Sequence record: NC_070936.1 | DNA: 64,000 nt | Direction: 5' to 3' (one strand) | Part shown: one piece after another, positions 1-64,000 of the stretch | Layout: every line of letters begins with the position of its first letter | How positions within the stretch are numbered: position 1 is the stretch's first letter | Made by a program: the position numbers and the translations under genes | Notes under the pieces: model-generated | Databases searched by the model: none | Told to the model about the DNA's origin: nothing | Seen by the model: the letters and a program-made list of their open reading frames with translations, nothing else

Positions 1-563
1 TCATCAGCTAAGCGCTGAGCAACTTGTTTATAGTTCTTATCAGCAAGGAAATCGATATCGTCGATCGGGATAGGGTGAATAACATAGATTTCACGATATG
101 GGAATTCGACACGGAAATATTCGTTAGCGAACCAGATCTTGAATTCTGATGTTACCTTACCTACAGTTAAAGTGAAGGAAATACTAGACGGCAACCAAAT
201 TGCGTTGTTGGTGACCATCACACTAACATCTTTCCATTCCCACCCTTTAGTGTAGGTTGCTTTAAGTAATTGGAGACAACCCTGAGAAGATTCGGTTGTT
301 TTGTTTTGAGTAGCTTGGTCGTATAACCACTTACACATGTTGAGAACTGGTGTTGCAAATTCCTGAGGAACTTTCTCATACATGGAAGTTTCAGAGACAC
401 CACGGAACACATGGAGATCTACTGGGTTATCGGGACCGAAATAAATATCAGGTTCTTTGGAGTAGGTCATCGTACTGTTGGTTAATTCACCAATGGGGGA
501 AGTTGACCCATTGATCACCAAGTCATGAACCACAGCAAAGCAACTATACAGAGTTGTTGACAT
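1..563 (-). CDS. Conserved phiKZ-family protein, probably virion-associated (5' part; runs off the window edge)
   Basis: Not in the ORF track. Manual translation from ATG at 563 gives an open frame to base 1 (MSTTLYSCFAVVHDLVINGSTSPIGELTNSTMTYSKEPD...KIWFANEYFRVEFPYREIYVIHP...). The SPIGEL and WF..EYF..E motifs resemble phiKZ-family structural proteins (from memory). Confidence 0.7.
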   Translation of the reverse strand, partial: MSTTLYSCFAVVHDLVINGSTSPIGELTNSTMTYSKEPDIYFGPDNPVDLHVFRGVSETSMYEKVPQEFATPVLNMCKWLYDQATQNKTTESSQGCLQLLKATYTKGWEWKDVSVMVTNNAIWLPSSISFTLTVGKVTSEFKIWFANEYFRVEFPYREIYVIHPIPIDDIDFLADKNYKQVAQRLAD

Positions 564-596
564 ATTGCAACCTTTTAGCTATAATGAAACATATTT

Positions 597-1022
597 TTGA
601 AAAGTGGTGGACACAGCATGAACTTCTTTCTGAGGGAACTAATCAATAGGATAATTAGTTACTTTATCCGAGTATCCAAAGGTGACTCATATGAAGACAA
701 GATAGAACACTTGTTACGTAAGTCACTCTTATTCACATTTATGGCTTTGATTTTTGCTCTCACCATGACCTCTAAATATTTGGTAGCCAACTGGTACCTA
801 GAAGATTTAGAGAAGAGTCTAAATAAAGTTGACACCTTCATGGTTGAGCAGCAAGATAACATGAACAGTCTTTTCCGTATTAACGGTGATCAGTTGAAAC
901 AGATCGATAAACTCACTCATGAGAATAACGACTTGGAGACTGATATCCGTACGTTACTCCACAACCAAGCTATCTTGGAAAAGGAGAACAAGGATCTACG
1001 GAAAAAGCTGGGTAAGAAATAG
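597..1022 (+). CDS. Membrane-anchored coiled-coil protein (spanin-like architecture; start possibly 618)
   Basis: One hydrophobic segment (SLLFTFMALIFALTMTS) followed by a long heptad-rich helix. Confidence 0.6.
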   Translation: MKSGGHSMNFFLRELINRIISYFIRVSKGDSYEDKIEHLLRKSLLFTFMALIFALTMTSKYLVANWYLEDLEKSLNKVDTFMVEQQDNMNSLFRINGDQLKQIDKLTHENNDLETDIRTLLHNQAILEKENKDLRKKLGKK

Positions 1023-1082
1023 TAAATTAAGACAAGGATGTCCATTAGTTGTTACATCACAAATTGGCAGGTATAACTAACA

Positions 1083-2504
1083 ATGAACATTGTCTACTAT
1101 ATCGTAAGTTCTTTTATCAAAGATAAAAATGTCGGACTATCTGGCGGTCATGGCTATTCTTACGATCCCGGTAATGAGAGCAAGCGTAAGTTACAGAAAG
1201 ACGTACCAACAGTTTATGGATACTACGTTAATGGTAACTATCAAAATATCGCAGTGGATCAGATCGATATTTATAATGGTCGTATCCTAAACCAACCAAA
1301 TGAAGTTGACGCTTATCTCACTCATCTGGAACTGATCATTAATAAATGGTTAGAAGAGAAGAAAGATGGCAACAAACTTTTGGTAATTAGTAACTGTGTC
1401 AAAGCGCACAAGATGCTTGAGAAAAACAAGTGTCCTGATCAGTACAATGCAGAACTGTTCAAACGTGTTTATGCTTTGATTCAGGAACATAAGAAAGATA
1501 TCATCCACGATATCGAGTATTATGCAAAAGGTGGTGAAGGTCCTAAGACAGCTCATAAACAATTGGAACTCGCAATTGCGTTGGCAGATTTACCCAATCC
1601 AGATGCTGTCACTCTTGACAAAATGGATGTTAAAGAGTATAAGAACCCAGAGATCGATTTCAATAAGTTGGTTACCGCAACTCGCTGGTATTTCAATACT
1701 GGTGATAAATCAACTTTCCATGATGTCGATGAACAAGGGTATCGTCACTATACCTTTGGTCGGGTTGACCCGGATAAGAACTATTATGGTAAGGCAACAC
1801 CAGATGTGTACTATTCTGCATTGTACACTAAAACACCTATTAAGGTTTTGGATAAACTGTTCGCTTTCTGTCAGAAGAACAAGCCAAACCCTTACAACAT
1901 CATGGCAGCCGGTAACTTGAACCACATCAAATCAAAAGAGATCGCTCGCGTTATCGATACGATCCCTGGAACATTTGGTAAGAAAGAGTTAGTTGCCCCA
2001 ATGACGTTAGGTAATAATGAAGGTGCTAATCTGGTTGAATTCATTGACCCACCTGGATTATCTTACCGCATTCGTGATTTCCATGCCAAGCTGGATGCTA
2101 TCTTCCGTTTCTGGAGAAAGCGTGATGAGAACGGGTGTTATCAGAAACATAAGTTTATTGATATCACTGAGTTGTTCTTTGTCAAGGATCCTAAAGGCAA
2201 ATGGAAAATCCATCCGGACTTCACTAACAACACTTTGAAAATGCCGGTGTCTATTGAAGCTCCTGGTTGTATTAAACCAGTTACGATCAATTTGAGTATG
2301 AAGTTCGATACTCCTGAACGTAATGCTTTAAACAGTTTGATTGTGAATAAAGTAGAAGATATTAAAGTCTTCCTTGCTTTAGATTTCAGTGACGACTCTG
2401 GTGTTAGTTATTGCACCATTGTACATACTCCTGAATTTGATTACATTCATTCTAATAGCATCGCTAACCTTCGGGTTTACAGTTTGAAAGAGCTGGGCAA
2501 ATAA
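1083..2504 (+). CDS. RNase H-family protein (phiKZ gp155-like), catalytic residues apparently degenerate
   Basis: N-terminal SGGHGYSY, and the C-terminal RWYF and YYGKATPD segments, match my recollection of phiKZ-like RNase H proteins. The canonical DG/E/D/D acids are not recognisable. Confidence 0.5.
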   Translation: MNIVYYIVSSFIKDKNVGLSGGHGYSYDPGNESKRKLQKDVPTVYGYYVNGNYQNIAVDQIDIYNGRILNQPNEVDAYLTHLELIINKWLEEKKDGNKLLVISNCVKAHKMLEKNKCPDQYNAELFKRVYALIQEHKKDIIHDIEYYAKGGEGPKTAHKQLELAIALADLPNPDAVTLDKMDVKEYKNPEIDFNKLVTATRWYFNTGDKSTFHDVDEQGYRHYTFGRVDPDKNYYGKATPDVYYSALYTKTPIKVLDKLFAFCQKNKPNPYNIMAAGNLNHIKSKEIARVIDTIPGTFGKKELVAPMTLGNNEGANLVEFIDPPGLSYRIRDFHAKLDAIFRFWRKRDENGCYQKHKFIDITELFFVKDPKGKWKIHPDFTNNTLKMPVSIEAPGCIKPVTINLSMKFDTPERNALNSLIVNKVEDIKVFLALDFSDDSGVSYCTIVHTPEFDYIHSNSIANLRVYSLKELGK

Positions 2505-2506
2505 AG

Positions 2507-2548
2507 CATACTCCCTTACCCTCCGCAAGGAAGGGTAAGGGTTATATG
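2507..2548. terminator. Bidirectional hairpin terminator, repeat family copy 1
   Basis: CCCTTACCC-TCC-GCAA-GGA-A-GGGTAAGGG between convergent genes; 42 bp identical to 6878-6919. Confidence 0.85.
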
Positions 2549-2560
2549 TTTGTTTCTTTT

Positions 2561-3649
2561 TTAGTTCATGAATTCATCTGCTAATTGAGCAAGATACTTA
2601 CCTGCTTCTTCAGAGACTTCTTCTTTCGCTAATTTGATTGCGTCTTTCACAATCGCTTTGCTGGTTTTCTTCTCACCTATCTGCAATTGAGAATCAAGAG
2701 TAATAACTGCATCACGATATCTTGCAGCGATAGCTCCCAGTTCTTTATCTACAGCAACAGCACGAGAAAGACTACGACGTTTACCTTCGTCTACAGTATC
2801 TTTGTTAGCTTCGTTCAGCTTATCCAAAGCAACGGTAGCTGAAGCAAGAATAGATTGCATGTCGCCAGCTGCATCGATTAGATCACGTGTAGCCATAGTC
2901 AGATTACTAACTTTGGTGCCAGTGAAGTCAGCTTCCAGTCTATCCACCTTGGCTGCCTTTTCGATAGCTTCAATGCTGGTGTTCAGAGAGGTCAGTGTTT
3001 CACCATTAGGATCGATACGTTTGATCTCTTTAATATGACCCGCTACGCCAGCTAATTGACGTTTAACGGTTCCAGAGATACGTTCTATCGTTTCACTCTG
3101 AATCTCTTCATGACGGGCTTCTGCTTCGTCAGTAAGAGCCACTTCCTTGATCTTCTGATTGATAATCATCTTGTCAGAACTAGACAGGCGTCTGATAATA
3201 CGAATTATCTCGTGGTTACTACCATCGGTAGCTAAACCATCAATGCCTTTGGTCGCTAGTTGTTTAACTTGTCTGTTAACGACATCCCCTTCAAGAGATT
3301 TTTTAGCTTTAGTGAATTGTCTAGCTGTATCACCATTAATCCAATCTCTGATGGCACGCAGTAAGTTCTTGATCCACTCATAAACTTTCTGACCACCTTT
3401 CTTAACGTTATCAAGGAAACTTTCCTGACCTTCTACTTCGACCAAGTCAATACCATGAAGTTTAAGTACGGTATCTGCATAGACAGCGTCGCCGCTCAAT
3501 TCATTATCACCAACACTTTCTTTAGCCAATTCAGCCAGGCCATTGGTGATGGCGCAAGTGTGTTCAAACTCTGATTCCAGAGATTCAAAACCAGTAATGT
3601 GTTTCAGTTCCATTTTCATTTTACCATTGGAAAGGGGCCGTAGCCCCAT
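2561..3649 (-). CDS. Internal head (inner-body/ejection) paralog-family protein; start probably 3613 or 3619
   Basis: GQES-FLDNVKK...WIKNLLRAIRDW motif typical of phiKZ-like head paralogs; GxE|S protease-type sites. Confidence 0.65.
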   Translation of the reverse strand: MGLRPLSNGKMKMELKHITGFESLESEFEHTCAITNGLAELAKESVGDNELSGDAVYADTVLKLHGIDLVEVEGQESFLDNVKKGGQKVYEWIKNLLRAIRDWINGDTARQFTKAKKSLEGDVVNRQVKQLATKGIDGLATDGSNHEIIRIIRRLSSSDKMIINQKIKEVALTDEAEARHEEIQSETIERISGTVKRQLAGVAGHIKEIKRIDPNGETLTSLNTSIEAIEKAAKVDRLEADFTGTKVSNLTMATRDLIDAAGDMQSILASATVALDKLNEANKDTVDEGKRRSLSRAVAVDKELGAIAARYRDAVITLDSQLQIGEKKTSKAIVKDAIKLAKEEVSEEAGKYLAQLADEFMN

Positions 3650-3652
3650 TAA

Positions 3653-5752
3653 TTAAAAGATATCACTCAGAGAATAATTCTTGAATGAGACATGATGATC
3701 AAAGTGTTCAGAATCTAAGTTATAACCTTCCATCCCGACCATATTCATCAAGTTCATTTTACCAGCAACAGCTTTGGTGTTAGCTCCACCCGCCATCGTT
3801 AGCTTACCACCACCAAGGAGAATTTCAACTTGTTCCTTAGACCATTCCATAATGTCAATAGAACGAGAGGTGATGTTTTCTTCAGATCCAGTATCAAGAT
3901 CAATAAGGTAAACGAAACATTCGGCATCCTGACCTTTACGATAAATACGAGCAATGGTCTGTTTCAACTCATAAGAGCGGAATGGGGAGTTCATCAGAAT
4001 CAACTGGTTACACATCAATAAAGGGTAACCTTCACGGAGTGTGTTGAAAGTAGTAATTAGCGGGTTGACATTTGGATCATTCTCAACCTGTTTAATTACC
4101 TTCTCAATATCACCAGAGTTCTCGCCATGTACAGAAATGGAATCGATACCTTCAGATTCGAAGTAAGTCTCAAGTTCTTTGATAACTTCTATATAGGAAG
4201 TATAAATCGCAGTTTTCTTTTGAACAGACTGAATCATCTCTGGAAGTTTGGCATGTCGTATAATGTCCCTGACAGCCTCCATACGGGCTCTTGATAAAAC
4301 ACGCCCTAATGCCTCACCACGAATCTTAAGTCCCACATACTTGACTGCAGACTTAATATGACGGAAGTATTTGAGGTCATCTCCCTTGAGTTCTTTTTCG
4401 ATATCCTTTTCAACTGAATGAGCAAATTTAGATTTGTCAGAATCAGTAAAGTTGTTGTACCCATGTTTCTGGAAGTAGTTCACAATCTCAATGTACTTAT
4501 CAAGACGGGCTTCTTCTTTAGCATCACCTTCTATCCAAGTGCGATACTGTTCAACAAACTTTTCCCAGTCGGAAATATATCGAGGCATGTGTTCATTATA
4601 GAACATAACACGATCTTCGATAAAGTCCATCATCACTGCTCTGATATTATTCAGAGTGTATTTCTCAGCTCCTGGGAATTTAACAGGTACAACTTCAGGT
4701 TCAGGTGGTTCGTCCATCCCCTCGACTTTAGTAATCGTAAATTTAATTCTACCCAAACGGTGAGCCAGCATCTGACTCAAGAATTCATTATCACGACCAT
4801 ACATCTTCAAGAAGTCAGTCTGAACATCCTTATCAAAGAACTTATCGATAACAGTGAAGAGAGCAAAGGTTTCACGGCCTTGAGCTTTGATAGGTGTACC
4901 TGACATGAACAATACGTCTGAAACAAACTTATTAGAGCAGAGATCAATTAACCCCTGAGTTTGTTGTGACTTATATTCATTATAGTTGTGTGATTCGTCG
5001 ACGATGACTTTGATGGGCTCTTTACCTTGCTTAGAGATAACGGAGATTAAACCATCGAATTCTCTACTACGGAGATTTTCTTTATAGATAATAAAGTAAT
5101 CGGCGTCTGCATGGTTAAGCGGATCGGTCCCATCTAAAGAAGTCCAGATCTTTGGAGTTTCTTTAAAATACTTAGTTGTCATCTCATTAACCCAAGGGGT
5201 CTGAACTAAGTGTTTTGGAACTACAATAATAGTTTTATAGGGAGAGATCATCTTGGACCAAACTAGGCTAGTGTATGTTTTACCACTACCTGGTTCAGCA
5301 TCAAGTAAACAACCCCGTAACTGATACCCATATTTTATACGAGAGTATCCTTCGAGAAACTCTTGTTGATCTGGGAAAGGTTTGAGTTTAAAACTTTTGA
5401 GTGCTTTATTAACATCGTAAGGCGGATAATCCTGGAATGTAGTTTCAATCCAGGTCTTGGCTTTGATCTCGTTATAGAGTTGATTGTATTTAAACATCCC
5501 AACCCGATAACGGTCTACCTGACGCTTGTTACGATTAGTTGTAAAGTGGTCAAGAATCCATGCCAACTCCACCATAAAGAACTGGTGTATTTTGAAACGT
5601 CGGTTATTCAGTTTAGTGATCATTCGGCTAGCAATTACAGATGTACCGAAGTTAGACTTAAGGTCCAACTCAAATGCATTTATATTAATACCGTTGATAA
5701 CATAGTAGGAACCGACCTTTTCCACAGATGGCGAAAAGTTAAAGAATTCCAT
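3653..5752 (-). CDS. SNF2-like superfamily 2 helicase/ATPase
   Basis: Motif I LLDAEPGSGKT, motif II IVDESH, motif III SGTP, motif VI QTIARIYRKGQ. Confidence 0.92.
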   Translation of the reverse strand: MEFFNFSPSVEKVGSYYVINGININAFELDLKSNFGTSVIASRMITKLNNRRFKIHQFFMVELAWILDHFTTNRNKRQVDRYRVGMFKYNQLYNEIKAKTWIETTFQDYPPYDVNKALKSFKLKPFPDQQEFLEGYSRIKYGYQLRGCLLDAEPGSGKTYTSLVWSKMISPYKTIIVVPKHLVQTPWVNEMTTKYFKETPKIWTSLDGTDPLNHADADYFIIYKENLRSREFDGLISVISKQGKEPIKVIVDESHNYNEYKSQQTQGLIDLCSNKFVSDVLFMSGTPIKAQGRETFALFTVIDKFFDKDVQTDFLKMYGRDNEFLSQMLAHRLGRIKFTITKVEGMDEPPEPEVVPVKFPGAEKYTLNNIRAVMMDFIEDRVMFYNEHMPRYISDWEKFVEQYRTWIEGDAKEEARLDKYIEIVNYFQKHGYNNFTDSDKSKFAHSVEKDIEKELKGDDLKYFRHIKSAVKYVGLKIRGEALGRVLSRARMEAVRDIIRHAKLPEMIQSVQKKTAIYTSYIEVIKELETYFESEGIDSISVHGENSGDIEKVIKQVENDPNVNPLITTFNTLREGYPLLMCNQLILMNSPFRSYELKQTIARIYRKGQDAECFVYLIDLDTGSEENITSRSIDIMEWSKEQVEILLGGGKLTMAGGANTKAVAGKMNLMNMVGMEGYNLDSEHFDHHVSFKNYSLSDIF

Positions 5753-5769
5753 AGTAAGGACCTATTGAA

Positions 5770-6873
5770 ATGAACGAAAAAGAATTTGAATTCGAAAGTG
5801 ATAACCACTATAACCTGTATGCTTTTGCGGAGCTGACTCAAAAGAAAGTATTTGAGGATTCAGCTTTTAAAGTTGAAAACCAGGATTACCACGATCGTTA
5901 CAAAGTATCCTTGGGTGGGTACATTTGGTATGTCGCTGCTAAGTTCATTGGTAAATTCTGGCTGATGCTGGAACAATGTGAATACCAACAACTTGAAGCA
6001 ATTATTGCTGAAGAAAAAGATGTTAAGGAAGGTCCATACATCCCTTATGAGAAGATCACTGGTGATGTTGATATGTCGGGTCCTTTCTATGAACTCGTTG
6101 GTGAGGATTTCATCAGCGTTGAAAATCGCATGAGCGGTTTGGTTAAAGCAGTAGCACAGAACATTCGTGAAACTGCAACAATCATCAATGAAGAAATGGA
6201 ACTGGTCGCTAAAGACGGTGATATCGTTAAGGACTTTGATGGTTATGTTACTTTTGACACCAAGCTGGGCCTCGACTTTAATGTAGGTCTGTGCTTTGAC
6301 AAGATCAAACCAATTGCTGAAGATAATGCATCGGCTTGGATTGAACGCACTCCTATCACTCAAGAATATCTGGATACTTATTTCCCTAATGCGGGTAAAC
6401 GTATTCTGGGTAAACTTGATCAAGTCAACTCTCTGGTTAAAGCACTGTTTGAATCTAAGACAGTTACTCGTAACCCTGAACTTGTTGAATATGCGGGCTG
6501 GTTGGTCACGGGTACGCTTGTGAACGCCTATCTTAATCAGAACGTAACTTACATCAGTTTCGGCGGTAAGGACAACTGGAGTGTTCTGGGTAAGGAAACT
6601 AAGAACAACCTGGCTTGCTTTAAATACCTGGATCAGGAAGTCGAATACATTATCAAAATGTTGGATGGTATTGAGAAGACCGATGGTGTTGATATTTACT
6701 CTATGGATATTGATACCTTTGCTGTCTTCGGTCGTAACTTCGATAATAAAGTCGTTACGGAAGCATTGCAAGGTTATGTTCAGCCTCTGTTGGATAAATA
6801 CTCCAAAGGTTTCGAGCAATGTTTAGCTACCCGTATGGCAATGATCGATAACCAACACTTCTTTAAAGCATAA
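5770..6873 (+). CDS. Hypothetical protein (367 aa)
   Basis: Long ORF with RBS (AAGGA) and high-expression-type codons (CTG, GGT, AAC); no motif recognised. Confidence 0.85.
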   Translation: MNEKEFEFESDNHYNLYAFAELTQKKVFEDSAFKVENQDYHDRYKVSLGGYIWYVAAKFIGKFWLMLEQCEYQQLEAIIAEEKDVKEGPYIPYEKITGDVDMSGPFYELVGEDFISVENRMSGLVKAVAQNIRETATIINEEMELVAKDGDIVKDFDGYVTFDTKLGLDFNVGLCFDKIKPIAEDNASAWIERTPITQEYLDTYFPNAGKRILGKLDQVNSLVKALFESKTVTRNPELVEYAGWLVTGTLVNAYLNQNVTYISFGGKDNWSVLGKETKNNLACFKYLDQEVEYIIKMLDGIEKTDGVDIYSMDIDTFAVFGRNFDNKVVTEALQGYVQPLLDKYSKGFEQCLATRMAMIDNQHFFKA

Positions 6874-6877
6874 CAAA

Positions 6878-6919
6878 CATACTCCCTTACCCTCCGCAAG
6901 GAAGGGTAAGGGTTATATG
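6878..6919. terminator. Bidirectional hairpin terminator, repeat family copy 2
   Basis: Identical to 2507-2548; lies between convergent genes. Confidence 0.85.
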
Positions 6920-6921
6920 CT

Positions 6922-7701
6922 TTATGCTAATTTTTTAGCTTCAGTTATTTGCAGTTGAAGCACGCGAGTCAGTTCACTTAACTGGGCGAGCATTATCCCT
7001 GCGAAGTTAGCATTATCTACTAACTCACCAATCGCCATATTAAGGGATTCGGTTTCTTTAGGATTCAGAATAACTTCCGATTCTTCTATCTTAGCTTTCA
7101 GAAGGTTGGTAACGTAAATGACATTATCCATACGCTTACTAACAACTTCAACATCACGCGCATTCAAAGTCTGCACGACCGTATTAAAGTTATTAAGGAT
7201 ATCTGTTGCCGAACCAAAGTTAGGATACAGTTCATTCAGGCTACGAGTATAAGCCCCGGTATCTTTCATGAAGTTCTGGAAAGTCTCACGAGATTTAGAA
7301 ATGAGAACCAGATCGTTCACATTGCGAATGCTAAAAGGAACTTGTCCAGTAGCTGCCGCTTTTTTAATACCGCGGTATACATTATCAGCTTGAGAATCAA
7401 CCATTTTGATAATAGGAACTGCGTGGAGAACAAACTCTACGAAATCCTTAAAGGACCAAACTGATGGGTTAAAGAATACTGGAGATGGGATATGTTTGAT
7501 AGCAGCAGAAAAGTACACATTCTGATTAGCTAAATCTTTCCATACTTCCCCACCTTTAACGGTGTGAATTGACTTATTAAAGTTCTTAGCGTTAAAGGCA
7601 TCAAACCCAACACTGAGTTCTTTAAAGAAAGAAGTAAAGCGCTCGCCGACTGAAAGGGCTTCGTTGCCACTTACATCGGTATTTAATAATTCGGTAGACA
7701 T
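6922..7701 (-). CDS. Probable virion head protein
   Basis: Short N-terminal propeptide-like segment ending SGNE|A; helical protein in a structural context. Confidence 0.55.
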   Translation of the reverse strand: MSTELLNTDVSGNEALSVGERFTSFFKELSVGFDAFNAKNFNKSIHTVKGGEVWKDLANQNVYFSAAIKHIPSPVFFNPSVWSFKDFVEFVLHAVPIIKMVDSQADNVYRGIKKAAATGQVPFSIRNVNDLVLISKSRETFQNFMKDTGAYTRSLNELYPNFGSATDILNNFNTVVQTLNARDVEVVSKRMDNVIYVTNLLKAKIEESEVILNPKETESLNMAIGELVDNANFAGIMLAQLSELTRVLQLQITEAKKLA

Positions 7702-7768
7702 GCTATGGCAAACTCCACTAGTGTGTGTTATTGAAACGTTTCATAACATTTAAATAAAAGGTATTACA

Positions 7769-9238
7769 ATGCTGACTGCATTTAACTTCTTGAAAGACTA
7801 CGGCGCTGAATCCAACCTTCAAATTGGTTTGAACGTCTCTCCTATCTTTGACCTTCTGACCACCACTATGATCAAAGGTAAAGATGGGGTTTGGTACATG
7901 AACGGCGGTCTGATGCCGATCAACGGTTTGGCAGGTGGTAACAACACCCAGAAAACCGGTAAGACTGTAAAGGACGTTGCTAAGTTACTCCATCGTTTCC
8001 AACACTCCATTATTCTGTATGGTGATACTGAATCTACACTTGACGTTTCTCGTCTGGCTGAAGAAGTCGATCGCCTGTTTGGTATTCCTGGGTACTTCGA
8101 AGAAAATATCGAAGATGTCCGTTTCCACTACATGCCTAACTCTGCTGGTATTGATGGGACCGAACTGCACAATAAAGTAATTGAAATCTATAAGACTATT
8201 ACTGCATTGTCAGAATCCAAAGATAAAGAAGAACAGGCCGCGTATAAGTCTCTGTTCCTGGATACTCCATTCTGGTCACAGAAAGCTAATAAGCACGTTC
8301 AGGTTATGCAACCTATCCTGTTCATTTGTGACTCTATCTCTGAAGTTCTGTTTGATAACTTGATGTTCAAACAGTTCGATGAAGGTGAGATGGATGAAGG
8401 TGGTAAAAAGCGTACTCGTGATATGGAGATCGGTAACCTGCGTCGTATCCTGATGACAGATACCTGTATCCTTGGTCCGCGTGTTGGTCTGCGTTCTTAC
8501 TGGATCGCTCAGTCTGCTGATGTTATCAACATGGATGGTAAGCCAAAAGAGAAAGACTCTACCTTCCTGCGTCATAACAAAAAGCTGGCTGCTCCTAAAG
8601 CAATGCTTAAGTTACCGCACATCGGTATTGAGATCATCAAAGGTCAGGTTCTTAAACAACCAGATCACTCTGTGACTTATCCTCGTGGTAAAGATTCTAC
8701 TATCTCTTCCAATGCTAAGTCTAACCCAGAACTGGTTCAGTATTACACCACGGTCTTCCGTAACAAATCTGGTAGCTCCGGTGGTGATATTAGCTTCGTT
8801 GCTGGTCAGGCAGAAGGTATCCTTGAATACCTGTCAATGTATGATGCATTGAAAGATAACAAATACTTTGGTTTGGAAGGTTCGGCTATTCGTCATAGCT
8901 GTGCTCTTATGCCAGAAGTAAGCATTATGCGTACGACAGTTCGTGAACTCCTGGAAGGCCCAGAAGCTAATCACAAACTGCAACGTGCAATTGAGCTGTG
9001 CTATCACATCTGGCACATGCAGACTTTCTGGGATAACTTCCCTGAAGAATGGCGTCTTACTCCATCTGAGATCTATGCTAAAGGCAAAGAACAAGGATTG
9101 GATTGGGATGATGTTCTTGAAAATACCATCTACTACTGGCACGATAACCCAGAGATCAAGAAACATACATTAACCGTTTACGAACTGATGGAAATCATCG
9201 TGAATGGTAAGAAACCATATTGGAAGGAAAAGAAATAA
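7769..9238 (+). CDS. uvsX: RecA/UvsX-like recombinase (phiKZ gp152 family)
   Basis: NGG...GLAGGNNTQKTG variant P-loop, YGDTESTL, Walker B ILFICDSIS, characteristic of phiKZ-like RecA homologs. Confidence 0.85.
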   Translation: MLTAFNFLKDYGAESNLQIGLNVSPIFDLLTTTMIKGKDGVWYMNGGLMPINGLAGGNNTQKTGKTVKDVAKLLHRFQHSIILYGDTESTLDVSRLAEEVDRLFGIPGYFEENIEDVRFHYMPNSAGIDGTELHNKVIEIYKTITALSESKDKEEQAAYKSLFLDTPFWSQKANKHVQVMQPILFICDSISEVLFDNLMFKQFDEGEMDEGGKKRTRDMEIGNLRRILMTDTCILGPRVGLRSYWIAQSADVINMDGKPKEKDSTFLRHNKKLAAPKAMLKLPHIGIEIIKGQVLKQPDHSVTYPRGKDSTISSNAKSNPELVQYYTTVFRNKSGSSGGDISFVAGQAEGILEYLSMYDALKDNKYFGLEGSAIRHSCALMPEVSIMRTTVRELLEGPEANHKLQRAIELCYHIWHMQTFWDNFPEEWRLTPSEIYAKGKEQGLDWDDVLENTIYYWHDNPEIKKHTLTVYELMEIIVNGKKPYWKEKK

Positions 9239-9239
9239 A

Positions 9240-9602
9240 ATGAATGACTTTAGCTACGACTATTCGGTACTTGTAATCGCAGAACCTGACTTCCTCAACA
9301 AAGGCAAGGATTGCGAAGCATATCGAGAGAAGTTAATGAACTTCTTAGAGAAGCGAGCTGGGGAGAGTACGCTGCGCGCAATCAGTATCACTGGTAGCTA
9401 CGGTCTCCCCATGGAAACTCAGATTGAAGTCGATAGTCGGAACAAGACTTCTTTCGTTAAATCGCTTGATGATCAACTGCTTCAATTTAATGAGATCGTG
9501 ATAATCACGAACTTTGAGAATGATAGCTACATTGATGCATTGAGTATCCGTGCTGCTGAACTCTCAAAAACCTTAACTATCTATGGTTACGAGACTAAGT
9601 GA
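9240..9602 (+). CDS. Hypothetical protein (~120 aa; start reassigned from 9204)
   Basis: ATG at 9240 directly after the uvsX stop; ATGA overlap with the next gene. Confidence 0.7.
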   Translation: MNDFSYDYSVLVIAEPDFLNKGKDCEAYREKLMNFLEKRAGESTLRAISITGSYGLPMETQIEVDSRNKTSFVKSLDDQLLQFNEIVIITNFENDSYIDALSIRAAELSKTLTIYGYETK

Positions 9603-10279
9603 TGAAAAACCGGAAAGAGATAGAAAGTGATATTCTTGCATTAGCTAAGAAGTTCACTCTTGGTGGTGGAAACCACCAACTCTATTCCGAACTGTTTGGG
9701 CGTCTTGATGACGCCCAGTTTGCTAAGTTCTGGAATAGCATTTGCGATAACAAGTTTATTCCGATGTTTGTTGACAACTACAATGTGAAAGAAGGCATTA
9801 ACTACGATCACATGGTTAAGGTTGCTGCGGAATACAACATCCCGTTGGAACAACAGTTGGTTATCACTGACCCAGATACTGGTTTGACTTTCACCACACC
9901 AGAAACTGCGTTGGTTGGTTTTGCTGAAGCACGTAAGCAACGTCAGTTACAAGCTAAGAAGTTTGGCGCATCTAAGCACGACTATGAAACTGAAGACTTG
10001 ACTGGTCAACCTACTGGCGATTCAAAAGCTGGCGGTATCTCTAACCCAGAGATTCAGGTTCTTCTTTCTTTAGGTCTTCCTACTTTAGCTAAAGAGTTGG
10101 CAGACGTTCGTGGTGGTGATGCTGGCGCTTATCGTGCATATAAGAATGACATCCTGACCTCTGGCCAGGCAACTACTGAATCTGCGTTGACACGTGGTAC
10201 CGGTGTTAAGTCACTTCAAACAGCACACTACCTTCTGTTAGGCCAGCACATTGATAACAACCTGAATTCGAGAGACTAA
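9599..10279 (+). CDS. rpoB: Virion RNA polymerase beta subunit, C-terminal fragment (phiKZ gp149-like)
   Basis: TGQPTGDSKAGGISNPEIQVLLSLG...RGGD corresponds to the beta C-terminal TQQP...GG..GEME.AL region. Confidence 0.8.
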   Translation: MMKNRKEIESDILALAKKFTLGGGNHQLYSELFGRLDDAQFAKFWNSICDNKFIPMFVDNYNVKEGINYDHMVKVAAEYNIPLEQQLVITDPDTGLTFTTPETALVGFAEARKQRQLQAKKFGASKHDYETEDLTGQPTGDSKAGGISNPEIQVLLSLGLPTLAKELADVRGGDAGAYRAYKNDILTSGQATTESALTRGTGVKSLQTAHYLLLGQHIDNNLNSRD

Positions 10280-10755
10280 TGGAACAGCAAATTAGTTACG
10301 ATCCGATTGTTCAGTTGATCAGTTATGTAGCTGAAGAGTTACATCAGGAAATCGTTATTAACCAGGATAGTTCTGAGTTCTGGAAAAAGGCTCAGGATTA
10401 TATCTTTGACAATAGCGTAGCTTCTGTACGTGAAGGCATAAACAACTTATCTGAAGGTATCGGTGAATCACCAGACCTTTATAGTTATCTTAGTAGTTTG
10501 GTCTTCAGGACTTTCTCCCAACCTTTCACAGCTCCTGCCCTTGAAAGTTTCTCAAAAGGGTTTGATATGGTAGCTGGCGATGCTTTCTTCCGTGATGGCT
10601 TTGGTTTCAAAGCTAGTGAGATGACCAAGGTAGAACAACTACTATTGTTCATTACCGTTCATCGTAATCACATTCAGCTTGCCTTTATGGAAGCAGAAGA
10701 GGAAGCAGAGAAACAGCGTATTGAAGAAGCTCTACGGCAAAGAAAAAGGCAATAA
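10279..10755 (+). CDS. Hypothetical protein
   Basis: Translationally coupled (TAATG) 158-aa ORF. Confidence 0.8.
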   Translation: MEQQISYDPIVQLISYVAEELHQEIVINQDSSEFWKKAQDYIFDNSVASVREGINNLSEGIGESPDLYSYLSSLVFRTFSQPFTAPALESFSKGFDMVAGDAFFRDGFGFKASEMTKVEQLLLFITVHRNHIQLAFMEAEEEAEKQRIEEALRQRKRQ

Positions 10756-10761
10756 CCGACG

Positions 10762-11490
10762 ATGAACATTGAAGTCTATACCGAAATGGATTCGTTGTTT
10801 GACGCTCGCCGTGGCATCATTATTAAATGTGCTTTGGAATCTGGCAATAAACGTTTCGACTGGAACAGGAACTTTAAAGAGATCTATGCTCGACGTCGAT
10901 TCGATTACTTTCATCAACCTGAATTAGGTATTACTGATGAAGGGTTTAAAGCCCGGTATGCTCAGCGGTCCATAGCTGACTTTGCTGATGAAACACAAGC
11001 ATACATCATTCCAAGTAATCTCATATACAACATCTTTAAGATAGTACGTGAGATTGAGTTCGGTGTAGGTCAGATCATCTCAGTGTCTAAGTTTAACTTA
11101 ACGGTTAATCTGTATCCTTATGTATTGACTCAAGATCTGACTGACGAACTAGCATCTGTAATCCGTGGAGCGGTTCCGTTTAACATTGGTCTATCCTTTG
11201 TAAACATACCGTATGAAAATTTAACTCCTGCGGTTTTACACGCTTATCAGTATTGCTTCATTTATGACTTCCTGACTGGTGAACATCGTAAAGCATATTG
11301 GGAAAATTATGTCCCAGCTGCAAATACGAATACCAAGTTCATAGTTCCAGATGTAATACTGAATAAGGAACTTCCAGAAGAAATGAGAAGCGAAAAGCCT
11401 ATCGATCTAATTGGAAAAATGAATGCTACTCAAGGTGGTAAAATAACCTGGGTCCCATACTCAAAAACCATATTCGATTATAAAGAATAA
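10762..11490 (+). CDS. Conserved phiKZ-family hypothetical protein
   Basis: N-terminal YTEMDSLFDARRG motif recalled from phiKZ-like core genes; operon position. Confidence 0.75.
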   Translation: MNIEVYTEMDSLFDARRGIIIKCALESGNKRFDWNRNFKEIYARRRFDYFHQPELGITDEGFKARYAQRSIADFADETQAYIIPSNLIYNIFKIVREIEFGVGQIISVSKFNLTVNLYPYVLTQDLTDELASVIRGAVPFNIGLSFVNIPYENLTPAVLHAYQYCFIYDFLTGEHRKAYWENYVPAANTNTKFIVPDVILNKELPEEMRSEKPIDLIGKMNATQGGKITWVPYSKTIFDYKE

Positions 11491-11496
11491 GGTCAC

Positions 11497-11523
11497 CCTA
11501 GGAGCCCCGCAAGGGCTCCTAGG
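11497..11523. terminator. Hairpin terminator between convergent genes
   Basis: CCTAGGAGCCC-CGCAA-GGGCTCCTAGG, 11-bp stem. Confidence 0.85.
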
Positions 11524-11538
11524 AGTGTTTGTTGTCTA

Positions 11539-12141
11539 TTAAGATTCTGGATCGAATTCTTCATCGTCATCTTCAGGAGCTTCGGTTGTATTTACCGTTA
11601 CTTCCATATCGTCGTCGTCAAAGGTAGATTCAATCTCCTTAGCGTTAACGATCTGACGACCTTGGTACAGTTCGTCTTCTTTGATCTCGTCATCTGGATC
11701 TTCTATACGGATAATAGGAGCCAATGGATCAAGTACGAATGCCTGATTACCATAAGTTGGAATCACAAGCTTGCCTGCAGCTACTTCATTAAGAGCGTTA
11801 ACGAAGGTTGCAAAGTTAGCTCGGTTGTCTTCCAATTCTCTGTCCTTGAGTCTCTCTTTGCGATCGTCACGAACGGTCTTCTCAAGTTGAGCAAGAATGG
11901 TATTGATGGAATCCAACAGTTTAGGGTTGTTAGGTTTATTAATAAAAGTCTGAGTAGCGATATCTAACAACAGGGTACGTTGCTTCTGAATAATACCAAC
12001 TAACTCATTCTCAGCTTCTTTGCTCTGAGGACCTTTAAGAACCTTATTGATTTCAGCAATCAAAGCGTCCTTATCGGTTACGGTTTTCAATTTCTCATCA
12101 GACGGCGGGGCCGGATGAATTTCATCATCATGGTCAAACAT
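11539..12141 (-). CDS. Hypothetical protein with acidic C-terminal tail
   Basis: 200-aa ORF with RBS GGAG. Confidence 0.8.
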   Translation of the reverse strand: MFDHDDEIHPAPPSDEKLKTVTDKDALIAEINKVLKGPQSKEAENELVGIIQKQRTLLLDIATQTFINKPNNPKLLDSINTILAQLEKTVRDDRKERLKDRELEDNRANFATFVNALNEVAAGKLVIPTYGNQAFVLDPLAPIIRIEDPDDEIKEDELYQGRQIVNAKEIESTFDDDDMEVTVNTTEAPEDDDEEFDPES

Positions 12142-12173
12142 AATTACTCCATATTCTTTAGCGACTATTATAT

Positions 12174-12196
12174 TTCAAACAAATATTATCAAAGTA
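12174..12196 (+). promoter_or_regulatory. Early-type phage promoter motif
   Basis: TTCA-AACAA-ATATTATC-AAAG-TA, matching the shared TTCA-N5-ATATTATY-N4-TG motif. Confidence 0.55.
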
Positions 12197-12250
12197 GATA
12201 CGGTGGAAATCTAATTTAATAATATACGTTATAGTCTTGAGGTAAATAAG

Positions 12251-12802
12251 ATGTTCTTTGAAAAGCTATTAAACAAGATTCCTTTCTTCCGTAATCGTCG
12301 CATCAAGAAGATTAAGGAGGATCTCGCTGAGATTAAACATGACTTCACTGAGGGTCATTTTAATGAGCAATTTATCAGTGGTCTTCACAATATCCTAAAT
12401 AGTTCCTTAATCGACTTCTCAGACGATTTAGTGGCGACTTCATTAAATGATATTACGACGTATTCAAAAACGTCTATATCGGCTCTGAAGCTCGCAGAAA
12501 AACCGATTATATCGAAAGCAACTCTTGGACTTTCCCCGTTGTTAAGCATGTCAAGAACAACCGGGTATTTCTCAGAGTGGTATTCTAACGAAGACTCTTT
12601 GTTAGAATTTATTAGCGTGATGAAACTGTATTTGCAAGCCCACACTTGGCAAATTGCAAACCCTGACTACCAGAATCAGGAGAAGGTTTCTGAACTTATT
12701 AATAGCATGAATCCTGAGTTTTTGGACTCACTATTATATAGACTATTATTAGAAGATCTGGTCAGTATAATAACATTCTACGTAGAGAGCAAATATGATT
12801 GA
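12251..12802 (+). CDS. Hypothetical protein
   Basis: 183-aa ORF with RBS GAGG. Confidence 0.8.
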   Translation: MFFEKLLNKIPFFRNRRIKKIKEDLAEIKHDFTEGHFNEQFISGLHNILNSSLIDFSDDLVATSLNDITTYSKTSISALKLAEKPIISKATLGLSPLLSMSRTTGYFSEWYSNEDSLLEFISVMKLYLQAHTWQIANPDYQNQEKVSELINSMNPEFLDSLLYRLLLEDLVSIITFYVESKYD

Positions 12803-13205
12803 GAAGAATAAGGGCCTGTCGTTCAGCAAGAATAAGAACTTTGTTCCTGCTGAACAGTTAACGGATGTACCAAGCCGTCTTTTCAGAAAGATCGTGGATG
12901 TACTGAACATTAACAATGCAAAGTGGAAAACGTATTTAGATGATTACTTACGTTGGCAGCACCCTGACGATTCCGGTCCGGCAGCTGAAGTTAAACGTCA
13001 GCGCTCGACCGCCTTGGGGAATTTGCAAAGTACCTTGTTTTACTCCAAGAACTTAACTTGGAACAAATTGTTGGTAGCTCTAAAGATCTGTCGAGTTACG
13101 AAGATCCGTGTGATCTTTGAAATAGAAACAGAATCTGGTGAGCAACACACCATCACTGAAACTACAGTTCTTCGTAAATCACCAAAGGGCACTGTAGACG
13201 AATAA
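12795..13205 (+). CDS. Conserved phiKZ-family hypothetical protein (helical, possibly DNA-binding)
   Basis: 136-aa ORF; LTWNKLLVALKIC..I...I motif recalled from phiKZ-like genomes. Confidence 0.7.
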   Translation: MIEKNKGLSFSKNKNFVPAEQLTDVPSRLFRKIVDVLNINNAKWKTYLDDYLRWQHPDDSGPAAEVKRQRSTALGNLQSTLFYSKNLTWNKLLVALKICRVTKIRVIFEIETESGEQHTITETTVLRKSPKGTVDE

Positions 13206-13212
13206 CGGATGT

Positions 13213-13238
13213 GTTACCTTACCTTCGGGTAAGGTAAC
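13213..13238 (+). terminator. Intrinsic terminator
   Basis: GTTACCTTACC-TTCG-GGTAAGGTAAC perfect stem followed by a T-rich tract. Confidence 0.85.
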
Positions 13239-13274
13239 CTCTTTTAAATAATTTATTTTTTTTTAGGATTAATT

Positions 13275-14390
13275 ATGTCAACTTTAGTTCAAAGAGCAAG
13301 TTTGTTTGAAGGGGTAGACCTAAATAACAAACTACAAGAAGCTAGCCGTTCAATGACAGAAACGGTATCTGGTTTAACTAACCAATTAGTCAATCCATTT
13401 AAAGTAGTCACTGAAGCTACTGAATCCGGTGTTGCGTTAATTAGTGAGAAACAGTCGCAGATTGCTTCTAATATTAGTGCTTATAAATCTCAGGCTCTAA
13501 CCGGCATCAACAATGCTATCAAAGGTCTTACCGGTGGATTGTTAAATATCGGTGACATCGGTAGTATCGTTACCTATCAAGATGGGTTTAAAGTTAATAC
13601 TGATGAGTTACTACGTTTAGGTAGTAAAGGTCTTGGCTTTAACATCAACTCCATGCGTGATTTGAAACAGCAAATCGGTAATGGGTTTATTGATGAACTT
13701 GATAAAATGACCGGTGGGTTGGCTTCTGGTTTATTTTACGCTGATGGAACCAAGTTACACATTGCTGATGGTTGGGAAATGAATATGGGGATGTCTCTCA
13801 TTGACTTCCTCGGAAAAGACGACCCTGATGGATTTGGGACCATTGTTAACGTAGCAGCCATGAATAGCATCCTTAATACGATGCTTGATAAAACCATTGG
13901 GTATGGAATGTGGCAAGGTTATGGTAATTACGGAAACATGTATCTGTTCCAATCCGATTACCATGACCAACTTATCGATTCATTAGGTTTGGCAATCGGG
14001 CGTGGTGATTGTAAATCTATTCAAGTCATCTTTGATATCATCAAACAAGAAGGTATCAATAAAGTTAAAGCTAAGTATCCTGAATTGATTGAACAGATGC
14101 TTTCTAACTTTACATTTAGCTCTGACGAAGATGCTAGTAATTATCAAGAGATCAAAGTCCTGTTACTTCAAGTTATCGAAACTGTAGGCGGTAAAGACTG
14201 GTACCAGTATCCGACTTCATTTGGTCCAGCAACCAACTTAGCTTTAGTTAACTTTATTTCTGATGACGCCAAACTTCTATTAGGTGAAGAAACTAATTTG
14301 GTTCCTTTATTATGTTCATCCGGAATCTTCATTGATCAATCAGCTCCTGATGTCTTCATGCAAGATTTCCCTAAAGCAGTTAAATTCTAA
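13275..14390 (+). CDS. Probable virion structural protein
   Basis: 371-aa ORF beside the tail-tip/tape-measure genes; no motif recognised. Confidence 0.6.
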   Translation: MSTLVQRASLFEGVDLNNKLQEASRSMTETVSGLTNQLVNPFKVVTEATESGVALISEKQSQIASNISAYKSQALTGINNAIKGLTGGLLNIGDIGSIVTYQDGFKVNTDELLRLGSKGLGFNINSMRDLKQQIGNGFIDELDKMTGGLASGLFYADGTKLHIADGWEMNMGMSLIDFLGKDDPDGFGTIVNVAAMNSILNTMLDKTIGYGMWQGYGNYGNMYLFQSDYHDQLIDSLGLAIGRGDCKSIQVIFDIIKQEGINKVKAKYPELIEQMLSNFTFSSDEDASNYQEIKVLLLQVIETVGGKDWYQYPTSFGPATNLALVNFISDDAKLLLGEETNLVPLLCSSGIFIDQSAPDVFMQDFPKAVKF

Positions 14391-14395
14391 ACAAG

Positions 14396-14437
14396 CATAA
14401 CCCTTACCCCTCCTCACGGAGTGGGTAAGGGAATATG
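14396..14437. terminator. Bidirectional hairpin terminator, repeat family copy 3
   Basis: CATAA-CCCTTACCC-CTCC-TCAC-GGAG-T-GGGTAAGGG-AATATG between convergent genes. Confidence 0.85.
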
Positions 14438-14448
14438 TATTATTTTTT

Positions 14449-16653
14449 TTATCTGTTCAGAGGTCTACCGGTAAAGATACGTGCAATATCACCAACAATA
14501 CTATCGTTAACAACGCCAGCGATAGTTGCAGGTTTGAACATGTTCTCAGCATCTGTAGCAAGACGAGTCATACGACGGTTTAAGTCATTATAACGAAGAA
14601 CAGTGTCCAAGTAATCAACACCAGCAACACGGTTAACCCAGTCATTGTATTTACCAATGTCTCCCAGATAACGGGCAGAGACACCAGCAACGTTTAACAA
14701 CGCCAGAGGATTTGTAACACGTGCAATAGGAACACTCATGACTTTATCCAAGTCAGCGATAGTGAGATCAACACGGACGTTACGTGGCTTCATATCGGTA
14801 GTCCAACCTAATGGACCATTACCAAATGTGAAGGAAGCGTTCTGAACAATTCCTGTACGAATAATAGATCTACCACGACTGAAACACTTAACCAAGAAAG
14901 GAGAAGTATAAGTCGAACCACCTGTTGAGAAAGGAACAACGAATGGCATGATCAGAGCTAATGGTAAAAACACATTAGTCGCAATGGAGTATGGGTGTGC
15001 GTATGGCGCTTCAAAGTAGAAACTGAATTGTTCACTATGAAGATTGGTATCAGAATCAGACCAGTGCTCAGGGATATCTACTTTTGCGTTACCCAACAGA
15101 GCAAGAGGTACGTTACCAATGACAGACCCAGCGGCCAGGCCAGCGGCAGCATCCTTGATCCCACCAACAAAGCTATCGATAATGTCGACACCTGTATTAC
15201 CTCCAGCAATGTTAAACTTAAAGTCCTGAACTGCTTGGACAGTGTTGTTGAAAGTGGAAGCTATGGCAGATTGCGTTGTTTGGTTACTGAAAGTATCACT
15301 AACTGTCCCGATTCCTTCAGTACGGAATGTAACCCCATCCATACCGCCGTAGAACCCATCCATAAGCAGTTGACCGATCTGACCAAGCCAACTGGACTCA
15401 TCCAAGTCAGGTGCATCAGAAATCGATTGTGGGACGGTTCCTTGCATATCAGGTCCAGTGGTTCCACTTTCGCCATTAGTGACACCAAATGAACTCATCC
15501 CTTCTGTTTGGACTTGTGCTCTTAACTTATCGATATAAGAACCTTCAGTCCCAACACCTGCAGCAGCAGTTGCTGTAGCATCGGTAGGTTTGATGTTCAC
15601 GCCTGCCTGAACACTGGTATATGCAGAAGCTACTTCAGGATAGGATATCTCATCAACACCACGGTCCTTAGCAACAGTCTTGAGTTCTTCCATTAGGTAT
15701 TGACTTGTTGTCATCCCACTTGTGTATCCACCATTGGCGTTTACAAATGAGGAGTCCTTCATCAAGTCATTAAGGATATCTTCAATAGCCGAGTCTTTCT
15801 GTTCAACACTACGAATAGCAATGTTGTTATCCAGGTCCTTCACCTTCTTCATAAAGTAACGGAACTTACGAACACCACGAGTTGAAACTTTAAGGATATC
15901 GATTGTTCCATCTTTATTGATAGCGTCAGGGAAGAGACTATTCAGATAAGATGCGTTGTTTCTAGCAGCTGTTGAATCCTTGATATACCCTTTCTCTCCA
16001 CCACCATTAAAGTCACGGTCACCTTTCTTAGTGTTACCTTGATCTTGGCGATCGTTAGGAAGAACAGTTAAAGCATAACCTGCTGCAATCATCAAGTCAT
16101 TAAAGATACCTTGAGCTGCAGTGAAGTACATGCCCTGAGCTGGCTTACAATAATACCATTTGTTCTTTGGTGTGTTCGTTAAGAACTCAAAGAAGTTAAA
16201 TGATGTTGCGATGATCTGAGCTGGCCAGAATGCAATAGCGCCCGCAGCTTGTCCAATATAGAAAGCCCAGGTTGGAGCACGACCTTTGTTAGCCATGATT
16301 GCTGCTGAATAATCAAACATGTTCAGAATGAAAGTAATCATACCTGTAAATTCAGCGACACCTGCAGTGAGTGTTACTGATAAGGCATTGTCATTATGAA
16401 TACGTTTGTAATAACGCCCTTGGTTACCTAAACGGTTTTCCATTAGAGGTTTAGGATGAGGATCGGTATTTAAACCGAACCCAGGCAATGGGTTAATAAA
16501 TTTATTATCACCAATTGCTGTAGAAAAGAAGCTAGTGTAGAGATCATAGTCAGACCTGATTAATACCTTCTCAGGATCTTTGATCCCGTCGCTCATAATA
16601 CGAAATGAACGACTAACTATGTTTGCGTCCTTATAAGGAACTGATACGCTCAT
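14449..16653 (-). CDS. Tail tip/baseplate-hub protein (phiKZ gp182-like)
   Basis: Directly downstream of the tape-measure gene; AIGDNKFINPLPGF and FTSPFLVKCFSRGR..I..GI-type segments. Confidence 0.65.
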   Translation of the reverse strand: MSVSVPYKDANIVSRSFRIMSDGIKDPEKVLIRSDYDLYTSFFSTAIGDNKFINPLPGFGLNTDPHPKPLMENRLGNQGRYYKRIHNDNALSVTLTAGVAEFTGMITFILNMFDYSAAIMANKGRAPTWAFYIGQAAGAIAFWPAQIIATSFNFFEFLTNTPKNKWYYCKPAQGMYFTAAQGIFNDLMIAAGYALTVLPNDRQDQGNTKKGDRDFNGGGEKGYIKDSTAARNNASYLNSLFPDAINKDGTIDILKVSTRGVRKFRYFMKKVKDLDNNIAIRSVEQKDSAIEDILNDLMKDSSFVNANGGYTSGMTTSQYLMEELKTVAKDRGVDEISYPEVASAYTSVQAGVNIKPTDATATAAAGVGTEGSYIDKLRAQVQTEGMSSFGVTNGESGTTGPDMQGTVPQSISDAPDLDESSWLGQIGQLLMDGFYGGMDGVTFRTEGIGTVSDTFSNQTTQSAIASTFNNTVQAVQDFKFNIAGGNTGVDIIDSFVGGIKDAAAGLAAGSVIGNVPLALLGNAKVDIPEHWSDSDTNLHSEQFSFYFEAPYAHPYSIATNVFLPLALIMPFVVPFSTGGSTYTSPFLVKCFSRGRSIIRTGIVQNASFTFGNGPLGWTTDMKPRNVRVDLTIADLDKVMSVPIARVTNPLALLNVAGVSARYLGDIGKYNDWVNRVAGVDYLDTVLRYNDLNRRMTRLATDAENMFKPATIAGVVNDSIVGDIARIFTGRPLNR

Positions 16654-16692
16654 GTTTACCTCTAAAAGTAAGGGGACCGAAGTCCCCTCATC

Positions 16693-19600
16693 TTAATTCA
16701 TTCTCACCATTGGGGAATTACTAGAGCTGCGTTCCAACAACTGAGCAATCTTGTTAAGCGTTTGGTTAGCTATAGCAAGTTGACCTGCTGCGGTAGCATC
16801 TGTAGTATTGATATGATCAGGCATTGCAGGAGCTTGAACAACTTGAGGCATGGCCTGCTTATCAACTGGTTTAGCCGCTTCTTTAACTGGTGCTGGTTGA
16901 GCACTATTAGAAGAAGGACTAGAAGATGAAGTAGGAGCCCTAGGTTGATCGATAGATGGAGCACTAGAGTTAACTGTATTCACCGGACCATCATTAGTAT
17001 CACCTGCAGCCACACCAGGATCGAGCGTTGAAGCTGTCTTCATTGGCGGTGGAGTACCTGCATTAGATGGTGCGGTATTGCGTGCATCTGATTTCAACAA
17101 GTCGCTAACGGTATTCTGACCAGGAGGTGTTGCGATTGGAGTATCTGTAGCTACGGCTCCTTGAGGAACACCTTTATCTGCTGCCGCAGGTGGTTCATTA
17201 GTTGGTGCTGGAGGAGTTGCAGCTGCTTGTTCGGCTTCTGCCCCATCTAGCGCTAAATCACCATTGCGGAGTTTATTCAGATATTCCTGATAGTATCTAC
17301 GACGTTCATCTGTAGCTGGTACAGCATTACCGCCATTGATACCACGAACCGCTGTATCGAAATCACCCGTCTTAGCAATAGACAACATTGCCTTGTTGTT
17401 CTTAAGGAATCTAACAGCTGATTCAGCCATTACATTAGGATCCTCAGAAACCAACTGCGGATTACTAACAACATCGATACCCGTTTCTTTCTTGAACCGT
17501 TCGTAGTTTGCTTTACCAGTTAACTGGAAGAAACCACGCCCACGATATTTCCAACCATCCTCAGGTGTAGTGTTTCCTAATTGTGGACCTTTAGGTGCAC
17601 GACCATATACCCACATCGCTCGTTCAGCAGGAGACATTGCTGCAACCTTCTGAGCTGTAGCGGCATCAGGAATGTTCTTAAAGTATTTCAGCAAGGTAGG
17701 TGCGGACCAGTTGGTGTTTTCCACCGTGTTCTGGTAGTTACCTGTTTCTTTCTTAACCATTGCCAAAGCAAGTGCGATAGTTTTAATATCAGTTATCCCA
17801 GCTTTAAGTAGGTGGTTAAGCATGAGCTTCTCACCTTGCTCTGGGGACATCTTAATACCTTTATCTTCACCGGCCTTCTTCAAGAACTCTGGGTTAAAGT
17901 TAGCATCAGCTTTACCCATGAACTGACCTGCTGACCCAGCACCGCCACCATCAACACTCATGGTAGGGTTAGGATAGACACTAGTGGGTCCGCCAGTTCT
18001 TACACCGTTCATAGATGGGGTGAATGAAGACCCACCAATACCTTTGTTATTACCGAAAACTTCTTGGATAGCAGATTGAGCAGCTTGTCTACTTCTAGCA
18101 GCTTGTGCCATCTGAACTGGATCATCACCGCTAGTACCGCGAGATTTCTCTTCTTCCAACTCAGGATCTTTCAGTCTAGCTTCCTGTGCTTTCATATCCA
18201 AGATTTTCAGATATCTATCAGCACGGTCAGACCATTTACCTGAAGTAGAGTTAGGGAATGGAGAAGCCTGAACTTCCCAAACAGTTTTAAGTTGTTCATC
18301 AACTGTCACCATTTGTTCGGTTAGTTTTCTAGCGACTTTGGCACGATTAGTAGCCGATAATTGTTTCCAACCTCTTTCCGGAACCACACCAGTTAATTTC
18401 TTAACCTCAATAGTGTATGTCATTAACGTAGGGAGGAATCGATCACGGAACCAAGTCATCCAATTCATCTCAGCCAGTTTAGTAGAGATTCTGAATGCTG
18501 GTTTAAACAGTTCTAACAGTTGAGAAGACTTACCAGTGAATCTGGCTTGATCCCCAATTACCATGATGTAGGATTCGACATAACGTTCCAGACGCAATAC
18601 CGCTTCCACACGCCAAGGCATGTTATCAATGTTACCATAAACCGCAAGACGAGTCATGACGAATGGATCCATTTCCTTATCGCCACCAGGCATCAAGTCA
18701 GAGATATCAATCGTCTTAACTTGCTCTGGTTGAGAGAAACGTTTCTCAATGTCATCCATAGAAGCACGAGCTGCTATTTTAGACATCGCGTCTTGAGCAG
18801 TTATTTCAGCACTTGGACCAGTTTCTTTAGGAACGCCTGGTGCTTGAGCTTTAGCATTAGCCTCTACCGTCGGTGCAATTTTCTCAACCGTAGTTGAAGG
18901 CTTAGGATAAGATTTTTCCATATCCTTAAGCACTGCATCGATTTTGTGTCTCGTTGATTCCGGACCCATTGTGCCGTATTTAGAATCGACACGGACATCG
19001 ATGGTAAATGGATTCGGCGAGAACGTATTCAGTGTTTGCTGAACTCTTTCCAATACCTGTACAACTTCATATCCCTTGGCATTATCGAATGACTCGATAT
19101 CACCCATTCTTGCCACAGAGACTGCCGCGTTAGTGACAAGGAACACTGGTTTGAAACGAGCTACGAACCAAGTCTGAATAGCGCCTGCGTCGTGGTTAGT
19201 TCCTGAGTCGGTGTTCATGAAGTCAGTTAAGATCTTCTCAATAGGTGCATCTTTCTTCAGAGAAGCACGATTATCTCGGATGGTGACGTAAGGATAAAGA
19301 ACTTGTTCTAACCAACCCAGACGACGTCCAAATGAAGATTGTTGATCAGCACAACCATACATAGCAAAACGAACGGCACGTGGTTGTGTAGCATACTGGG
19401 TTTTCAGTTCCCCGTATCCATCAGGAGTTTTAGAAACACCCTTGATCTTATCTTCATAAGCTTCCATCTCGTCTCGTTTAAAGAAGAACTTCTTATCACT
19501 TGACCAGAATAATCCATAGTTGTCCAGACCTTCTCTGGTTTCCTTATCCATAGGTAAGGAATCGGTAGCAGCTTTGGCCAACATACCAGATGGTAACCAT

Positions 19601-22600
19601 TGGGTCAGTACATCAACTACGGCATCGCCTTGAGTACGATAGTGACCTGTTACTGAATCACGCTCGCCCATACTGACATCAGCCGCTGAGGTTGGTGTCG
19701 CATCTTGAGTATCATCTCCAAACATATCCGCTAAGAGATAACTACCAACTGCCGCAGTAGGGGAACCAAATGCGAATCTTCCCATGCGACCAAGTCGACC
19801 GCCACGACCAGCTCTCGCACCACCTCTTCTACGTCTAGTAGATTGACCACGTTGTTCAACGTCTAAGTCATCAGCAGGAGATCCCCCGAACAACCCTCTT
19901 CTCATTCCACCTGCGGCCTTGCCCATAACAAATGCTTGTGCAAGTTTAGTGAAACCTAATTTGAGAAGTTTGTAGATTGGCGAGGCTACTCCTAACACAC
20001 CACTAAACATGGCGCTACCAATTTTACCTAAACGCTTGATTGAAGCTGCGGTAGTTCCCAATGCAAACTTACCTACACCACCAAGAATATCACCAATAGC
20101 ACCAAGCGGGTTCTTGAAGAGTTTGACGGCAAAGCCACCGGCACCCATTACCAAACCTTTCAGTTTATCAAATAGACCACCACCTTCTTTCTTGCCAGCA
20201 CCTTCTTCTTTACTACCACCGAGTGTCTCAGAGATATTAATGATTGCTTCATTAACACGGTGCTTCTCTTGTTTCTCTTTCTGCTTTTCTTTCCAAGCCA
20301 AAGAGTTTAGACGCAAACTGTTATCTGAACTTTCACCCGTTACACCTAAAGGTTCATCGGGGTCTACTTCTGCAGGGATATCAAACTGTTTACAGAGTAA
20401 ACGATAAATTTTGTCCAGACGACGCTCTACACCATTCGGCCCAGATTTTCTTCCAGCAGCACCATTGCCTTCTCGATTAGGACCTTGAGAATAACCGAAC
20501 CTTCCGAGGAGGTTATTGATCCCAGCTCTAGCCAACCCTGCCGCACCGCCAACCATATTAGCAGCCATACCGCCCACGTTACGTACAGCAGCACCTGAGG
20601 CAGTGACCAGACCGGACTGATATTCCTCTTCACTAACCAGTTGATTACCTTGGTTATCATAAACAGCTCCATCAATCTCATTCCAACCAGTAATTGGTTT
20701 GAAACTACCATTGGCATCGCGAACGAAGTAATCACCGGTTTTAAATTTACTAGCTCTTAATACAGGGTTCTTTAAATCAGATTTAAGGAACACATCCTGT
20801 TGATAGAGAAACTCTTTACCCAACTGAATGGTCGATCTAATACGCTCCATTGGGTTAAGCATGTTGTAAGCACCCACAGCCGCGTCTCTAACGCTACGCA
20901 AGCCTTTTAGTGCCACTGCTCTACCATCAGACCCAAAGATCTTCCCTGCTAACTCTCTGGCTCCCACAACGGACTTATTAATAGCATCCATTACTGGACC
21001 GCGGATATCTTCCCAAGTTTTAATAACTTTCTTGGTAGCCATGTCCACGTATTCACCAGCGCGCAGTTTGGCTGCCTTCAGAATAGGCTCACCGCGTTCG
21101 TCAAGGATATCTTCTTCATCCGAAGGAGCATCCCCTTCTGGAGCGGCACCTGATCTTTGACGATGTTGTAACCACGCACCACCCAACAATCCCAATCCAG
21201 CAACTGACGCCGCCATAATTGGGTTCTGCATGAATGAAGACGCAACACCACCCAATAACCCACCAAGGATAAGAGGGTTGTTCTTGAAGAGGAATTCTGC
21301 AGATCTACCCAATACGTCATTTGGTACCAGTTTCTTAATACGATCAAGAACTGAACGTTTGGCTACTTCTTCTTGTTGCTCTACACGAGGGCTAGGGGCA
21401 CCAGAGAACAACTTACCTGCTTTAGCTAAATCAAGCATGGTTGTGAGAAGCATCGACATTTCTGTCGTTTTATCGAGAATCCCTTGGTTACTGGTTTTGA
21501 TGTCACTAAAGACACCAGTCTCAGAATCCCAATTAACCGTAGTGGAGTTTTTGAGTTGGTCGAGGTTACTTAAGCGTTCATTCAAAGTTCCTAATGTATT
21601 ATTAAGATCTTCATATGGATTAGCTGTAGGGCCAGCGCCAGCTCGTATTCCTCCCAGTGTTGGAGAAGGACCATTACCACTAGGGGTAGCACCTTTCAAT
21701 ACCGGGTTGTCTGGATTATCCATATACATTCCGATACGATCATGGAATGCTTGGATGTTAATCTTATCGATACCATTATCGGTATAGATAACTCCTAAGT
21801 CACGGAGCATTTGTTCGTTACCAGTGGCACGTAACAAATTAATACGTTCAGTGATATTAGGAATGTTTTCTTTTAAGTCCTGTGCTTTAGAACTAGCTGC
21901 GTTTAAACGTTCACGACCTTCTGCGGTATTAAGACGCCCCAGCATTTTGGTTCTGGTTAAACCATCCCCACTTTGGAACTGTCTAACTTCATCATCGGTA
22001 ATCCCGAAGTGACGTTTCATTACCGCATGGATTTCTTTCAGGTTCTCTGGAGAAACCCCTGGGATATCACCTAAGTAATAAAGAGGTTGGAAACCATACT
22101 CTTTGTCAACGTCGACAACGATCTGTTTAGCCAGCGCTTTACGAGCACCTGGTGATAACAGTTTGTCTGGATCCAAAGAGTCAACCATATTCAATGCAGC
22201 TGAAGTAAAGCTACGGAACTCAGAGTGAGGCATTAAGTCAGAAGCGACTGAAATTCTTCTGTCGGAGTCTTTTTGGAATTGGCCTCGAGTATAGTTGTAT
22301 CCAACTGACTCTACATCGTCACGACCGGTTCTCATCTTTTCCAAGATAAGGTTAGTCTGAGAAATCAACCCTGGCAATACTTCATTCAGGGTGATGTTGT
22401 TCATCTCTTTCCAAATACCTGGTTTATCCAGATCTTTAGGATTTCTTCTATTGATGGTATACTGAGTCCCGCGAGAGCGAGTGGTCTCTGACATCAATCG
22501 GTTAAGAGATTGTTTTGCTTTGTTCTCTGCAGCGTTCTTAGCCACCCAAACTGCTTTAGGTATTGGCTTGCGACCAGGAGGTAAACTATCTACATATTCC

Positions 22601-23880
22601 TCGTAATCGTAGAACCGCATCTCATCAAGAGGTTGCCAGTTATCCGCCATGTAGTTGGCAATACCACCACCAGACATAGCGATATGAGAAACTGTGTTAC
22701 CCATATCTGTTACTTTGGCAATCTGTTCCCTAATAAAGGTGCCTTGTTCAGGGTATTTCTTTATTAGGTTATCGATGGCTCTTTTACCTGGACCACGTGT
22801 AAAGAAGTATGGTAATTGGTCTACTGCCACACCAGCTATCATCTTACCAATGATATTGCCGAGCAAGCCGCGACTAAACCCTACATCACTACCCATCTCC
22901 AAACCGTCTGCAAGGTTCCCTAAGAGATCACTAATCCCATTATAGGCATCTTTACGGTTACCGGCATTAAACCGATCACGGAGCATTCCAGAGATACCGC
23001 CAACACGTTTACCAACCGCATTGAACACACTGTTTCGCATGTACTCTTTGGATGCAGTAAATGTATTGGTCTTTTCAAAATCTGAAAGTTTACTGTACTG
23101 AACAATACGTTTCAGTTCAGCAACTTCGGCATGAATACCAGCTTCCATGAACTTGTAGAATTTCGCATCTTGAACATAAGAGCGTGCCATCAAGTTCAGT
23201 TTGGCTTGATCCAATTTAGCTTGTACATTTCTTTGGTAGCTAAGAAGGTCACGTATCCCACCTTCTATATTTACAAGCTGTCTATTACCTGCACCAATAG
23301 TTGCAGATATCTGACCGCCTACGGTGGCAGCCATATTGTTTAAAGATTCACCGAGTGAAGCAAACATAGCTGATTGAGCCATTACTGAAGCATCAATAGC
23401 TTGGTCTACATCATCTTCGTCAACATTACCTAGTTTGGCATTGAAATTAGGATTTTCAGGATCGAGACGTTCCCAACTGGAGAAGTCTTTTTCACTGAAA
23501 TTACCTAATGCATTCTGAGCAAAACCAGGAAGCTTTGAACCCATTCTCTGATTGAGGTGGGAAGCAATGCTTTGTAAGGATTTGGCGGATTCGGCATTTT
23601 CCTCTTTAAACTCTCTAACCAGATCGTCAACACGACTACTGACAAAAGAAAGTTTATCAAGGGCATTGCTGTAAGAACTTGGTAAGATAGTTCTCAGTGT
23701 TCTCATGCGAGCTTCACCGGAACCTAAGGTTTCATCAAAAGCACCTTGCAGAAAACCTGTTGCAAGACTTCTGACAAACCCCTTACCTTTAAAGGGATCC
23801 ATATCGAAATCCATATCGAAATCTATATCCCCGGCAAATGGATCATCTCCCCAATCCATATCGAAATTATCGCTTGCCAT
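16693..23880 (-). CDS. Tape-measure/cell-puncturing protein with C-terminal GH19-like muramidase (phiKZ gp181-like)
   Basis: 2395 aa, long helical Gly/Ala-rich body; C-terminal KETG..ENxNWS and GWKYRGRGFFQLTGKANY (GH19 signature); divergent from the vRNAP genes. Confidence 0.85.
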   Translation of the reverse strand: MASDNFDMDWGDDPFAGDIDFDMDFDMDPFKGKGFVRSLATGFLQGAFDETLGSGEARMRTLRTILPSSYSNALDKLSFVSSRVDDLVREFKEENAESAKSLQSIASHLNQRMGSKLPGFAQNALGNFSEKDFSSWERLDPENPNFNAKLGNVDEDDVDQAIDASVMAQSAMFASLGESLNNMAATVGGQISATIGAGNRQLVNIEGGIRDLLSYQRNVQAKLDQAKLNLMARSYVQDAKFYKFMEAGIHAEVAELKRIVQYSKLSDFEKTNTFTASKEYMRNSVFNAVGKRVGGISGMLRDRFNAGNRKDAYNGISDLLGNLADGLEMGSDVGFSRGLLGNIIGKMIAGVAVDQLPYFFTRGPGKRAIDNLIKKYPEQGTFIREQIAKVTDMGNTVSHIAMSGGGIANYMADNWQPLDEMRFYDYEEYVDSLPPGRKPIPKAVWVAKNAAENKAKQSLNRLMSETTRSRGTQYTINRRNPKDLDKPGIWKEMNNITLNEVLPGLISQTNLILEKMRTGRDDVESVGYNYTRGQFQKDSDRRISVASDLMPHSEFRSFTSAALNMVDSLDPDKLLSPGARKALAKQIVVDVDKEYGFQPLYYLGDIPGVSPENLKEIHAVMKRHFGITDDEVRQFQSGDGLTRTKMLGRLNTAEGRERLNAASSKAQDLKENIPNITERINLLRATGNEQMLRDLGVIYTDNGIDKINIQAFHDRIGMYMDNPDNPVLKGATPSGNGPSPTLGGIRAGAGPTANPYEDLNNTLGTLNERLSNLDQLKNSTTVNWDSETGVFSDIKTSNQGILDKTTEMSMLLTTMLDLAKAGKLFSGAPSPRVEQQEEVAKRSVLDRIKKLVPNDVLGRSAEFLFKNNPLILGGLLGGVASSFMQNPIMAASVAGLGLLGGAWLQHRQRSGAAPEGDAPSDEEDILDERGEPILKAAKLRAGEYVDMATKKVIKTWEDIRGPVMDAINKSVVGARELAGKIFGSDGRAVALKGLRSVRDAAVGAYNMLNPMERIRSTIQLGKEFLYQQDVFLKSDLKNPVLRASKFKTGDYFVRDANGSFKPITGWNEIDGAVYDNQGNQLVSEEEYQSGLVTASGAAVRNVGGMAANMVGGAAGLARAGINNLLGRFGYSQGPNREGNGAAGRKSGPNGVERRLDKIYRLLCKQFDIPAEVDPDEPLGVTGESSDNSLRLNSLAWKEKQKEKQEKHRVNEAIINISETLGGSKEEGAGKKEGGGLFDKLKGLVMGAGGFAVKLFKNPLGAIGDILGGVGKFALGTTAASIKRLGKIGSAMFSGVLGVASPIYKLLKLGFTKLAQAFVMGKAAGGMRRGLFGGSPADDLDVEQRGQSTRRRRGGARAGRGGRLGRMGRFAFGSPTAAVGSYLLADMFGDDTQDATPTSAADVSMGERDSVTGHYRTQGDAVVDVLTQWLPSGMLAKAATDSLPMDKETREGLDNYGLFWSSDKKFFFKRDEMEAYEDKIKGVSKTPDGYGELKTQYATQPRAVRFAMYGCADQQSSFGRRLGWLEQVLYPYVTIRDNRASLKKDAPIEKILTDFMNTDSGTNHDAGAIQTWFVARFKPVFLVTNAAVSVARMGDIESFDNAKGYEVVQVLERVQQTLNTFSPNPFTIDVRVDSKYGTMGPESTRHKIDAVLKDMEKSYPKPSTTVEKIAPTVEANAKAQAPGVPKETGPSAEITAQDAMSKIAARASMDDIEKRFSQPEQVKTIDISDLMPGGDKEMDPFVMTRLAVYGNIDNMPWRVEAVLRLERYVESYIMVIGDQARFTGKSSQLLELFKPAFRISTKLAEMNWMTWFRDRFLPTLMTYTIEVKKLTGVVPERGWKQLSATNRAKVARKLTEQMVTVDEQLKTVWEVQASPFPNSTSGKWSDRADRYLKILDMKAQEARLKDPELEEEKSRGTSGDDPVQMAQAARSRQAAQSAIQEVFGNNKGIGGSSFTPSMNGVRTGGPTSVYPNPTMSVDGGGAGSAGQFMGKADANFNPEFLKKAGEDKGIKMSPEQGEKLMLNHLLKAGITDIKTIALALAMVKKETGNYQNTVENTNWSAPTLLKYFKNIPDAATAQKVAAMSPAERAMWVYGRAPKGPQLGNTTPEDGWKYRGRGFFQLTGKANYERFKKETGIDVVSNPQLVSEDPNVMAESAVRFLKNNKAMLSIAKTGDFDTAVRGINGGNAVPATDERRRYYQEYLNKLRNGDLALDGAEAEQAAATPPAPTNEPPAAADKGVPQGAVATDTPIATPPGQNTVSDLLKSDARNTAPSNAGTPPPMKTASTLDPGVAAGDTNDGPVNTVNSSAPSIDQPRAPTSSSSPSSNSAQPAPVKEAAKPVDKQAMPQVVQAPAMPDHINTTDATAAGQLAIANQTLNKIAQLLERSSSNSPMVRMN

Positions 23881-23910
23881 TAATTTACCCTCGTTTAGGA
23901 TATCTCAGTA

Positions 23911-25527
23911 ATGAGCAGAAAACCTACTAACTTTACCTTGCTTGATACAAACAAGGTGCCCTGGGGAACTATGACACCAGTTACGGTGGCAGACTCGTTC
24001 GAAGGGCAAACTAGTAACCTTAATGATGATGGTTTATATTCCACATCCATCTTTGGCCGTGTAGGTACGGATGAACGTGATAAAACTATCTCATATATCG
24101 ATGTTACTCTCCCAATATTCAACCCCACGTATTTTAAAGCACTAATTCAACTGAAAGCTTTATACGGCGAAATCATCCGGGGTAGAGCATATGCAGTTTG
24201 GGATGCTGCTGAAAAGGATTTCATAAAATCCAACATCTTAGAAGGCGATACTGGATATGCTTTCTTCATGTCACATTTCCACGAACTCGATCCTGTACAG
24301 AATGAATCTTTCAAACGTAAACAGAAGATCGACCTGGTAGAACAATTCAGAGACAGAGCGCTCTCTAATAAGGTTATCGTTATACCTGCCGGTATTCGCG
24401 ATATTGAAATGAACAACGGCGTTGTTTCAGAAAACGAGATCAACGACCTTTATCGTAAACTTATCTTCCGTTCCAAATCTCTTAACGTAAGAAATGTGGA
24501 CATCGACGATCCAGTCTATGATAATATCCGTTGGGGTTTACAAGAGTCTTTCAACAATATCGCTGACTTCCTATTTAAGATGCAGGAAGGTAAACGTGGC
24601 TTCATGCAACGTCGCATGTCACGCCGTAGTATTTTCGGGGCGACTCGTAACGTTATTACCTCCCGTAAAGTATCAGTAGAAAACTGCGACGATAACGTCA
24701 CAGGCGATCCTAACTCCACCATCATCGGTTTGTATCAAGCACTGCTTGGATTCAACCTGGTGGCCATACATGAACTCTCAAGTGGGTTCTTGAGTGAAGT
24801 GTTTACTTCTGGTATGGGTGTTGCTCGTCTCGTTGACCCTAAAACGCTCAAGGGAACTTATGTTGATGTAAGTCCGGTAGTCGTAGATAAATTTACTTCT
24901 TCAGATGGCTTGACTTCTCTCTTTAATGGTTATGGTTCTCCTAACTTGAGAAACCGTGATATCAGAGTAGCTGGCCACTATCTCGGATTGGTTTATGACG
25001 ACGGTAAGAATGTCATGCTGTTACACGACATTGACGATCTTCCTGAATCATTCGATAAGAAGAAAGTTAGACCGGTAACTTATACTCAGTTCTTTTATAT
25101 GCAATGTGTAAAAGCAATTGAGAAGAAGATGTTGCAGGTTACACGTTACCCAATCACAGGTATCGGTTCTATCTATCCGAGCCGTGTCTTTGTAATGCCA
25201 ACTAACTCAACTTCCAGCAAACGTACATTATTAGATATTGATGGTTCCCCAATCGATACTTATAACTACTTCCCGGAATGGACTAAGAATCCAAGTTACT
25301 TTGACGGTATGTCTATTGCGAATATTCGCTTGGGACTTGCCGGTGGTGACTTCGATGGCGACGCCTTGTCTGCTAACTCCATTATGGCTGAAGACTCCAT
25401 TGCTGAGATTGAGAGTTTGTTTGGTAAACGTGACTTCTACATTTCTGGTTCTGGTGATTTCCTTTATGACCCAGTTCAGGAACCACATGAATTCCTTTTA
25501 CGCTCATTAACAAATGGATTAGCATAA
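23911..25527 (+). CDS. rpoC: Virion RNA polymerase beta' subunit, N-terminal/catalytic fragment (phiKZ gp180-like)
   Basis: DGLYSTSIFG, IVIPAGIRD, QEGKRGF and catalytic GGDFDGD. Confidence 0.92.
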   Translation: MSRKPTNFTLLDTNKVPWGTMTPVTVADSFEGQTSNLNDDGLYSTSIFGRVGTDERDKTISYIDVTLPIFNPTYFKALIQLKALYGEIIRGRAYAVWDAAEKDFIKSNILEGDTGYAFFMSHFHELDPVQNESFKRKQKIDLVEQFRDRALSNKVIVIPAGIRDIEMNNGVVSENEINDLYRKLIFRSKSLNVRNVDIDDPVYDNIRWGLQESFNNIADFLFKMQEGKRGFMQRRMSRRSIFGATRNVITSRKVSVENCDDNVTGDPNSTIIGLYQALLGFNLVAIHELSSGFLSEVFTSGMGVARLVDPKTLKGTYVDVSPVVVDKFTSSDGLTSLFNGYGSPNLRNRDIRVAGHYLGLVYDDGKNVMLLHDIDDLPESFDKKKVRPVTYTQFFYMQCVKAIEKKMLQVTRYPITGIGSIYPSRVFVMPTNSTSSKRTLLDIDGSPIDTYNYFPEWTKNPSYFDGMSIANIRLGLAGGDFDGDALSANSIMAEDSIAEIESLFGKRDFYISGSGDFLYDPVQEPHEFLLRSLTNGLA

Positions 25528-28500
25528 TGTTCAAAGAACCTATCATTATTGATGGGAGTGAGGCCATGCAGTATAACATGTTTGTTAAGCTGTATGGTAC
25601 TCGCGAGAAGACTAACGATATCACCAATCCCCGCTATACTCCTGTCGGGGATATCATGCTTCCGCGTAATTCACTCATTCACTATCAACAGCAACATCCT
25701 GGTGAAATAGGTCCGAGTAACACCGCACCTTTTATTAGTAACTTTGATAAACGTATCAACATTTACTTTAACGTTAATTATGAAACTGTTCTTGGTGTAA
25801 CTAAAATTGAGAACATTCAGTTAAGTAAAATTATCAAAGGCTACGAAGGTTCACACTTCATCTATAGTCGTGCTCGTCAATATCAGACGGTCATTGGTAA
25901 AGAAGGTGAGCTGTTAGTAAACGACTTGGCTGTAGGTCAGATTCCTGTTGTCTATAAACGCAGAACTGTATTCACGCCATATCAAAAATCCTACAACGAA
26001 ATGTACACGTTGATGGATTCCGTAAATGAATTTGCTAAGTTTGGTCGTCACCAGTTTATCCAAATTGAAATGCCTCGCGTCTTCCCTACCTTTAAAAATC
26101 TTCAGCTGAACTTTGAGAAGTATAAGAAGTTCTTTAATGAAGATTATGAAGTTGTTCGGTATGACAAGATTCCTCTTCAACCATTCCAAGCAGAGCAATC
26201 ATTCTGGTTGTTGGATCTGTATGGGATTCTGATGGGTTATGAAGATGCTAAGTACAGCCTGTTTAACCGTTTGAGTGATCAAGCACGTCAACAGCTGGAA
26301 ATCATTTTCACCTATAACGGTATGTGCTGGATTGTTAACTTACAGAACCTAATTAACGTTCTGAGTTATTCAGACAAACCTAATGATGAAAAAGCTAGCT
26401 CTTTAAAGATCAACTATTTCAAACGCTTCTATCTATCTTTAATTAGCCTAGTTACTCCTATCTCGGAAGGTATTGGGAAAGTTAAGGATGAAGAAGAAGA
26501 TAACGGGGACGATGACCAAGACGGGCAGTCAACTAGAAGAGAAACTGCTGATGACAAATCGTCCGAAGAAGGGGTTCCTGGGAAGGGTACCGCTGTGGGT
26601 GATAATTCTGGGGGTAGTTCTTTGGCTGATCTTTACGCCAGCACTCCGAGAAGCGATACTCTACAAAACGACGCCGTACGAAGTGAGGGAACGCAAGCTG
26701 ATACTGAAGCACATGACCCAGTCGCCGATGCATCAGACGAGGAAGACGACGTAGACCAAGACAGTTGGGGACAAGATGTCCCAGATGAACTGTTTGAACG
26801 TGCTACTGTTGAAAACGTCTCTCTGACTGTCGCTCAAGCTGCAAGTCCTACTTCAACTATCTCTCGTCAATTAACGGAACTTTCTCGTAACGGTCAATTA
26901 ACTTCCAAAGAGAAAGACTTTTATGAAAGAGCTGCTAACAGTTATCATGACATTGAGTTTGGCGGACACACGCTGGCTGAGATCGTAGATATCAAACCTG
27001 AGGACATGGTTCTCAAAGATACTTCGATTGCTCCAGACTCAATCGTAATTACTGATAAGTCGGCCCTTAAATCACGTACTGAACTTCTCAGCGATGAGTA
27101 CATCAAGAACATTCACCAGAGAAACATTCTGGAAATGATTCTGCATGTTCAGAACGGCGGTACCGCATTAACCGATCTGGAAGTAGAAAGAACAATTACG
27201 GCTGACTCTAAGTATGATGTTTATACCATGAAGTTCCAGCGTGTTAAAGGTGGACAATCTACTCGTCGTATGCGTTTACCTGTGGTTGAAGAAGATGGTA
27301 CCTTTACCATTAACGGTGTTAAGTCTTATATGCAGTTAATGCGTATGGAACTTCCTATCCGCAAAATCTCTCCAACTAAGGTTGCCCTCACTTCTTATTA
27401 CGATAAGAAGGTAATGGTTGAACGCTCAACTAAGAAAGTAGATGACTATGCTCGTTGGTTGAAATCGAGTATCATCGAAAGGTCTTATGTTGATAAGACT
27501 CTCCAGGTAGGTCTTGGTGGATTCAAACCACCTAAAGAAGAAGTCTGTTACTATTATTCTGTTCTGGCTTCCCGTTTCAAAACCGTCATTACTCCCGAAT
27601 ACCATTTCGACTTCGATACTGTTTCCTTAGTAGATGGTAAACGTGAGTTGGCTAAGTTGTGTAATACCAACAGCTGGTTAATTGGCTTTAAAGGCGAACA
27701 CCCTATCCTTATCGATAGCACTGGTCTGATTACAGTGGATGGGGCAGAGCAAGGTTATATTGAAGAGATCTTGGGGTTAAACATTTCCAAGGCTCCTATC
27801 CCTACTGCTACTGTTAACATCAATGGGTATCATTTCCCAGCGATTGTTGTTCTGTCTTATTGGATTGGTTTCAGTAATGTCCTGAAGGCTCTCAAAGCTC
27901 AGTACCGAACTGTAGACCCTGATCAACGTCCTAACTTAGGCGCTGATGAGTATATGGTCCAGTTAGCCGATGAACGCTTGATCTTCAACCGTCGTGATGA
28001 ACTTACCACACTGGTGATGTCCGGTCTTCGTAAGTTAAACAACTTGAGTAACTTCTCTCGTTCTAACTTAGATGATCCTAATATCTGGTTTGGTCTTGTC
28101 GGTGACCAACGTGTTAAACCAAGTCACTTCAAAGAAATGACTATGTTGTATGACATGTTTATCGATCCGATTACGATGCGTTTGTTAGAGAAATTCAAAT
28201 ATCCAGTTGTTATGGATAAGTTGATCATCGAAGCTGTTAAGCTGATGCTCTCTAATGAATCCAAACACGAAATCGAAATCACCGAACAACGTTTCGTCGG
28301 TTATGAACGTTTTGCTGGTCATGTTTATCGTGAGATGGTTAAAGCAACTCGTCAAGCACGTAACAAACCAAATAACGGTAAGGTTACTTTCGACCTCAAC
28401 CCTGAAGCCGTGATGATGAACATTATCACTGACTCCTCAGCCCAAGCTTGTGAAGAGGTTAACCCAGTTCACCAAGTTAAGCAACAAGAGGAAGTTACTT

Positions 28501-29867
28501 TCGGTGGTTCATTGGGTCGTAGTGATCGTGCAATGGTTCGTCGTACTCGTGGTCAATTACCTAACTATGAAGGGATTATCTCTGAGGCAGGTAAAGACTC
28601 CGGTAAAGTTGGTTTCATTAGTTACCTAACTTCTGATGCCAAGATCGTTGACCTTTATGGTAACATTAACGTTAAAGAGAAAACAACCAACACTGGTCGT
28701 GGCTCTGTCGTTATGAACTTACTGTACGGTACAACGAAGGACGATACCAAACGTACTCTGTTCTCTGGTGTTCAGCAGTCTCAGGTTATGGCTGCGGATA
28801 ACTACGTGATGAACCCGCTGCGTACTTCTTATGATACCGTTCTTGCTTATCGTACTTCTGAACTTTATTCTTCTGTTGCAAAACAAAATGGTAAAGTGAC
28901 TGAAGTTACTGCTTATGGCATGAAAGTTGAATATGAAGATGGTTCCGAAGATAAGTTCCCATTAGGTTATGAGATTGGTAAAGGTGCTGGTGAATATCAT
29001 AAGCACATGAAAATTACCGACTTCAAAGTTGGGGATAAGTTTGAGAAGGGAACTATTGTAGCGTGGGATGAGATGTTCTTTGCACGAGACAACATTGATC
29101 CGACTCGCGTTGTGTGGAAAGCTGGTGCGATTGCTCGTATTGCATTGATTGAAGACCAGTTCACCTTTGAGGACTCCATCGGTATCGTTAAAGGTTTTGC
29201 TGAAGCTTCGACTTCTCCATTCCTTAAACCGAATGATTTCAAAGTAGAAGCTGTTCAATCTATCAAGATGCATGTGAAGGTTGGTGATACTGTTGAGTAC
29301 GATCAGATCCTATGTGACATCGAGAACCCGGTCTCGGCTGTATTCGAAGCTGATGATAGTGGTGATTTTGATGGTCTTGATCGTGCGGGTATTAAACAGA
29401 TCAAAGCTAAACAGTCTGGGGTGATCTCTAAAATTGAAGTTGTTTATAACGGCGACATCGATGGTTGGAGTGAATCTCTTCGTTCCTTTATTAACAAGCA
29501 AAATGGGATTCGTTCTAAAGTAGCTAGTTATAAAGTGAATGCCGCTACAACTGGTAACGTTGGTGGTAACACTTCGGTTGGTAAATCTAAAGTGTATCCT
29601 GATACTGCTGTTGTTTATATTTATATCGACAACAAGATCAAAACCACTACTGCAGATAAGTTCGTAGTTGGTAACCAGATGAAAGGCACTGTTGGGTTTA
29701 TCTATGAACACCCAATCTACACTACCGACGGTCGTCCTGTAGATATTACGTTCTCTCTTAAATCACTACTGAACCGAATGGTACTTAGTCTTCGTGACAA
29801 GTTGGTAGCGAATGAAGTGAACAACGTTTATACAGAACGCATGGTTTCGAAATACGGAAAATATTAA
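25527..29867 (+). CDS. rpoB: Virion RNA polymerase beta subunit, large fragment (phiKZ gp178-like)
   Basis: GTFTINGVKSY, VTFGGSLGRS, FEDS, ADKFVVGNQMKG, DGRPVDITFS beta motifs. Confidence 0.92.
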   Translation: MFKEPIIIDGSEAMQYNMFVKLYGTREKTNDITNPRYTPVGDIMLPRNSLIHYQQQHPGEIGPSNTAPFISNFDKRINIYFNVNYETVLGVTKIENIQLSKIIKGYEGSHFIYSRARQYQTVIGKEGELLVNDLAVGQIPVVYKRRTVFTPYQKSYNEMYTLMDSVNEFAKFGRHQFIQIEMPRVFPTFKNLQLNFEKYKKFFNEDYEVVRYDKIPLQPFQAEQSFWLLDLYGILMGYEDAKYSLFNRLSDQARQQLEIIFTYNGMCWIVNLQNLINVLSYSDKPNDEKASSLKINYFKRFYLSLISLVTPISEGIGKVKDEEEDNGDDDQDGQSTRRETADDKSSEEGVPGKGTAVGDNSGGSSLADLYASTPRSDTLQNDAVRSEGTQADTEAHDPVADASDEEDDVDQDSWGQDVPDELFERATVENVSLTVAQAASPTSTISRQLTELSRNGQLTSKEKDFYERAANSYHDIEFGGHTLAEIVDIKPEDMVLKDTSIAPDSIVITDKSALKSRTELLSDEYIKNIHQRNILEMILHVQNGGTALTDLEVERTITADSKYDVYTMKFQRVKGGQSTRRMRLPVVEEDGTFTINGVKSYMQLMRMELPIRKISPTKVALTSYYDKKVMVERSTKKVDDYARWLKSSIIERSYVDKTLQVGLGGFKPPKEEVCYYYSVLASRFKTVITPEYHFDFDTVSLVDGKRELAKLCNTNSWLIGFKGEHPILIDSTGLITVDGAEQGYIEEILGLNISKAPIPTATVNINGYHFPAIVVLSYWIGFSNVLKALKAQYRTVDPDQRPNLGADEYMVQLADERLIFNRRDELTTLVMSGLRKLNNLSNFSRSNLDDPNIWFGLVGDQRVKPSHFKEMTMLYDMFIDPITMRLLEKFKYPVVMDKLIIEAVKLMLSNESKHEIEITEQRFVGYERFAGHVYREMVKATRQARNKPNNGKVTFDLNPEAVMMNIITDSSAQACEEVNPVHQVKQQEEVTFGGSLGRSDRAMVRRTRGQLPNYEGIISEAGKDSGKVGFISYLTSDAKIVDLYGNINVKEKTTNTGRGSVVMNLLYGTTKDDTKRTLFSGVQQSQVMAADNYVMNPLRTSYDTVLAYRTSELYSSVAKQNGKVTEVTAYGMKVEYEDGSEDKFPLGYEIGKGAGEYHKHMKITDFKVGDKFEKGTIVAWDEMFFARDNIDPTRVVWKAGAIARIALIEDQFTFEDSIGIVKGFAEASTSPFLKPNDFKVEAVQSIKMHVKVGDTVEYDQILCDIENPVSAVFEADDSGDFDGLDRAGIKQIKAKQSGVISKIEVVYNGDIDGWSESLRSFINKQNGIRSKVASYKVNAATTGNVGGNTSVGKSKVYPDTAVVYIYIDNKIKTTTADKFVVGNQMKGTVGFIYEHPIYTTDGRPVDITFSLKSLLNRMVLSLRDKLVANEVNNVYTERMVSKYGKY

Positions 29868-29869
29868 AA

Positions 29870-30736
29870 ATGGCTAATAGTAACACTGATGTATTCGCAA
29901 TTAAAACATTGCAATCATTGTTACGAGAGCTTTCCCTATATAAAGGCCGCATTGACGGCCTTTTTGGGCAAGGTTGTCGTGATGCATTTAAATTGATGTT
30001 GCAAACTCATACTCCTAGTTTCAACACCACTCTCTATCAAGGTAGCTATGATGCAAGTCAAGTCTTTACTCTGGTTCAGACTGGTTTGGCTGCTGTTGGT
30101 CTATATACCCGTCGTATTGATGGTATCTGGGGTAGCGGCACTATGGATGGTTTCAATGAGCTTGTTGAATTCTATCGCAAAGCCAAAGGTCTCCCAACGT
30201 ACTGGTTTGCGTGGTCTGGGCATCCGAATGTCCCGGCGGCAGGTGTCGAGAATTATAAAGAATGGGTGATGCATTGGGGCAAACCTGCCGATCACACTTC
30301 CTTTATTCTCAGCTGTAATGCATTAGAAACTGGTCGTACTTTTAATCCTGCTATCCGTAACCCTAAATCTGGAGCAGTTGGCTTGATTCAATTCATGCCT
30401 AAAACTACTGCACCTGATCTGGGGACTACAGCAGATGCTCTTGCTAAAATGACTTTTGTTGAGCAACAAGAGTATGTCTTCAAATATTTTGAAAAGTACG
30501 GTTATATTAAGAAGTGCCAGCACCTTGAAGATTACTATCTTTCTATCTTCATGCCGAAACTGGTTGGTAAGAGCCCAGATGAAGTCGTTGCTTCTCGTGG
30601 TTCTCTGACTTATTCCCAGAACGCTGGTTTCGATGCCAATAAGAAAGGTTATTATACTGTAGGTGATATCGCATCTGCTATTAACCAGTTCTATTGGGAT
30701 GGTCTGGATCCTAAGAACCGTAAAGTTATTAATTAA
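29870..30736 (+). CDS. Modular endolysin: two peptidoglycan-binding repeats plus lysozyme-like (transglycosylase-type) domain
   Basis: Two YxGRIDGxxGxGT/C repeats; ETGRTFNP...GAVGLIQFMP catalytic segment. Confidence 0.85.
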   Translation: MANSNTDVFAIKTLQSLLRELSLYKGRIDGLFGQGCRDAFKLMLQTHTPSFNTTLYQGSYDASQVFTLVQTGLAAVGLYTRRIDGIWGSGTMDGFNELVEFYRKAKGLPTYWFAWSGHPNVPAAGVENYKEWVMHWGKPADHTSFILSCNALETGRTFNPAIRNPKSGAVGLIQFMPKTTAPDLGTTADALAKMTFVEQQEYVFKYFEKYGYIKKCQHLEDYYLSIFMPKLVGKSPDEVVASRGSLTYSQNAGFDANKKGYYTVGDIASAINQFYWDGLDPKNRKVIN

Positions 30737-30763
30737 CCGTCTCAAGAGCATAAGGAAAATTAC

Positions 30764-30931
30764 ATGTCTGCTGTAGACAATATCATTACAGTTAGCAACT
30801 TGTTTGAAGTTGTTAGCAAAGTAAAAGAAAAAGTAGGTTACGAGTTCCAGGCTCCTTTGGAAGCTGATGAACAGAACGAAGTTACCTCTCGTGCTATTAA
30901 ACAGAAAATCATGGAGAGCGTCTCAGAATGA
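30764..30931 (+). CDS. Small hypothetical protein (55 aa)
   Basis: Not in the ORF track. MSAVDNIITVSNLFEVVSKVKEKVGYEFQAPLEADEQNEVTSRAIKQKIMESVSE; RBS AAGGA; ATGA overlap with the next gene. Confidence 0.8.
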   Translation: MSAVDNIITVSNLFEVVSKVKEKVGYEFQAPLEADEQNEVTSRAIKQKIMESVSE

Positions 30932-32445
30932 TTACCCAACAAACTGTCCTGATGGCTACTCCGATCGCATTACTTGCAACTGAGAAAGGCATCGATCTTC
31001 ATGATAATGTTAGTGACGTTATCAAAGGTCTGAATGAATGTACCGCCAATATCCGTGGGTTTACTGAGGACAACATCGCTGTTGAACTTCCTGAGTTTAC
31101 CGAAGCTGTAAACGAACACACCATGGTTCTGGAAGAAGCGACTACCATTATTGCAGAACGCATTCGTTCAGCTCTGAACCTGATCTCTAAAACTGTTAAG
31201 CCTATTCTGAAAGATGTTGAAAACAGACTTCGTTCAGAAATCGATCCAGGTAACGTTGCAGATACTATCTTTAGTTATCTCGATGTCGAAATGGTTAACA
31301 TTGAACCAAGCTTCCTGAATAGCCCGTATTACCCTAATGCGATGCCTCAGAACTTTATCGATGTTCCGACCATTCGTCTTAACCAACTTCTGCTGGGTAC
31401 GTATCCATCTCTGTCTTCAGAAGAACTGGTTGACCTGATCGCGGTAAACGTAGACGACCTGACTGGTTTCTGGTCTAACCCAGAAGAAGTAAAACGTATT
31501 TATGAAACCTTCTTTGTTGAAAAGAACTGGTGGGAACTGTTTGATGGTTCTGCTATCTCCAACGGTTCTGCTGATCTGGGTAACTACGAAAACTACGCAT
31601 TTAAAGCTTTCCGTCCTCTGGTTATCGGTAGCCTGCTGCTGAACAGACTGGTTGCAATGGAAGATCCGCTTGATGGCGTTACTGGTGTTAGCCTGGAAGA
31701 TTATCGTACTTCCCTGCTTGTTACCCGTGATCTGTTCAACGCCATGCTTTATAAGTTTAAGCAGGTTTGGGAAACTCGTGCAGCTGCTGGCGTAGTAATC
31801 ATTAACGATGGTGTTCGCGTTGAAACTGCTGACTGGGGTAACCTAGTAGGTAATCAAGTACTGACCGGTAAACTGCTTGTTGGTTATAACAATGCCGTAC
31901 TGGAAATGTTTGCAGATAAAGAAGAGATGTCTCTTACTGAATTTGCTGCTGGTTATGCTTACGCTAAGACTCGTGACTACGCAGTTAAAGATATCATTAC
32001 TGATAAAGAAACTGTAACTGCCGCTTGGCAGGAATATTGCGGTGATATGCGTACTGCTCTGGTAGTTCGTAAAGGTAGTATCGCTAAGCGTATTTTCTGT
32101 CAGGTTCTGGAAGGTCTGTACGCTAAAGAAGAATATAAACCATTCATCGATATTATTGATGAACATATTCATCCGACTCAGCGTATCCTGTCTCGTGTTC
32201 AACAGCATGTTGACCTGGATCTGTTCTTTGCCAATATCCCAATGCTGGATGCCGTTATTCGTGAAGAGAACTCTCTGATGAATACCGTATTGGCAGCTAA
32301 CCTGTCTGATGCTTTCGATTCTCCTATTGCTAGCGAAATCTTGACCATCAACGCATCTATGCCTGCTCACTCTCTGGTACAGCAGCGTAAACACCTGTCT
32401 CGTTCCATTGACCTGGTTATCCTTAACAGACTGATCAAACTGTAA
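30928..32445 (+). CDS. Probable virion head protein
   Basis: 505 aa, strong codon bias, position between vRNAP beta and the protease as in SPN3US-like phages. Confidence 0.6.
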   Translation: MITQQTVLMATPIALLATEKGIDLHDNVSDVIKGLNECTANIRGFTEDNIAVELPEFTEAVNEHTMVLEEATTIIAERIRSALNLISKTVKPILKDVENRLRSEIDPGNVADTIFSYLDVEMVNIEPSFLNSPYYPNAMPQNFIDVPTIRLNQLLLGTYPSLSSEELVDLIAVNVDDLTGFWSNPEEVKRIYETFFVEKNWWELFDGSAISNGSADLGNYENYAFKAFRPLVIGSLLLNRLVAMEDPLDGVTGVSLEDYRTSLLVTRDLFNAMLYKFKQVWETRAAAGVVIINDGVRVETADWGNLVGNQVLTGKLLVGYNNAVLEMFADKEEMSLTEFAAGYAYAKTRDYAVKDIITDKETVTAAWQEYCGDMRTALVVRKGSIAKRIFCQVLEGLYAKEEYKPFIDIIDEHIHPTQRILSRVQQHVDLDLFFANIPMLDAVIREENSLMNTVLAANLSDAFDSPIASEILTINASMPAHSLVQQRKHLSRSIDLVILNRLIKL

Positions 32446-33182
32446 TGGAAATAGAAAAGCTGAAGAAAGATCGTGGGCGGATTGATTCCGCCCTTAAAGT
32501 CATGCCAGATGGAAGCGTGGTTGCTTTAAAGAAACTTACAGTTTGTTTTCCTAAGCGTTTCGAACAAAGCAACTTAGCAGAAATTTCAGATACCGTCACT
32601 TGCATTTTAATGTTGGGTGTTATCGTTGGTGACGCATACGGTTTCCTGGGTGGGATGGTTAAAGTTAATCTCCTCCCAGGAGATATCTATGAAGAAACAA
32701 TTGGAAACGATCGTTACTTCATGCTTGAGTTTGAACCTGGTGATATTGTTATTGAATCGTTGACTGTTCCTATGGACTCCAACATCGGTTACTATTATTA
32801 CCTTGAGTTCACCAAGTATGCTCGTATCCCATGGTATTTTGATGCTGCTGATTTACTTAGTGTTTATGATGAAGCTAAGTTCTATACTGGCAAGTCAATG
32901 GGGACAAGTAACCAAGCCATTCGCGTATTCTACGCTTTGACTCAACGTGATCCTAAAGACTTAGGTATTCCGTTCCGTTACTCGTCAAGTCTCAAAGACC
33001 CAGCAGTGAAACCTCGCATTATCGGTATTAACAACCCAGGGCAGTTGCTCAACTCTACCTTCAGCCGTTTGGCTTCTGGTTATATGTCTGACAACATCAT
33101 CTCTGGTATTCTTAATCCTGATACTAAGGTTACACATCTGGAAGAAGTTATTCGTGGCCTTCCGGCTGCAGGTGGTAATTAA
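32445..33182 (+). CDS. Probable virion RNA polymerase beta' C-terminal fragment (SPN3US gp244-like)
   Basis: Position just upstream of the protease; STFSRLASGY corresponds to the beta' C-terminal S.LS..SF motif. Confidence 0.6.
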   Translation: MEIEKLKKDRGRIDSALKVMPDGSVVALKKLTVCFPKRFEQSNLAEISDTVTCILMLGVIVGDAYGFLGGMVKVNLLPGDIYEETIGNDRYFMLEFEPGDIVIESLTVPMDSNIGYYYYLEFTKYARIPWYFDAADLLSVYDEAKFYTGKSMGTSNQAIRVFYALTQRDPKDLGIPFRYSSSLKDPAVKPRIIGINNPGQLLNSTFSRLASGYMSDNIISGILNPDTKVTHLEEVIRGLPAAGGN

Positions 33183-33183
33183 G

Positions 33184-34032
33184 ATGGATGAAATTAGTTT
33201 AGGTAATATCGTTCTTGCTCATTCAGGTAAGAAAGGTATTCTTCGTCCTGACGCTGATGGTCTGTATGAATTAAACGCTGGGGGTTTTAATATCCCCAAC
33301 CATGCTGGTATTACCTATCCAGCTAATGAATACATCATCTCTCAGATCGAAGAGAACAGTGACCTTAACCGTCGTGTTAAAATGGGTTACTGCAAGATGG
33401 AAGTTGAGCACCCTGAACCATTTATTTATGTCATTGAAAATGGTGTGAAGTATCGTGCACCTATGACTGACGTTATTCAGTGGATCAACCGTTTGCGTTC
33501 TTTCGACCCAGATCGTATCTGTGGTTTGATCAGTCAAGTTATTTGGCGTCCTGAAGACAACCGTAACTTATCCAAACCTATTTGGAACCTGATCAAATGT
33601 AAACCATTCGGTCCGCGTGGTCCTGAGTTCCAAGAATCTCTGGAAACTCCTCAGCATAACACGGCTGTTAGTATCCGTACTCAGATCTCCCCATTCCGTC
33701 CTGGTGAACTCCAGAAGAACGTTGAATACTGGACTGGTTATGATTGGGTATCTGAGCCTGGTATGGTTCATGCTAACAAACACATGACTGCTGGTTGTGA
33801 ATCCTTCTTGAATGATTTTGGTATGGTTGACAACATGAAGAAATTCAAAGTTGCCGACGTTATCGAAAAACTTGATCATGCTCTTGCTACAGCAACATCT
33901 GGTGAAGAACTGGATCGTGTTGGTGGTATGGAAGCACTTGGTCAATATCGTGACATGCTGTCAGCGATCAAGAAGAACTACCGTGCTGGTGAAACCACCA
34001 CTATGGGCGTTAGCTTTACTGATATCTTCTAA
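33184..34032 (+). CDS. Prohead maturation protease (phiKZ gp175-like); start reassigned from 33154
   Basis: Catalytic-type segments EVEHPE (His), AVSIRT (Ser), YDWVSEPG (Asp); C-terminal AGCE|S and GGME|A autocleavage-type sites. Confidence 0.85.
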   Translation: MDEISLGNIVLAHSGKKGILRPDADGLYELNAGGFNIPNHAGITYPANEYIISQIEENSDLNRRVKMGYCKMEVEHPEPFIYVIENGVKYRAPMTDVIQWINRLRSFDPDRICGLISQVIWRPEDNRNLSKPIWNLIKCKPFGPRGPEFQESLETPQHNTAVSIRTQISPFRPGELQKNVEYWTGYDWVSEPGMVHANKHMTAGCESFLNDFGMVDNMKKFKVADVIEKLDHALATATSGEELDRVGGMEALGQYRDMLSAIKKNYRAGETTTMGVSFTDIF

Positions 34033-34037
34033 TTAGA

Positions 34038-34068
34038 TAAGTAGGGGTCCTTCGGGATCTCTACTTAT
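34038..34068 (+). terminator. Intrinsic terminator
   Basis: ATAAGTAGGGGTCC-TTCG-GGATCTCTACTTAT followed by TTT. Confidence 0.8.
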
Positions 34069-34135
34069 TTTGTTATGCGTGTTTGTATTATACGTTACGT
34101 ACTGAAAATAATTTAATCTGAAAAGGAAATAATAA

Positions 34136-34735
34136 ATGTCAGAAGCTAAACCATTTAACCTGAATACCCTTCGTGTTGCTACTCAGGTTCGTGAACTCGT
34201 CCTCCAGGGCGTTACCCTGAAGAACACTCTGAAAGATATGCATGAAGTTTGGATGAGTTTGTACAGTGAAGATAAGAAATGTCTTATCGTTGAAATGCAA
34301 GCAACTAAAGTACGTGCTCAGCTGATTAACCTGTATGCCATCAAACTGATCAAATATGTTAACAGTATTGTTGGTCTGGATTTGGTTCCGCTGTCTCAAC
34401 AAGTTAATCCAGCTTCTGCTGATATGCAGAATCGTGACCCAGCTACTTTCTCATGGAAGATGGATAGCATCCTGCTGAACATCTGTTCTAACAAAATCGA
34501 CAACCACGAACATCTGTTCAAACTGTTGATGATCAATCTGTTTGGTGTATCTGAACAGGTAATCGAATTCTCCCTGAATCCTACTTGGGATTCACTGCGC
34601 GATATCGTTATCAAAACCTACGATATTGATCTGGGTGATACTGAAGGAGTAGCCGGTGTTCCAGAACTGGAACTGGTTGAAGGTGCGTTGCATAACTACC
34701 TGAGTAACCCAGAACAAGGTTACAAAGCTTACTAA
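34136..34735 (+). CDS. Hypothetical protein (199 aa)
   Basis: RBS AAGGA, strongly biased codons, followed by a hairpin at 34743-34768. Confidence 0.85.
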   Translation: MSEAKPFNLNTLRVATQVRELVLQGVTLKNTLKDMHEVWMSLYSEDKKCLIVEMQATKVRAQLINLYAIKLIKYVNSIVGLDLVPLSQQVNPASADMQNRDPATFSWKMDSILLNICSNKIDNHEHLFKLLMINLFGVSEQVIEFSLNPTWDSLRDIVIKTYDIDLGDTEGVAGVPELELVEGALHNYLSNPEQGYKAY

Positions 34736-34776
34736 TAAATACGCTGAGGAGGGTAAAACCTCTTCAGCTATTTAAT

Positions 34777-34799
34777 TTCAAGCAGATATTATTAACGTG
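34777..34799 (+). promoter_or_regulatory. Early-type phage promoter motif
   Basis: TTCA-AGCAG-ATATTATT-AACG-TG. Confidence 0.7.
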
Positions 34800-34842
34800 T
34801 TGCAGTATGTGTAATTTATCTTAACCTATCTGGAGAACTACC

Positions 34843-35229
34843 ATGTCTGAAGTTAAAGAAATCAAAACCCTGGAAGAACTGATCGATATCGTTACCCCTC
34901 GCTCTATCTTTGTCGCTATCGAAATGGAAAAGCATCCAATCGGTGATGAAGAGAATGCAGAAGGTAAAGCAGATCACGCTGCACGCGCTATGTCAATCGT
35001 TGAACGTATTCGTAGTGCAATCGATAAGGGTGACATTATCAATGGCGCTGTGATCCGTTTAGAAGCCGATGAGGGCAATGCTGAAATTGTTCCTCGTTAT
35101 GCTTTCACCGATCCTAAACAAAGCTGGACCAAAGCTATCACTTCTGATATTGCTTTCATCTATCGTCTTGATGGCAAGATTGAATTGGTACGCGGTGGTG
35201 ATGTTAAACCTTACACCTTACTGGACTAA
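34843..35229 (+). CDS. Accessory protein, paralog family A
   Basis: Shares LEELIDIVTP..I and YAFTDP...DIAFIYRLDGKIELV motifs with 36020-36436. Confidence 0.85.
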   Translation: MSEVKEIKTLEELIDIVTPRSIFVAIEMEKHPIGDEENAEGKADHAARAMSIVERIRSAIDKGDIINGAVIRLEADEGNAEIVPRYAFTDPKQSWTKAITSDIAFIYRLDGKIELVRGGDVKPYTLLD

Positions 35230-35232
35230 TTA

Positions 35233-35769
35233 GTGATGATCGGTAACTTGATTAAAGGCATCGCCAAAACTAAACAGGGTCTCTCTGAAGAGGTTAAAAT
35301 GCAAATCCAAGAATTGCTTAATGGTAAAAAGCAAGTTTACATTGAAGATCTGTGTAAACTGGTTAAACCTAAAACTATCTTCATCATGATGGCTGACTAT
35401 CGTAAAGCGACTATCAGTGAAGAAGTTAAAGCAGAACTGCGAGCACGCATTGATAAGTTCATCAAACACTATCATGAAACTGTTGATAGTGAAACTGTAT
35501 TTGAACATTCATATGCGGTCAGAAGTTCTGAGCCGGCTGCCGCATTCTGCGGTGACGTCAAATTAATTCCTGAAGATGGAGTTGATGCTAAGTCGGTAGG
35601 TCGTCGCATGTTCCTGTGCGATATGTCTCTGGCTTTTTATCTGGATGAAACTATCTCATTAATTCGTTCTCGTGATCTTCCAACTGGCTATCGTGTCCAA
35701 TGGCATCATGGCCTGACTGAAGAACAGTTAGCGGCACAACAACAAACTGAAGAAAAGGAAGTAGAGTGA
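35233..35769 (+). CDS. Accessory protein, paralog family A
   Basis: IEDLCKLVKPKTIF, YAV, DMSLAFYLDETISLI align with family A motifs. Confidence 0.8.
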   Translation: MMIGNLIKGIAKTKQGLSEEVKMQIQELLNGKKQVYIEDLCKLVKPKTIFIMMADYRKATISEEVKAELRARIDKFIKHYHETVDSETVFEHSYAVRSSEPAAAFCGDVKLIPEDGVDAKSVGRRMFLCDMSLAFYLDETISLIRSRDLPTGYRVQWHHGLTEEQLAAQQQTEEKEVE

Positions 35770-36023
35770 AAAAGTTATTGATTGGATTATTGGCTGTGGT
35801 TAGTTTAAATGCGGTTGCTGGCGATAATCTCATGAAGCCAAGCAATAAAAGTGATTACGTCACCGAAGGCCGCTTTGTAAAGACTCTGATGTCCAACCCT
35901 GCTGACTTTGTTATTACTGATACCAAAACTGGTTGTCAGTACTTACTCTCTTACGGGAGTGGGATAGCACAAACTCTACTAGGTTGTTTTGAAGAATACA
36001 AAGAGGATACCAAAAAGAAATGA
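35766..36023 (+). CDS. Small exported protein (DUF6440-like)
   Basis: Signal peptide MKKLLIGLLAVVSLNAVA; VITDTKTGCQYL motif. Confidence 0.7.
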   Translation: MKKLLIGLLAVVSLNAVAGDNLMKPSNKSDYVTEGRFVKTLMSNPADFVITDTKTGCQYLLSYGSGIAQTLLGCFEEYKEDTKKK

Positions 36024-36436
36024 CCAATACCAATCCCATTACAAGATTAGAAAAACTGATTGAAGTTGTTAAGCCTGAAACAGTTTCTGTTATGTTGGAA
36101 GTTAAAGAAGGTCATACTTTTGACGATTCCCTCGCTAATGGCTTAAACACTGATAAGTTGGATAAACTTCTTTGGGAGATTGAATCCCATCAGGATATGG
36201 TATCCAATATTCCTGAAATGGAGACTTACTTAGTTTATAAGTTAGGGGTTCCTTCTGAGGGTAAAGTTCCTTCTCCAGCATATGCGTTTTTGGATCCTAA
36301 ATTTAATTGGGATAAAATAAGAAAAACTGACCTCGCCATCATCTTCCGTTTGGATTGGAAAATTGAAGTGGTCCACACTAAAGAAGGTTGCGGAGTCACA
36401 GTACCAAGTACTCTGGATTGGGTACATTCGGTTTAA
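36020..36436 (+). CDS. Accessory protein, paralog family A
   Basis: LEKLIEVVKPETV and YAFLDP...DLAIIFRLDWKIEVV. Confidence 0.85.
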   Translation: MTNTNPITRLEKLIEVVKPETVSVMLEVKEGHTFDDSLANGLNTDKLDKLLWEIESHQDMVSNIPEMETYLVYKLGVPSEGKVPSPAYAFLDPKFNWDKIRKTDLAIIFRLDWKIEVVHTKEGCGVTVPSTLDWVHSV

Positions 36437-36462
36437 TTATAATTTTAGTGTAGCCAAAATGC

Positions 36463-36485
36463 TTCAGGTATATATTATTACCGTG
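36463..36485 (+). promoter_or_regulatory. Early-type phage promoter motif
   Basis: TTCA-GGTAT-ATATTATT-ACCG-TG. Confidence 0.7.
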
Positions 36486-36545
36486 AAGCAGAAATGCTGG
36501 GAAGACGAACACGTACTTCTCTCTTATACATTTTAGGAGTTTAGA

Positions 36546-36998
36546 ATGGATCAAGTTAAATTAAGTGAACTGTCGTTATCTCGTTTTGGATTTCTTCTGG
36601 TTGATCCTGAGACTGGGGAAACTGTTAGTGATGAAGAACAGTTGAAGTTTATTGAAAGTTTCCGTAAGGCTCCATCAACTCCAACTACTCTGAATGTTAC
36701 TAAGTTATCTGATATCTTAAAGTTAGCAGATTGCAAGAAAGTTTTAATCCAGGTATCTCAGGGTCCTCGGTACAAAGAAGAAATTGCTGATCGCACCGTT
36801 CATTTAATTTCTCAACTTTTTAAACTTTCTCCTGACTCCGATATTTCTATAGTTAAGTTTGATGCCACTGGAAATGGCAATATGGCTGATTACTTAACTC
36901 ACACATTAGTGTTCACCGTATTTCCTGGAAATGTGAACGTTGATAAAACTCGTGGAATGCATGGCACTGAAGGTTCCACTCTGTTAGTAACTGAATAA
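36546..36998 (+). CDS. Accessory hypothetical protein (possibly distant family A)
   Basis: 150 aa, RBS AGGAG. Confidence 0.8.
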   Translation: MDQVKLSELSLSRFGFLLVDPETGETVSDEEQLKFIESFRKAPSTPTTLNVTKLSDILKLADCKKVLIQVSQGPRYKEEIADRTVHLISQLFKLSPDSDISIVKFDATGNGNMADYLTHTLVFTVFPGNVNVDKTRGMHGTEGSTLLVTE

Positions 36999-37037
36999 AC
37001 TTAAACCACTCACCAAAGTAAATAGGAATTTAATATC

Positions 37038-37475
37038 ATGGCTAAGAACAAACCTTTCGGTAAAGTAATTGAAGCACAAGTAGCTGACCTGGTTAAAGGT
37101 GCAGAAATTCATAAAGAAACTCACCACATCAAGTTCGGTGAAACTGCTCTGCCTGAAGGTGTGACCACTGAGAGTCTGCAGACTCACGTTGACTTCATCA
37201 ACCGCACTGGTCTGGCTGTTGAAGCAGCTACTTTCCAGATCGCTCAAGAACAGTTCCCTGAAACTAAGCAGGAAGCTTGGGATGGTCGTCTGGAAATGTT
37301 CCCAGGTCTGACTTTCAACTCTGATGTCCGCCTGCGCGAAGTTGTCGGTGAAGAAACTCTGTATGGTACAACTCAGACCTTTATCGATCATCCGCATTCT
37401 CAGGAAATGGTTGATTGGTATTCCAGCTTCCGGGATCGTAACGTAGAACTGGCAACTAATCTGTTTAAAGATTAA
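37038..37475 (+). CDS. Highly expressed hypothetical protein
   Basis: 145 aa with strong optimal-codon bias; followed by an 11-bp terminator stem. Confidence 0.85.
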   Translation: MAKNKPFGKVIEAQVADLVKGAEIHKETHHIKFGETALPEGVTTESLQTHVDFINRTGLAVEAATFQIAQEQFPETKQEAWDGRLEMFPGLTFNSDVRLREVVGEETLYGTTQTFIDHPHSQEMVDWYSSFRDRNVELATNLFKD

Positions 37476-37487
37476 TAAGCCCTTGTT

Positions 37488-37515
37488 CCTCTCCTGGGTT
37501 AATTCCCAGGAGAGG
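37488..37515 (+). terminator. Intrinsic terminator
   Basis: CCTCTCCTGGG-TTAATT-CCCAGGAGAGG. Confidence 0.75.
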
Positions 37516-37539
37516 TTCACTATATAAGGTTTTATTTTT

Positions 37540-37941
37540 ATGTTGGCGATTACTGTTCCTATGGAGTTCTATTCTCAATTGTCATTAATGCAAATAACTG
37601 CAATGGACAAAATGAGAAATAAAGAAAGTCCCAGTATGCACTTTAAACGTAGTCGAGCTGAACTTAAAGGTTTGGGAATGTACATTAATCGTAACCCAAA
37701 CGCAATACCAATAGAGTTCGCTTACTTTAAGGTAAATGTGCTAAGTAATAATAAAAACGGCTTAGCGTTCGTCCTATCAACTAAATGGGGTGGTAATGAA
37801 CTACTTATTAACCAGGATAATAAACATCTGGTAACTAAGTGGTTTACTGCCGCATATAAACCAACTAACATGACTGAGTGGAGAAGGTATTATGGTAACA
37901 ATTGGCGACAGCCCATTCGACCTGTACATCGAGTTCTCTAA
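37540..37941 (+). CDS. Accessory protein, paralog family B
   Basis: LLINQDNKHLVTKWF resembles the C-terminal motif of the next two ORFs. Confidence 0.7.
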   Translation: MLAITVPMEFYSQLSLMQITAMDKMRNKESPSMHFKRSRAELKGLGMYINRNPNAIPIEFAYFKVNVLSNNKNGLAFVLSTKWGGNELLINQDNKHLVTKWFTAAYKPTNMTEWRRYYGNNWRQPIRPVHRVL

Positions 37942-38302
37942 GTTCAGGGTCAACACCTTTAACTCGATAAAATCAAAACGTAAAGCTGAATTGGTATTTA
38001 AAGATATCGATAAGACATTAACTCGAATTGCTAATTCGATTCATAAGGGTTATACCTTAGCAAACCGTTTTAGTCCTTTCGATCATCAAGAGTATCGTCC
38101 TTACCCTTACTTTGAAATTACATGGTCTGAGATCGACAATCCTCGTAATATGACTGTAACAATTACTCGTGGCGTATTCAGCATTACAATCACTCAAGAC
38201 TCTTGGAGCAAGTTCCATGTTTGGGCAACCAAATGGAAAGCTATTAAACCAGTGACTCTTGAAGAGTGTGATGACATTAACTTCTATACTCGATGGTGGT
38301 AA
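37892..38302 (+). CDS. Accessory protein, paralog family B
   Basis: DKTLTRIANSIHK and ITITQDSWSKFHVWA. Confidence 0.75.
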   Translation: MVTIGDSPFDLYIEFSKFRVNTFNSIKSKRKAELVFKDIDKTLTRIANSIHKGYTLANRFSPFDHQEYRPYPYFEITWSEIDNPRNMTVTITRGVFSITITQDSWSKFHVWATKWKAIKPVTLEECDDINFYTRWW

Positions 38303-38751
38303 GTGTGGATCATAAAGAACAGTTGTTCGAAAACTGGAGTGCTTTGAGGAATCGTATTCTTCAAGCTCATCCATGTAGAAGAAGTAAAGTAGATGTATTG
38401 GTCTCTTTAGATAAAGAGTTCATACGTTTAGCTCGCGGGTTACTCAAATTGCAAGTATCCAAAGGTAGTTACAAAATCATCCAGGTTGATACAACGTTTA
38501 TCACCAAGGATCATGTAACGCTTAAGTCTCGTGATGGGTTTACCATTAACATTTATGAACGAGATTATGAGCTGTTCCAGGAATGGGCTCATCTACCTGA
38601 CGATCAAAGGACTATAACAATCCACGTGTTCAAGCATGGGTATCGTCTCAAAGAGAAAGCACCTGATGTCAAGAAACCACCAAAACAAGCTCACGAGATA
38701 GCTGAAGAAGTAGATAAACTATTGAATGGGGATAATGCCGGAGATATGTAA
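38293..38751 (+). CDS. Accessory protein, paralog family B
   Basis: DKEFIRLARGLLK and INIYERDYELFQEWA. Confidence 0.75.
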   Translation: MVVSVDHKEQLFENWSALRNRILQAHPCRRSKVDVLVSLDKEFIRLARGLLKLQVSKGSYKIIQVDTTFITKDHVTLKSRDGFTINIYERDYELFQEWAHLPDDQRTITIHVFKHGYRLKEKAPDVKKPPKQAHEIAEEVDKLLNGDNAGDM

Positions 38752-39353
38752 TGGCATGGTTAAAACGTAGTTATAAAAGAGATTGGCTTCAACGTTCTCC
38801 AATGTTGAATACAATTAGTTATCGTCATGAACTTAGTAATATAACTACATGGGAAGTTAAGCCTGAATCCATCGAGAAGGATCCGAATAAAAGAACTTGG
38901 GCTGATGATTATTATCCAAGGGAAGTTATTCATACTACCTTTGAACTTATATTCTCTATAGGTTCTGAGATCGTTAAGATTCACGCCTCTGACTTTATAG
39001 GAGCCAGTGACTCATTAAAGGACTATACAAGAAAGTTAGAGTTATTAAGAAACATCGTACAACGCTTTATGAATGAATACAGGCCATTCCACGATATGGA
39101 TAAGGCATTCATCATCAAAGAGTTTTTAAACCCAGGAGAAGGCCCTACAGCGATCTATACGAGCACTGTTGCTATCAGTACATCAACCACACATGGTTTC
39201 TTCTTTGAAATAGCTTCTTGCGATGATAAAGCCAGACTCTATGTCGAAAAAGAAAAAGACTTCTTAGAGTTGTTAATCAAGCTCACTAAGTTTTTAACTG
39301 CCGCGATTACTGATGCCAAGACTACTATGGATACCTATAAGGGTCGTCTCTGA
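38751..39353 (+). CDS. Accessory hypothetical protein
   Basis: 200 aa, TAATG coupling. Confidence 0.8.
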   Translation: MAWLKRSYKRDWLQRSPMLNTISYRHELSNITTWEVKPESIEKDPNKRTWADDYYPREVIHTTFELIFSIGSEIVKIHASDFIGASDSLKDYTRKLELLRNIVQRFMNEYRPFHDMDKAFIIKEFLNPGEGPTAIYTSTVAISTSTTHGFFFEIASCDDKARLYVEKEKDFLELLIKLTKFLTAAITDAKTTMDTYKGRL

Positions 39354-39369
39354 TTTAGTTACATTCATA

Positions 39370-39392
39370 GTCAGGTCTATATTATCTAAGTG
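39370..39392 (+). promoter_or_regulatory. Early-type phage promoter motif
   Basis: GTCA-GGTCT-ATATTATC-TAAG-TG. Confidence 0.7.
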
Positions 39393-39427
39393 TATAGACC
39401 TACAACAATTTAATTAGGAGTTTAGAA

Positions 39428-39967
39428 ATGAAAGTTCTTAAAGTTATTCTGACCGTTGTTATCGCTCTAACTATTATTCTCTACACTACTGTTGCAGATG
39501 CAGCAGGGTGGGAAGTAGACAAGCAAGAAGGTACCCATTTACTCTCTATCCGAAATGTTGGGGATCAAGGCGGGTTTCTTAAACTAAGCTGTAATGTAGA
39601 AACCAAGAAGCTGTCATTACAGTACATGTTTGATCGTAAAGTTTATGACTTCTTTATTATTCGTAAATTCGGCGACATTGATGGCAATAGTGTTAATGGT
39701 AAAATTGCAGTAGGTATGGGTACAACTACCCAAGCTCAAGTATTCCACGATCTAGTAATCAACCGTGGAGCTATTGCAGTGATCCGTATGCCTGTCGGTA
39801 CCAAAGCTATTTGGGATAAAGCCATTGCTGATAATAACCCCATCCCTCCTGCTATCGAGCAAGAAGGTGAAGAGTTCTTCCTGATGGGTAATGACATTTC
39901 CAAATTGATGAACAAACTGGGTTCATCTTGCCCATTCAATGCTGAAGATAAAGAACCTATCTTTTAA
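39428..39967 (+). CDS. Exported/periplasmic protein, two-Cys family C
   Basis: Signal peptide ending ADA; LKLSC and SSCP cysteines. Confidence 0.8.
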   Translation: MKVLKVILTVVIALTIILYTTVADAAGWEVDKQEGTHLLSIRNVGDQGGFLKLSCNVETKKLSLQYMFDRKVYDFFIIRKFGDIDGNSVNGKIAVGMGTTTQAQVFHDLVINRGAIAVIRMPVGTKAIWDKAIADNNPIPPAIEQEGEEFFLMGNDISKLMNKLGSSCPFNAEDKEPIF

Positions 39968-39979
39968 GTTGAATACAAA

Positions 39980-40002
39980 TTCAGAAATATATAATCTAAT
40001 TG
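39980..40002 (+). promoter_or_regulatory. Early-type phage promoter motif
   Basis: TTCA-GAAAT-ATATAATC-TAAT-TG. Confidence 0.65.
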
Positions 40003-40063
40003 ATTTTAAGCCTTGCGGCCTTTGGGTTTCTGAAGGCCCTTAATAACATATAGAGAGAGCACT

Positions 40064-40705
40064 ATGAAAAAGATTAACATGCTGGTTGCACTGATTCTGA
40101 TTGTCCTGTTCGCTGGCTTTGTTTACAGCGGTAAGTCAGCAGCAGCTGCTTATGATATCAAAGAAGATATCGAGGTTAAATCAATAGTAGCTCAGTCTGC
40201 TGTTGTTAAAGCCGAGAAAGTAATGAATGGAGTCGTGGATGGTATCTTCACAATGAAGTTCGGTAAGACCACTCAGAAGTTCATCATGCAATGCGATAAG
40301 AATCAGGAAACGGTCACCATGTATTATTACATGAAAGACATTACTGGTTATAAAGCTAAAGGCGCAACTGGTTTCAAAATCACTGCTTATAACAATGCCG
40401 AAGGTGGTTACACTCCAGGTGACGAATCCGTTGTTTATGACAGCGCCGATTCCAATGATAACCTGCAAGCAGCAATCACCAAACTGAACATCCTGGTTGA
40501 ACACAATGTAGGTATTATTGCATTTGAGTTCTACGAAGATGTTTCTGGTATTGGTAAATCACCAGTAGCTTACAGCATGATGTTCTCTCCTAAGGTGGCA
40601 GTAACGATCTTAGGTAAAATGAACGCTATCGAAAATGGTATTTGTAATATCGATGCTGGATTCAGTACTGTAACTCCGCTGGCTCGTTTAACAGATTCCC
40701 TGTAA
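40064..40705 (+). CDS. Exported/periplasmic protein, two-Cys family C
   Basis: Signal peptide ending AAA; FIMQC and GICN cysteines. Confidence 0.8.
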   Translation: MKKINMLVALILIVLFAGFVYSGKSAAAAYDIKEDIEVKSIVAQSAVVKAEKVMNGVVDGIFTMKFGKTTQKFIMQCDKNQETVTMYYYMKDITGYKAKGATGFKITAYNNAEGGYTPGDESVVYDSADSNDNLQAAITKLNILVEHNVGIIAFEFYEDVSGIGKSPVAYSMMFSPKVAVTILGKMNAIENGICNIDAGFSTVTPLARLTDSL

Positions 40706-40738
40706 ATTAAATTAATTCAATCAAACTTTTAGAGAGAA

Positions 40739-41419
40739 ATGAAAATGAAAAACGTATTTAAAATTATTGCTTCTGTAGTTCTTGCTTTCGGTCTGGTTGG
40801 TTGTGACAATAACGATGGGTTCGATAAAGACCTGTCTTCCGATCCGAAAGCTGGCGCAGTCGTTCGTGGCGAAGTTCTCCATAAAGTAGACTACGCTCAG
40901 AAATTGACTGTCAAGTCTGTTAAGATAACTGAGGGCGTCTACACCTTTGGTATTGCCATGAAGTCCCCAACTCGTCAACCTCAGGCAATTGTTTTTACCT
41001 GTGCTGTTGATGCTAATGCTGCCGGGATCGCCCACACTATTTTGGACGAAAACAATTTACCTATCTCTGAAGTTTCAACTCTGAGCATCATGAAATATCG
41101 CAAAGGGATCAAAGAAATTACTGAGTTAGATGAAAGCACAACTCCGTTCTTCTCAACTGCTAATGGGGACTCTGACTTTATCGGTGCGATGAACAAACTG
41201 AAGAATCTTGATAAAGATACTCCAATTGCGTTCACCATCGAAACCCCTGACTACGAAGGCTATGCTCAGACTAAAGGCTGGTCTATCATGGCGACTGCAG
41301 GTGAACTTTATAGTGCTTGGAAAGATGCACCTACTAAAGCTTGCCAGGGAACCAACCTGACACTGGAACGTGATGACGTTATCACTGGTGTCACCAATCG
41401 TCAGTTAACTGGTAAATAA
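40739..41419 (+). CDS. Lipoprotein, two-Cys family C
   Basis: Lipobox LVGC; IVFTC and KACQ cysteines. Confidence 0.8.
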   Translation: MKMKNVFKIIASVVLAFGLVGCDNNDGFDKDLSSDPKAGAVVRGEVLHKVDYAQKLTVKSVKITEGVYTFGIAMKSPTRQPQAIVFTCAVDANAAGIAHTILDENNLPISEVSTLSIMKYRKGIKEITELDESTTPFFSTANGDSDFIGAMNKLKNLDKDTPIAFTIETPDYEGYAQTKGWSIMATAGELYSAWKDAPTKACQGTNLTLERDDVITGVTNRQLTGK

Positions 41420-41436
41420 AATAATTATGTGATAAG

Positions 41437-41460
41437 GTTAGAGGGCTTCGGTCCTCTAAC
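41437..41460 (+). terminator. Intrinsic terminator
   Basis: GTTAGAGGGC-TTCG-GTCCTCTAAC. Confidence 0.75.
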
Positions 41461-41503
41461 CAAGTCATAAGAACCATTTTCTTTTTGCCTGCATTTAAAA
41501 TTA

Positions 41504-41526
41504 TTCAGACGTATATTATTAGCATG
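41504..41526 (+). promoter_or_regulatory. Early-type phage promoter motif
   Basis: TTCA-GACGT-ATATTATT-AGCA-TG. Confidence 0.7.
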
Positions 41527-41563
41527 TATATGAATAGTTTTAATTAATTATAGAGAGAACAAT

Positions 41564-42268
41564 ATGGAAAATGTTATCTTGACTGAGGAAGAAGCCAAAG
41601 TCCAAGCCGATAAAGACTGGGCTCAGTTGTTTGAATACAAGATGCAGAAAGAACTTCTGCGTTACTGTGTCTGGTCCATTTCTCTTAATGATATCGCCCA
41701 TAACCTGGGTCATGTTTGGGATGTCTGTAAACTGGGGATATGGATATCTGAGGAACTAGGGTTAGATGAACGTTCTGCTCAATTGGTGAATGTAGGTTGT
41801 TTACTTCACGACATTGGTTGCCGCTATGAACGTAAGCATCATCATTTGATAGGTTATGGGCTTGTATATGAACTTGTTGGTCGTTACTGTCCAGGTGAGT
41901 TCACAGATGAAGAACTATTAACCATCGCAACTGCAGTACTGGAGCATCGCAGTTCCAATCCAAATAAACCATCTAATCTAATCAGCAGTATTGTTAGTGT
42001 CGCTGATTCTGGCGCACCTGACTTTAATAAATACATTCGTAGAGCTGTGCAGTTTAGAAATAAGAAGATGCCAAGAGAACTTCTGATTGAAGAAGTTTAT
42101 AAACATCTATTAGAGAAGTTTGGGGTCGAAGGTTATCACTGGAGAAGTTATCCTGATATTGGATTAACTTTATTCAAGAATGAATGGGATGACTTCACTA
42201 AGAAACTTTACGATGATAAATATACCATGTCGGTTATAGAGACGACCTATGACGCCATAGGAGGCTAA
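41564..42268 (+). CDS. HD-domain metal-dependent phosphohydrolase
   Basis: HNLGH...LLHDIG...HH...EH...VADS motif order. Confidence 0.88.
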   Translation: MENVILTEEEAKVQADKDWAQLFEYKMQKELLRYCVWSISLNDIAHNLGHVWDVCKLGIWISEELGLDERSAQLVNVGCLLHDIGCRYERKHHHLIGYGLVYELVGRYCPGEFTDEELLTIATAVLEHRSSNPNKPSNLISSIVSVADSGAPDFNKYIRRAVQFRNKKMPRELLIEEVYKHLLEKFGVEGYHWRSYPDIGLTLFKNEWDDFTKKLYDDKYTMSVIETTYDAIGG

Positions 42269-42270
42269 AT

Positions 42271-42729
42271 GTGCACAGTAACTCAGCTGAATACATGCTG
42301 AATGGAATAGTTGTACTGATCATGTTAGGATGTATTATAGGAGCTATTTGGATCTTTGTCTATGATCGCTCAGCAGACCAAAGGTTCAGTTGGCACCAAC
42401 TCGTGAAGAACAGTTTCCACGTTGTGGTTATTTGTTTGAATGGGAAAGAATACACTCTTGATATTCATTACAACTGCAAAGCACAATCTCCGGTATACAA
42501 GTTGAAAGGACAACGTAGTTTAGTACTATATTTACCCACTGGCTTTACACGTCAGCAATTTCTAGACTACGTAAATGGATTAACGGGTATCGATGATCAA
42601 TTGCTTAAGGTCATCAGAAGTATTAGAAATGAAAGCATTCTTAAAGAATGTGATTTCACACATGAGGATATTTCAACATACCGAGACTTTAAACGACATT
42701 TGCTATTAAAGGCTTTAAGAAATAAATGA
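42271..42729 (+). CDS. Membrane-anchored protein
   Basis: GTG start; N-terminal TM helix (IVVLIMLGCIIGAIWIFVY). Confidence 0.75.
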   Translation: MHSNSAEYMLNGIVVLIMLGCIIGAIWIFVYDRSADQRFSWHQLVKNSFHVVVICLNGKEYTLDIHYNCKAQSPVYKLKGQRSLVLYLPTGFTRQQFLDYVNGLTGIDDQLLKVIRSIRNESILKECDFTHEDISTYRDFKRHLLLKALRNK

Positions 42730-43136
42730 ACGTAATACTCTTTGCAGTGCTGTTCATCTTTGCCGTCCTTATTGGTAAACTAGTTATGGGTAATCCCAAA
42801 TCTAAAGTTACTTCAACCATAAAAGGTCGAGTAATGGTGATAAGATATCAAGACAGGATTCTTAATGTGACTGGAGACCGGAGTGTAAGGTTAGTTCTTT
42901 ATACCCGATTTAAGAATGTTGAGCATATCGTCATTCCAATTGGGAGGGGTAAGGAAACAGCAGATCAGGTGGAGAAGTTCTTTATCACATCGAGAAGAAC
43001 CTCTATCTTAGCAAAGGGACTATTCTCGTTCAGTTCTGCTATTAACCCGATAGAACTAATGCAGTTCGATCCAACCTGTGCAGCCGAATTAGTAGAAGCT
43101 CAGTTAAAGTTACAATCCTTCTGTAAAATGAAATAA
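42726..43136 (+). CDS. Membrane-anchored protein
   Basis: N-terminal TM helix (VILFAVLFIFAVLIGKLVM); ATGA overlap. Confidence 0.75.
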   Translation: MNVILFAVLFIFAVLIGKLVMGNPKSKVTSTIKGRVMVIRYQDRILNVTGDRSVRLVLYTRFKNVEHIVIPIGRGKETADQVEKFFITSRRTSILAKGLFSFSSAINPIELMQFDPTCAAELVEAQLKLQSFCKMK

Positions 43137-43140
43137 ACAA

Positions 43141-43191
43141 CATAAAACCCCTACCCCTCCTTTCGGAGTGGGTAGGGGATAATAACTTATG
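43141..43191. terminator. Bidirectional hairpin terminator, repeat family copy 4
   Basis: CCCCTACCC-CTCC-TTTC-GGAG-T-GGGTAGGGG between convergent genes. Confidence 0.85.
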
Positions 43192-43200
43192 TTATTTTTT

Positions 43201-44103
43201 TTAGCCCATGTATTTAGGCTGGGTCACGCTACGAGCATCTTTGTTCATGATGTCGATCAGACCGTTGTTCTGAATACCCTGCAGAGTTGCAGTAGGCTGT
43301 TTGAAGCCAGCCGGAGCTGCACGACCACCTGGGTTGTACAGAGGCATACGCTGCATTACAGCACGTGCAATCTCTTTAGCAGCCAGAGTATCAAACTCCA
43401 TCAGGCCAGTGAACTCAGTGTTGATTTCACGTACAGCACCGGAAGAGTTATCAACGTCAAAGCTGAACTCATAGTTCGCACCTTCTTTAGGCATCTGAGC
43501 CAGAACCAGGCAAGCGTGACGCACATCGCGCCAGTTACGGCTTGGTTCGAAGTAGATGGAACTCATGGAGATTTCATCCAGAAGCATTTCGCCCTGATAG
43601 TTCAGAGTGATGATCTTAGGATGACGAATCACTGGGTCATTCAGCAGGTAGCTGATCCAGGTATCCATCAGTTTGGAGAAGGATTCACCTTCTGGGTCCA
43701 GAGCCATGTGGCTGATCGCACCGAAGGTACGAGTAGAACCCACTGGGAAGCTCAGAGTAGAACCGCCAGCCCAAGTGATGTCATGGTAATCAACCGCAGT
43801 ACGAACACTCAGACCAGACCAGTTACGGCTACGGGTTTCCATGTATGCACGAAGCAGACCATGAAGCTCCTGACCGCCAGGCAGTGCCGAGAACGCAGCT
43901 GGGGTTGACAGGTTGACGCAGTAAGGACGCTGGGATACATATGGTTGTTCCTGAACAAAACGGAAGTTGTTCGGAGCAAAGCCATACTGACCGCCGAATG
44001 CAGCGTTGATTACCGGGGTATTCCGGATATCGAATGCACGGACGAAATCAGAGTTCCCCGGCATCAGCGTCATATTGTCGCGATATGGGTAGTTAGTTGC
44101 CAT
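43201..44103 (-). CDS. Tail tube protein (phiKZ gp30-like)
   Basis: GGQYGFAP..QPYV and EPSRNWRDV...PK motifs; downstream of the sheath; extreme codon bias. Confidence 0.8.
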   Translation of the reverse strand: MATNYPYRDNMTLMPGNSDFVRAFDIRNTPVINAAFGGQYGFAPNNFRFVQEQPYVSQRPYCVNLSTPAAFSALPGGQELHGLLRAYMETRSRNWSGLSVRTAVDYHDITWAGGSTLSFPVGSTRTFGAISHMALDPEGESFSKLMDTWISYLLNDPVIRHPKIITLNYQGEMLLDEISMSSIYFEPSRNWRDVRHACLVLAQMPKEGANYEFSFDVDNSSGAVREINTEFTGLMEFDTLAAKEIARAVMQRMPLYNPGGRAAPAGFKQPTATLQGIQNNGLIDIMNKDARSVTQPKYMG

Positions 44104-44114
44104 CTTTTAATTCC

Positions 44115-46310
44115 TTATTCTGCTGCGAGGCTGTCTTCGTTGTAAGCTTCCAGCACGGAATCCATCATGTAAACACCTTTACCGAACCAGAGGCGGGTAA
44201 CTGCGTACATTACAGATTTAGAAGTTGGGGAATCTTCACGGAATGAAGTTTCAACTTCCCAGTTGGAAATTACAGAACCGAACAGATCACGGATGCGTGC
44301 TTCTGCACCGTCTTTAACGCGAGCCAGATAACCTTCACGACCCAGCTGTGGATCGCCAGAAACCTGAATCCACTGATCTTGCAGAATCTTCTCAACGCAG
44401 ACACATTTCCAAACGTTGGTCAGATCTTTCAGCACACTGTTGATGTTGTCATAAACAGTTGGAAGTGCCGGACGGCAGAACTGAGACTCGGTGATTGGAG
44501 TAACAGTGATCGAACCGTTGATCAGGTTGTTAGCAGCAGGATCGTCAGCTTCGAACTGAACCTGTGGATCGTGAGCGATACGCAGGATACGGTTAGCATC
44601 ATGATCAGGCATTTGAGAAGCAAACATCTTACCGTCTGCACCACCACCTGCTACAGCAAATGCGTACATCAGGTCGATGTTCAGAGAGAAGCGTTCCCAG
44701 GTAGGTTCGTTAATGTAACGAGCATCCCACAGGTTGATAGAAGCACGGCAAGCCGCAGCTTTATACACTTCAGATTCTGGAATCATGGTGATACGAGTGT
44801 TCAGCATGGTAGCGGTAGAGTAGATCTCATCTTGGCTCTTATTGCGCAGCCATTCGGTAGCACAAGGAACAACAATGATATCTTTACGCTTAGACATGAA
44901 CTGAATCAGGATATCTTTAATACGCTGGTTAAAACCAACGTCCCACATGAATGAAGCACGGTTACGAATAACGTCTTTAACATCCAGGGAGTTCTGATAT
45001 TCCAGCAGGTAAGCTTCCAACAGAACCTGGTTCATTTCCCAGCACTGTTTAGTAGTGATCACTGCATCTGGATCAGATACATCAACTACCCACTCACCAT
45101 CGACTGCATCTACCCAGCTAGCTGGTTTAGCAGGGAATTTACCATCAGCATCTGCGTATGGGTTAATACCGCCGCTAGCTTGCAGGTAATGGTTAGGACT
45201 CATGCGAGTACCAGTCAGAGAACCTTCAACGTTCAGGTTACCACCGAACACGATGCGATGATAAGGTTTACCGAAATGGTTCACCAGATCCAGCATGTTC
45301 ATGATAGCGAACTTAGGCAGACGTTTAGACTGAACAGCCGGAGGCAGAATAGTACCATCGCCATATTCAGCATCATACAGTTCTTTAGCTACCGTACTGA
45401 TGTTTTGTGTATAAGAGAATACAGTATCAAACGGAGCATCACGGAGTTCGACTGGACGGTTTACGTTGTTACCGGTGTATTGATCAACTGCAGTTTTCAG
45501 GCTGTAGCGAACATTCAAATCGGAAACAGTATCGAACATGGTGAAGGTGGTATCAGGAACACCATTAATAGTATTCGCTGGAACACGCAGACCATTATCC
45601 AACAGAGTACCCAGGTTCAGGATGAACGGGTAAGAACCATTGGTCATAACGAAACGAGCTACTTCGTTCCAATCGGTGTTTGCACCGTGGCCGATAGTTG
45701 CATAGTTAGCATTATAAACATCACCGATACCGGAGATGATTTCGCTCAATGGATAGAAGGTACCTTTGGTGCTAACCGGAATATCTGGAGTACCTTCATT
45801 AGCGGTTACTTCCATTGGTTTAGCTGAGCCAACATCACCTTTGGTTGCCATTACTGCAGGACAAACCCAAACACCTTTGACGGTTGGTGCATCTTTGTTG
45901 ACCACAGGGTTGCCCGTCGCATCTTGTTGGTAATCGTCATTAACATCACGATCATAATTCGGCACATCACCTTTAAAGATAGCTACACCGAAGATAGTAC
46001 GTGCTTTAACGTCGTTATTAACCAAACGTTTGAAACGGAAAGAAGCTTGACCCGCGCGGCCTAATTGCTGGATAGCATAGGTAACTGGGTTGTAGTACAT
46101 ACCGAACGCATCAGTAGTGTCGCCGAACTTTTCAGTGAAAGTCCCAACAGCTACCGTACCGCCTTTGGTTGGCCCCTTAGGGGTTACCGAAGCGAAGTCC
46201 GGAAAGTGAGCAGGAGAAGAGATAACCGGTACACCGGCCGGGAATTGTTCCCGACTAACAATACCATTATTTACCACTTTACCTGGAATCACTTTGTTAA
46301 AAGTATCCAT
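44115..46310 (-). CDS. Tail sheath protein (phiKZ gp29-like)
   Basis: 731 aa; PAHFP...TPKGP, WDVGF...K, C-terminal PTVYDNINSVL; extreme codon bias. Confidence 0.85.
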   Translation of the reverse strand: MDTFNKVIPGKVVNNGIVSREQFPAGVPVISSPAHFPDFASVTPKGPTKGGTVAVGTFTEKFGDTTDAFGMYYNPVTYAIQQLGRAGQASFRFKRLVNNDVKARTIFGVAIFKGDVPNYDRDVNDDYQQDATGNPVVNKDAPTVKGVWVCPAVMATKGDVGSAKPMEVTANEGTPDIPVSTKGTFYPLSEIISGIGDVYNANYATIGHGANTDWNEVARFVMTNGSYPFILNLGTLLDNGLRVPANTINGVPDTTFTMFDTVSDLNVRYSLKTAVDQYTGNNVNRPVELRDAPFDTVFSYTQNISTVAKELYDAEYGDGTILPPAVQSKRLPKFAIMNMLDLVNHFGKPYHRIVFGGNLNVEGSLTGTRMSPNHYLQASGGINPYADADGKFPAKPASWVDAVDGEWVVDVSDPDAVITTKQCWEMNQVLLEAYLLEYQNSLDVKDVIRNRASFMWDVGFNQRIKDILIQFMSKRKDIIVVPCATEWLRNKSQDEIYSTATMLNTRITMIPESEVYKAAACRASINLWDARYINEPTWERFSLNIDLMYAFAVAGGGADGKMFASQMPDHDANRILRIAHDPQVQFEADDPAANNLINGSITVTPITESQFCRPALPTVYDNINSVLKDLTNVWKCVCVEKILQDQWIQVSGDPQLGREGYLARVKDGAEARIRDLFGSVISNWEVETSFREDSPTSKSVMYAVTRLWFGKGVYMMDSVLEAYNEDSLAAE

Positions 46311-46417
46311 AGTAAAACCTCATTAATTTTTTTGATCAAAAAAATCAATCGTATGACCCTAAAATCGGGCATGACAGTTAACGTTAACACGCATAACATT
46401 ATTTCAGGACTAGAGTT

Positions 46418-47293
46418 ATGATATTAAATGGTTACGATACTACCGTGGGTAGTAGATTCAAAGTTAAAGACAAGGTAACTGAAACGATTAACGCTTTGCA
46501 AAGCACTGATCGTTTAGAGTTAGTTGATAATCGCGGTGTGTTCGCTGTTGATCACAAAAACGATTTCGGACTTCCTCCTTTTATCTTCCCAATCTCTCTC
46601 ATTAACTATGCAAGAGAGCCAGTTACTGTTTTTGACCAACGCACTTACTTTAATAAAGCAGGACGCAATATCAACGTTCCTGAATATAACGTAATGTTGC
46701 TGGCAAGTATTCTTCAACAGGATGCTCAAAAAGGTAACCTTACCTTAATTAAATCAGTTCGTCCATTCACTATCAAAGCATTCGCTAATGCTGTTGGTAA
46801 TGCCATCGGTCGCACAACTACACTTGATATTGTTCAGAAGATAACGCTGCGCATTATCCTGGGTTATTATTTCGTTTGTCTGTCTGAAAGTCCTAACGTG
46901 GATTATTCATTCATTGCACAAAACGCAGTATCTCGTGCACTTCGCATTCCTCAAGCTCAGGTACAAGAAGTTATCGAAGATCTGGGTTACTTAGCGAAAG
47001 TTGAAGACCTGCTGAAAGCTATCAAAGAACAACCTTCTCTGTTCTCTCTGAGTCGTTTGGATATTGGTGGTCTTGTAGCTGCTGGTTCCAGTGTGTTCTT
47101 CTCAACATCTGGTTTCCGTATGTTGATGGGTGCTGCTCTAGAAATGCCTACTTTATTTACGGCTATCTGCTGGGGCGCTGCAACTCAGAAGATCTATCAG
47201 AATACCGCTGTTGGTCAAGAGCTGAATGTGAAAGAAGATAAAACAGTTTCTAGCTTCATTGCTACAACTGAATACTACTTCACTGGTCGTTAA
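46418..47293 (+). CDS. Conserved virion protein (phiKZ gp28-like position)
   Basis: MILNGYDTTVG start; divergent from the sheath as in phiKZ-like phages. Confidence 0.65.
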   Translation: MILNGYDTTVGSRFKVKDKVTETINALQSTDRLELVDNRGVFAVDHKNDFGLPPFIFPISLINYAREPVTVFDQRTYFNKAGRNINVPEYNVMLLASILQQDAQKGNLTLIKSVRPFTIKAFANAVGNAIGRTTTLDIVQKITLRIILGYYFVCLSESPNVDYSFIAQNAVSRALRIPQAQVQEVIEDLGYLAKVEDLLKAIKEQPSLFSLSRLDIGGLVAAGSSVFFSTSGFRMLMGAALEMPTLFTAICWGAATQKIYQNTAVGQELNVKEDKTVSSFIATTEYYFTGR

Positions 47294-47311
47294 TCTTTTT
47301 ATTATCTTGGG

Positions 47312-50134
47312 GTGATATCAATGCCTGCATATCAACTCTGCTACTCCCAAGAAGATAATCCATTGGTTGATTACTCTATAAAGAACATGTGGGGTAATCC
47401 AGAGCTGGACTCTCAATACCAGATTAAACTGGCTAGAGTGTCCGGCCTCCAAGGTTTTGTTAATGACTTTGCTTACACCGGCAAGCGTCGGTATCTCCCC
47501 ACAACTTTAGAATTCTATCATGTATTCACTTTAGGTGGACTTGATACTGGATTCTGGAACCTGGGGAGTCGTAATCAAAGTTGGTATCCGATGGATGCCT
47601 GGGTACGAGCATCTGAGTATTCCACGAAACGTGGTGTGACTTTAGATTTCTATAAAGCCGACGGGACAATGTTCCCACGCAACTTGGTGTACATCATGCC
47701 TTGCTTTGATGGCACTACTTTGGTTTGCTTCCCTAGAAACGATAACTTCCCGTTACCTCTAGATAAGAACATGTATATGCACTGTTATACCACAGACATT
47801 AATACATCTCTTATCAGTAATGAAAATCTACCTAAGTTCTCCTTTGGATACTCAGGCGGTATTTACATTCAACATGAGGATATGGAAACAGTACGTCTGA
47901 ATTATAACACTTGGAAAGGTTATAACATGGGGATGGTTTCTTTCTACCACAATGGTACTTTGAAGCCTATCGACTCAGTTACACTTAGACCAGGTGATTT
48001 AATTGAAGCGTGTTACGATCCTTCAATTGAAATGATTCTGAAATACAAGTATAAAGGTATGCCTGACTATTTCTCTACGCTTGATAATAAGCGTAAGGTT
48101 ATATTGTTCCCAGGCTTCAAAGACGTACCTCGCTTGTATCGTTATTATGACGACTGTCGTTTCTATGTTGTAAATAAACGTAATAACAATGGTTATTACT
48201 ATAATCGTAATAGCGAAGATGCAGTAAGGCAGTTGACTCATCAAGACTATGGTTTAGCTGCGGCTTATGTAGAGTTTCTTGCTAACCGTTTAATTGCTGA
48301 GGATTCAACTAAAAAGACCACGATGAATGACATCGAGATCATGGTCGCCTATCATGCCACTCGCTGGGAATTTAAATTAGGTCCAACGTCTAGCAGAATT
48401 AATGATCTTTATCTACTTGAAGATCCTGCTAAGATTCTGGATGCGATGACTGGCTCTAACTCAAACGTTAAGGAATGGCAAGCAGCTACTCTGGAAGGTT
48501 CACCTACCAACAGAGTGTTGAACTCCATTGCTCCTAAACTGACTTCTGAGTTAGTACGTGAAGGTTTGGGTTATCATGGTTGTTCTGTAGCCATGTCTAA
48601 CTCTCCTTTATATATGCCTGCCATTACTCCTGGTCAACCTGGGTTTAACGACATTTATCCGACCCCTCCATATACCTCTGGTCTGGGTTATGAAATCCCA
48701 CCAACATTTGTACAGTCTTCCACGGCTTATGAATATGATATTGATGGACTGCTGTTAAGAAAGCAATACGTCAAGAATCAAGAGTGGTACGCTCCTAATA
48801 AAGATACTGCTTATGTGGAATGGGTGTTGGGTAAAGCAACTACTTGGTTGGATTGGGAAGTAAGTCACGATGATATTAAAATTCGTTGTGGTTATGGTTT
48901 CAGGGTTTATAAAGCTCCATGGGCTATTGATCCAGATTGGGAACCTAAAGATCCAGTTCCAAATGAAATCAAGATCAGTAAAGATGGTACCAACCCGTAT
49001 CCTCCAAACGGTGCTGAATTAAAAATTCTGAAGTATGGTGAGACCCCTACCGATCCAGACCCTTCACTTCCTGAAGGTGGTAAAGTTGCTGGGCCTTGGG
49101 TAGATATCACAGATACCGATGAATACCGTATTGAGAATGGTTATATCGTCTGGAACTTTGACACAGTTAACTATGTCGGGATGGTTGTGTTCGATACCGC
49201 TCATTTATACAATGAGTTTGAACTTACCCATATCGATAATAGTTTAAGTTTCGGTATTACACATCAGTGGCCTATTGGTGGTCCTTTGGTAACTATCGAA
49301 CCAGGTCAATTAGATATTTGGATGAACCGTCACCCACTTATTGAGAACGTGGATTACATTGTGGATTTCCCAATGGTTCACATCATCAGTAAGATGTGGT
49401 TGGTAGATGGTCCTCAATTTATCCAGTATCGTGGAACAGGTCTCTCTAAAAACGGTTTAGTTCATACAAGTGAACTTGGGTTTGTTGCTGATGGTGTGAT
49501 TGGTTATAATGGTCGTTACAATCTTCGTATTGACCGTCCAACTAAAACCATTATCGGTGGTAGACTTTATCTAACTCCTACCGTTGACTGGGCTGAAGAT
49601 ATTCATCACGGTCACAACCTGAATAATCTCAATGGTTGGCCTTATGAGGTTAAACATATTTATTCAGCGAACAAGTATGTGGATTGGTATAACACATACT
49701 GGGGTTATGATGCAGCGATTGAAGTAGATAAACGTGTTTCTGATTATCTTACTGAATACGCAACCTACAAGTCTCCTTGGTCTCCTATCCTTCCTTATCT
49801 CGAAGAAGATAAGTATACCTTGTTTAGTCCATTCCTGAGTAAGATCGTGAATGAGCTAGCGTTAGGATTTATGGATGCACCTAAACCTTCCGGGCTTGAG
49901 ATTCCATATCCAGACCAAACTGTGCTAGAGTTGATTAAACCTTATGAGTGGATGTTGAAATATGATCCAATCATTCTGGGGTACGATCTTAGATACTTCA
50001 CAGTTCATCCTTATAGTAACTTGAAGAAAGTCACTATAACTCCCGATCAAATGACTTTTATAAGTGTCGTCAATAATTTGTTCCTGGAAGGGAAAGTAAA
50101 AATTGAAGGTCACTTTGAGGTGAAACATGTTTGA
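47312..50134 (+). CDS. Baseplate/virion structural protein (phiKZ gp27-like)
   Basis: 940 aa; LVDYSIKNMWGNPELDSQY start, NRHPLIENVDY and C-terminal YTLFSPFLSKI conserved-type segments. Confidence 0.7.
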   Translation: MISMPAYQLCYSQEDNPLVDYSIKNMWGNPELDSQYQIKLARVSGLQGFVNDFAYTGKRRYLPTTLEFYHVFTLGGLDTGFWNLGSRNQSWYPMDAWVRASEYSTKRGVTLDFYKADGTMFPRNLVYIMPCFDGTTLVCFPRNDNFPLPLDKNMYMHCYTTDINTSLISNENLPKFSFGYSGGIYIQHEDMETVRLNYNTWKGYNMGMVSFYHNGTLKPIDSVTLRPGDLIEACYDPSIEMILKYKYKGMPDYFSTLDNKRKVILFPGFKDVPRLYRYYDDCRFYVVNKRNNNGYYYNRNSEDAVRQLTHQDYGLAAAYVEFLANRLIAEDSTKKTTMNDIEIMVAYHATRWEFKLGPTSSRINDLYLLEDPAKILDAMTGSNSNVKEWQAATLEGSPTNRVLNSIAPKLTSELVREGLGYHGCSVAMSNSPLYMPAITPGQPGFNDIYPTPPYTSGLGYEIPPTFVQSSTAYEYDIDGLLLRKQYVKNQEWYAPNKDTAYVEWVLGKATTWLDWEVSHDDIKIRCGYGFRVYKAPWAIDPDWEPKDPVPNEIKISKDGTNPYPPNGAELKILKYGETPTDPDPSLPEGGKVAGPWVDITDTDEYRIENGYIVWNFDTVNYVGMVVFDTAHLYNEFELTHIDNSLSFGITHQWPIGGPLVTIEPGQLDIWMNRHPLIENVDYIVDFPMVHIISKMWLVDGPQFIQYRGTGLSKNGLVHTSELGFVADGVIGYNGRYNLRIDRPTKTIIGGRLYLTPTVDWAEDIHHGHNLNNLNGWPYEVKHIYSANKYVDWYNTYWGYDAAIEVDKRVSDYLTEYATYKSPWSPILPYLEEDKYTLFSPFLSKIVNELALGFMDAPKPSGLEIPYPDQTVLELIKPYEWMLKYDPIILGYDLRYFTVHPYSNLKKVTITPDQMTFISVVNNLFLEGKVKIEGHFEVKHV

Positions 50135-51869
50135 TAACAAGCCGCTACCACCCGGCCAAGGTCCCATCGCTCCTGGTAATGATCCTCAGATCAGGAACGA
50201 AGGTGATCTGAAAAGGGTTTGGTATTTGGATCAGATTTATAACCCTGATATCCACCCTGTTAAAGACATGATGAAATACGTAGTTCCTCTTGAAGGGGAA
50301 CTTGTCCATGATACTGAAAACCATCGTATCTTGGAAGTTTCACATGTCGATCGTTATGCGACCTGGAAGACTACCTTTGTAAACTATTTCCTGCTCCCTG
50401 AGAAAGATGAATCCGATTATGATCTCTTCCCTCATCACGAGTATGGATTCTTGCAAGGTGAGTTGGCGTTGGCTATTGATTATTCTGTACGTCCTCCTGT
50501 AGCACGTGTAGATAGTAATGCAGTAGCTCCTAATGCAGCTTATGGACTTCTGTATCTGGGTAGCATCATTGGTGAGAAAGGTAAAATCATTTCTTCCACC
50601 TATTCTGGACAAGATTTCATCAGTAACAAAATCCCTGTCTCTCCTGTTGTTTATGACAACTTGGAAAATAAGGTAGTTGTTGGTGCCGATAGTTTCTCTG
50701 TTCAGTTGAATGAAGCAGCTCTCCCTAATGGTACTCGTTGTACTCTGGTTTACTATGATACTGCCGGTCGTCCGATTCCACCAACCTACCCGGTAGTGGT
50801 TCAACACTGCGCGTATCTGAGAGATCACCAGTTGGATAAACGTTACGTTAAATCCATCGAACTGATTTCCCCATGGTTTACCAACAGCACCAAACCTAAC
50901 ACCATGTTCGTACCTGTTAACTTACCGCTTTCTGCAGTTGAGTTCAGAGCACGTGTACTTTATAGTAATGGTGATTCGGTAGAGATGCCGGTTAACTCCT
51001 TTAATGGCGATAATGGGTTTACTCTTATTGGTACTGATCAGTATAAACCAACTACTCCGGGTCAAGTTTCTGATGCACTGGTTCTTACCTATGCATTTAA
51101 GGAACATGAACAAGCATTGATCGCTCAGCCGGGTTCTCCTAATCACATGTCAGTAAGTTATGAGATTGTAGCGACACCTAGTCAGGGTGCTTATAGTCCT
51201 CGTATCTATACTTACCCGTATTGGGATCCAGCTGTTGGTTATAAACTCCGTCACTTCCTGACTGACTTAGATCGCAAGTATTGCCGTGATGTTACTGATA
51301 AAGTAACTCTGAATGAAGGCTCTCCTGTATTCGAAGGTCAGAAGTATGGTGAAGAACAACCGATGATCTTTAACTTGAATATGCGGGATGTATCTCCGGC
51401 TTACGAGCCATGGGCTTTCATCCAGTATACAACGATCACATTGTTCAACGCTTCAACAGCACCTGGTCGTAAATGGGATGTTCGCCATTCTTACAACAGA
51501 CCTGCTTTCCACAACATGAATCTGGAATTCGTTCCTCAGACTGGTGGGAATAGTCTTGGTAAGTTTGCTGATATCACTACTGATGCTGATTTCTTGGATA
51601 AGGGTTATTGGGCATTTGAACCAATCTATGATCCGCGTCAAGAAGTTAAAGCACCAACACCAACTCACTTTGATTTGGTTAAGGTTGATGGAACTGCTAT
51701 TACAGCTATCCCGATTGCTAGTTGGAAAAATCCTCCATTAGCAAGTCTTCCTATCAATGATGGTGAAACTCTTTATATACGTTGGGTGCGTCGTGACGCT
51801 ACCGGTGCTGAACTCCAACTTGGTGTTTCTGCAACCATGTGTAAGAAAGTAGCAGCATTGAGTAAATAA
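50127..51869 (+). CDS. Baseplate/virion structural protein (phiKZ gp26-like)
   Basis: 580 aa; YSPRIYTYPYW..GYKL..FL.DLDR motif; syntenic next to the terminase. Confidence 0.7.
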   Translation: MFDNKPLPPGQGPIAPGNDPQIRNEGDLKRVWYLDQIYNPDIHPVKDMMKYVVPLEGELVHDTENHRILEVSHVDRYATWKTTFVNYFLLPEKDESDYDLFPHHEYGFLQGELALAIDYSVRPPVARVDSNAVAPNAAYGLLYLGSIIGEKGKIISSTYSGQDFISNKIPVSPVVYDNLENKVVVGADSFSVQLNEAALPNGTRCTLVYYDTAGRPIPPTYPVVVQHCAYLRDHQLDKRYVKSIELISPWFTNSTKPNTMFVPVNLPLSAVEFRARVLYSNGDSVEMPVNSFNGDNGFTLIGTDQYKPTTPGQVSDALVLTYAFKEHEQALIAQPGSPNHMSVSYEIVATPSQGAYSPRIYTYPYWDPAVGYKLRHFLTDLDRKYCRDVTDKVTLNEGSPVFEGQKYGEEQPMIFNLNMRDVSPAYEPWAFIQYTTITLFNASTAPGRKWDVRHSYNRPAFHNMNLEFVPQTGGNSLGKFADITTDADFLDKGYWAFEPIYDPRQEVKAPTPTHFDLVKVDGTAITAIPIASWKNPPLASLPINDGETLYIRWVRRDATGAELQLGVSATMCKKVAALSK

Positions 51870-51876
51870 CATAAAC

Positions 51877-51908
51877 TAGCTATTCCACCCAACCGGGTGG
51901 AATAGCTA
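51877..51908. terminator. Bidirectional terminator
   Basis: TAGCTATTCCACCC-AACC-GGGTGGAATAGCTA, 14-bp perfect stem between convergent genes. Confidence 0.9.
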
Positions 51909-51917
51909 TTATGCTGT

Positions 51918-54900
51918 TTAGTAATAACGACTACGGTTACCAAAACGACTTGCTTTAGAACGTTGTTCGATTAAACGTTTACTACGTTCTTGTTTAGCAT
52001 TCTCAATGATTTCGTCGATAGTAATTGTCTTACGGAGTTCTTTAGGTATCAACTCAGACAACTTACGGATTTCCATCTCGATACGGATAGCTAACGTATT
52101 GTTATCTGAACCTAACAGTTCTTTAGTTAGCAAGTTAATTCTTTCTCGTATCTTGGTGAACAGATCCAGTTGTGCTTTGTTATACTGAGGAGCAGAACCT
52201 TGATCTCTTAAAGAAGTGATCTCGATCATTGTTGCACCTTGTGGAATGCCATAAAGGGTTTTGTTATAACCCAGTTTGATAAACCAGTATGTCAACAACC
52301 ATGCAATTACCAAGTCATCATGACCTGAGGATTTGTGGTCAATACGACCATCCTTATCAACTTCAAGTCCAATCAGTTCATCGATCAAAAGTTTATATCT
52401 GATTACCGCACCTGTTAATGAGATTGCCTCATGAATGAACCCATACATTTGTCTACGAGTTTCTGGACCGGTGTGGAAACCAAATTTACCTTTGAATCTA
52501 AGATAGAATTCCTTAGTACGATGTTTGAAGTTCATCTCCATTACATCTCGGTATTCATTCTTATACTTAACTGGATCTTGGAAGATATCATTAAAGATTC
52601 TAGTGAATGGATCGATACCATAAGCCGGCAGTGTGATCAATAAACGTTCGATCATCATCGCAGCACGGTTTCGCTCAATAACTAACATACTGTTAGGTAT
52701 TCTTATCAGTAGTTCTTTAACAACGTCAGTAACATCATCAAGAAATGCCAGAGCATAACGACCAGTACCCACAACCTCACCTGACTTCATACGCCTGATA
52801 ACTAATGTACAAGCATCTCGGTCGTTGGCATCTGAGGTATCCATTCCGTAGAGTAGGAATTCTGATTCATCATGTTTATAAGCTTCTACTATTTCTTCAG
52901 GAATAAACCAGTCTACAAATAAACCAGTATCCCCAATCTCTTCATTTCGACAATGTTCAACTTTACTTTCTGCTAACTTCTCACGAGTAAAGTCATCGAA
53001 GAGTTTGTTCATCCCTTCTTCAGTCCACATCATCAACAAGTCGATCTTAGCTTTAGACCAAGAAAGACCAAGCTTATCCATTGTCTCCTTAACCCACGCA
53101 TGACCAAAGCCAAGTTGCAGGTGAGTAAACATCATACCCACTTTAGGATAAGTTGTTTTAACAGGAGAAGCTTTCATAATGCGTTTAACTAAATGAGTTT
53201 CAGAGAAGCTATCGAAGAAACTTTCACGCCACTCTGTAGAAGACATAAAGTCATCATGCATATAACGACCTTCCTCTTTAAGAACAGAGTTAGGTGTTGT
53301 GGCCTTTGCAGTAAAGTAAGGAATACCTTTTTCACGTGCTTCTTTTTGTGCAGTCAGGGTCGCAGGACCCGAACCGTTGATAATGTTCTCGATGTATTTC
53401 GTCCATGCAGGTTCGTCATACAACAGAACTTCAAAGGTTGAACCACGAGATACGTTCTCTGCACCATCTGCACCACCTGAAGGCACACGTACTTCAAAGG
53501 TGTTCTTTTTATCTTCACCAAAGGCTTGATAAGTTAATGCGTTACCAGCATCCTTATCTTTATAAGTCATGTTGGTTAGATATTCAGGTAAGCCAGCACG
53601 TATCTTCTTAAGCGCTTCAACAAACTGCATACGGTTAGCTGCAGCCAGAGTGATAAGACCAGTGCGGAAACCACGACCTAACAGGTACTGCATAATAAAT
53701 GCAAGTACCTGCATCCCGACTGTGTTGTGAGTAACAACAAAGTTATCAGTCACGTACAGGTGGTCTTTGTGAGCAACCTCGATACACTGACATTCAACAT
53801 CACGAACATGTTTAACATCATAGATTGCGAGTTTACTATTAAAGACTGCACCACGCAGGGCTTCCTCAGCACGCTTCAGTTTGCGATCAGTATGGAAGAG
53901 CAACCAAGGTTCACGATGACGGATGTTAACGCGGTAGGAAGCCCTACATTTCTTCTTAACACCATCTTTGATATATCCAGTGTCACGTTCTGTTATGGAG
54001 GCCAATCCACCCACTGAACGGATAAGGTATACCATATCCTCAGCTAACTGCTTGGAACTGGTATCGAAGGTAACGTGTTTCTTCTCACTGATAGTTCCGT
54101 CGGTATCCATCAAACCTTTGATGAGTAACAAACGTTGGGCGTGAGAACCTTCGAGGTATTCCTTAGGAATGAACTTCTCGTGAGAGAGTTTACCAAGGAG
54201 ACCCATCTCTTCGAGCATCTTACCGATGTAGCGTTTAGACTGGTCGCCCTTGTCACGATACTCGTATTTATCCAGAGGGTTGGTGCGTATTACGTTATAT
54301 TCCTTCCCACCCATACAGTCACTTAACTTGTGACCTTTAGGGAGACGACGATTAACGTAGTCAACAATATCCTGATCGATATTGGTAAATCCAATCAGGT
54401 CTTTGGTGAAACAACCATCACCAATTAAAGCACCAAGAACGTAAGGATCAATAACAAAGTCTTTGTGTTTAGTTTGCTCTGCATCTACCAGCGGAATGGA
54501 TAAACGGTTCTTAGCTTTGGAGAGTTCTTTCTGACGTTCGATAATCTCCAACGTAGTAAGAATACGCCATTTACCGGCATGGCCTTTACCAGCGTCCCAA
54601 ACCTTCCACAGATGTTCATCACTTGCTTCACAAGTACGACCATCAGCAAAGGTAAATTTATATACTGGTTTAATGCCCTGAGGATAAACACCAACAACGT
54701 TGGTAACCGACCCGTCGTGAGCAAATACCTTAGAACCAACTTCCATCTCACCCATTAACTTCCAACCATCAGGAGTTCTGATCTTGGAATCTAATGGCTG
54801 GGCCTTCCCAGATTGTCGAGGCATCAGGATGGTTGTAGGGATATGGTTAACGCAAGACCAGATGAAAGATATTACCGCACGGTTACCACGGAATCTACGC

Positions 54901-55328
54901 CCACCGATTTTAATAACCTCGCGAAGAATGTACCAGATGTTTTCGTTACATTCGTTCAAGATCATCATACGCTGTTCATCAGTCAGGTCTTCTGACCAAG
55001 GGTCGAGATCTTTAATGAGTGGGTTGTTAATTTGCAGAAGGAAGTAATAGTTCTTAATTCCCATCTGTCTGAATAGTTCTGCTGTACGTAAGAAACTCTT
55101 GTTAGTTGTTTCTGTATGAACACCAGCACCATAACGAGAAAAGTCTTTTAGGAATCTAACAGTTTTAAGAGTCCAAAGAGAATCTTCATGATAGTGAGCC
55201 ATGATACGTTCATCATGATCTTCTAATTTGTTACGTTCGTTTTTGTCATCCATCAGGTATTCTGGTAAAGCACCAGCTTTTATTCCCTGATGAGCTAAGA
55301 GCTTCTTAGCAAGTTCTAAATGTTCCAT
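51918..55328 (-). CDS. terL: Terminase large subunit, intein-containing (spliced protein ~776 aa)
   Basis: Walker A MPRQSGK|T split by an intein; Walker B LLYDEP; nuclease motifs GMDTS and HDDLVIAWL. Confidence 0.93.
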   Translation of the reverse strand: MEHLELAKKLLAHQGIKAGALPEYLMDDKNERNKLEDHDERIMAHYHEDSLWTLKTVRFLKDFSRYGAGVHTETTNKSFLRTAELFRQMGIKNYYFLLQINNPLIKDLDPWSEDLTDEQRMMILNECNENIWYILREVIKIGGRRFRGNRAVISFIWSCVNHIPTTILMPRQSGKAQPLDSKIRTPDGWKLMGEMEVGSKVFAHDGSVTNVVGVYPQGIKPVYKFTFADGRTCEASDEHLWKVWDAGKGHAGKWRILTTLEIIERQKELSKAKNRLSIPLVDAEQTKHKDFVIDPYVLGALIGDGCFTKDLIGFTNIDQDIVDYVNRRLPKGHKLSDCMGGKEYNVIRTNPLDKYEYRDKGDQSKRYIGKMLEEMGLLGKLSHEKFIPKEYLEGSHAQRLLLIKGLMDTDGTISEKKHVTFDTSSKQLAEDMVYLIRSVGGLASITERDTGYIKDGVKKKCRASYRVNIRHREPWLLFHTDRKLKRAEEALRGAVFNSKLAIYDVKHVRDVECQCIEVAHKDHLYVTDNFVVTHNTVGMQVLAFIMQYLLGRGFRTGLITLAAANRMQFVEALKKIRAGLPEYLTNMTYKDKDAGNALTYQAFGEDKKNTFEVRVPSGGADGAENVSRGSTFEVLLYDEPAWTKYIENIINGSGPATLTAQKEAREKGIPYFTAKATTPNSVLKEEGRYMHDDFMSSTEWRESFFDSFSETHLVKRIMKASPVKTTYPKVGMMFTHLQLGFGHAWVKETMDKLGLSWSKAKIDLLMMWTEEGMNKLFDDFTREKLAESKVEHCRNEEIGDTGLFVDWFIPEEIVEAYKHDESEFLLYGMDTSDANDRDACTLVIRRMKSGEVVGTGRYALAFLDDVTDVVKELLIRIPNSMLVIERNRAAMMIERLLITLPAYGIDPFTRIFNDIFQDPVKYKNEYRDVMEMNFKHRTKEFYLRFKGKFGFHTGPETRRQMYGFIHEAISLTGAVIRYKLLIDELIGLEVDKDGRIDHKSSGHDDLVIAWLLTYWFIKLGYNKTLYGIPQGATMIEITSLRDQGSAPQYNKAQLDLFTKIRERINLLTKELLGSDNNTLAIRIEMEIRKLSELIPKELRKTITIDEIIENAKQERSKRLIEQRSKASRFGNRSRYY
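53724..54803 (-). mobile_element. Class-3 intein (360 aa) with LAGLIDADG homing endonuclease
   Basis: Begins AQPLDSKI (Ala1); block B ASDEHLW (Trp); block F ECQCIEV (Cys); ends VVTHN with Thr+1; EN motifs LGALIGDG and IKGLMDTDG. Confidence 0.9.
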
Positions 55329-55411
55329 TTGATAAACTACCCCTTTAAATTGTAGAGGCCCGCATAGGCCCTTGCAGGCGCTTTAATTTACAAATGATAG
55401 TAAACAACAAA

Positions 55412-55452
55412 GACCCCTACCCACTCCGAATAGGAGCAGGTAGGAATCTTTA
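55412..55452 (-). terminator. Degenerate member of the hairpin terminator family
   Basis: CCCCTACCC-ACTCC-GAATA-GGAG-CA-GGTAGG downstream of tmk. Confidence 0.6.
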
Positions 55453-55457
55453 TAAGG

Positions 55458-56084
55458 TTATGCCAATTTAGCTTGTGCTTCTTTGATTAACCCAATAACT
55501 TCTTCAACAGGTGTAGCGGGTTTAATGGTAACGACAACAATGCGTCGATCCCCACCAGAGATAAGCTCAATTGCATCGAGATATTTCTGACGTTGGGTTG
55601 CAAAGTTAGTCGGATTCTGAAGCCAGATTTCTTTATTGTCTAGAACACGTGAACCATTGTTACAACGTTCCATGTAGGTTTCATAGTCAAGATCAATAAA
55701 GACCAGGATATCTGGAATAGCAGAATAGCCATAACTGTTGAGGATGGTTTCGTTCATTTTCAGAACGGTTGCTTGATCAGCTTCTTCCGAAGATTGGTAT
55801 ACCATTGAACTGACCACACAGCGATCAGAGATGATATCCCGACCTCTCGAAAGATAAGGGTGCTTGACTTTCTGGTTTGCTTCAACACGCTGAGCAATCA
55901 AAGCCATGATCTCATAAACCTTAGGTGCGTGGTTCTGAGTGATCATTTCTTTAACTTGTTTGGAGTGAAGTGTTTCTGTGAACGGTTCTCCAACATGACG
56001 TGCTTTAAATGCATATGCGAGTTGTTTAGCGAGTGTAGATTTACCAGAGAGATCGAGGCCCTCTAAAGCTATATCAAAAGACAT
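55458..56084 (-). CDS. tmk: Thymidylate (dTMP) kinase
   Basis: IALEGLDLSGKST P-loop, EPF, SDRCVVSSMVYQ, PDILVFID. Confidence 0.92.
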   Translation of the reverse strand: MSFDIALEGLDLSGKSTLAKQLAYAFKARHVGEPFTETLHSKQVKEMITQNHAPKVYEIMALIAQRVEANQKVKHPYLSRGRDIISDRCVVSSMVYQSSEEADQATVLKMNETILNSYGYSAIPDILVFIDLDYETYMERCNNGSRVLDNKEIWLQNPTNFATQRQKYLDAIELISGGDRRIVVVTIKPATPVEEVIGLIKEAQAKLA

Positions 56085-57550
56085 TACCGGTATTGCTCCA
56101 TAGTTAAAGTTCTTAGTACGATATACAACATCAAAGAGGTTCTGAGTGAAGTGATCTTGATATCAGTTTTGATACCTGTCATGGCTTTCACCAACTCATC
56201 ACCATTTTTTCTCAGTTTAAATAACAGGGCATTCGTAGACTTACTTGAAGTATACGCACCACGAATCTTAAAGAACACATTCTTAAGATCATTATGGCGA
56301 ATAGAGTTAGTCGCTAAATACTCAAATAAGTGAGTGGTGACATCGTCAACAAACTCACGATATTGTTCCCCTTTAGGATGAGAGTATTGAGATGGGAAAT
56401 CACGAATGATCATTTCCAACTTATCTTCATCGGTGCGTGGGATTGCTTTAGCTGCATAAGTTGCAAGTTCCTGTTTAAAGAAACTGTTCTTATCCACCAA
56501 CACAGTTCCGATATAGTTCTTATACCGGTTAACTTGTTTCTGAACATCTTTAATGTTCAGTTCGCCATCTAGTACAGCAAGACCTGAGTCTGTTTCTACT
56601 AGATCAACTGAGTCTTTGATTTCGTACAGAACCTTAGTGTAGTCATTGATAACACCTTTAAGGCGTGATTCCATATCGTTGACCATATACACTATTTTCT
56701 TATCATTATCCATCTTAGCAAAGGCATCAAAGTGAATACCTGTACGAGGATCGATAACGAACTCACCACGAGCACGGAAGAGATCAGTCCATGAACCATA
56801 GCGCTTAATATCAAACTTCAAGGAGAGCTTGTTATAGGCTGTTACAGCAACACTCGGTTTCACCAGATAACCGAAGTAGTGGTTCATGATCGATGTCATA
56901 ATGCGGTAGTGGAACAACATTACTAAATTGATCAAAGTGTCTTCTTTCAGATTACGAGGTAAACTTGAATTATAGACACGGTTCATCAGATAAACAATAG
57001 ACAGGTTAAAAGGTTCAGAAGAAACTTTAAAGTCTTTGTTAATCCATTTGGTTTTAATTAGTTCGTCACGTAACCTTACTTCATCAACATCGATGATATC
57101 ACGGAAGAAGGTAACACGGTCTGACGTTTTGAACAAGATACGGTGAGTGCCTAAATAAGGTGACCCAAAGAACTCTGTATGATCATTGTCTTTGGTAGCA
57201 AAACCATAAACAAATCTTTTCAGTGTTCTTGCCCAACGTTCATTAATAACCAGATCATCTACCAAGCCATCAAAGATATCTTTAACAGCATCATCACGAT
57301 TATAGTTAAAGTTAGGTTGTAGTGCTTCAAATCCAGCCATGTATTCTGGATTATTCAGATAGGACTCAAGCCCACCAAACTGATTTAGAGCTACTTCAGG
57401 ACCAAACAAGGTGAATGGTTGGTCTCGTTGTTCTAAACCCGCTAGTAGCTCTCTCAGCTCGTTATCTGATAGTGAATGTTCCATCATGTCTTCTTCTGAC
57501 TGAGGAACGTAACTTTGCCTTACCGCATAGGCTGTATTAGAGAGATTCAT
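56084..57550 (-). CDS. Conserved phiKZ-family protein, probably head-associated
   Basis: 488 aa; N-terminal AGLE, GGLE and AGFE protease-type sites; FFGSPYLG and LSLKFDIKRYGSW segments. Confidence 0.65.
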   Translation of the reverse strand: MNLSNTAYAVRQSYVPQSEEDMMEHSLSDNELRELLAGLEQRDQPFTLFGPEVALNQFGGLESYLNNPEYMAGFEALQPNFNYNRDDAVKDIFDGLVDDLVINERWARTLKRFVYGFATKDNDHTEFFGSPYLGTHRILFKTSDRVTFFRDIIDVDEVRLRDELIKTKWINKDFKVSSEPFNLSIVYLMNRVYNSSLPRNLKEDTLINLVMLFHYRIMTSIMNHYFGYLVKPSVAVTAYNKLSLKFDIKRYGSWTDLFRARGEFVIDPRTGIHFDAFAKMDNDKKIVYMVNDMESRLKGVINDYTKVLYEIKDSVDLVETDSGLAVLDGELNIKDVQKQVNRYKNYIGTVLVDKNSFFKQELATYAAKAIPRTDEDKLEMIIRDFPSQYSHPKGEQYREFVDDVTTHLFEYLATNSIRHNDLKNVFFKIRGAYTSSKSTNALLFKLRKNGDELVKAMTGIKTDIKITSLRTSLMLYIVLRTLTMEQYR

Positions 57551-58395
57551 TAACGTTTCCTTGGAACTGTCATCTTAATAGCATCAGACTTACCTTTCGG
57601 ATCAGCGTATGCGAGATATTTCTTAATCTCATTATTATAGAGATCTTTGAACTCTCTGTGTGCGTCTGCATAACCCTGGATGTCATCTTGAACATCCTCA
57701 ACAGTAACACCGAAACGAGATACTGCTTCTTGCATACCACGACGACAAGTTTTGTAGATATAAGCCTTTACACCTAACTCAACGAGTTCAGCAAACTTAT
57801 CATACATTCTTGGTGGGATTACAGAGAAGTGTTCATCATAGGACAAGATGACTTTAGCAATCATGTTAAACATAGCCGAACCAGCATCACGGATAATAAA
57901 TGAGTTATTACCTGTCATAGTGAAACTGGTGAAAGAACGTTGCACCTGTCCATCATCTAAACCATTAATTAAACGGTTAAGGCTGTTGTTCATCATACCA
58001 GAACCGCAAGCAGCATAGTTATTAAAGTTATAACCATTATTGATAGCTCTGTTGATGTTACCTGGATAAACTTCGAGTACAGATAGGATACGACGACCCC
58101 CTGTCATAAAGTCAGGTACGTTTACAGCTATGATACCGCCTGAAAGGTTTTCAATATGAGCCGCACTAAGATCAATGATCTCTGTTGTCCCACCTGCTAC
58201 GTTTAACAGGGGACCGACCATCTTCATGATAACCTTTTCACGGATACCTTGCTCAACAGTAAACTCGTCATTCACTGGAGACCAAATGCTACCATAACCG
58301 TTGTTTGGGTTATGAAACGCTAGTTTCAATAAATATTCAGATATGTCAGTAGGTCCATTAATAACGTACTCTACTGAAAAGTCAACTGGATTCAC
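57550..58395 (-). CDS. Conserved phiKZ-family protein
   Basis: 281 aa, GTG start with RBS GAGG; TAATG coupling to the next gene. Confidence 0.75.
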   Translation of the reverse strand: MNPVDFSVEYVINGPTDISEYLLKLAFHNPNNGYGSIWSPVNDEFTVEQGIREKVIMKMVGPLLNVAGGTTEIIDLSAAHIENLSGGIIAVNVPDFMTGGRRILSVLEVYPGNINRAINNGYNFNNYAACGSGMMNNSLNRLINGLDDGQVQRSFTSFTMTGNNSFIIRDAGSAMFNMIAKVILSYDEHFSVIPPRMYDKFAELVELGVKAYIYKTCRRGMQEAVSRFGVTVEDVQDDIQGYADAHREFKDLYNNEIKKYLAYADPKGKSDAIKMTVPRKR

Positions 58396-58515
58396 GTTTG
58401 AACCCTCCTAATCACTATTTCGAAATAGACCTTTATAAAAGGCATTGATCTCACTATTCAACCATCCTAGGTTCATAATAGAGAGAAGACGTCATATGAT
58501 TTAAAACTAAACAAA

Positions 58516-58560
58516 CATAAACCCCTACCCCTTCCTTTCGGAGGGAGTAGGGATTAAATG
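58516..58560 (-). terminator. Hairpin terminator family copy 5, closing the minus-strand RNA locus
   Basis: CCCTACCCCTTCC-TTTC-GGAGGGAGTAGGG. Confidence 0.75.
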
Positions 58561-59500
58561 CTTGGCTACATGGACACTCGAAAGGATAATCAATAATGTC
58601 AGGGTTGCAAATCCCGTCTCATTACAATTACCCAGACGGCTGTCTACGGTTGATGTCAACAACTTCCCCTTGGCATAGGGGCGGACCGTTTGCACTTGGC
58701 TTGGTACGCTATAATGCCATATAGTTACCTTCCAATTTCAGCGCTGTTGTCTCACCCTTGAACATCGGGTGGTCGCTCACGGTTAGGGCACGACTGTTCT
58801 ATGACGGTTCCACCAGTGCTGGAGACACTTAAATGGATACCCGTTTCGTCTAATTATTTATTGTCGCCAGACTCGTCAGATAGTACGACATACCCTCACC
58901 AAAGGGATTAGGTTGGTCCTCTGATATCGCATGAGTAACTATGTTACTCTCATAGGCTCTTTGAACATCAATGTTCAACCTTAAGTTATGCTTTCGTTCA
59001 GAAGGACCGATGGGATGTGTTCCCGCATCATCAACTCTCAAGCTCATCACAGTTTCTGCATATATAGCTAGGGTTTGTTCGACGCCAGAACACAAAGGGG
59101 TACAGCGTTCCCAACTTTTGATAGATATTGTTTTTTATGACCGCCCAGGATGGAGTTCGGGTTCTACCATCATCGATAACCCAATAGTCACGTATCGGGA
59201 GTGCATTCAGCTTATGCTACTGGACATTCTATCAAACGCGCTGCTATGTCGCCGAGGTTTACCAGGGCAACACCCACCAGAGGCTACTTACTATAGCGGA
59301 CTACCGCCGCCGTTCACACTCTGGGTTTTTAACTCGGCCTACATTGCCGAGTACTGCCTCCGTAATTTGTCTGCCCAGTGGGGCCGAACTCTACGGAGGT
59401 CTTACATCCCAATACCGTTGACTGGCAAACCCCTTCCAACCCCGGATCAACCGGCTCATTGGACCAGACTTACACTTCCCAACTTAACTGGGTTACTACA
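58561..59500 (-). ncRNA. Large structured ncRNA block 1 (~940 nt), class unassigned
   Basis: No credible ORF. Nested helices such as 58915-24/58998-59008, 59277-82/59319-24 and 59357-64/59392-99. Bounded by a tRNA CCA and a terminator; contains a hammerhead. Confidence 0.75.
58796..58890 (-). ncRNA. Type I hammerhead ribozyme, predicted GUC cleavage between 58803 and 58802
   Basis: CTAT-CTGACGA-GTCT[17 nt]AGAC-GAA-ACGG[33 nt]CCGT-C-ATAG: full catalytic core plus stems I, II and III; loop-II GCGACA is complementary to the 5' flank TGTCGT. Confidence 0.88.
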
Positions 59501-59577
59501 TGGTGGCCCTGACAGGACTTGAACCTGTGACCAGGCGATTATGAGTCACTTGCTCTAACCAGCTGAGCTACAGGACC
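59501..59577 (-). tRNA. tRNA with CAU anticodon (Ile2-like, or elongator Met)
   Basis: GGTCCTGTAGCTCAGCTGGTTAGAGCAAGTGACTCATAATCGCCTGGTCACAGGTTCAAGTCCTGTCAGGGCCACCA; encoded CCA. Confidence 0.95.
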
Positions 59578-59585
59578 ATTGCTTG

Positions 59586-59825
59586 TTATGCTTCTACTGC
59601 TTTCAGATGACGGTCAAGATCTTCGTAACCACCAACATACTGATCGTCAACTACGATCTGCGGAACAGTACGAACTGGACGACCGACGATTTCACCCAAT
59701 TTGGCGCCATCAATACCAGCTTCTACGATATTGATATATTCAACTTCAGCACCTTTGGAATCAGCCAGTGCTTTGGCGCGATCACACCAAGGGCAATTCG
59801 GTTTGCCGTAGATTACAACTTTCAT
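59586..59825 (-). CDS. grx: Glutaredoxin
   Basis: CPWC active site, RTVPQI, VGGYEDL. Confidence 0.95.
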   Translation of the reverse strand: MKVVIYGKPNCPWCDRAKALADSKGAEVEYINIVEAGIDGAKLGEIVGRPVRTVPQIVVDDQYVGGYEDLDRHLKAVEA

Positions 59826-59977
59826 TTATTTTCCTAACTGATTGTAATATGAATAAAACTGAATATCCAAATGAGGAATTCAATAACTCCCCATCCGATA
59901 ACCCCACAGATGAGACCAGCTACTATCAAGGCCCCTGTCCAGGGCCCACTAGAATAAAACATGTGTATCCCTTAAAG

Positions 59978-60054
59978 TGGTCCGCTCTGCTGGGCTCGAA
60001 CCAGCGACCGATTGCTTAGAAGGCAATTGCTCTATCCTACTGAGCTAAGAGCGG
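59978..60054 (-). tRNA. tRNA-Arg(UCU)
   Basis: Canonical cloverleaf, anticodon loop CT-TCT-AA, encoded CCA. Confidence 0.96.
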
Positions 60055-60060
60055 TGAATA

Positions 60061-60148
60061 GCTATCGGGAGTAAGATTCGAACCTACATAGTCTTACGGA
60101 CGTATCCGCCTTCGAATTCCCTCACTAAGTTTAAATAGACTATCCCGA
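60061..60148 (-). ncRNA. tRNA-like RNA A (acceptor and T-arm, no proper anticodon arm)
   Basis: TCGGGA/TCCCGA stem, GTAGG-TTCGAAT-CTTAC T-arm, TAGTCT/AGACTA helix, CGGA-TACG-TCCG hairpin; no CCA. Confidence 0.6.
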
Positions 60149-60166
60149 AAAGTGGCACTTATGATA

Positions 60167-60271
60167 GGTCTCGAGGTCAGGACTCTAACCTGACTACTGC
60201 GATGATGTCCAGTGGTAGAAACTAATCATCCACCATCACATCACTGCGATGTCTTCAACGACATCCTCGAA
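60167..60271 (-). ncRNA. tRNA-like RNA B with elongated central arm
   Basis: TTCGAGG/CCTCGAG acceptor then ACC; TGTC-GTTGAA-GACA D-like arm; ~50-nt central arm; TCAGG-TTAGAGT-CCTGA T-arm. Confidence 0.6.
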
Positions 60272-60374
60272 GTTGGAATTACACACCGAGTAACCGATAG
60301 GTGGGAAGTGGATCCCAGGTATGCGTTTTAGGCCCTGGCCTGTTGTACCCCGGTTGCACTCAGCATGTAATAGT

Positions 60375-60448
60375 TGGCTGGGGTAGTTGGGATTGAACCA
60401 ACGTCCAGGGATTAACAGTCCCCCGCTAAACCACTCAGCTATACCCCA
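60375..60448 (-). tRNA. tRNA-Asn(GUU)
   Basis: TGGGGTATAGCTGAGTGGTTTAGCGGGGGACTGTTAATCCCTGGACGTTGGTTCAATCCCAACTACCCCAGCCA; starts at the base after the HNH stop codon. Confidence 0.93.
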
Positions 60449-60916
60449 TTAAACTTTTGGCTCTATTCCTTGTTTAATACAGTTGTTGCGATATCCATCC
60501 AAATCGAATATCCCATCAACCATATTCTTCATTAGGGTTTTCATCCCCAATCCAGTTCCCTTTGCTGCCTTTCTTGCAGAAGAATAAACTACATTACCCA
60601 CGGTCCAACCATTTGGTCTAGACATCTTAACATGATTGCTCCTATGAACCTTTTCGGAATCTTTCCAATTATCCTTATGGGTTCCTATGGCAATATGTAA
60701 AGGAGAACAACATAATCTATTCCCGCACAAGTGCCTGACAACTGTATTTGGTTTTAGAGTTCCATAAATGTGGGTTGCTACTAATCGATGTGTCGTCCAG
60801 TGTTCACCATCAATAGTTATTTGACCATAACCTTCCCTAGTGCTTTTGGTCCAATTCCAGCAGCCGGTATCGGAATCAAATTTTACATTAGTAAAAACCA
60901 ATTTAACTTTTGACAT
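60449..60916 (-). CDS. Free-standing HNH homing endonuclease (155 aa; start reassigned from 61054)
   Basis: GCWNWT..GYGQI..HRLV...VRHLCGNRLCCSPLHI..GTHKDN (HNH_3 pattern); C-terminal YSSARKAAK helix-turn-helix-like DNA-binding segment. Confidence 0.9.
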   Translation of the reverse strand: MSKVKLVFTNVKFDSDTGCWNWTKSTREGYGQITIDGEHWTTHRLVATHIYGTLKPNTVVRHLCGNRLCCSPLHIAIGTHKDNWKDSEKVHRSNHVKMSRPNGWTVGNVVYSSARKAAKGTGLGMKTLMKNMVDGIFDLDGYRNNCIKQGIEPKV

Positions 60917-60951
60917 ATTAATTCCCGTTCTACCGACTGAACTACATGAGC
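60911..60951 (-). pseudogene. 5' remnant of an enterobacterial-type tRNA-Asn
   Basis: GCTCATGTAGTTCAGTCGGTAGAACGGGAATTAATATGTCA: intact D-arm GTTC-AGTCGGTA-GAAC; collapsed anticodon arm; the ATGTCA variable-loop sequence supplies the HNH start codon. Confidence 0.75.
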
Positions 60952-61615
60952 TTGGGCGGGAGTCACTAGCTCCCAGGTCAGACAATGTCCAACTGTAACT
61001 CGGTTTGATTACCTCACGGCAACCCTGCTCTGGCATCACATGGGTCTCACCCATTATCCCCCAGACTTGGCCTACGATGGCTCCTTTGGCGCACCCAACC
61101 CGAAACGCTCGCTCAAAGACTTATCGTAATAAAGCTTTAAGCAAGAGTTTAACCCACTTGACATCTAAGTCAGCACTGATTCTTACTTGCAATTCAACAA
61201 TCAGTTTCGGTTTACCTGACACCTTGGTCAATGTATCACCCGGTTTGTATCTATCACTTTTGGAAGGGCAGTGGGTTATTTGGTTTTGTCTGCGATAGCT
61301 TGGACCCTGCTCATCTGGATCTCTTCTCCGTGAGGACTGAAAGCACTATTCAAGACTAACGCTTAGTATAACGAAGTATATCTAAGATTCCGAACTTAAT
61401 CGGTAGTTGTTGAGTATCGTAGAGGGACTCGTTTCCAAATTGTGGTCCTACCATTATACAACACTAGTTAGGCTGGAACATGTAATCGCTAGTGAAGTTC
61501 CTATTCGCTGCAACGCGGGCCTAGGAAGGGAATTGGCGAACCGGCTGATCGAGGCGAATGACCATGGCTTAATCATTTCTTTTAGTGTCAACCAGTTCTT
61601 GTTCTTAACAGAGTA
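60952..61615 (-). ncRNA. Large structured ncRNA block 2 (~660 nt), class unassigned
   Basis: No credible ORF. Helices 61151-58/61270-77, 61176-81/61199-204, 61362-61386, 61462-67/61489-94; GNRA-capped hairpin 61008-61023 on the minus strand. Confidence 0.65.
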
Positions 61616-61627
61616 TAGTAAGTTCTG

Positions 61628-61849
61628 TTAATTAAATAATTTTGGTGGTGATATGATATTGGGGCGAGGTCTATAAGTCATCATGCACTTATCTATTCCT
61701 TCCTCTCCCTTTTCATTCCATATCTTAATGATTTCCTTTTCATCCAAGTACTTGCTTAAGAACTTGATCTTCCTTAGAACCCTGTCTGTCCATAGATTGG
61801 ATTTGTTCTTAGCACCCCACCACGATCTGAAGCTAATCTTCACACTCAT
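61628..61849 (-). CDS. Small basic hypothetical protein (73 aa)
   Basis: Start overlaps the end of the Tad2-like gene; phage-like composition. Confidence 0.55.
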   Translation of the reverse strand: MSVKISFRSWWGAKNKSNLWTDRVLRKIKFLSKYLDEKEIIKIWNEKGEEGIDKCMMTYRPRPNIISPPKLFN

Positions 61850-62072
61850 CCCACAGCTTCCAGTCTTCTGCTAAGAGATCAGATACTGAAGGAACCCAGG
61901 TATTGGTGATGAGTCTAACACTATCAACAATAATGAAGAAAGGTTTGATCCCAGGCACATTGTGAATACTCACGTAAAGACCTTTACCGTTCCAACCATT
62001 ACGTTGGTATTTCTTCCCTTCCTTTAGTCCTTCCAGAACTTCTGAGAAAGTAAGTAATTTAACTTTAGTCAT
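61833..62072 (-). CDS. tad2: Tad2/DUF2829-like anti-defence (signal sponge) protein, 79 aa; start reassigned from 62183
   Basis: TFSEVLEGLKEGKKYQRNGWNGKG and WVPSVSDLLAEDW are the DUF2829 signature motifs; RBS AAAGGA 6 nt upstream. Confidence 0.8.
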   Translation of the reverse strand: MTKVKLLTFSEVLEGLKEGKKYQRNGWNGKGLYVSIHNVPGIKPFFIIVDSVRLITNTWVPSVSDLLAEDWKLWDECED

Positions 62073-62085
62073 ATTCATTCCTTTA

Positions 62086-62797
62086 GGAAAAAGGCCCCAC
62101 ACCAAATACAAGGGCATGGGGCAAAGGGAAGTCCAATGGAACACATTAACCATTGGACCAAGCAGTAACCAGCTGGCGGTCACGCTTTTAATGTGGACTT
62201 GTTAGATCACATTAAAAGTGCCAGAGATTCATTTCTCTGGCTGCTCAAAATAAGCTTAAAGCGTTTGATTTTGGAGAAGTTGAGGCGTCAACTTCCATAT
62301 GTGTATTTCAGAAAACAAACATATGGAAGTAGGGTCTTTCGACCCTTCCAACCTCACTGAAGACTTCCTTGCCTTCCCTAGGAATACTATTTCTAATACT
62401 CTTAGGGAAAGCAAATGCATACCAGGAAAAGTAGTATGCACTCACCTTCTTACCTATTGTGAAGATATCAAAGCCGCGGAGCACGATCCCTTCTTTATAT
62501 TCACTCTTTCTAATTGAATGAATTATAAAGAAAGGGGGAAGGGCAGACTTCCCACCTTTGGTACAGGAGTGATGAACAATGGCCACAAAAACCCGGCAAT
62601 GAGCATTAGTGGTAGAAGCACGATGGCAGTTCGTGATTCTTTAAATGGACTTATTCTAATTAAGATCACTTAAAGAATCAGAGATATTAATCGTGACATA
62701 ATATCTCTGGCCTGTGTATTTAATCACAGCAAACGTGTTATGAGCAATGCAACTTGAACAACAAAAAGAGAAGTGGAAGAAGTTCACTTTTTGTTAC
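62086..62797 (-). ncRNA. Large structured ncRNA or leader, block 3 (~710 nt), class unassigned
   Basis: Almost continuous long helices (62131-39/62150-58, 62185-95/62208-18, 62291-302/62319-30, 62635-44/62670-79, 62679-88/62700-09); GAAA tetraloop on the minus strand (62331-46); ends in GCCCCA/TGGGGC-CTTTTT. Confidence 0.7.
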
Positions 62798-62822
62798 ATA
62801 ATATAAATAAGTTCCATTATTA

Positions 62823-62845
62823 AATAAATAGATATTATTAGATTG
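62823..62845 (+). promoter_or_regulatory. Early-type phage promoter motif (partial)
   Basis: AATA-AATAG-ATATTATT-AGAT-TG. Confidence 0.5.
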
Positions 62846-62892
62846 AATATACGTTGATATTAATTCTAACTTTAAGTATAGAGGAACTTATT

Positions 62893-63507
62893 ATGCATAT
62901 CCCAGAAACTGAACTCACTCGTCTGCGTAAAATCATCATCAACACCCTGACTGAGAAGTTTCATGTGAATCAAGTGACCGTAGAACAGGTCGACACTTCT
63001 AAGTTATATGAAGGTCATATTTGGGAGTCTGAAGTTTACGCTTTTGAGTTTATCATTAACGGTACTGATCGTTATATTACTTTTTGTACTCTGCGTTATG
63101 GGCGGACAATGTTTACCAGAGCTAAGCAGGGCATCTGTCCATCACTAGCTAAATTAATTAGACCGCATGACTTTGGGCTAATGGCTACTGGCGATTATTT
63201 AAATCGTAATGATGTGATAGGTAAGTTCATCGAGTGTCAGATAAACTTGAAAGCCCATCAACACCTACAGAGTTATTTTGCAGGTCATGCTGCCATTACC
63301 AATAAAGAATACGATGTCGCCATCGGCTACGACATTACTCGTCGACACAAAACCACAATGACCTTTGACTGTATTTTTGAAATCCTAGTCAAAGAGAAGA
63401 ATACCATTGACTTCACCAAGTATTCTGGAATGATGATCAATGGCTCCCTCACCATGTTGAATGATGTCAATGGTAAGAGTGTTAATATCAGGGACATCTT
63501 CATCTAA
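62893..63507 (+). CDS. Hypothetical protein (204 aa; start reassigned from 62854)
   Basis: ATG at 62893 behind RBS GAGGA. Confidence 0.8.
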   Translation: MHIPETELTRLRKIIINTLTEKFHVNQVTVEQVDTSKLYEGHIWESEVYAFEFIINGTDRYITFCTLRYGRTMFTRAKQGICPSLAKLIRPHDFGLMATGDYLNRNDVIGKFIECQINLKAHQHLQSYFAGHAAITNKEYDVAIGYDITRRHKTTMTFDCIFEILVKEKNTIDFTKYSGMMINGSLTMLNDVNGKSVNIRDIFI

Positions 63508-63521
63508 CAAAAAGGTAAGGT

Positions 63522-63878
63522 ATGAATATATACACTACCATCTTACTTGTCCTATCAATAGGACCGATTAGCGCTCTCCTGATTCGATACCTGTGGGTTC
63601 GATATGAGAGAAAACTAAACAACAACATGAGCAGCGATCATATTGATTGCGATTTCAACAAACAGAAGGAATATCCTATGGCCCGTAAAACGCCTAAACA
63701 AGCTAAGAAAGTTAAAATGAACGAACAGTCTATCAGTCGTCGCGAGATGATTCACTTGGACTATCTTAATGTCTATAACGAAGTGTTGAAGCATGAAGAA
63801 GTGCTCGACCTTGATATTGACATCATCCTGGAAGCTACTAAGACTGTGTTCAGTAATGAGCGTCCTTGTCTAAACTAG
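63522..63878 (+). CDS. Hypothetical membrane-anchored protein, with possible internal start at 63678
   Basis: N-terminal TM helix; RBS AAGG; second in-frame ATG behind AAGGA. Confidence 0.65.
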   Translation: MNIYTTILLVLSIGPISALLIRYLWVRYERKLNNNMSSDHIDCDFNKQKEYPMARKTPKQAKKVKMNEQSISRREMIHLDYLNVYNEVLKHEEVLDLDIDIILEATKTVFSNERPCLN

Positions 63879-64000
63879 CATCATCTCCAACTCCGGAAGA
63901 GCTGGAAGCCCTGGTTGAGAAAGTTCTCGTACACCTGGACGGTTTGAAACTCATTTCCAAAGAAGTCCATAGTTTGCTTCAAAAATAATCAACACCATAA

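Follow-up and report, generated by a model that had tools for sequence, protein, structure and literature searches.

What kind of element occupies the roughly 660 nt immediately 5′ of a tRNA remnant and an HNH nuclease gene in the Klebsiella jumbo phage N1M2, and does it belong with that nuclease? The window analyzed here is the last 64 kb of this 253-kb phage, which is kin to Pseudomonas phage OBP. The paper on the phage gives three tRNA genes and does not mention the region in question, which we call block 2 (PMC7058600). All genes around block 2 lie on the minus strand, in the same orientation as the tRNA genes. Read in that direction, a Tad2-like ORF (62072-61836; PF11195, E 1.9e-17) is followed by a 73-aa ORF (61849-61631), block 2, a tRNA-Asn fragment, the HNH ORF, a tRNA-Asn, a degenerate tRNA-Ser, a tRNA-Arg, a glutaredoxin gene and a tRNA-Met; 3′ of the tRNA-Met come a second non-coding block of ~1.1 kb and then virion genes. 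A simple scan returned no terminator-like sites on the minus strand from 62220 to 58405. The 73-aa ORF has no family match and no homologues beyond itself, and was dropped as a candidate RNA-binding partner. The ORF immediately upstream of the block in other jumbo relatives is the Tad2-like one, and in all relatives the region sits between the Tad2-like gene and the tRNA genes. The public annotation calls ORFs over the RNA modules described below; these are probably spurious.

A first-pass annotation of the sequence had placed at 60952-61615 a structured RNA of ~660 nt. The location was right, with the true 5′ limit slightly further out at ~61630, and the comparisons below indicate that block 2 (60952-61630, minus strand) is a real, conserved, non-coding RNA region. 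Structure, conservation and absence of coding were thus borne out; a single 660-nt fold was not. No conserved ORF was found in block 2 across relatives on either strand, except for a small cassette ORF that N1M2 does not have; at 67-80 aa, it is the only reading frame that the relatives share. By minimum free energy, block 2 as a whole does not stand out from shuffled sequence (z = -0.82), so the case for structure rests on comparison with relatives. Each pairing listed in the first-pass annotation exists at its stated place and makes sense on the minus strand, which also carries the tRNA genes; in relatives, compensatory changes preserve several of them. Covariation analysis had been proposed there as a check, and such changes were indeed seen in domain A, domain B and the B4 hairpin.

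Searches of the block with blastn matched the Serratia phages Yubaba and Sureiya (~90% identity), OBP (in patches, 80%), Kosakonia phage Kc263 and Shewanella phage SXP01. Synteny, pattern scans and look-ups added Erwinia phage AH04, Pantoea phage Survivor, four uncultured jumbo-phage contigs (L015, L071/L150 and L077; three of these are 264-271 kb) and a 121-kb contig, L277. Conserved cores of the block stand at 80-90% identity in places where the flanking genes yield no DNA match.

On the minus strand, the modules of block 2 follow one another in the order H0, H1, domain A, ‘mid’ cassette, domain B, B4 hairpin and module C. Because these are mixed, lost and swapped independently in relatives, there is no single 660-nt fold; judged by this comparison, block 2 is a chain of separable modules, each 40-160 nt long. 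Domains A and B hardly differ between Yubaba and Sureiya, and the slot between these two domains holds a 67-aa ORF (phrog_5444) in Sureiya and the non-coding ‘mid’ in Yubaba and N1M2. Domain B is present in N1M2, Yubaba, Sureiya, OBP, Kc263, Survivor and L277, the last two of which combine it with a diverged domain A only. Domain B is missing from AH04, L015, L077 and L150, which do have domain A and the ORF. In OBP and SXP01 the module C slot is taken by a different type (‘OBP type’), which is also found in unrelated phages, namely Salmonella phage SA002 and 75-kb Pseudomonas phages. Both types of module C stand in tandem in L150, each behind its own B4-like hairpin. The RNA-ORF-RNA layout of some relatives led us to consider a group I intron, and the corresponding Rfam model gave no match at E up to 10. 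This candidate was rejected: the block is flanked by a complete Tad2-like ORF upstream and a tRNA downstream, with no exons that join into one gene, and the halves are not interdependent, as seen in the four relatives with A and no B and in the two that pair domain B with a diverged A.

Domain A (61436-61531) comprises two helices, P1 (61527-61498) and P2 (61494-61462). The P2 strands of N1M2 are CACUAG (61494-61489) and CUAGUG (61467-61462), which is the CACTAG/CTAGTG pairing picked out at first pass. Two segments are strongly conserved: UACAUGUUCCAG in the P2 loop (61484-61473), and GGYAGGACCACAAU downstream, which in N1M2 is the tail GGUAGGACCACAAU (61452-61439), predicted to pair with the loop. 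Across the family, domain A spans ~95 nt, with two helices, a predicted loop-to-tail pseudoknot and ~23 near-invariant bases. A covariance model, R1, was built from 17 distinct lambdoid-prophage copies and no jumbo-phage sequence. Run on the window, it gave a single match, to 61436-61531 on the minus strand (39.6 bits, E 5.8e-9), and run on whole phage genomes it found one copy per jumbo relative searched and no other match; the diverged domain A of Survivor and L277 is not detected by R1.

Covariation supports the two helices. Across the 17 prophage copies, 12 of 24 pairs in P1 and P2 were changed on both sides, a score that was reached by none of 500 shuffles. Under constrained folding, P2 forms in all 38 of 38 distinct copies, from at least eight different strand pairs, and its strands in the relatives are quite different and still complementary. 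RNAalifold also pairs the loop with the tail, with 99.5% of cells paired and most of these pairs at positions fixed by the search pattern. One pseudoknot pair covaries (C:G in 18, U:A in 7), and five of the eight pseudoknot pairs are pattern-fixed and thereby unable to vary. The prophage copies were chosen by a pattern that fixes loop and tail, so their invariance is partly by construction; the jumbo-phage copies were found by similarity and synteny and not by pattern. An independent anchor, placed in the P1 loop, recovered the same loci and one further copy with a single G-to-A change.

Neither the N1M2 region nor a prophage copy of domain A is covered by a family in Rfam 15. The only models matched were those of tRNAs, isrI, STnc100 and, below threshold, isrJ, in scans of the window at gathering score and of the region, four relatives and the prophage copy at E up to 10 or 1. 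We found no described motif that matches the block in the literature on jumbo phage ncRNA, late-operon RNA motifs, put RNA and IsrJ, nor in two Breaker-lab surveys and the Minerva preprint.

The gapped loop-plus-tail pattern occurs in ~60 contigs of ~40 kb in IMG/VR, in more metagenome contigs and in Xenorhabdus genomes. A scan of a genome collection gave 66 pattern matches, seven of which were confirmed by R1 (all Xenorhabdus); among 151 genomes of the order of the starting genome, R1 matched the starting genome only. A 25-bit R1 match in a Bacteroidota bin was a false positive inside hemL and marks the noise level, and a 16-mer from the tail alone, used as a probe, returned mostly chance matches. 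The motif of the prophages begins a few bases past an intrinsic, promoter-proximal terminator that lies 3′ of a Q-type antiterminator gene; two further hairpins, a second terminator and lysis genes (holin) come after the motif. On contig L048, the Rfam IsrJ model aligns from ~19 nt past the motif tail, at 27 bits against a gathering score of 37 bits. Gifsy-1 has IsrJ and does not have the domain A motif. Taken as sequences, these copies place domain A in a family that is common to lambdoid prophages and absent from Rfam 15.

The remaining modules are of narrower occurrence or more mixed content. H0 (61606-61630) is a 7-bp hairpin that overlaps the stop of the small ORF upstream and holds a TATACTCTGTTA box, conserved in OBP, SXP01, Survivor and L077. 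As a general phage promoter this box was rejected, with 12 matches in the window versus 14.4 expected. H1 (61541-61595), an extension hairpin, occurs only in the lineage of N1M2, Yubaba, Sureiya, L277 and Survivor, and is absent from OBP, Kc263 and AH04; its inner stem AAUGAU/GUCAUU becomes AGUGAU/GUCACU in L277. The ‘mid’ cassette (61278-61435) has hairpins at 61430-61412, 61403-61390 and 61386-61362, the last being the CTTAG/CTAAG hairpin noted at first pass. Its first 60 nt are 90% identical with the distant Shewanella phage SXP01, and GAGU/ACUC is exchanged for GACU/AGUC in L277. The same slot holds the phrog_5444 ORF of 67-80 aa in Sureiya, OBP, Kc263, AH04, Survivor and L150.

Domain B (61151-61277) is a multi-helix element closed by AACCCACU (61277-61270) and AGUGGGUU (61158-61151), a long-range pairing that the first-pass annotation had recognized. 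An A:U-to-G:C exchange gives CCCGCU/AGCGGG in this closing helix in OBP and Kc263, and Survivor has CCCCGC/GCGGGG. A conserved hairpin, UUGAC-CAAGGU-GUCAG (61231-61216), lies within the domain. B4 (61108-61147) is a nearly perfect hairpin of 40 nt and 16 bp with the conserved apex UUAUUAYGAUA, and its stem shows compensatory changes in OBP and Kc263. When domain B and B4 of six phages were aligned with RNAalifold, 20 of 55 predicted pairs were compensatory, the closing helix included; a pattern scan of IMG/VR for domain B returned OBP alone. L150 has two copies of B4, each ahead of one module C, and we regard this hairpin as a candidate processing site between modules.

Module C of the N1M2 type (60952-61107) is a hairpin junction. 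It includes the minus-strand GUGA-loop hairpin (61024-61007) and the terminal hairpin GGGAG-CUAGUGA-CUCCC (60974-60958), both as described at first pass, the latter immediately before the tRNA-Asn remnant (60951-60925). The loop is GCGA in Yubaba, still a GNRA loop, and one G.U pair there is A:U; three compensatory pairs were counted in module C as a whole, with the GNRA loop kept. By alignment count, N1M2 and the distant jumbo contig L150 are ~92% similar in module C, and their HNH proteins are 60% identical. The comparisons of domain B and module C involve four to seven sequences, three of them near-identical. A 5S-rRNA-like or tRNA-like reading of module C, raised by the resemblance of a GGG...CCCAUG hairpin, found no support from Rfam or ARAGORN.

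The HNH gene has a history of its own. The remnant behind module C is the first 27 nt of a tRNA-Asn of type 1 (60925-60951), cut at the junction of the D stem and the anticodon stem. The ORF that follows (60449-60916, 155 aa from the ATG at 60916) encodes an HNH_3 homing endonuclease (PF13392, E 1.2e-9); PF13392 is the sole Pfam match above the curated cut-off, zf-His_Me_endon is weaker and below it, and PHROG HNH matches reach E 8e-24. As the first-pass annotation had said, neither a RuvC part nor a bridge helix is found in this protein. In the public record, the start of the HNH gene is over-extended and a ‘methionine--tRNA ligase’ label is without support. A second tRNA-Asn, of type 2 (GUU, 74 nt, 60375-60448), starts one base past the HNH stop codon.

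HNH homologues sit at the same site in L150, L077 and L277. L077 has the same arrangement, its tRNA-Asn starting directly at the HNH stop, and alignment puts the break in the tRNA-Asn at the same place in N1M2, L150 and L077, with ~27 nt of the resident gene kept; L277 has a tRNA-Asn remnant too, together with the closest HNH (71% identity). Six relatives have the resident tRNA-Asn intact, so that the HNH gene is sporadic at one fixed site in syntenic genomes. On an HNH-free metagenomic contig, the equivalents of 60372 and 60925 are joined by 51 other bases, which fits an intact tRNA. By these junctions, the HNH gene and its own tRNA-Asn form a mobile homing-endonuclease cassette, separate from the RNA, that has replaced the 3′ two-thirds of the resident tRNA-Asn and supplies type 2 as a substitute for type 1. 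The two types differ at most positions around the break, which fits immunity of the cassette’s own allele to the predicted HNH cleavage.

This history bears on how the 3′ end of block 2 could be made. RNase P had been suggested for it, and this is plausible in the HNH-free relatives Yubaba, Sureiya, OBP and Kc263, where an intact tRNA-Asn lies directly 3′ of the block; SXP01 has an ORF between the two. The suggestion does not hold for the remnant of N1M2. Its 27 nt include neither a T arm nor a 3′ acceptor strand, which leaves the 5′ end of the second tRNA-Asn (60448), past the HNH ORF, as the closest real RNase P site.

No RNA-seq of N1M2 was found among public runs. In a small transcriptome run, one 168-nt contig is 100% identical to 61258-61425, the rest of the 3-kb stretch being unmatched, and a cDNA metatranscriptome has a contig that covers 61389-61539. 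Both contigs are short, strandless and possibly DNA-derived, and we take them as hints of transcription, not as proof.

On balance, we lean toward reading block 2 as an untranslated structured part of a minus-strand operon, composed of modular RNAs among which domain A is shared with prophages, and with the HNH gene as a separate cassette. The modules would be co-transcribed with the tRNAs as one precursor and freed by processing enzymes of the host: RNase P would cut at tRNA 5′ ends, and a double-strand-specific or RNase E-type enzyme might cut at B4. The products may be stable small RNAs or a structured leader. In N1M2, insertion of the HNH gene would have made block 2 the 5′ leader of the HNH mRNA, at the cost of the ancestral RNase P site. 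As for what domain A acts on, it is the host polymerase that transcribes the late genes of lambdoid phages, and OBP-like jumbo phages encode their own RNA polymerases. Since domain A is conserved across both, its target most likely lies outside the polymerase, and it most likely works through a conserved host component or its own chemistry, not through polymerase or the HNH protein. Candidate targets would include a host nuclease, an RNA-binding protein, the translation or tRNA machinery and a small molecule; self-cleavage is the other candidate.

Two alternatives concern the block as a whole. The adjacency of a structured RNA and an HNH gene recalls HEARO/IscB, and the first-pass annotation had floated, as a speculation, that block 2 might be a guide or partner RNA of the nuclease by HEARO/omega-RNA logic. 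What speaks for this is adjacency and co-orientation in N1M2, and the N1M2-type module C that also adjoins an HNH gene in L150. RNA modules and HNH are found apart, however, and with that the guide-RNA reading fails: Yubaba, Sureiya, OBP, Kc263, SXP01 and the HNH-free metagenomic contig carry the block without an HNH gene, and HNH-bearing relatives are without one or more of domain A, domain B and module C. In L077, where domain B and module C are both missing, the HNH gene occupies the same tRNA-Asn break; in L277 it sits at the remnant, and domain A is present there only in a diverged form, unmatched by R1. Unlike IscB, the 155-aa HNH_3 protein is without RuvC and bridge helix, and the HEARO model (RF02033) matched neither the whole window at gathering score nor 58000-63000 at E up to 10. 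Insertion inside a tRNA gene together with a replacement tRNA is also the behavior of a protein-guided homing endonuclease, for which SegB is a precedent (PMC2330249). We give the guide reading almost no credence. It is also very improbable that the block is functionless, decaying debris of dead genes, tRNAs and recombination scars, conserved through recent descent or homing co-conversion. The locus does combine a tRNA remnant, a degenerate tRNA-Ser and swapped cassettes into a mosaic, and the almost identical module C of N1M2 and L150 could be a recent transfer. Against this, compensatory changes hold the helices of A, B and B4 across phages whose DNA is barely alignable, the cores keep their identity beside genes with no DNA match, and domain A is common to unrelated lambdoid prophages.

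Two further alternatives concern domain A. It could be a cis-regulatory leader (a riboswitch or an attenuator) that responds to a ligand or factor and adjusts the expression of whatever comes next, the other modules being unrelated passengers. The prophage arrangement of motif, two hairpins and an intrinsic terminator just before the holin gene is an aptamer-plus-terminator layout; the motif is single-copy and always upstream of, and co-oriented with, downstream genes, and near-invariant loop and tail bases joined by a pseudoknot are typical of aptamers. We nonetheless consider a leader of this kind unlikely. The genes that follow it are of unrelated kinds (lysis genes, a methylase, a small acidic ORF, tRNAs), whereas riboswitches usually control ligand-tied genes; the terminator does not overlap the pseudoknot strand and a separate hairpin lies between them; no ORF or terminator follows domain A in N1M2; and Q-modified polymerase reads through terminators. 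Less probable still is a ribozyme reading, in which domain A would represent a new self-cleaving class and cut long phage transcripts into pieces. An element of its size, pseudoknotted, rich in near-invariant bases, phage-borne and set between genes in polycistronic units has the profile of twister, pistol and hatchet, and the IsrJ-like alignment ~19 nt past the L048 motif tail makes a 5′ end produced beside the motif conceivable. It matches no Rfam ribozyme family, however, and the presence of IsrJ without the motif in Gifsy-1 shows that IsrJ is independent of it.

An anti-defense role for domain A is attractive from the neighborhood, which holds a Tad2-like sponge, phage tRNAs and a homing endonuclease, all putative in that capacity. 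Domain A, and perhaps domain B and module C, might belong to a new class of phage RNA, shared horizontally between lambdoid prophages and jumbo phages within an anti-defense neighborhood, that acts as a decoy against a host defense protein targeting RNA or tRNA, or as a new self-cleaving ribozyme. We regard this proposal as unlikely.

Among known systems, the closest analogues in kind seem to be the stable RNAs of the T4 tRNA cluster and the GOLLD and ROOL RNAs. T4 species 1 and 2 mature from the same precursor as the tRNAs with RNase P, and we know of no function for either. Like block 2, they are structured non-tRNA RNAs among, and co-oriented with, phage tRNA genes; unlike them, and compared by description, block 2 is much longer and modular, and domain A is also found in lambdoid prophages that have no annotated tRNA gene close by. 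GOLLD and ROOL often adjoin tRNA genes and, to our knowledge, are likewise without a known function. These too are structured RNAs of phages and prophages, large and ornate as seen by cryo-EM (bioRxiv 10.1101/2024.12.08.627333), whereas block 2 consists of separable 40-160 nt modules and not of one large conserved fold. The Rfam models of GOLLD and ROOL matched neither the window (at gathering score; 58000-63000 at E up to 10) nor the four relatives.

In lambdoid prophages, domain A lies in the same Q-to-holin leader as IsrK and IsrJ of Gifsy-1 (PMC4825925, PMC2330248), where IsrJ is a stable RNA species (PMC4825925), and is followed by an IsrJ-like hairpin and a terminator. Unlike that locus, which has no copy of the motif, the prophages considered here carry it, and the isrI, isrJ and isrK models do not cover domain A. 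The put RNA of HK022 is likewise a leader RNA of a lambdoid phage, with ~70 nt and two stems, and acts without a phage protein. It belongs to early operons and binds the zinc-binding domain of the host polymerase (PMC9378689); by description, its triple helix also differs from the loop-to-tail pseudoknot of domain A.

For the HNH cassette alone, the parallel is T4 SegB, which cuts related phages in their tRNA gene region and takes flanking DNA with it (PMC2330249, PMC13096335). Both are nuclease genes in a phage tRNA region that only some relatives have. SegB is a GIY-YIG enzyme and the N1M2 nuclease is of the HNH_3 type, and the N1M2 cassette differs in that it truncates a tRNA and supplies a substitute tRNA-Asn. 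It is a clear case in which a homing endonuclease has eliminated a tRNA gene while supplying a replacement of its own.

A phage tRNA cluster has recently been treated as an anti-defense locus (PMC13096335, 2026). Such clusters are now viewed as counter-defense loci, and the RNAs that accompany them (T4 species 1 and 2, GOLLD, ROOL) are unexplained. Domain A is compact, at ~95 nt easily synthesized, and present both in tractable lambdoid prophages of Salmonella (SEN34/SPN3UB type) and Xenorhabdus and in jumbo phages, so its function can be tested in a simple system and the result then transferred to jumbo phages. Block 2 would thus add to the structured RNAs of phages that are tied to tRNAs or to late-operon leaders, with a motif that is compact, widespread and directly testable.

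The region of the HNH_3 homing endonuclease cassette, comprising the fragment left of the resident tRNA-Asn (60925-60951) and the cassette's own tRNA-Asn, spans 60375-60951 on the minus strand. The cassette has taken the place of the resident gene's 3' two-thirds, with the same break point as in the uncultured contigs L150 and L077, and its own tRNA-Asn, very different in sequence from the resident one, begins one base after the HNH stop. RefSeq gives the HNH CDS a start further upstream (minus strand, window 60449-61036; record 249816-250403), which makes it cover the tRNA remnant and reach into module C of the structured RNA block (60952-61107). Since the L150 and L077 homologues start immediately behind the remnant, sequence comparison favours the ATG at 60916 as the start.

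At 60063-60149 (minus strand), where relatives keep an intact tRNA-Ser(GCU), the tRNA match is sub-threshold (20.7 bits), and the sequence therefore looks like a decayed tRNA-Ser. Between this match and tRNA-Asn lie ~225 nt of unexplained non-coding sequence (60150-60374). In one prophage-type contig (L052, about 4772-5040, minus strand, and L160), the pseudoknot motif of domain A, common to the RNA block and lambdoid prophages, has tRNA-like T-arm/acceptor fragments on either side, at which ARAGORN called no tRNA. These fragments suggest that decayed tRNA genes surround the motif outside jumbo phages too.

Within the RNA block, 61258-61425, taking in the 'mid' cassette together with the first part of domain B, is 100% identical to a single 168-nt contig of a public transcriptome run (X16, organism G, 2015). 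This contig alone represents the surrounding 3 kb in that run. The OBP-type module C, which fills the module C slot in phages OBP and SXP01, is a conserved RNA in its own right, about 170 nt long; the OBP and SXP01 copies have no match in Rfam. Copies are located in L004 (2817-3000), L006 (2620-2790), L040 (2501-2671) and L041 (2501-2666), all on the minus strand, and in L150 (3945-4115, plus strand). Beyond OBP and SXP01, it occurs in the Salmonella jumbo phage SA002, adjoining tRNA-like sequences, and in the 75-kb Pseudomonas phages Ebordelon and Holyagarpour, where one hairpin of the latter's copy carries a T-arm-like sequence.

Between tRNA-Met and the virion genes lies another non-coding block, about 1.1 kb long (58400-59500, minus strand), whose core (about 59095-59245) has matches of about 84-85% in Kc263, Edwardsiella pEt-SU and Pantoea Survivor. 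RefSeq gp252 (59010-59522, plus strand), inside this block and overlapping tRNA-Met on the opposite strand, is probably spurious. Roughly 700 gene-free nt between divergent operons (62184-62892) contain several hairpins and two minus-strand terminator-like sites (62241-62220 and 62553-62536).

The 73-aa ORF at 61631-61849 (minus strand), labelled 'methionine--tRNA ligase' by RefSeq, matched nothing in Pfam or PHROG and only itself in a large protein search; an unannotated copy is present in phage Yubaba. From sequence, the label looks unfounded. A 79-aa Tad2-like ORF (61836-62072, minus strand; PF11195, Thoeris anti-defence 2) has homologues immediately 5' of the RNA block in OBP, Kc263, SXP01, Survivor, AH04 and L277, and thus an anti-defence gene heads the RNA/tRNA locus.

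Follow-up and report, generated by a model that had tools for sequence, protein, structure and literature searches.

A predicted large repetitive structured RNA encoded close to tRNA genes in OBP-like jumbo phages

In T7-type phages, RNase III processing hairpins are strung along the early transcript, between the genes. Chains of many hairpins are also found in the sponge sRNAs CsrB, RsmY and RsmZ. These are built on a repeated unit, the copy number of which varies among relatives, and they are defined by a GGA motif in their loops. The GOLLD and ROOL RNAs measure several hundred nucleotides and are extensively structured. They are encoded by phages or prophages near tRNA islands and have no assigned function (10.1101/2024.12.08.627333). 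Finally, in the jumbo phages 201phi2-1 and phiKZ, sRNAs derived from 5′-UTRs by premature termination are reported (PMC11512511). The present study concerns a block of long inverted repeats in a jumbo phage of Klebsiella. The best explanation, taken as a whole, would be a large ncRNA of ~0.7 kb transcribed from the minus strand, which would also be the leader of an operon and would have a multivalent role in trans. We give this combined reading a probability of about 0.6.

The DNA analysed, hereafter the window, is a whole stretch of 64 kb and corresponds to the terminal 64 kb of the record of phage N1M2. Bases 61800-63000 of the window are 100% identical to the genome of this Klebsiella jumbo phage (MN642089, 253 kb). 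The block under study (block 3) occupies an 820-nt gap, 62073-62892, separating two divergent genes (Table 1). On one side is a gene for a Tad2-like protein of 79 aa, the GenBank name of which is 'methionine--tRNA ligase'. On the other side, the gene of a 204-aa protein adjoins the block in all the loci compared. This protein was assigned to no family in Pfam or PHROG, and the sequences of the PDB gave no match; its AlphaFold model is confident (pLDDT 91). It was considered as a partner of the RNA and set aside: the Foldseek matches, to dsRBD-type proteins and RnlA, are weak and of low TM (E of at least 7e-3), and they are not relied on. ARAGORN finds three tRNAs in the window, at 59.5-60.4 kb, and no others.

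Table 1. Features of the block and of the adjoining genes, in window positions.
Feature	Position	Strand	Basis or remark
204-aa protein gene, function unassigned	62893-63507	+	other flank of the gap
Predicted early promoter of the rightward operon (pORF256)	62812..62847 (record 252179-252214)	+	PMC7058600, Supplementary Table 4
P1, promoter-like TATATTATGTAAC, core-only variant of KATATTATY	62793..62805	-	18/18 members
Predicted ~0.7-kb structured ncRNA, entire transcript	62086..62795	-	folding, covariation, G·U bias; ends inferred from motifs
H1, 5′-terminal hairpin	62760-62795	-	MFE; compensatory changes in L023, L025, SXP01 and L028 (alignment inspected)
Unit 1: H2, H3, H4, H5	62618..62731	-	model R1, orthologues aligned
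H2	62712-62729	-	hairpin
H3	62679-62709	-	hairpin; carries the second ATATTATG copy
H4	62635-62679	-	hairpin
H5	62619-62635	-	hairpin
Unit 2: H7 and H8	62489..62553	-	alignment; R1 match on H8
H7, GC hairpin	62536-62553	-	with U-rich tract, flagged terminator-like
H8, long hairpin	62489-62535	-	alignment; R1 local match
Conserved GUGCUCCGCGGC segment with palindrome CCGCGG	62473-62484	-	invariant in the six nearest members
Unit 3 and neighbours: H10, H11, H12, H13	62289..62447	-	model R2; R1 paralogous matches
H10	62415-62441	-	hairpin
H11, long hairpin	62369-62414	-	hairpin
H12, GAAA tetraloop	62332-62345	-	hairpin
H13, long hairpin	62291-62330	-	hairpin
Unit 4: H15, H16, H17, optional AGCAG/CUGCU closure giving a four-way junction	62158..62246	-	full-length R1 paralogous match
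H15	62220-62241	-	hairpin
H16, long hairpin	62185-62218	-	covaries
H17	62165-62183	-	hairpin
H18	62131-62158	-	perfect 9-bp repeat; three compensatory pairs vs Yubaba/Sureiya
Intrinsic-terminator-like stem-loop	62094-62122, with U-run 62088-62092 (whole 62086..62122)	-	sequence, compensatory changes
RBS AAAGGAA of the Tad2-like gene	62078-62084	-	sequence
ATG of the Tad2-like gene	62070-62072	-	sequence
Tad2-like/DUF2829 gene, 79 aa	61833-62072 (61833..62084 with RBS)	-	Pfam PF11195, E = 1.9e-17

A preliminary description of this DNA, made from its letters, had reported at least ten hairpins in the block, several of them perfect helices, together with a GAAA tetraloop on the minus strand, a promoter-like element and a terminator. 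Its observation as a whole was confirmed, every element listed being found at its place. Ten inverted repeats have both arms within 62131-62795, with arms of 9-21 nt, and three of the ten are perfect (11/11, 11/11 and 9/9). An eleventh pair, the arms of which (62712-62724 and 62819-62831) are 94 nt apart, has one arm beyond the block. The GAAA tetraloop is that of hairpin H12. When the minus strand is folded as RNA, the MFE is -275 kcal/mol, as compared with -184 +/- 6.7 kcal/mol for dinucleotide shuffles (z = -13.7; 0/20 as good). The plus strand of the block gives z = -7.6. Taken alone, the segment 62073-62800 reaches z = -14.8, as against -1.4 to -6.0 for three coding controls (same window), and the ten gaps first examined all fold well beyond their shuffles (10/10). 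The difference in energy between the strands was dropped as an argument about the strand, because the coding controls, even a plus-strand gene, also fold more stably on the minus strand.

For the four ORFs tested, a protein-coding gene is ruled out by frame-breaking indels and by the lack of third-position bias. Two ORFs, 62299-62517 (+) and 62308-62586 (-), the translation of which had been put forward as an argument against an RNA, are not conserved. Among the four ORFs tested, none is conserved: indels of a length not divisible by three occur in every relative (1-10 per ORF), and substitutions in the block are spread evenly across the three codon positions of the four frames. ORFs have been called within the block in the OBP and AH04 records. 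They have no conserved counterpart in the relatives, and their annotation is hereby corrected.

The family was assembled by using the 204-aa protein as an anchor to gather syntenic loci from cultured phages, IMG/VR, a metagenome and public assemblies. The cultured phages collected in this manner are Kc263, AH04, Survivor, OBP, CF8, pEt-SU, pAEv1810, PS1, ZPAH34, AhC3_1 and AerS_266. In the viral-contig search, the 204-aa protein used as single query gave no match; an alignment used as query gave three new uncultivated jumbo phages. The metagenome scan gave two loci only. By BLAST, the gap was matched in the Serratia phages Yubaba and Sureiya (~87%) and in the Shewanella phage SXP01 (70%). An nhmmer profile of the gap matches every fetched locus on the same strand and the same side, with E values from 6e-192 to 9e-11. 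Altogether, the block is found at the syntenic site in 22/22 distinct OBP-like jumbo phages or contigs examined. These 22 members span about 47-87% identity, and the hosts of the phages carrying the block include Klebsiella, Serratia, Shewanella, Pseudomonas and Aeromonas.

Conservation of the block can be compared with that of its surroundings. Between N1M2 and SXP01, the block shows 70% DNA identity over 667 alignment columns (E = 6e-68) and is the strongest DNA match within the compared 6.5-kb neighbourhood; the protein adjoining the block is 45% identical between the same phages. In PS1 and pAEv1810, the block is kept despite extra ORFs inserted between it and the 204-aa gene. On the downstream side, the gene following the block varies, being Tad2-like, another small ORF or directly a tRNA, and the RNA persists. 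In the 12 phage records with annotated tRNAs, tRNA genes are located 0-2.5 kb downstream of the block. Beyond the clade, the distribution was probed with BLAST of the phage records and with searches anchored on the protein; as far as these show, the family appears confined to OBP-like jumbo phages of Gammaproteobacteria.

The pattern of compensatory changes had been proposed as a check on the RNA nature of the block, and covariation tolerant of G-U pairs proves abundant. RNAalifold applied to MAFFT alignments finds 23 pairs with compensatory changes with 4 sequences and 28 with 8 sequences. Near relatives served to build two covariance models, R1 for H2-H5 and R2 for H10-H13. With both, the orthologous minus-strand segments of the related loci are found again. 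In the R1 alignment, 93.9% of the stem cells are paired and 34/36 pairs have changed on both sides; the corresponding values for R2 are 92.4% and 35/41. Compensatory changes thus concern 69/77 modelled pairs for R1 and R2 together, in alignments that were fitted to the model, and thus lean towards its structure, and with statistics that carry no correction for phylogeny. Shuffling the partners leaves ~70-72% of the cells paired, and sliding the partner by 1-3 columns leaves 41-51%. The values observed with R1 and R2 were reached by 0/500 shuffles, a count that is not a probability since the aligned sequences are related. RNAalifold also proposes long-range pairings, one of the 5′ end with the loop of H13, with which H1 competes, and one of GCUCAU with GUGAGU. 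The columns involved are invariant or nearly so, and these pairs are therefore neither supported nor refuted.

In order to identify the strand concerned, transition mismatches were counted within the stems. G·U (G·T) exceeds A·C by 94:32 in the seed-defined hairpins of ten phages, and by 63:8 and 100:12 (163:20 summed) in the model-aligned orthologous stems, where base composition predicts a ratio of 1.1-1.7 only. Every G·T in one arm or strand of a cruciform corresponds to A·C in the other; neither a cruciform nor a palindromic protein site is therefore expected to show a strand bias. The G·U excess, of 3:1 to 8:1, points to selection acting on one minus-sense strand, rather than to a DNA cruciform. 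These ratios disfavour the cruciform DNA that the preliminary description had kept as an alternative. More generally, the block might be a double-stranded DNA signal, made of cruciforms, of a packaging site or of protein-binding palindromes. Long inverted repeats do exist, but the G·U over A·C asymmetry is not what such structures would produce, the compensatory changes preserve pairing and not a common half-site sequence, and the place of the block in the numbering is arbitrary among the related records. We give this explanation hardly any credit.

On the other hand, G·T-tolerant pairing restricted to one strand would fit single-stranded minus-sense DNA as well. This brings in a rival explanation in which the block would be a replication-origin element, either a structured primer or R-loop former of the ColE1 RNA II or T4 ori type, or a displaced minus-sense DNA, the hairpins of which would serve for priming. 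Repeated elements are typical of origins, and the block occupies a junction of divergent transcription, beside an AT-rich stretch and with two promoter-like cores 100 nt apart. However, the transcript is bounded by an intrinsic terminator in most members. Although the units of a given genome diverge in sequence, each of them retains its own pairing, and iterons do not behave in this way. The GC skew of the window tracks gene direction, with no distinct switch at the block. In addition, the N1M2 genome is reported to be circularly permuted (PMC7058600), so that the end of the record is no physical end and the nearness of the block to it is meaningless. We consider an origin very improbable.

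Internally, the block is repetitive. Run with filters off, R1 has further minus-strand matches on H8 (62491-62532, 26.2 bits), on H15-H17 (62168-62258, 20.6 bits, full length), on H10-H11 (62359-62466, 16 bits) and on H13 (62292-62329, 10.5 bits). Units 1 and 4 are 59% identical (z = 3.4). Three tandem full-length R1 matches are found in each of PS1 and pAEv1810, and OBP has additional long-hairpin modules. The plan of the unit is a short hairpin, a hairpin of 17-20 bp with one internal mismatch, and a short hairpin. In the long hairpin, the 5′ arm is pyrimidine-rich and the 3′ arm purine-rich. Comparison of the sequences establishes that evolution has maintained the hairpins of the predicted RNA, which form a chain with about four tandem three-hairpin units. 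In N1M2, H1, H2, H13, H18 and the terminator come in addition to the ~four units. The basal stems of the long hairpins are conserved in sequence, and not in pairing alone, whereas their apical loops vary; the basal stem of H8, CUUUCUU/AAGAA, is almost invariant family-wide. A CRISPR array, a repeat-mimic RNA and ToxI-like repeats were also considered and rejected, as the block has no regular direct repeats, just five short two-copy ones.

Unit 4 is where a cloverleaf-like junction had been proposed. The arms of this junction, AGCAG at 62245-62241 and CUGCU at 62165-62161, are in place and surround H15-H17, and this part of the proposal stands. The closing stem that they would form is compensated in near relatives only and has an extended H17 as a rival. 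By inspection, AGCAG/CUGCU is replaced by AGCGA/UCGCU or UUGCU in L025, pEt-SU and L023; these substitutions support a putative AGCAG/CUGCU stem, though its 3′ bases could extend H17 instead. With 11 distant members, the closing stem was missed by MAFFT combined with RNAalifold, because H15 misaligns in that alignment. As regards a tRNA identity, no match to the Rfam tRNA model was obtained in the block even when E values of up to 10 were allowed, and none came from ARAGORN. The arms of the H15-H17 junction are far longer than those of a tRNA.

At the 5′ side of the predicted RNA, the promoter-like element ATATTATG is present at 62797-62804 (minus). The 64-kb window contains two copies of it, the other one, at 62697-62704, being within H3. 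A role of ATATTATG as general late-type promoter was rejected for the window, given these just two copies, both in the block. P1 is kept in the 18/18 members checked, and so is its fixed distance to ATAATATC, which is the promoter core of the plus strand in reverse complement. H1 starts directly after P1. The consensus of the early promoters of N1M2 and OBP comprises a core, KATATTATY, an upstream TTTCARR and a downstream AAGTG (PMC7058600). Compared with this consensus, P1 reads TATATTATG, with G instead of Y; the upstream element is missing and AAGTG is displaced by 6 nt. The pORF256 promoter, back-to-back with P1, matches the core and the downstream TG pattern. P1 fits the core of the consensus only and is a putative promoter. 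Minus-strand transcription would start a few bases past the promoter-like core TATATTATGT, back-to-back with the rightward early promoter.

At the 3′ side, the terminator that had been claimed directly ahead of the Tad2-like RBS is recovered as a stem-loop with its U-run. The stem is GC-rich and has 10 bp, the loop has 9 nt and the run is U5. Such a loop exceeds the 3-8 limit of the standard scan. The terminator is detected by a custom scan in 7/18 members (N1M2, Yubaba, L023, L025, L027, L028 and pEt-SU). It can also be made out by eye in Kc263, Survivor and OBP, where the sequence of the stem is altogether different. It is absent in 8/18 members, those named being SXP01, L029, AH04 and L013-L016.

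Because the terminator abuts the RBS and leaves no room for a promoter, the Tad2-like gene would be expressed only by read-through. In N1M2 and most relatives, the RNA would end at the intrinsic terminator before the next gene, and one and the same transcript would be a discrete RNA and, via read-through, the leader of the Tad2-like/tRNA operon. In the members without terminator, the RNA can be a leader only. Thus, 'standalone' and 'leader' are not mutually exclusive. The earlier proposal of a minus-strand RNA that spans the interval between the ATATTATG element and the terminator, and is standalone or a leader, is supported in this sense, both roles being compatible. The share of terminated and read-through transcripts probably differs between phages.

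In the main rival explanation, the RNA would be a purely cis-acting leader or attenuator, which would control the transcription or translation reaching the Tad2-like gene and the tRNAs, or would stabilise and process their precursor, with no role as a free RNA. The position of the terminator right before the RBS, without space for another promoter, agrees with this explanation, and the members devoid of terminator run straight into the next gene. In the jumbo phage 201phi2-1, one of the sRNAs derived from 5′-UTRs by premature termination is reported to be located just upstream of a tRNA (PMC11512511). Moreover, GC hairpins followed by U-rich tracts recur within the block (H7, H15), and a ladder of partial stops would be possible. 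However, no antiterminator pairing with the 5′ arm of the terminator is seen by inspection, and the attenuator of the preliminary description finds no specific support. Known attenuators need far less than 700 nt and four or five repeated units. The downstream gene changes between phages while the RNA stays, and no cis-regulatory Rfam family matches. An action in cis only is a serious competitor that we judge unlikely.

A repeated unit, a variable copy number and the conservation of both stem sequence and pairing make a multivalent trans-acting platform the most likely role for the RNA. It would act as a scaffold or sponge for one protein, of the phage or of the host, several copies of which would be bound, and not as a single catalytic fold. 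This part of the preferred reading, considered separately, has in our opinion somewhat less than an even chance. It may further be imagined that the RNA founds a class of its own among the large RNAs of viruses, in the phiKZ-related (OBP-like) jumbo phages. Repetitive, early and multivalent, it would either form higher-order particles, of RNA or of RNA and protein, or titrate a conserved immune sensor or RNA-binding factor of the host. It would head an 'RNA operon' comprising the tRNAs, the Tad2-like anti-defence gene and at least one more structured RNA, unclassified, at 59091-59329. This extension is tentative and rather doubtful.

Another rival explanation would be a self-assembling RNA-only particle of the GOLLD/ROOL kind, multimerising via loop-loop contacts. 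The size class, the phage origin and the proximity of a tRNA island are those of GOLLD and ROOL (10.1101/2024.12.08.627333). Conserved palindromes are exposed, namely CCGCGG (Table 1) and, in the loop of H17, CAGCUG, which grows to a 10-nt palindrome in Kc263. Sequence conservation also exceeds what pairing requires. Against such a particle, the Rfam scans give no GOLLD or ROOL match, and a repetitive chain of hairpins contrasts with the elaborate multi-pseudoknot structures of these RNAs (10.1101/2024.12.08.627333). We hold it to be quite improbable.

Rfam used at the gathering score on the entire window gives no match in the block. At E up to 10 on 58500-63000, only chance-level matches appear, and GOLLD and ROOL are not among them. 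In the literature searched, this RNA is not described; isolated hairpins of it could figure in a catalogue of ~10,000 short candidates for viral structured RNAs (PMC10690425). Few large structured ncRNAs have strong comparative evidence behind them, and new biology has come from every class found until now. A third, unrelated family located beside phage tRNAs suggests a general link between big RNAs and tRNA islands, which is worth explaining. The jumbo phages that carry the family infect Gram-negative bacteria, and several of these phages are amenable to laboratory culture. The 22 members of the family are easy to align. Its modular build renders structure determination and partner identification practical.

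Comparison with known systems helps to situate this RNA. With CsrB, RsmY and RsmZ, it shares a chain of hairpins with a repeated, copy-variable unit, and this likeness is the logic behind the multivalent mechanism proposed above. It differs from them by a length about twice as large and by the distribution of conservation, high in the basal stems (CUUUCUUUAU/AUAAAGAAAG) and poor in the apical loops. Membership in the CsrB-type sponges was rejected, the loop sequences showing no recurrent GGA. The hairpins of 17-20 bp with a single internal mismatch, carried by a presumably early phage transcript, resemble the RNase III processing hairpins of T7-type phages, with the difference that those of the block are not placed between genes. 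The sRNAs of 201phi2-1 and phiKZ (PMC11512511) have in common with the block RNA a leader driven by a phage promoter and ending at a terminator ahead of an operon, these features being predicted for the block. Compared with these sRNAs, by description only, the block RNA is ~0.7 kb long, repetitive and conserved in many genera. Like GOLLD and ROOL, finally, the block RNA is large, supported by covariation, phage-encoded and near tRNA genes. Unlike them, it is made of tandem hairpin units and has no Rfam match, GOLLD and ROOL being elaborate and pseudoknotted (10.1101/2024.12.08.627333). Judging from its sequence, it would belong to a known kind, that of large structured phage RNAs beside tRNA genes; what would be new is the family itself, its build from repeats and the range of its hosts.

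Within the RNA block, the predicted structured non-coding RNA of about 0.7 kb located upstream of the Tad2-like and tRNA genes, an alternative fold may be envisaged. In it, H12 would be enclosed by a helix formed between GGAAGU (62363-62368), which directly follows hairpin H11, and the 5′ arm of hairpin H13 (62291-62330). This helix competes with H13 and is the one retained by RNAalifold for R2, the covariance model built on H10-H13 from near relatives. At two related loci, L027 and L028, the 5′ half of H13 is kept and its 3′ half is absent. The block also contains two conserved palindromes (see table), which are candidates for intermolecular contacts. In Kc263, the one carried by the H17 loop is lengthened to a 10-nt perfect palindrome, unable to self-fold.

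Small ORFs have been annotated inside the OBP and AH04 homologues of the block. Because comparison of N1M2 with its seven nearest relatives showed none of four ORFs examined within the RNA block to be conserved, OBP_015 and AH04_23 are probably not genes.

Features in and around the RNA block
Feature	Position	Strand	Remarks
Second conserved non-coding block	59091-59329	minus	inside unannotated stretch 58396-59500
tRNA-like sequence	60063-60149	minus	sub-threshold: Rfam tRNA, 20.7 bits vs threshold 29
HNH endonuclease gene	60449-61054	minus	Pfam HNH_3; abuts tRNA-Asn
Two short conserved stretches	61122-61275 and 61390-61530		gap between HNH and Tad2-like genes
Tad2-like/DUF2829 protein gene	61833-62072	minus	79 aa; PF11195, E = 1.9e-17
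Palindrome CAGCUG	62165-62183 (H17)		H17 loop; conserved
Palindrome CCGCGG	62473-62484		conserved
Imperfect inverted repeat	62806-62892		AT-rich; arms 62806-62820 and 62878-62892; repeat search
204-aa protein gene	62893-63507	plus	adjoins RNA block; conserved in every phage or contig carrying it
OBP_015, small annotated ORF	L008 (OBP locus):3531-3662		within OBP homologue of RNA block
AH04_23, small annotated ORF	L005 (AH04 locus):3843-4013		within AH04 homologue of RNA block

On one side of the RNA block, a member of the Tad2-like/DUF2829 family is found at the equivalent position in most relatives. The GenBank name of the N1M2 product, 'methionine--tRNA ligase', was rejected in favor of the Pfam assignment. 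On the other side, the 204-aa protein is modeled confidently by AlphaFold, with a pLDDT of 91.4, as two alpha-plus-four-strand halves; no family was found in Pfam or PHROG, and no fold relative beyond its own clade by PDB sequence and Foldseek searches. The arms of the AT-rich inverted repeat bracket the rightward early promoter, and the RBS of the 204-aa gene falls in the right arm.

Further along the leftward operon, the gap between the Tad2-like and HNH genes does not, as a whole, fold beyond chance (z ~ -1.4). Its two conserved stretches, 77-90% identical in OBP, Kc263, Survivor and SXP01, are candidates for small genes or RNAs. Locus comparison revealed no counterpart of the HNH gene in Yubaba and Sureiya. 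Since this gene contains a short copy of sequence belonging to tRNA-Asn in relatives, its sequence suggests acquisition by insertion next to tRNA-Asn. HNH genes recur close to the RNA/tRNA region in other phages carrying the block. The position of the tRNA-like sequence, where ARAGORN called no tRNA, matches that of tRNA-Ser in Yubaba and Sureiya; SXP01 shares 93% identity with it.

Finally, the second non-coding block is 77-84% identical to N1M2 at the DNA level in Kc263, Survivor and pEt-SU, and the SXP01 counterpart shows 73% identity over a longer stretch. From five sequences, RNAalifold proposed 56 pairs, with compensatory changes at 14, and the alignment shows an almost invariant core. 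N1M2_252, an annotated plus-strand ORF overlapping both this block and tRNA-Met, looks spurious. A permissive Rfam scan of 58500-63000 (E up to 10) returned no match for the block, which is probably a further unclassified structured RNA belonging to the same leftward operon as the RNA block.
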